Assembly (NCBI GenBank): GCA_046861655.1 | Contig: JBHIAI010000061.1 | Coordinates: 1-10,417 of the forward strand | DNA from: Fidelibacterota bacterium | Lineage (GTDB): Bacteria > Fidelibacterota > Marinisomatia > Marinisomatales > S15-B10 | Direction of reading: 5' to 3' | DNA length: 10,417 nt | Shown: in pieces, positions 1-10,417 of the stretch | Numbering within the stretch: position 1 is the stretch's first letter | Layout of the letters: each line of letters opens with the position of its first letter | Position numbers and translations under genes: made by a program | The notes under the pieces: model-generated | Told to the model about the DNA's origin: nothing | The model's database searches: none | What the model saw: the letters and a program-made list of their open reading frames with translations, nothing else

Positions 1-491
1 CAGGTTGAGGTCGTAACGGAAATGTGCTCACCCTGGACGATCTGGGAATGGCAACTGGTACACCGGAGTTCCTTTCCCCTGCGGAGTTTGATAAGGTGGG
101 GCCGGTGGTCGAAGAGAATCCCTTCCTTGAAAGGTACGACTCCCTCCAGAAGGCTCTCCTCGTGACATCCGGAGCGCAGACAGCTTGCATCCTCGATTTC
201 CGCCCAGGGCTTGCTCTTCTTGTAGACACCGGTAAAATAGTTTACCACCATGGAAATGGCGGTGAACTTGCCCCTGACATGGGACTTCCAGCCGGGAGGG
301 TAATGGCAGTCGGTACAGGTAACCGATGAATGGGTGGACGTCTTCCAGGCCTCCACGTACGGCTCCATGTAATGACACGTGGAGCAAAAACCGGGACGGG
401 AGGTCCACTCAGCGGCGCCGTATAAGATGATACCGAGCAGCACAAGGCCGCCAAGAACGACCCCCGACCACCGGAGCAGGGTCTTATTCAT
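1..491 (-). CDS. NapC/NirT (NrfH-like) membrane-anchored multiheme cytochrome c, 3'-partial (runs off the window start)
   Basis: Not in the ORF track; translated by hand from ATG at 491: MNKTLLRWSGVVLGGLVLLGIILYGAAEWTSRPGFCSTCHYMEPYVEAWKTSTHSSVTCTDCHYPPG...SCLRSGCHEE...FDHRPHL...LRCTSCHSQIVQGEHISVTTST. It has an N-terminal TM helix, the NapC/NirT-type pattern TS.P.FC..CH.M....W..S.H..V.C.DCH, three CXXCH and one CX4CH, and no stop before position 1. Confidence 0.9.
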   Translation of the reverse strand, partial: MNKTLLRWSGVVLGGLVLLGIILYGAAEWTSRPGFCSTCHYMEPYVEAWKTSTHSSVTCTDCHYPPGWKSHVRGKFTAISMVVNYFTGVYKKSKPWAEIEDASCLRSGCHEESLLEGVVPFKEGILFDHRPHLIKLRRGKELRCTSCHSQIVQGEHISVTTST

Positions 492-554
492 GGTCCAACA
501 TCCCCTGCGTCCCGGCCGGTCAGACTGTGTCGCTCGTGGGAATGGCCCCCTCCA

Positions 555-1148
555 TCATTCATCCATGTCCGGAGGATACGGATGGGCGATCTGCTCCAGG
601 AATTCGTCGAACTTAAACCCCTTGAAGGTAGGGCTCTTTTCGTTGTGGCAACCCAAGCAGGTTTCTTCATCCGGCATCAACAAGCCGACTTCGGCCCTAT
701 CGAGGGTTCCTTCGTGAATCTCCTCCATGGTGGACTTGGACTTGTACGCACTCCCCGGACCGTGGCATGCCTCGCATCCAACCGCCTGCAGTCCTTCCAT
801 CCGTCTCACCGCCTTCCTGGCTTTCCTGTCTTCCGGATCCGGATTCCAGAAGGCCTCATCTTTGACCTCGTAACCGCCACTGTCATACCCCGTTGTGTGG
901 CACACCAGGCACTCCGGTGCCTCATGGGCCGGACCTTCCAACTTGATTCCTCTGGCAATCTCCGCTGCTTCCTCGGTCTTTAGTACCTCGAAGGCACCCG
1001 CATGAGCACTTGCTTCCCACACTTTGTACTGGGCGCCCTTCTTACTGCTGGAATGACAGATCTTGCACTTCCGGGAGCCCACGTATTCGAAATCCTGGGA
1101 CCAGGCGAGACCCCCTGTCATCAGAAGAATCACCAAGATCTTTGTCAT
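555..1148 (-). CDS. Periplasmic tetraheme cytochrome c, c554/c-prime-like family
   Basis: ATG at 1148 follows a strong RBS (AAGGAGGGATCT-ATG), so it is preferred over the track start at 1187. Signal peptide MTKILVILLMTGGLAWS; YVGS.KCKICH...W..S.HA pattern; four CXXCH (CKICH, CLVCH, CEACHGPGS, CLGCH). Confidence 0.88.
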   Translation of the reverse strand: MTKILVILLMTGGLAWSQDFEYVGSRKCKICHSSSKKGAQYKVWEASAHAGAFEVLKTEEAAEIARGIKLEGPAHEAPECLVCHTTGYDSGGYEVKDEAFWNPDPEDRKARKAVRRMEGLQAVGCEACHGPGSAYKSKSTMEEIHEGTLDRAEVGLLMPDEETCLGCHNEKSPTFKGFKFDEFLEQIAHPYPPDMDE

Positions 1149-1171
1149 AGATCCCTCCTTATGGTTTTGAT

Positions 1172-1663
1172 TCATCCCCCCAACCACTCGTCAATATCTT
1201 CCGGGTCGTGGCAGGCGGTGCACGCCCTGGTTTCCCCGGCTACTCCCCCGTCCAGATTCTCCCCGTGGCACCGGGCACAGTCCTCAAATCCCCGGCTCCG
1301 GGCCTGATTACCGTGAAAAACGGTGCTGTCGGGAGTCAATAACCACACCCTGGGATGAGGATGCCCGCTGGGTCCCCCTTCGTGACAGGTGTAGCAGGAG
1401 ACTCCACTGGTGCCTCCCTCGTAATCTTCCCCGTGGCATCCCTGGCATCCTCCGATTCCCGCGGATACAATCCTGGCCATGTGAGAATTGTCGTTGCCCG
1501 GATCCAGCCACGACCCTGGATGGACAGTGGGCTCCCCTTCCTCCGTACAACCCCCCGAAAGAATGAGAACCAGGGACAGCACAACAGTGCAAAATGGAAA
1601 GTGCAAATTGGAAAGTGCAGAATTATCCAGTATCCCTCGTGTTTTCACTTTTGCATTTTTCAT
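1172..1663 (-). CDS. Putative lipoprotein tetraheme cytochrome c
   Basis: Four CXXCH (CQGCH, CYTCH, CARCH, CTACH), with two similar units C..CHGE.[YL][ED]GG. Hydrophobic stretch VVLSLVLILSGG-C resembles a lipobox. Start is uncertain: ATG 1663 chosen because the track start at 1795 overlaps the upstream gene by about 100 nt. Confidence 0.82.
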   Translation of the reverse strand: MKNAKVKTRGILDNSALSNLHFPFCTVVLSLVLILSGGCTEEGEPTVHPGSWLDPGNDNSHMARIVSAGIGGCQGCHGEDYEGGTSGVSCYTCHEGGPSGHPHPRVWLLTPDSTVFHGNQARSRGFEDCARCHGENLDGGVAGETRACTACHDPEDIDEWLGG

Positions 1664-1683
1664 TTTACAATTTGCCTTTTGAA
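1588..1683. repeat. AT-rich inverted arrays of degenerate 7-bp tandem repeats
   Basis: 1588-1622: tgcaaaa tggaaag tgcaaat tggaaag tgcagaa. 1642-1683: ttttcac ttttgca tttttca ttttaca atttgcc ttttgaa, whose reverse complement gives similar units (tgcaaaa, tgaaaaa, tgtaaaa, ggcaaat). Confidence 0.75.
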
Positions 1684-1691
1684 ATGAGCCG

Positions 1692-2525
1692 TCAATGGCA
1701 CCGCAGACAGGTGCCCGTCTCCGGTTCATGACAGGCCAGGCACACCTCTGGTTCATCCAGAGCCGCAGCGGCGTGTCGCCCTCCATCCTCCACAATCCCG
1801 GGCAATCCCACCCAATCCGAAAGATTATGATCCATGGGCATCACCGGATTCTGCCTGTGGCAGTCCTGGCAATAGGTCCGAATCTCGTGACAGGTCGAAC
1901 AATCTGTGATGCCGCTGCGGGCGTCAAACCCGTGATTGAAAAGATAGGAAACCGGATGGATGTTTGCCTCAAATTGCTGAAGCTGGTGACAGTCGTCACA
2001 GGAGGCTTGAGTGTGACAGAGCATGCAGTTTTCTTCGGTAACCGGGTTCACCCGGGATCCATGAACCCACATCCAGTCCGCCATGTGATTATCCGGTCGG
2101 ACCGATGAATGGCATGACCGGCAACCGGCTTCCTCCCACACGGGGGGGGCGGCAAGACCGTCATCCGCATAAATGGTTCCGTGACAGTCACTACAATCGG
2201 GCCGTTTTGCCAGGTGAAAGAGGTGAGAAAATACCGGGCCCGATCTTGAGGGTCGCTCCCGGTAGGTCATGGGATTCTCCGGGTCGGCATGGCAGGCAGA
2301 ACATTCATCCGTGGCCAGATCCCCGTCATGGCATTCCAGACAAGATTCCTCTTCCGGCAGGAGACGGATATCCAGGGAAACGGATTCCTCGACCCCTTCG
2401 TGGCACTGGGTACACTCCAGTTCCATCTCTTCCACATGAAGCTGATGAGGAAAGATAATTCGGTCCCGCTCCTGGGCACTTAGGAGGAAAACGGATATCA
2501 ACATCCAAAGACTACAACGTCCCAT
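1692..2525 (-). CDS. Secreted 11-heme cytochrome c (cytochrome c3/c7-like repeats)
   Basis: Eleven CXXCH counted: CTQCH, CLECH, CSACH, CSDCH, CRSCH, CMLCH, CDDCH, CSTCH, CQDCH, CLACH, CLRCH-stop. c3-like F.H..H motifs (FPHQLH, FSHLFH) and P..H...[WY]...HG repeats. Signal-like N-terminus from ATG 2525, which overlaps the upstream gene's end by 14 nt. Confidence 0.9.
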   Translation of the reverse strand: MGRCSLWMLISVFLLSAQERDRIIFPHQLHVEEMELECTQCHEGVEESVSLDIRLLPEEESCLECHDGDLATDECSACHADPENPMTYRERPSRSGPVFSHLFHLAKRPDCSDCHGTIYADDGLAAPPVWEEAGCRSCHSSVRPDNHMADWMWVHGSRVNPVTEENCMLCHTQASCDDCHQLQQFEANIHPVSYLFNHGFDARSGITDCSTCHEIRTYCQDCHRQNPVMPMDHNLSDWVGLPGIVEDGGRHAAAALDEPEVCLACHEPETGTCLRCH

Positions 2526-3669
2526 GGATCGCCAGTCCGCCCCTCCCGTCAAGATCATAGTAGGGGTTTTTGTTCACCTGTCCAAACACCCGCACAACCA
2601 CCTTCTTCAGAGGATTCCACGAAAGCCAGCCGTACAGTCCAGTGGCCGTCCCGCCCGGGCGGGAGACAAGATCCCCGTAGTCCACGGCGTTTACAGTAAG
2701 CTGAACCCCCGAGGTAAGTGAAGAGAATATTTTCTGTTTGGTTCCCGCTCCGCCCCCGAACAGTCTCCTGTCTCCCTGGATTCCGGCCAGGGCTGTAAGC
2801 TGAAATCCCTTCACGGTCAGCGTACTTGAGACATAGGAGGCCGGATTGTCGCCCATCCGGTAAATGAGTTGATTCCACCAGGTGACGCTGCTACCCACTG
2901 GCGACATAGCACCCAGGGTTACCGCCGCAGGCACAACCGTTTTTTCCTTCACCCACGGGTAGGGGCGGGCAGTGGGCAGCCGTTTATTCCTGACGCCCAG
3001 CCTGAACCGCTGATTACCCACATTCGTTGACGCTGATAGACGAACATAGTGAAGGACATTATCGGCAAGATTCCAGGCCATGGCTGTCGAAATCCTTACC
3101 TTTCTCAGCACAACCCCGTTCCAGCTGGACCCCACGTACGACACCGTCCCCAGGGTGTCATGGTGACTCCAGGCAGTGACAGAAAAGTTCCTTCCAGGCT
3201 TTCCTTTTCCCCAGGAAACCAGAAAGAACGACCTCTTCGTGACCGACGTGTCGCTGAAGTCTGATACTGCTGGGAATCCCCCCAGAAGGGTCACCGATCC
3301 AAACCTCTCTGTATCCACTGTGTACTCCGCACCGTCAACCCGGGTCTGAACCAGCCCGCTCCAGTGGGTCATTCTTCCTGCTCTCAGGGTATGAGGTCCC
3401 ACGGTCAGTCGCGCCAGCATATCGTGTATTCGGAAAGGATTGCGAAATCGGAAATTCTCCGAGCCGTATTCGAAGTGGGTCTGCAGGCTCAGGATCGACC
3501 CGAAATTCTGCCTGTACTGTCCCCAGACTCGCCAGTGCACTGCAGTATCTGTGGAAACCATATGGAGCCGCGGTGTGATGATGGTGGAGGAAATGGAGAT
3601 TTCTGGTTCCTCCGCTCCAAGGACGGTGAGAAAAGCGAGAAGAGGGAGAACCCTTTCGGGTTTCGACAT
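2512..3669 (-). CDS. Putative outer-membrane beta-barrel (porin-like) protein
   Basis: About 385 aa with no Cys. Signal peptide MSKPERVLPLLAFLTVLGA (alternative starts 3693 and 3717). Many alternating amphipathic segments (VHWRVWGQYRQ, LSLQTHFEYG, TLRAGR..VDGAEYTV, VRISTAMAWN, GLYGWLSWN, VVVRVFGQVN) and a C-terminal strand GGLAIHGTL. First gene of the cytochrome run. The fold is inferred, not computed. Confidence 0.65.
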   Translation of the reverse strand: MSKPERVLPLLAFLTVLGAEEPEISISSTIITPRLHMVSTDTAVHWRVWGQYRQNFGSILSLQTHFEYGSENFRFRNPFRIHDMLARLTVGPHTLRAGRMTHWSGLVQTRVDGAEYTVDTERFGSVTLLGGFPAVSDFSDTSVTKRSFFLVSWGKGKPGRNFSVTAWSHHDTLGTVSYVGSSWNGVVLRKVRISTAMAWNLADNVLHYVRLSASTNVGNQRFRLGVRNKRLPTARPYPWVKEKTVVPAAVTLGAMSPVGSSVTWWNQLIYRMGDNPASYVSSTLTVKGFQLTALAGIQGDRRLFGGGAGTKQKIFSSLTSGVQLTVNAVDYGDLVSRPGGTATGLYGWLSWNPLKKVVVRVFGQVNKNPYYDLDGRGGLAIHGTL

Positions 3670-3968
3670 GGTGTTGGTGGACAGCAGTTTCATCCTGCTA
3701 TTCGCCTGCTCCAGCATCGCGTGGAGGCTGGTATACCCTCACCGGAAGTTCGGAAAATATTGAGGCATCCAAAAGAAGAATTCATGATATAGGCCTCTTC
3801 TATGACTCTTCCCAGATGGGACATCCTATCCTGTGTCTTTCAGGGATTCGTGGTTGAATTCCCTGGGGGCTCCATCGTAAGGGCCGAAGAAAGGCGCAGC
3901 GTTTGAGAAAAGTCGGATTGTACCATGGGGGGAAATTACGACCTGGACATGGATGGGCAAAGATATAC

Positions 3969-3982
3969 AGACCACCATATCC
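3969..3982 (-). promoter_or_regulatory. Candidate operator GGATA-N4-GGTCT (copy 1, upstream of the cytochrome operon)
   Basis: Plus strand agacc-acca-tatcc equals minus strand GGATA-TGGT-GGTCT. Half-sites are identical to the copy at 4212-4225. Quasi-palindromic, and lies next to the AT-rich TATATCTTTG on the minus strand. Confidence 0.4.
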
Positions 3983-4082
3983 TGTTTTTCGTTTGAATCC
4001 TCTTTCCCCAATCTGTAGCGCATACTGGGAAGTCCCTTTTCCACTACCCCATTTCTTATCCAAAGGAGCTCGGACGTAGGAA

Positions 4083-4154
4083 TTCTCCATTCCCTCGACC
4101 CTCGGACCCTCTATTCGTCCCATTGTCCATTTCTTCAGTTCTTCCATGTTCCAA
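4083..4154. repeat. Degenerate 8-bp periodic pyrimidine-rich tract (9 units)
   Basis: ttctccat tccctcga ccctcgga ccctctat tcgtccca ttgtccat ttcttcag ttcttcca tgttccaa. Confidence 0.5.
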
Positions 4155-4211
4155 TGGGCAGGTCCATCGAAAATCATTGATTCATTTACCGTTGGGACCT
4201 AATTTGCAAAT

Positions 4212-4225
4212 GGATAATAGGGTCT
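4212..4225 (+). promoter_or_regulatory. Candidate operator GGATA-N4-GGTCT (copy 2, upstream of the first Rrf2 gene)
   Basis: ggata-atag-ggtct lies between a -35-like TTGCAA (4204-4209) and AT-rich taataa (4226-4231), about 60 nt before the Rrf2 start, a typical autorepression position. Confidence 0.4.
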
Positions 4226-4283
4226 TAATAACGTTTATTTGGTTTCTTCTTCCCCTTCCGGAAAAGACCCTGAGGAGTCATCC

Positions 4284-4715
4284 ATGATTCTGAGCCGCTC
4301 ATCCGAATACGGCATCGAATTGGTGATATATCTTTTGACCCACGACGTACCGGAGTATGCCTCCTTAAGGACTATCTCAAGGGAGACGAACCTTTCGTTT
4401 CACTACTTGAGTAAGATTTCCCGGATGCTCACCCGACGGGATATCCTGATATCCTACCGGGGACCTCGGGGAGGTGTGGCTCTGGGAAGAACCCCGGACG
4501 AAATCACCCTGTTTGACATCGTTCATGCCATCGAGGGAGACGACCTTTTTGAAAAATGCGTCCTGAGGCCGGGCCCCTGTCGGGGGGAAGACCCCTGCTC
4601 AGTACACGAGCAGTGGCTGCCCATCCGCGACCAGATCCGTAGACTTTTTATGGAAACCAGTCTAGAATTCCTCCAGGACCACAGAGTGGTCCCCGAAAAC
4701 CAGAAAGAAGCCTGA
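4284..4715 (+). CDS. Rrf2-family transcriptional regulator, probably Fe-S binding
   Basis: ATG 4284 after RBS GAGGAG. MILSRSSEYGI start, winged-helix signature YLSKI...L....ILISYRGPRGGVALGR...EITLFDIVHAIEG, and C-X6-C-X5-C-X2-H (CVLRPGPCRGEDPCSVH). Confidence 0.93.
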   Translation: MILSRSSEYGIELVIYLLTHDVPEYASLRTISRETNLSFHYLSKISRMLTRRDILISYRGPRGGVALGRTPDEITLFDIVHAIEGDDLFEKCVLRPGPCRGEDPCSVHEQWLPIRDQIRRLFMETSLEFLQDHRVVPENQKEA

Positions 4716-4723
4716 GGATTCCC

Positions 4724-5290
4724 ATGACACAAAAACCGTCCCCTCCTCCCTCGTCCCATAAGCCTCGACCACCGCTGCTGAACCGGCTTCCCCAGGATCA
4801 TCTCATCGCCACCTTGATGAGGGAACATCAAGACATAGTCAAACTGCTGGATAGGCTCCGGACCCTGACAGAAAAGCTCGATTCCCTGGAATCTCCCCAG
4901 GACAATCCTGGTCTTCTGGACCGGCTGTCCGAAGTGACAGAGAATCTCCTGGAGGTGGAACTCCACCACGACCGCGAAGAAAAGATCCTCTTCCCGGCCC
5001 TAGAAAAACAGGGTATCACCGACTCTCCCTACGTCCTGAAAGAAGAACACCAGATCCTGCGCGATATGAAGACCAAGTTTCTTGAGGCCCTTAGCCAATC
5101 CAGAAAGAAGGATTTCCCTGCCGTAAAAGCCAGGCTGGGTTACTACGGCCGAAGCATCGACCGCCTGGTCCGAAAACATATCGAAACGGAAAACACCGTC
5201 CTTTTTCCCGCGGCACTGCAGGCCATCCAGGATGAAACCCGCTGGAAAAACCTGAAAGCCGAGAGTGAGAAACTGGGAAAAAAGGCTTGA
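4724..5290 (+). CDS. Hemerythrin-like (HHE cation-binding) domain protein
   Basis: RBS GAGGA before ATG. Two HHE-type repeats: LMREH...ELHHDREEKILFPAL and LKEEH...KHIETENTVLFPAA. Confidence 0.88.
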   Translation: MTQKPSPPPSSHKPRPPLLNRLPQDHLIATLMREHQDIVKLLDRLRTLTEKLDSLESPQDNPGLLDRLSEVTENLLEVELHHDREEKILFPALEKQGITDSPYVLKEEHQILRDMKTKFLEALSQSRKKDFPAVKARLGYYGRSIDRLVRKHIETENTVLFPAALQAIQDETRWKNLKAESEKLGKKA

Positions 5291-5306
5291 CTGCCCCTCA
5301 GGGCTC

Positions 5307-5765
5307 TTGTTAACTTTAATAAGATTTACGGGGGAATATGCCATCCAGGCCATGATCTACCTGGCCGAACAGGACTCCGATGAACCGATAATGATTGGCG
5401 AGATCGCCAAGGCCTACGGCATTCCCCAGCAGTTCCTCGCCAAGATCGTGCAGACGCTGGTCAAGCACCGCCTCATGGTCGCGGTCCGGGGTCGAAAAGG
5501 TGGGGTGAAACTGGCCCGGGATGCCTCGGAAATATACCTGCCTCAGATTGTGGCAGCCATCGAAGGTCCTGCGCCGGAGGAGGAACCCTGTGTGTTCGGC
5601 CTGGATGCCTGTTCTGACCAGGAGCCGTGTCCCCTTCACCACCAGTGGACAGTGATTCGGGACGAGATCCGCCATATGCTTGAGCATGAGGACCTGAAGA
5701 AATTGGCCAAACGCGTCAGTGAGAAGCACCTGGCCATGCAAAATATTCTTCCGGTCGAAGGTTAG
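5307..5765 (+). CDS. Second Rrf2-family transcriptional regulator (start uncertain)
   Basis: TGEYAIQAMIYLA, FLAKIVQTLVK, RGRKGGVKLAR, IVAAIEG and C-X6-C-X5-C-X2-H (CVFGLDACSDQEPCPLH). No ATG at the expected position; TTG 5307 chosen (alternatives GTG 5265, ATG 5352). Confidence 0.88.
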   Translation: MLTLIRFTGEYAIQAMIYLAEQDSDEPIMIGEIAKAYGIPQQFLAKIVQTLVKHRLMVAVRGRKGGVKLARDASEIYLPQIVAAIEGPAPEEEPCVFGLDACSDQEPCPLHHQWTVIRDEIRHMLEHEDLKKLAKRVSEKHLAMQNILPVEG

Positions 5766-5791
5766 TTCTTTTCGGCCGGACTGCTTCTTGA

Positions 5792-5929
5792 AAGTTGGTG
5801 CCCGGAAGGTGACCCTCTTAACTCACCTGCAAGCACCCCCCAGCATGTACTTGCCAACGCAGCTCCATCCGGGGGCGCCCGTCTTCGGGTGGAAACTGCG
5901 GACCTACATGTCACACCGGGCACCAACTT
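5792..5929 (-). ncRNA. Candidate structured non-coding RNA of unassigned family (multibranch fold, possible pseudoknot)
   Basis: Perfect 14-bp terminal inverted repeat aagttggtgcccgg (5792-5805) / ccgggcaccaactt (5916-5929), plus gtgac/gtcac. Internal stems 5829-5836/5847-5854, 5858-5867/5890-5900 and 5878-5881/5886-5889. Loop-loop complementarity 5837-5843/5869-5875. Strand inferred from G-U wobbles and is uncertain. Confidence 0.55.
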
Positions 5930-5951
5930 CATTTTTCTCCCTCAAAACAAC

Positions 5952-5979
5952 TTGATTTCATTCCCCGGACGCGTAAATT
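5952..5979 (+). promoter_or_regulatory. Putative sigma70-type promoter for yqeY-cvpA-dnaG
   Basis: TTGATT-N16-TAAATT, about 30 nt upstream of the YqeY start codon. Confidence 0.45.
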
Positions 5980-6011
5980 TTGTTGCGCGGAGGCCCACCC
6001 GCTGAGGCCAA

Positions 6012-6479
6012 ATGTCCCTGTACGATCGTCTCCAAACAGCCATGCAAAAGGCTATGAAGGAGGGCGAGCGGGAGAAAGCAACAACCCTTCGAACCCTCAT
6101 GGCCCGCCTGAAAGAAAAAACCATCGACAAAGGAAAAGACCTTACCGAAACAGAGGAACAGAACGTTCTTCAGCAGGCCGCGAAACAGAGACGGGAAGCT
6201 ATTGGCTTCTTCAAAAAGGGTAACCGGGACGACCTGGTCCAGGCAGAAACCCGGGAGCTGTCCATTATCGAATCTTACCTCCCCAAACCTCTTTCGTTGG
6301 AGGACCTGATCAGGATCGTGGAGGAAATCATAAAAGAGACCGGGGCCGAGACCCAGAAGGATATGGGTCGCGTCATGCCGGCGGTCATGAGGGAAGTATA
6401 CGGTCGGGCCGATGGGAAAATGGTCCAGGAACTGGTAAGAGAAAGACTTTCCCGGAATAACCGGGATTCTCAACAGTAG
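6012..6479 (+). CDS. yqeY: GatB/YqeY domain protein
   Basis: MSLYDRLQTAMQKAMKEGE, KQRREAIGFFKKGNRDDL..E..EL.II..YLPKPLS, and KDMGRVM.AVM....GRADGK.V...VR..L motifs; RBS GAGG. Confidence 0.93.
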   Translation: MSLYDRLQTAMQKAMKEGEREKATTLRTLMARLKEKTIDKGKDLTETEEQNVLQQAAKQRREAIGFFKKGNRDDLVQAETRELSIIESYLPKPLSLEDLIRIVEEIIKETGAETQKDMGRVMPAVMREVYGRADGKMVQELVRERLSRNNRDSQQ

Positions 6480-6484
6480 CCCAG

Positions 6485-7033
6485 GTGAGCATGGCTTTTG
6501 ACCTCATCGCCCTGGGCGTCATCGCCATTCTTGCGGCCATCGGATACAGCCGGGGCTTTCTTGAGGAACTGGGGCGCATTTTCGCTCTGGCCGTGGCCAC
6601 GATCGTTGCCCTAACCTTTACCCGCCCTGTGACTTCCTGGCTCCAGAATCCAACCGGCCTGGACGTTTCCCTTCTCACCTTTATCACCTTCTTCACCCTC
6701 TTTTTCGCCTTTCTTTTTGTCACAAGGCTATTGATAAAAACGCTCCAGGTGTTTATGCTCACAAAAGGAATCCGGTGGGCAAACAGAACATTGGGCCTCA
6801 TGTTCGGAGGACTGAAAGGAGTCGTTTCCATCATGATACTTCTGTGGTTTATGGATCTCGTCCCAAATCCTGAGTACTTCAGCGGAATCCGGACCCGATC
6901 CTACGTCTACCGGAACGTCACGAACACAAGACAGTGGATCATCGACTCGTTCGGTCTGGATGATCCGGCAGACAGAACTGAATCCTGGGTGAAGGAAAGA
7001 ATAGGAGTGGGCGGCGACACCCTTCCCGATTAG
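6485..7033 (+). CDS. cvpA: CvpA (colicin V production) family membrane protein
   Basis: FDLI......A.IGYSRGFLEEL and NRTLGLMFGGLKG motifs, four hydrophobic segments. Start GTG 6485 or ATG 6491. Confidence 0.88.
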   Translation: MSMAFDLIALGVIAILAAIGYSRGFLEELGRIFALAVATIVALTFTRPVTSWLQNPTGLDVSLLTFITFFTLFFAFLFVTRLLIKTLQVFMLTKGIRWANRTLGLMFGGLKGVVSIMILLWFMDLVPNPEYFSGIRTRSYVYRNVTNTRQWIIDSFGLDDPADRTESWVKERIGVGGDTLPD

Positions 7034-7060
7034 GGACACCAGGATTTTCAACGATTAACC

Positions 7061-8884
7061 ATGGGACGAATACGCCAGGAAACGATTGACCAGATCCGGG
7101 ATACGGCCGACATCCTGGACGTGGTCAGCGATTATGTGGACCTGAGGAAACGGGGAAGGAATTTCTTCGGTCTCTGCCCCTTCCATCCCGAGACGACCCC
7201 CTCCTTCAGCGTCGCCCCCGACAAGCAAATCTTTCACTGTTTCGGCTGCGGCACCGGAGGCAATGTCATCACATTCTTGATGGAATACGAAAAAGTGAGT
7301 TTCGTAGAGGCCCTCCAAAAACTGGCTCGGCGAACGGGCGTGAAGGTGGTTATGGAAGAAGGGGGACCGGGAACGAAATTCACCTCCGGCCTCTACCGGA
7401 TCCACGAGCTGGCCATGGCCCTGTACCAGAAAAACCTGAAAAGCGATGCGGGGAAAAAGGTCCGGACATACCTCAAGGAAGAACGGGGACTCACCGACCA
7501 GACCCTGGAAAAGTTTTCCATCGGACTGTCCCTGGAGAGTTGGGACCAGCTGCTAGAGCTTGCCCGGTCCAAGAAAGCCTCCGAGGATATCATAGAAAAG
7601 TCGGGACTCTTCACCCGAACCCAGAAGGGGATCTTTGACAGATTCCGCACCCGGCTCATGTTTCCCATCGCCAACAGGGCCGGAAGGGTGGTGGCCTTCG
7701 CAGGGAGGGACCTGGAAGGAACGAGTCAGGCAAAATACCTGAACTCGCCCGAGACACCCGTCTACAACAAGAGCGAAATCCTCTACGGCTTGTCCCAGGC
7801 CAAAGACGCTATCCGGAAATCCGGATCCGTCGTAGTGGTAGAGGGGTACATGGACGTATTGCAGCTCGTCCAGAACGGTATCCAGAATGTGGTGGCAACC
7901 TCTGGAACGGCCTTTACCGAAACCCACGTGACCGAAATCCGAAAAGTTACAGACACCGTTTATCTCGCTTATGATGGGGACATGGCCGGGAGAAAAGCCG
8001 CCGTCTCCGCCGGATATCACGTGTTGAGAGGGGGATTGATCCCCGAAGTGGTGACCATCCCGGATGGGAGTGATCCTGACAGCTGGGTCAGGGAAGAAGG
8101 TCCCGATGCCCTCCTCAATTCCATAAAGGGTTCCAGCGACCTGCTGGATTACCACTTCGCCCATACCGCTTACGATCTTACCAAACCTACCCGCCGGTCC
8201 CAGCTGGCCCGGGAAATTCTGGCGGAACTAAAGGGAATTCCCGATGAGATCGTCCGCCGGCATACTGTGAAAAAACTGGCTGAGATGCTCGACGTGGGAG
8301 ACGATGTCCTCATGAGAATGATGGCCCGGGACCTCAGGGGATTTTACCCGACCCTGTCCTCCACTCCCCGGGTCCGGGAGGATCCGTCAACTGAAGGAAA
8401 GGACCGGTGGGAGGTTACCAGCTCTACCGACCGGGCCCAGATGGAAATTGTGTCTCTCCTGGCGGCGGGAGATCCGTCCACGGTGGTCCTCCTGACCCAG
8501 AATCTCAATCTCGACCATTTTTCCAATCCTGTCATGAAGTCCCTGGTCCGGTACCTGATCCCCAGGATCGAGCACTCCTCGAAGGCGGGTTCCGATCTGT
8601 CTGGGGCCCTGGACCAGTTCCAGAAGAAATCCGATCGCGATCTCGCCAGCAAGGTTCTGTATGAAGCCGTCCCTCACAGCGATCCCCACCGGGTGGCCGT
8701 GGACTGCCTCATCACCCTGGAACAGACCCAACTGAAGAGGGACTTAGTCGAACAGCGAGTGAGGCTCAGGGACCTGGAAAAGAACGGTTCCGACTCCTCG
8801 TCTGCCCTCACGGATTTCGTGAAACTGCAGGAACAGCTGCAGGCCCTGGAGCAGAAGCGGACCGAACTGTTGAACCTGAGGTAA
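7061..8884 (+). CDS. dnaG: DNA primase
   Basis: CHC2 zinc finger (CPFH.E.TPSF...FHCFGC), DRFR.RLMFPI, KYLNSPET, TOPRIM motifs VEGYMDV and YDGD.AG, DPD motif; 607 aa. Confidence 0.98.
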   Translation: MGRIRQETIDQIRDTADILDVVSDYVDLRKRGRNFFGLCPFHPETTPSFSVAPDKQIFHCFGCGTGGNVITFLMEYEKVSFVEALQKLARRTGVKVVMEEGGPGTKFTSGLYRIHELAMALYQKNLKSDAGKKVRTYLKEERGLTDQTLEKFSIGLSLESWDQLLELARSKKASEDIIEKSGLFTRTQKGIFDRFRTRLMFPIANRAGRVVAFAGRDLEGTSQAKYLNSPETPVYNKSEILYGLSQAKDAIRKSGSVVVVEGYMDVLQLVQNGIQNVVATSGTAFTETHVTEIRKVTDTVYLAYDGDMAGRKAAVSAGYHVLRGGLIPEVVTIPDGSDPDSWVREEGPDALLNSIKGSSDLLDYHFAHTAYDLTKPTRRSQLAREILAELKGIPDEIVRRHTVKKLAEMLDVGDDVLMRMMARDLRGFYPTLSSTPRVREDPSTEGKDRWEVTSSTDRAQMEIVSLLAAGDPSTVVLLTQNLNLDHFSNPVMKSLVRYLIPRIEHSSKAGSDLSGALDQFQKKSDRDLASKVLYEAVPHSDPHRVAVDCLITLEQTQLKRDLVEQRVRLRDLEKNGSDSSSALTDFVKLQEQLQALEQKRTELLNLR

Positions 8885-8885
8885 G

Positions 8886-9875
8886 TTGAAATCCCCATGT
8901 CTTCTGTCGGGGGGGTTCCTGATCATTCCCCCCCTGTTTCTGGTCCTTACTGTCTTGATTCTCCCTCCTTCCTCCCTCGCCCAGGAAAAGGCCCCAGCGC
9001 CCACGGAAACCGTCAAGTATTTCAAGACCAGGCTCATGCGGACCGACATTCTAAGAAATGAAATCGATGCGGAACAGGCGAGCCGGGTTAACCACTTCCG
9101 GGCCGTCTACGATCATCGTGGAAACCTCCTGAGAATCGAGTTCGTTCCCAGGGGCGACCTTCAGAGGAAACGGGTCCGGAAACGGGATCTTTTCCCCCGC
9201 CCTCAGGCCCCCTTTCGATACTTTCGGGCCTGGAATCCCTACACGAAAAGCCTTGGGAATGAAATTCCCCAGCAGAAGGTGAGCGGTGGCCCCTTTTACC
9301 GGGTCTCATACCTCGATAGCGTTCACGTGAAGACTGTTGAATACTTCCTGAGAAGGAATCGTCTGCTGTGGACCTACTATCTTCAGTGGAATCCCGAAGA
9401 GACCCATGCCGACCTTCACATTGTCTTCGCCACCCGCCGGCCTCTGACCGTGCTGGATCCCCATCTCTTCCACCCCGCGGCGAGTGAAATGAGGCCCGGC
9501 TGGATCGCGGAATTCAGGCAGAACCGCCTGGGAAGGCCACTCGGCCTCACCGTCCGCGACGACGTGGGAAACGTGTATTACTTCTACCGGTTTGAGCACT
9601 CCTACGAAACCGTGGGGGATACCCTGAATCCCGTCACTCATCGCGTCACCTCGGCCCGCTACTTTCGATCCGACAGCACGCTCATAGGCGCCCACCGACT
9701 GGTCTTTTCTGAGGAAAACAGTCTCTTGAAAAAGGAATTCTATGATGCCCGGGGAGATCTCACCGAATCCATCGAATACGAATATGATCCTGAGCTTGAG
9801 GAAGTCTCCGTCGTCATCCGGGATCCCAAAGGGAATATCCTTCACCGCCAGGTTCTCCCCCAGAGGTCCGACTAA
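8886..9875 (+). CDS. Hypothetical secreted protein with YD-like beta-hairpin repeats
   Basis: 329-aa ORF starting (TTG) 1 nt after the dnaG stop. Hydrophobic N-terminus ending SSLA-QEK. Recurring segments VYDHRGNLLRIEF, FYDARGDLTESIEYEYD and RDPKGNILHRQ. Confidence 0.7.
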   Translation: MKSPCLLSGGFLIIPPLFLVLTVLILPPSSLAQEKAPAPTETVKYFKTRLMRTDILRNEIDAEQASRVNHFRAVYDHRGNLLRIEFVPRGDLQRKRVRKRDLFPRPQAPFRYFRAWNPYTKSLGNEIPQQKVSGGPFYRVSYLDSVHVKTVEYFLRRNRLLWTYYLQWNPEETHADLHIVFATRRPLTVLDPHLFHPAASEMRPGWIAEFRQNRLGRPLGLTVRDDVGNVYYFYRFEHSYETVGDTLNPVTHRVTSARYFRSDSTLIGAHRLVFSEENSLLKKEFYDARGDLTESIEYEYDPELEEVSVVIRDPKGNILHRQVLPQRSD

Positions 9876-9931
9876 CCCTCTCGACGCTTTCGCCTCACCC
9901 TTTCGCTTCGAGAGACCCTCTCAACATCCAC

Positions 9932-9971
9932 GTCATTACGAGCCCCGCCCGGGCGGGATCGTCGCAATGAC
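9932..9971. repeat. REP-like extragenic palindrome (GTCATT.CGA...TCGCAATGAC)
   Basis: Arms gtcattacga (9932-9941) and tcgcaatgac (9962-9971) pair at 9 of 10 positions and enclose a perfect 14-bp palindrome cccgcccgggcggg (9944-9957). Lies between convergent genes. Confidence 0.6.
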
Positions 9972-9994
9972 CCGACTGACGTGACGTCGGTCCA

Positions 9995-10024
9995 GATACA
10001 GAAAGCCCTCCAACCGGAGGGCTT
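9995..10024 (-). terminator. Probable rho-independent terminator of the TonB-dependent receptor gene
   Basis: 9-bp stem aagccctcc (10003-10011) / ggagggctt (10016-10024) with a 4-nt loop, ending in a U-rich tail on the minus strand (GGGCTTTCTGTAT), about 35 nt after the stop. Confidence 0.65.
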
Positions 10025-10057
10025 CCCACGTAAGCGGTACGAGTAAGCTGCGTCAGA

Positions 10058-10417
10058 CTAGAAGTTCACTGTCAGACCGGCATTGAAGTACCTGGGCAGA
10101 CCGAAGAAGACCTCCGCATCGTCAGCAGCGTGATTCTTTCCATCGCCGGTGTAAGCGTTGTACTGACTGTTGTCCACGGCATCCTGAATGTACACCGTAT
10201 CCAGCAGATTAAAGACATGGGCGAACACCTGGAGTTTGACGGGTCCCAGAGTAATGGGTAGATTGTACAATACATGAAGATCAATCAGGCTGTAGTTCGG
10301 AGCAAGCCAGCTCTGGTCCCTGTCCGTGGCATCGGTCCGCGTGAACGGGTTGAAATCAGCATAGTGATTCGAGTAACTCTTGAAAACGAGCTGACCGGTT
10401 AACCCGCTTATGGGGAA
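10058..10417 (-). CDS. TonB-dependent receptor, C-terminal fragment (5'-partial)
   Basis: The frame is open to the window end: FPISGLTGQLVFKSYSNHYADF...APNYSLIDLHVLYNL...VFAHVFNLLDTVY...GLPRYFNAGLTVNF*. NL.D..Y, the PR.F..G C-terminal box and terminal Phe are typical of TBDRs. Confidence 0.9.
   Translation of the reverse strand, partial: FPISGLTGQLVFKSYSNHYADFNPFTRTDATDRDQSWLAPNYSLIDLHVLYNLPITLGPVKLQVFAHVFNLLDTVYIQDAVDNSQYNAYTGDGKNHAADDAEVFFGLPRYFNAGLTVNF

What the first reader, a model, noticed from the sequence alone, without database searches (positions are those of the whole stretch)
1..3669. Candidate porin-multiheme cytochrome conduit spanning the whole cell envelope
Seen: five co-oriented, tightly spaced genes (putative barrel, 11-heme, 4-heme lipoprotein, 4-heme c554-like, NapC/NirT-like) with 22 CXXCH plus one CX4CH inside the window, and the operon continues past position 1. 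Known: Shewanella MtrCAB with CymA and Geobacter Pcc complexes use the same logic of barrel, periplasmic multiheme, lipoprotein cytochrome and inner-membrane quinol oxidoreductase. Inference: this operon could encode the entire quinone-to-surface path. The parts are unlike MtrAB (barrel about 385 aa and clearly smaller than MtrB; 11 c3-like hemes instead of a decaheme MtrA), so it may be an uncharacterised extracellular electron transfer type. Direction of electron flow cannot be read from sequence.
Basis: partly seen in the sequence, partly recalled or inferred. Interest (0 to 1): 0.85.

Follow-up and report, generated by a model that had tools for sequence, protein, structure and literature searches.

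The report
Porin-cytochrome electron conduit in Marinimicrobia
An uncultured marine bacterium of the Marinimicrobia group carries an operon that very probably wires its respiratory chain to the cell surface through a cytochrome-plugged outer-membrane barrel; it looks like an untested branch of the known Geobacter/Ignavibacterium porin-cytochrome systems, found here in many species of a phylum not known for this ability.

Summary
In detail: five co-oriented genes carry 22 CXXCH plus one CX4CH (shuffle mean 0.2). The 385-aa protein folds as a plug-less 22-strand outer-membrane barrel (pLDDT 90). The C-terminal six-heme half of the 11-heme cytochrome is predicted inside it (score 0.68, best control 0.00). 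The operon continues on another contig: the 'NapC-like' gene is the start of a 17-heme membrane-anchored cytochrome, followed by a CbcL-like multiheme/cytochrome b. No terminal reductase follows. The barrel occurs in 66 of 401 sampled genomes of the phylum (Fidelibacterota/Marinimicrobia); the 11-heme gene is adjacent in 40 of 40 loci fetched. It is not MtrAB, PCC3 or PCC4. Both core proteins are homologous to a c554-barrel-14-heme-lipoprotein cassette whose sizes, heme numbers and atypical motifs match the Ignavibacterium album Pcc cluster described in 2014. That link rests on the published description, not on a sequence comparison. Verdict: a real conduit candidate and a compact variant of the OmbB-type Pcc kind in a new phylum, with a quinone-to-surface gene set in one operon. 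Direction and substrate are unproven; outward respiration is my best guess.

The parts
2512..3669 (-). Outer-membrane beta-barrel, 385 aa with ~19-aa signal peptide; 22 strands, no plug domain; basic (40 K+R vs 22 D+E)
   Evidence: AlphaFold2 pLDDT 90.3, pTM 0.80, 22 strands; aligns over ~335 of 366 residues to 22-strand receptor barrels at Z~20, 7-11% identity; no Pfam or NCBIfam hit for this protein; only stray matches (1 member each) among 36 family members; charge
1692..2525 (-). 11-heme periplasmic cytochrome c: N-terminal c7-like half (hemes 1-5) and C-terminal barrel-plugging half (hemes 6-11)
   Evidence: 11 invariant CXXCH plus 10 further invariant His in 36 sequences; PF14522 65 bits; best PDB sequence hit 3ov0, a c7-type cytochrome; only mature residues 131-260 touch the barrel in the complex model
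1172..1663 (-). 4-heme lipoprotein cytochrome, probably outer-membrane/surface; heme number varies from 3 to 19 in relatives, often with CX4CH motifs
   Evidence: Hydrophobic stretch + Cys in 36 of 37 homologs, Asp at +2 in 1; heme counts; surface location is inference
555..1148 (-). 4-heme cytochrome c554-like protein with signal peptide, periplasmic
   Evidence: PF13435 59.1 bits, cut-off 20.8; in 28 of 40 related loci
3..491 (-). N-terminal 163 aa of a ~670-aa 17-heme (+1 CX4CH) cytochrome with one N-terminal membrane helix and a NapC/NrfH-like first domain; cut by the contig end
   Evidence: PF03264 49.2 bits, cut-off 24.1; 87% identical to residues 11-174 of the 17-heme protein of same-genus G276, whose residues 501-676 match G000 contig C144 at 69%
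4284..5765 (+). Divergent Rrf2 - hemerythrin - Rrf2 genes; possible redox/O2 regulators of the operon (inference)
   Evidence: PF02082 twice, PF01814; an Rrf2 gene lies upstream of the barrel in 6 of 40 related loci

Best explanation
The operon encodes a porin-cytochrome conduit plus its quinone-side feed. Likely path (reversible in principle): quinol -> cytochrome b of the CbcL-like protein and/or the NrfH-like domain of the 17-heme protein -> periplasmic hemes (11-heme domain of the CbcL-like protein, 17-heme chain, c554-like carrier) -> c7-like half of the 11-heme cytochrome -> its six-heme half plugged into the 22-strand barrel -> surface lipoprotein cytochrome -> extracellular acceptor. 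Shown from sequence: genes, motifs, synteny, homologies. Predicted by modelling: barrel fold and plug. Inferred: heme loading, locations, order of transfer. It is most likely the Marinimicrobia form of the Ignavibacterium branch of OmbB-type Pcc (about 0.8). The likeliest direction is outward, for anaerobic respiration of insoluble acceptors such as Fe(III)/Mn oxides or sulfur (about 0.6 given a conduit).
For: Barrel model. Complex score 0.68, best of 3 controls 0.00; this mark was reached by 116 of 157 solved complexes and 2 of 215 mismatched pairs; runs agree in at least 84% of contacts; partner pLDDT at least 71. Contacts fall on 22 of 22 strands, 63 of 76 in-strand contacts on the more polar face, with a basic barrel against an acidic plug. 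In 40 fetched loci: 11/12-heme gene adjacent in 40, lipoprotein 37, c554 28, CbcL-like 28, 17-heme NapC-like 17 (lower bounds, many contigs end). In 71 of 71 metagenome loci of 14-heme homologs with an upstream ORF of 300 aa or more, that ORF matches the barrel profile; profile-profile 97.1%, E 6e-11 for barrels and 100%, E 3e-55 for cytochromes. These loci match the I. album description. CbcL is needed for low-potential Fe(III)/electrode reduction in Geobacter (review passage).
Against: No experiment and no expression data. The complex was folded without hemes and may pass by likeness to the solved MtrAB complex. The stand-alone cytochrome model is poor in the plug half (pLDDT <50 over much of 129-238). 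I. album has such a cluster yet did not grow on Fe(III) or Mn(IV) oxides. CbcL/MtrH/MtoC homologs occur in both reducers and oxidisers. G000 also encodes pieces of an aa3-type oxidase, a type II DMSO-reductase-family enzyme and NosZ, so inward flow is possible. The link between contigs C108 and C144 is inferred from G276; about 326 codons are unassembled. The I. album porin was predicted with 18 strands, not 22.
Confidence: 0.8

Rival explanations
1. Same conduit, run inward: electrons are taken from Fe(II), metal sulfides or partner cells and fed to quinone and then to O2, nitrate or N2O respiration.
For: DNA holders are hydrothermal-vent metagenomes (3 runs holding half the words or more, one study, possibly the source itself). 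G000 has high-potential terminal enzymes. MtoC-type CbcL homologs occur in Fe(II) oxidisers.
Against: OmbB-type Pcc clusters were not found in Fe(II) oxidisers in two surveys. Melioribacter roseus, which has a Geobacter-like Pcc, reduces Fe(III) (passage).
Confidence: 0.25
2. The conduit serves sulfur chemistry: it reduces S0/polysulfide (or Se/Te oxyanions) at the surface with a rhodanese lipoprotein, as proposed for Geobacter ExtHIJKL and for some non-iron Pcc clusters.
For: A rhodanese-domain protein (PF00581) lies just upstream of the barrel in 22 of 40 loci, usually behind a 9/10-heme gene; an HmcB/HybA-like Fe-S protein and an NrfD protein follow in 12 of 40. Shi 2014 proposes S0/Se substrates for some Pcc clusters.
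Against: G000 gave no tblastn hit for the rhodanese or the 9-heme gene (genome 92.8% complete). Ext family models score far below cut-off.
Confidence: 0.2
3. Not extracellular transfer: the cytochromes form a periplasmic network or electron store for a soluble terminal reductase, and the barrel is a solute channel or scaffold.
For: Single related loci carry NosZ (1 of 40) or a NiFe hydrogenase (2 of 40) nearby. Surface exposure of the lipoprotein is untested.
Against: No catalytic reductase subunit recurs in the 40 loci. In G000 the operon ends at an arsenic-efflux-like gene. The barrel is tied to the cytochrome gene in 40 of 40 and 71 of 71 loci, and the model fills the lumen.
Confidence: 0.1

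Closest known systems
Ignavibacterium album Pcc cluster IALB_1840-1839-1838-1837 (Shi et al. 2014, PMC4245776; Liu et al. 2014, PMC4282303)
   Same: [quoted passage not shown] Homologs of the window's genes form this cassette: 68 of 71 have 14 hemes, 54 of 63 have c554 directly upstream, 62 of 65 downstream cytochromes have CX4CH and 26 of 65 have six CXXCH.
   Different: Here the plug cytochrome has 11 hemes in 277 aa, the lipoprotein 4 hemes, c554 lies downstream, and 17-heme NrfH-anchored and CbcL-like genes follow in the same operon. The barrel profiles are only 14% identical. The taxonomy of the 14-heme loci was not established, and no direct comparison with I. album was possible.
Geobacter OmbB-OmaB-OmcB and ExtABCD/ExtEFG (Pcc)
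   Same: Porin of 18-22 predicted strands next to a 5-14-heme periplasmic cytochrome and a variable outer-membrane cytochrome; CbcL-type quinone enzyme.
   Different: In Geobacter the porin clusters, CbcL and the c7 carriers are described as separate components. Here a c7-like domain is fused to the plug and the quinone-side genes are in the operon. Sequence homology to OmbB was not testable.
Shewanella MtrCAB + CymA; Rhodoferax mtr cluster with cymA and mtrH
   Same: Same logic of a cytochrome in a barrel plus a lipoprotein; an operon holding both a NapC-family and a CbcL/MtrH-family gene has this precedent.
   Different: MtrB has 26 strands and 649 modelled residues. No PF11854 match in G000. 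The DmsE/MtrA model scores 13.4 bits against a cut-off of 192.2. MtrB ranks 19th in the fold search, among generic barrels.
PCC3 and PCC4 (He et al. 2017, PMC5566968)
   Same: Barrel, multiheme cytochromes and an inner-membrane b-type protein in one cluster.
   Different: PCC3 has medians of 21 and 34 hemes and porins of up to 42 strands. PCC4 has 4-, 5- and 10-heme periplasmic cytochromes and no extracellular one.

Membership tests
OmbB-type Pcc (Shi 2014) | Porin gene adjacent to a periplasmic multiheme cytochrome gene | tested here: met
   14-bp overlap; 40 of 40 loci
OmbB-type Pcc (Shi 2014) | Porin with 18-22 strands | tested here: met
   22 strands; range
OmbB-type Pcc (Shi 2014) | Periplasmic cytochrome with 5-14 hemes | tested here: met
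   11 CXXCH
OmbB-type Pcc (Shi 2014) | Outer-membrane lipoprotein cytochrome in the cluster | tested here: met
   Lipoprotein signal in 36 of 37 homologs; the location itself is inferred
OmbB-type Pcc (Shi 2014) | Sequence similarity to OmbB/OmaB or a listed member | not testable with these tools
   No tool returned a named Geobacter, Anaeromyxobacter or Ignavibacterium Pcc sequence; no PDB sequence hit for the barrel profile
OmbB-type Pcc (Shi 2014) | Electron transfer across a membrane by the purified complex | not testable with these tools
   Needs experiment
I. album branch of Pcc | Cassette: periplasmic cytochrome, porin, 400-aa 14-heme, 6-heme lipoprotein with atypical motifs | tested here: inconclusive
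   Met by homologous loci against the published description; the window's own version has 11 and 4 hemes; taxonomy of those loci unknown
MtrAB/MtoAB/PioAB | MtrB_PioB family barrel (PF11854), 26-28 strands | tested here: not met
MtrAB/MtoAB/PioAB | Decaheme DmsE/MtrA-family cytochrome | tested here: not met
   11 hemes; TIGR03508 13.4 bits vs cut-off 192.2
PCC3 | Periplasmic and extracellular cytochromes with about 21 and 34 hemes | tested here: not met
   11 and 4 hemes (definition)
PCC4 | 4-, 5- and 10-heme periplasmic cytochromes, no extracellular cytochrome | tested here: not met
PCC3/PCC4 | Stand-alone ~300-aa five-helix membrane protein with SGXXG and WX3HX13H motifs | not tested
   The cytochrome b here is fused to an 11-heme domain; motifs not scored
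ExtHIJKL/Cbc6 selenite-tellurite operon | ExtM/ExtN/ExtO family models | tested here: not met
   Best 34 bits vs cut-offs 200-800
ExtHIJKL/Cbc6 selenite-tellurite operon | Rhodanese lipoprotein beside the porin | tested here: inconclusive
   22 of 40 relatives yes; not found in G000
CbcL/MtrH/MtoC (gene on contig C144) | N-terminal multiheme domain (3-23 hemes) fused to an FdnI-like cytochrome b with 4-6 helices | tested here: met
   11 CXXCH, 5 helices by hydropathy, TIGR01583 E 9e-11 but below cut-off (definition)
NapC/NirT/NrfH/CymA | N-terminal membrane helix plus PF03264 domain | tested here: met
NapC/NirT/NrfH/CymA | Small tetraheme protein | tested here: not met
   Same-genus full-length copy has 17 CXXCH in 681 codons
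TonB-dependent receptor | N-terminal plug domain | tested here: not met
   All 366 mature residues form barrel and loops

The most novel reading that the evidence does not exclude
This is a conduit family of its own, centred on FCB-group bacteria (Marinimicrobia, KSB1, Krumholzibacteria, probably Ignavibacteria and Zixibacteria, with Myxococcota relatives), unrelated by descent to OmbB. One operon builds a hard-wired chain of about 47 c-hemes from quinone to surface: the membrane-anchored 17-heme protein bridges the periplasm to a plug cytochrome that carries its own c7 domain, the surface cytochrome is swapped freely (3 to 19 hemes; some neighbours carry a T9SS-type tail), and the acceptor is sulfur or a partner cell rather than iron oxide.
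Probability: 0.2. Interest if true: 0.75.

Novelty: new variant of a known kind. Interest (0 to 1): 0.5.

Why it matters
Marinimicrobia (SAR406/Fidelibacterota) are abundant in low-oxygen seas, sediments and vents (own knowledge). Their cultured type species showed no Fe(III) respiration. A conduit in about one in six sampled species genomes (66 of 401) would add a widespread phylum to the candidates for mineral, sulfur or cell-to-cell electron exchange. The barrel is invisible to Pfam and NCBIfam, so annotation misses it; the profiles built here would find it. The small, single-operon version (385-aa barrel, 11-heme plug) is also a convenient test object for a Pcc branch for which I found no biochemical study.

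Tried and rejected
TonB-dependent receptor: same strand number but no plug. MtrAB, PCC3, PCC4 and Ext/Cbc6: tested and not met. Downstream terminal reductase: none recurs in 40 loci.

No solved porin-cytochrome barrel other than MtrB was among the listed fold hits; this does not exclude one. The stand-alone cytochrome model was too poor for a useful fold search. A plasmid search with one distant cytochrome homolog found nothing. No RNA holder was listed. Laying four DNA runs confirmed the sequence without indels in the covered parts; one contig runs 200 bases past the left end, and whether any contig reaches C144 was not tested. No NiFe hydrogenase was found in G000, which is 92.8% complete. 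Three look-ups of earlier scan findings were empty.

Names for the distant barrel homologs and the taxonomy of the 14-heme metagenome loci could not be obtained, so the I. album link stays indirect. Literature: searches pairing Marinimicrobia or Marinisomatota with porin-cytochrome terms gave 0 papers. Looser searches listed none on this system among the 25 of 161 and 17 of 19 shown. Supplements of broad surveys (MHCscan, FeGenie models) were not searched and may already hold these families.
Full report
OBSERVATION. The window is the whole contig C108 of a 2.06-Mb genome, 92.8% complete. Close homologs are named Fidelibacterota/Neomarinimicrobiota. Five minus-strand genes run from 3669 to the contig end: a 385-aa protein with no Pfam or NCBIfam match, an 11-heme cytochrome, a 4-heme lipoprotein, a 4-heme c554-like protein and a cut NapC/NrfH-like gene. 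They hold 22 CXXCH and one CX4CH, against 0.2 expected from shuffles; the rest of the window has none. The rest of the window is a divergent Rrf2-hemerythrin-Rrf2 group, housekeeping genes (YqeY, CvpA, dnaG), one unassigned ORF and the tail of a probable TonB-dependent receptor (weak match).

THE OPERON IS LONGER. In same-genus genome G276 the order is barrel, 11-heme, lipoprotein, c554, 17-heme, 11-heme/cytochrome b. The window's last gene matches residues 11-174 of that 17-heme protein (87%). The start of G000 contig C144 matches its residues 501-676 (69%) and is followed by the 11-heme/cytochrome b gene (78%). About 326 codons are unassembled, so the join is inferred. The C144 protein has 11 CXXCH and five hydrophobic helices with a weak FdnI-type match, the architecture that defines CbcL/MtrH/MtoC (PMC6295460, passages). 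The next gene is arsenic-efflux-like, not a reductase. By the G276 copy the operon codes for 47 CXXCH hemes.

THE BARREL AND ITS PLUG. AlphaFold2 on 76 sequences gives pLDDT 90.3 and 22 strands with long loops on one side and no plug. The best fold matches are 22-strand receptor barrels at Z about 20 and 7-11% identity; MtrB ranks 19th (Z 16.4, rmsd 4.7, 320 aligned). These matches give size, not function. The complex of barrel and 11-heme protein scored 0.68, best of 3 controls 0.00; the mark was reached by 116 of 157 solved complexes and 2 of 215 mismatched pairs; runs share at least 84% of contacts and partner pLDDT is at least 71. It was folded without hemes and could pass by likeness to solved MtrAB, so it supports binding and does not show it. 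Only cytochrome residues 131-260 (hemes 6-11) touch. They touch 22 of 22 strands, with 63 of 76 in-strand contacts on the more polar face; the barrel is basic and this half acidic. The tightest pairs put residues 156-169 near the long-loop end, which by standard barrel topology (own knowledge) is the outside. Hemes 1-5 form a c7-like half left in the periplasm by inference. Ten invariant extra histidines could supply most distal ligands.

CONSERVATION. The barrel was found in 66 of 401 sampled genomes of the phylum (46 of 190 high-quality; 37 of 114 genera). It was not found in 37 genomes of one family whose listed members are about 1 Mb. I fetched 40 of the 65 other positive genomes, chosen for contig length and spread. 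The 11/12-heme gene is adjacent in 40, the lipoprotein present in 37, c554 in 28, CbcL-like in 28 and the 17-heme NapC-like gene in 17; contig ends make these lower bounds. The lipoprotein signal is present in 36 of 37, with Asp at +2 in one; reading that as outer-membrane targeting uses a recalled E. coli rule. Recurrent non-heme neighbours are a rhodanese protein (22 of 40) and an HmcB/HybA-like Fe-S plus NrfD pair (12 of 40). NosZ (1) and NiFe hydrogenase (2) are sporadic; no reductase recurs.

RELATION TO KNOWN SYSTEMS. MtrAB, PCC3 and PCC4 fail their defining counts or family models. OmbB-type Pcc is defined by 18-22 strands and 5-14 hemes (PMC4245776), which fits. The cytochrome profile reached 174 proteins; the 120 listed have 10-16 hemes and include named KSB1 (14 hemes, 389-399 aa), Krumholzibacteria, Deltaproteobacteria and Myxococcota members. 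I fetched 80 of 536 metagenome loci for the 14-heme subfamily. In 71 of 71 with an upstream ORF of 300 aa or more, that ORF matches the barrel profile; four of the other nine had cut fragments that also match. Profile-profile scores confirm homology for barrels (97.1%, E 6e-11, 364 columns) and cytochromes (100%, E 3e-55). These loci read c554, barrel, ~400-aa 14-heme, lipoprotein with CX4CH (54 of 63, 68 of 71, 62 of 65; six CXXCH in 26 of 65; CbcL-like nearby in 21 of 71). The I. album cluster is published as IALB_1840 (periplasmic), 1839 (porin, 18 predicted strands), 1838 (400 aa, 14 hemes) and 1837 (6 hemes, atypical motifs). The match is close on four genes, and the strand predictor used there is reported to give 20 versus 24 for near-identical porins. 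A language-model search with the plug half alone returned clusters of 109-275 aa whose commonest phyla include Thermodesulfobacteriota, Myxococcota, Ignavibacteriota and Deferribacterota, phyla that overlap the 2014 list; this is a lead only. I could not compare sequences with I. album or OmbB directly, nor establish the taxonomy of the metagenome loci. I put membership of that branch at about 0.8. The 2014 paper itself calls the I. album pair distantly related to the other Pcc groups, so descent from the OmbB line is a separate, open question.

MECHANISM AND DIRECTION. The most likely function is electron transfer between the quinone pool and the cell surface (0.8). Shown: genes, motifs, synteny, homology. 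Predicted: fold and plug. Inferred: heme loading, locations, order and direction. For outward flow: Pcc clusters were not found in Fe(II) oxidisers, M. roseus has one and reduces Fe(III), and CbcL serves low-potential acceptors. Against: I. album did not grow on Fe(III) or Mn(IV) oxides, the CbcL family works both ways, and G000 has pieces of an aa3 oxidase, a type II DMSO-reductase-family enzyme and NosZ. The DNA is held by hydrothermal-vent runs of one study, possibly its source. The rhodanese neighbour hints at sulfur in relatives but was not found in G000.

PAPERS SEEN. Read in sections: PMC4245776 (parts 1-4 of 6; supplement rows), PMC7399161 (passages and section 18). Passages only: PMC5566968, PMC12545173, PMC13591261, PMC12133095, PMC6295460, PMC11475568, PMC4282303 (plus supplement rows), PMC5317091, PMC6137239, PMC8478452, PMC11652737. 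Figures were not visible, bioRxiv supplements are closed, and survey supplements may already list these families. Two searches pairing the phylum with porin-cytochrome terms found no paper.

VERDICT. A real and well-conserved conduit candidate. It is a compact variant of a known kind, apparently unreported in this phylum, and it carries a quinone-to-surface gene set in one operon. Interest 0.5.

Noticed in passing
G000:C151:13903-15954 (L177); L045:12553-14562; L047:7094-10186; L053:651-2666; L067:12463-15642: Multiheme cytochromes (7-15 hemes) with a C-terminal T9SS-type sorting domain, one also with a dockerin; in four relatives they sit in or beside the conduit operon. Candidate secreted terminal cytochromes.
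   Followed up: partly
L045:1564-2583 and 21 other loci, just upstream of the barrel: Rhodanese-domain protein with a lipoprotein-like start, usually behind a 9/10-heme gene without an NCBIfam match; not found in G000.
   Followed up: partly
L045:5757-8258 and many relatives: A second, larger CbcL-like protein (17 hemes + cytochrome b, ~835 aa) lies in the operon of most relatives but not in G000 or G276; many genomes carry two CbcL-like genes and the 17-heme NapC-like gene together.
   Followed up: partly
window 4160-4245: Short blocks conserved between G000 and G276 in the divergent promoter region next to the Rrf2 gene while the rest of the spacer diverges; possible Rrf2 operator or promoter.
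   Followed up: no
G000:C168:1280-4699 (L169): A 1140-codon frame joining a molybdopterin oxidoreductase domain to a NifS-like cysteine desulfurase; unusual fusion, not checked in other genomes.
   Followed up: no
G000:C110:1015-2856 (L178): A separate 9-heme lipoprotein-like cytochrome of ~600 aa; a 9-heme protein of similar size and family profile lies directly upstream of the barrel in L055.
   Followed up: no
window 8886-9875 (+): 329-aa ORF after dnaG with a signal-peptide-like start and no Pfam or NCBIfam match.
   Followed up: no
L086:8639-13400: An Aminicenantes genome has the same kind of 17-heme NapC-like protein followed by Rieske, cytochrome b, 9-heme and c554-like genes, with no barrel among the + strand ORFs listed; G000 has a similar Rieske/cytochrome b/9-heme set on C44.
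   Followed up: no

Follow-up and report, generated by a model that had tools for sequence, protein, structure and literature searches.

Excerpts of the reports on s-SodF of Streptomyces (PMC3919588) and RsaC of Staphylococcus aureus (PMC6765141) describe 3'-UTR-derived sRNAs of metal-regulated mRNAs. Together with portions of PMC8034643, PMC9438474 and PMC12596718, they treat s-SodF, RsaC and CcsR as made, or acting, as 3' trailers, and cover anti-Shine-Dalgarno pairing by C/U-rich segments. We analyzed a window of 10,417 nucleotides from a Fidelibacterota bacterium (the whole stretch of DNA under study), in which a structured RNA lies between the end of an Rrf2-family gene (position 5765) and the start of yqeY (6012), the latter followed by cvpA and dnaG. 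As far as the excerpts go, the element resembles s-SodF and RsaC in its place downstream of a gene linked to metal or redox control, in a 93% complete genome where Hfq was not found, and in that most genomes show no conserved promoter for the RNA alone. It differs in that the parent gene is the regulator itself, and in that a long stem joins its two ends at a fixed length. Its sequence relation to these two RNAs was assessed through Rfam. The likeness to the CcsR or cuckoo RNAs, as portrayed in part of PMC8034643, consists of copies behind a small regulatory gene and of C/U-rich, anti-Shine-Dalgarno-like loops. Unlike those RNAs, the element has neither the two-hairpin module nor the CCUCCUCCC motif (absent from our alignment), its partner and neighbor is Rrf2 and not DUF1127, and the phylum is a different one. 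The iscR-iscS intergenic structure of E. coli, from an excerpt of PMC12533949, is likewise strong and immediately follows an Rrf2-family gene, whereas the genes downstream of our element vary and are not isc, its loops are conserved and it has no Rfam match. The RNA occupies the 3' region of its parent gene and is better conserved than the sequence on either side. It is most likely a variant of the 3'-derived regulatory RNAs, with a predicted function.

The element and its downstream flank are built as follows.

5750..5780, plus strand: hairpin across the rrf2 stop, with a weak T tract
5790..5931, plus strand: conserved structured RNA of about 140 nt, its ends placed from the closing stem
5792..5805, plus strand: closing stem P1, 5' arm, from the stem alignment
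5807..5828, plus strand: hairpin P2, with a C/U-rich loop at 5813-5822
5829..5854, plus strand: hairpin P3, with a C-rich loop at 5834-5849, in close homologues only
5858..5900, plus strand: hairpin P4, long and variable, with 18 pairs (4 of them G-U) in the source genome
5916..5929, plus strand: closing stem P1, 3' arm, from the stem alignment
5952..5979, plus strand: promoter-like motif of yqeY, downstream of the RNA
6012..6479, plus strand: yqeY, first gene of yqeY-cvpA-dnaG; a neighbor and not a constant partner of the RNA

The helices proposed in an initial annotation of this DNA can all be read in the sequence, including the closing repeat, a perfect 14-nt inverted repeat (5792-5805 with 5916-5929). 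The folding energy was matched by none of 200 shuffles on either strand (z of -6.33 on the plus strand and -3.81 on the minus strand). P2, P3 and the variable P4 are common to five close homologues, whereas the other two sequence types fold differently. The P2 loop is predicted to be open in these five (0.90-1.00) and its CCCUC is kept in 8 of 10 aligned copies; the C/U-rich segment is predicted to be paired in the copies of genomes G009 and G014. Segment 5809-5813 of P2 has an alternative partner in 5910-5914. A scan for terminator-type structures returned one match, the hairpin across the rrf2 stop, against 1.4 in shuffles; this hairpin is possibly a pause, partial terminator or processing site. 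Elsewhere in the window, the minus strand of 1-3717 holds a cluster of multihaem c-type cytochrome genes plus a 400-aa frame without a Pfam match, and an Rrf2-hemerythrin-Rrf2 arrangement follows the cluster on the plus strand.

Homologues are found in 10 genomes of two families (f1 and f5) of Marinimicrobia/Fidelibacterota. BLAST against 61 genomes matched 13 at E <=0.1, with six long matches, the others being short chance words. A second sequence type came from family f5 on reading upstream of yqeY, and the first covariance model gave matches in 8 of 151 genomes. An unfiltered search (E 0.002-0.008 in 7 kb) uncovered a third type in G009 and G014, where two divergent copies stand in series behind rrf2, about 260 nt apart. 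With its position, length, shared stem core and C/U-rich segment, this third type can with good confidence be regarded as homologous. A further variant (L094) was recovered from a metagenome contig, and the named element-bearing records L115, L121, L126 and L134 are labelled Marinimicrobia or Fidelibacterota. No new true copy was obtained with a second covariance model in samples of 40, 151 and 40 genomes, and the first model matched 2 of 151 genomes of a phylum-wide sample, both already known. Weak covariance-model matches were dropped, as 11 of the 11 inspected overlap long frames. Pattern scans of metagenomes (39 loci, 3 with the gene context) and of genomes (35 loci, 5 with the context) left the other loci to be rejected as chance; a match in G303 was discarded, being inside a 550-aa reading frame.

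Three further loci are recorded here as observations. A copy on contig C79 of G056 (L176, 1401-1511) is without the 5' stem arm, its remainder being conserved. Contig C57 of the same genome (L140/L141) is 99.6-99.9% identical to contig C57 of G006 despite the different families; it is likely mis-binned and was left out as independent evidence. Between the two RNA copies of G009 (L182, 525-770) lie some 260 nt with a short open frame, similar in G014, and this frame may be a gene remnant.

The sequence of the element is under strong selection. Between the source genome (G000) and G003, the 51-nt C/U-rich core is identical at 50 of 51 positions, loops included. The neutral yardstick for this pair is given by proteins that are 60% identical and by fourfold sites that agree at 50 of 156, with silent sites saturated. 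Both loops are far better conserved than the neutral rate would allow, and the core is kept through stems and loops alike. A small protein gene or type I toxin mRNA was considered and rejected: the plus-strand frame is open in the five close homologues, shifts in two and is not shared with the other sequence types. The coding explanation fails because the silent positions are invariant and the frame shifts.

The closing stem is maintained by compensatory changes, the evidence for which the initial annotation had called; they are double-sided at 9 of the 14 pairs. Over the ten intact copies, read on the plus strand, covariation as high was reached in 0 of 500 shuffles, a comparison to be read with the caveat that related sequences can beat shuffles of the type used; it amounted to 0.55, against at most 0.26 in slid controls. 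The inner positions of the stem are nearly invariant. The distance from one invariant stem core to the other stays at 120-128 nt in all 10 intact copies, despite their divergent interiors.

We consider it highly likely that the plus strand, in the sense of rrf2, is the one on which the RNA would be made. It had originally been read as an independent minus-strand RNA with a loop-loop pseudoknot, an orientation to which the G-U wobbles of the two small 5' hairpins P2 and P3 lend themselves, and the raw folding energy is lower on the minus strand in 6 of 10 intact homologues. However, z is better on the plus strand in all ten, closing-stem pairing is kept in 95.7% of 140 cells on the plus strand against 86.1% of 137 on the minus strand, and no promoter-like motif lies within 80 nt of the minus-strand start in 10 of 10 copies. 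The pseudoknot fares no better. Its register is formally pairable in four of five close homologues, with 6 Watson-Crick and 1 G-U pairs in the source genome but 4 and 3 in G001 and 3 and 4 in both G003 and L094, and it fails in G006. The supposed partner strand (5869-5875) is contained in P4; it folds within a separate hairpin on the plus strand in the source genome, and in G003 and L094 it does so on either strand. No double-sided change keeps the interaction; it is unsupported because the loop side is invariant, the partner changes to suit P4 and G006 is broken. The minus-strand model as a whole is very improbable. The proposed GUGAC/GUCAC extension of the closing helix holds in part: it is present in four of five close homologues but competes with a local hairpin, and its pair probability on the plus strand is 0.01 against 0.96 for that hairpin.

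The assignment to no known RNA family was borne out. An Rfam scan of the window has no match over the element, and narrow scans of three homologues gave at best 10-14 bits with unrelated eukaryotic or viral models. ARAGORN predicts 0 tRNA genes in the window; tmRNA, RNase P RNA and a cut-off SRP fragment are on other contigs of the genome. With regard to a bacterial Y RNA, Ro60 (TROVE, PF05731) was not found in the 93% complete genome. No description of the RNA was found in our literature search; motif-discovery papers could carry the motif in their supplements. The RNA family is real, conserved, undescribed and of narrow range.

6S RNA (RF00013) deserves comparison, as its ends are also closed by a long stem and it has an apical hairpin. 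The sole 6S match in the genome is a 185-nt candidate on contig C66 (9248-9432, minus strand; L023, 1501-1685), which at 45.4 bits stays slightly below the Rfam cut-off of 46.4; it adjoins a frame that we take to be an HflX-like GTPase. If the element were a second 6S-like RNA, short and imitating an open promoter, this would account for the closing stem, a switchable inner helix and the apical stem, which are reminiscent of 6S topology. According to an excerpt of PMC8876501, truncated forms of 6S-1 RNA continue to cycle in vitro. The element, however, is about 140 nt where 6S RNA is about 200, gave no 6S match in the window scan or the three narrow scans even at E up to 10, and coexists with the separate candidate; its inheritance with rrf2 would also be left unexplained. 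We consider this explanation extremely improbable.

A relic mobile element, or a DNA-level structure with terminal inverted repeats, would agree with the repeats themselves, with the two copies in G009 and G014 and with the two damaged copies (in G010 and on contig C79 of G056). The source genome, however, holds one copy by BLAST, stem scan and covariance model alike, which answers the initial concern that the element might be a MITE: it is not. The interior is strongly constrained, the stem has 15 G-U against 2 A-C positions on one strand, and viral contigs searched with one core pattern gave 0 matches. Only the slimmest probability attaches to a mobile origin.

The presence of the RNA follows that of one rrf2 gene. 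Families f1 and f5 are represented by 19 genomes, of which 10 carry the RNA together with the rrf2 orthologue and 9 lack the two; 6 of these 9 reach a completeness of only 62-81%, and related genomes do not count as independent. We examined 30 yqeY loci: the RNA is there in 7 of 7 with rrf2 upstream and in 0 of 23 without it, so the RNA tracks rrf2 and not yqeY. In G009 and G014, rrf2 precedes two genes that we take, from reading their translations, to be coxB-coxA-like, rather than yqeY-cvpA-dnaG, and the RNA stays with rrf2. The RNA is not universal even in this Rrf2 subfamily: 22 rrf2 orthologue loci of other families are without it, as are the close rrf2 paralogue loci that were checked. 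The source genome has seven Rrf2 genes and one RNA. A scan for long closing stems placed one downstream of rrf2 at 10 of 35 loci (nine carriers and one weak) against 4 of 35 control windows. In G010 (L031, 1349-1421) the RNA has a 77-nt deletion between two 8-nt direct repeats and rrf2 has an internal TGA; gene and RNA appear to be decaying together. Since all copies found sit downstream of one Rrf2 gene and are inherited along with it, the description of the RNA as independent is doubtful. In the Rrf2 tree, where G009 and G014 are labelled non-carriers, the carriers do not resolve, and a single origin is neither demonstrated nor excluded. The RNA is probably a non-coding partner of the Rrf2 regulator.

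The gene itself and the signals ahead of it are given below.

5287..5316, plus strand: putative sigma-70-like promoter of rrf2, TTGACT-18-TAACTT, placed by motif position
5321..5332, plus strand: left part of a palindromic box AGAY-N6-RTCT that precedes rrf2 orthologues
5334..5765, plus strand: rrf2, Rrf2-family regulator (Pfam PF02082), 5'-truncated

The linker of the protein has three Cys and a His, and from what is known of the family we presume that the three Cys bind an iron-sulfur cluster. Its orthologue L139 passes the superfamily model TIGR00738 only and is below the IscR, NsrR, RirA and CymR cut-offs; the nearest solved relatives are distant (E 9e-11). Compared with G001, 29 nt are missing at 5332/5333, which takes away the ribosome site and the start together with the right half of the box and the first seven codons. 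What is left has a short ATG frame, out of frame with the gene, whose end overlaps the next in-frame ATG (5352). The loss is either a real lesion or an assembly error; an intact rrf2 paralogue is on contig C110 of the source genome. The rrf2 promoter is below the threshold of our promoter scan, which found 0, and a similar motif, judged by eye, is upstream of many rrf2 orthologues. It is likely the source of the transcript that carries the RNA. Most of 22 rrf2 orthologues have the AGAY-N6-RTCT box at a distance of 3-8 nt upstream of the start (for example, contig C110 of the source genome, 3326-3341), and its position just before the start suggests self-repression. It is likely the autoregulatory operator of an unnamed Rrf2 subfamily, as judged from motif placement. 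A box-like word at 4211-4226 of the window precedes the second Rrf2 gene. The box matrix is unspecific genome-wide, with 65 of 292 matches intergenic, equal to the 22% non-coding share; therefore, no regulon was derived.

We tentatively propose, with confidence just short of even, that the RNA is released from the rrf2 transcript and acts in trans through its anti-Shine-Dalgarno-like segments. We infer that the plus-strand RNA of about 140 nt would be made as a 3' trailer of the rrf2 mRNA, perhaps with its own promoter in some genomes, and would be cut out and then stabilized by the 14-bp closing stem. Its C/U-rich segments would pair in trans with G-rich ribosome-binding sites, without Hfq, making the RNA the post-transcriptional arm of an Rrf2 response to an iron-sulfur or redox signal. 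Promoter-like motifs 12-18 nt before the stem, seen in four copies, are at chance level. The RNA is not a leader of yqeY, since yqeY has a promoter-like motif of its own past the 3' arm of the closing stem in 6 of 7 loci. A Shine-Dalgarno motif is present at 841 of 1666 crude start sites, about half. The best duplexes with these 1666 start regions of the source genome were no better than those of shuffled seeds, and long seed matches were below shuffles (2 vs 5.8, 6 vs 17.4 and 3 vs 7.9). Enrichment of haem or Fe-S genes among seed matches was weak, with a best p of 0.02 among nine tests, and neighboring start regions were not preferred as pairing targets. Three candidate target sites, in what we take to be the rpoA/rplQ junction, a ferredoxin oxidoreductase subunit and a NarH-like subunit, were rejected as not conserved. 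Further observations also count against the pairing model: the C/U-rich segment is predicted to be paired in the G009 and G014 copies, the fixed length and the 51-nt invariant core exceed the needs of a seed, the 22 rrf2 orthologue loci of other families do without the RNA, and transcription might already stop at the hairpin across the rrf2 stop, short of the element.

The fixed length and broad invariance would fit a protein-binding RNA, in form, at least as well as trans-pairing. Such an RNA would be a fixed-size, ring-closed scaffold that possibly titrates its own Rrf2, a nuclease or an RNA polymerase factor. The constant span around divergent interiors, the near-invariance of the inner stem, the conservation of the core in stems and loops alike, and start-region scans in which pairing targets were not found are all consistent with it. 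Yet the inner fold differs among the three sequence types, box-like words occur in the RNA at no fixed place (palindromic matrices match any hairpin), and the RNA is intact here though the rrf2 start is lost. We consider a protein-binding role unlikely. That the RNA from the regulator's own transcript binds and titrates an iron-sulfur Rrf2, as feedback and not as mRNA pairing, is quite improbable.

The constant place of the element, always directly behind the Rrf2 gene and on its strand whatever follows, together with the strong closing stem, could also point to a cis-acting 3' stability or boundary element of the rrf2 mRNA, by which the rrf2 part would outlast, or separate from, the downstream genes. 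The iscR-iscS structure offers a precedent, as excerpted from PMC12533949. This cis stability role explains the position and not the loops, which are conserved far above the neutral rate where a barrier needs none. The paired copies of G009 and G014, with about 260 nt between them, the lack of a conserved U tract past the stem and the other rrf2 orthologues without the RNA also speak against it, and we judge such a role rather unlikely.

The element is a candidate regulatory RNA family in Marinimicrobia/Fidelibacterota, where our literature search found no papers on such RNAs; its narrow range (10 genomes, two families) limits its general interest. Its tie to one Rrf2 subfamily offers a context that lends itself to testing, namely control by iron-sulfur or oxygen in a genome with many multihaem cytochromes; in two relatives, the RNA adjoins cytochrome oxidase genes. 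If the RNA pairs with mRNAs, it would extend Hfq-free control by C-rich sRNAs to a new phylum. If it instead binds Rrf2, it would represent a new type of transcription-factor feedback.
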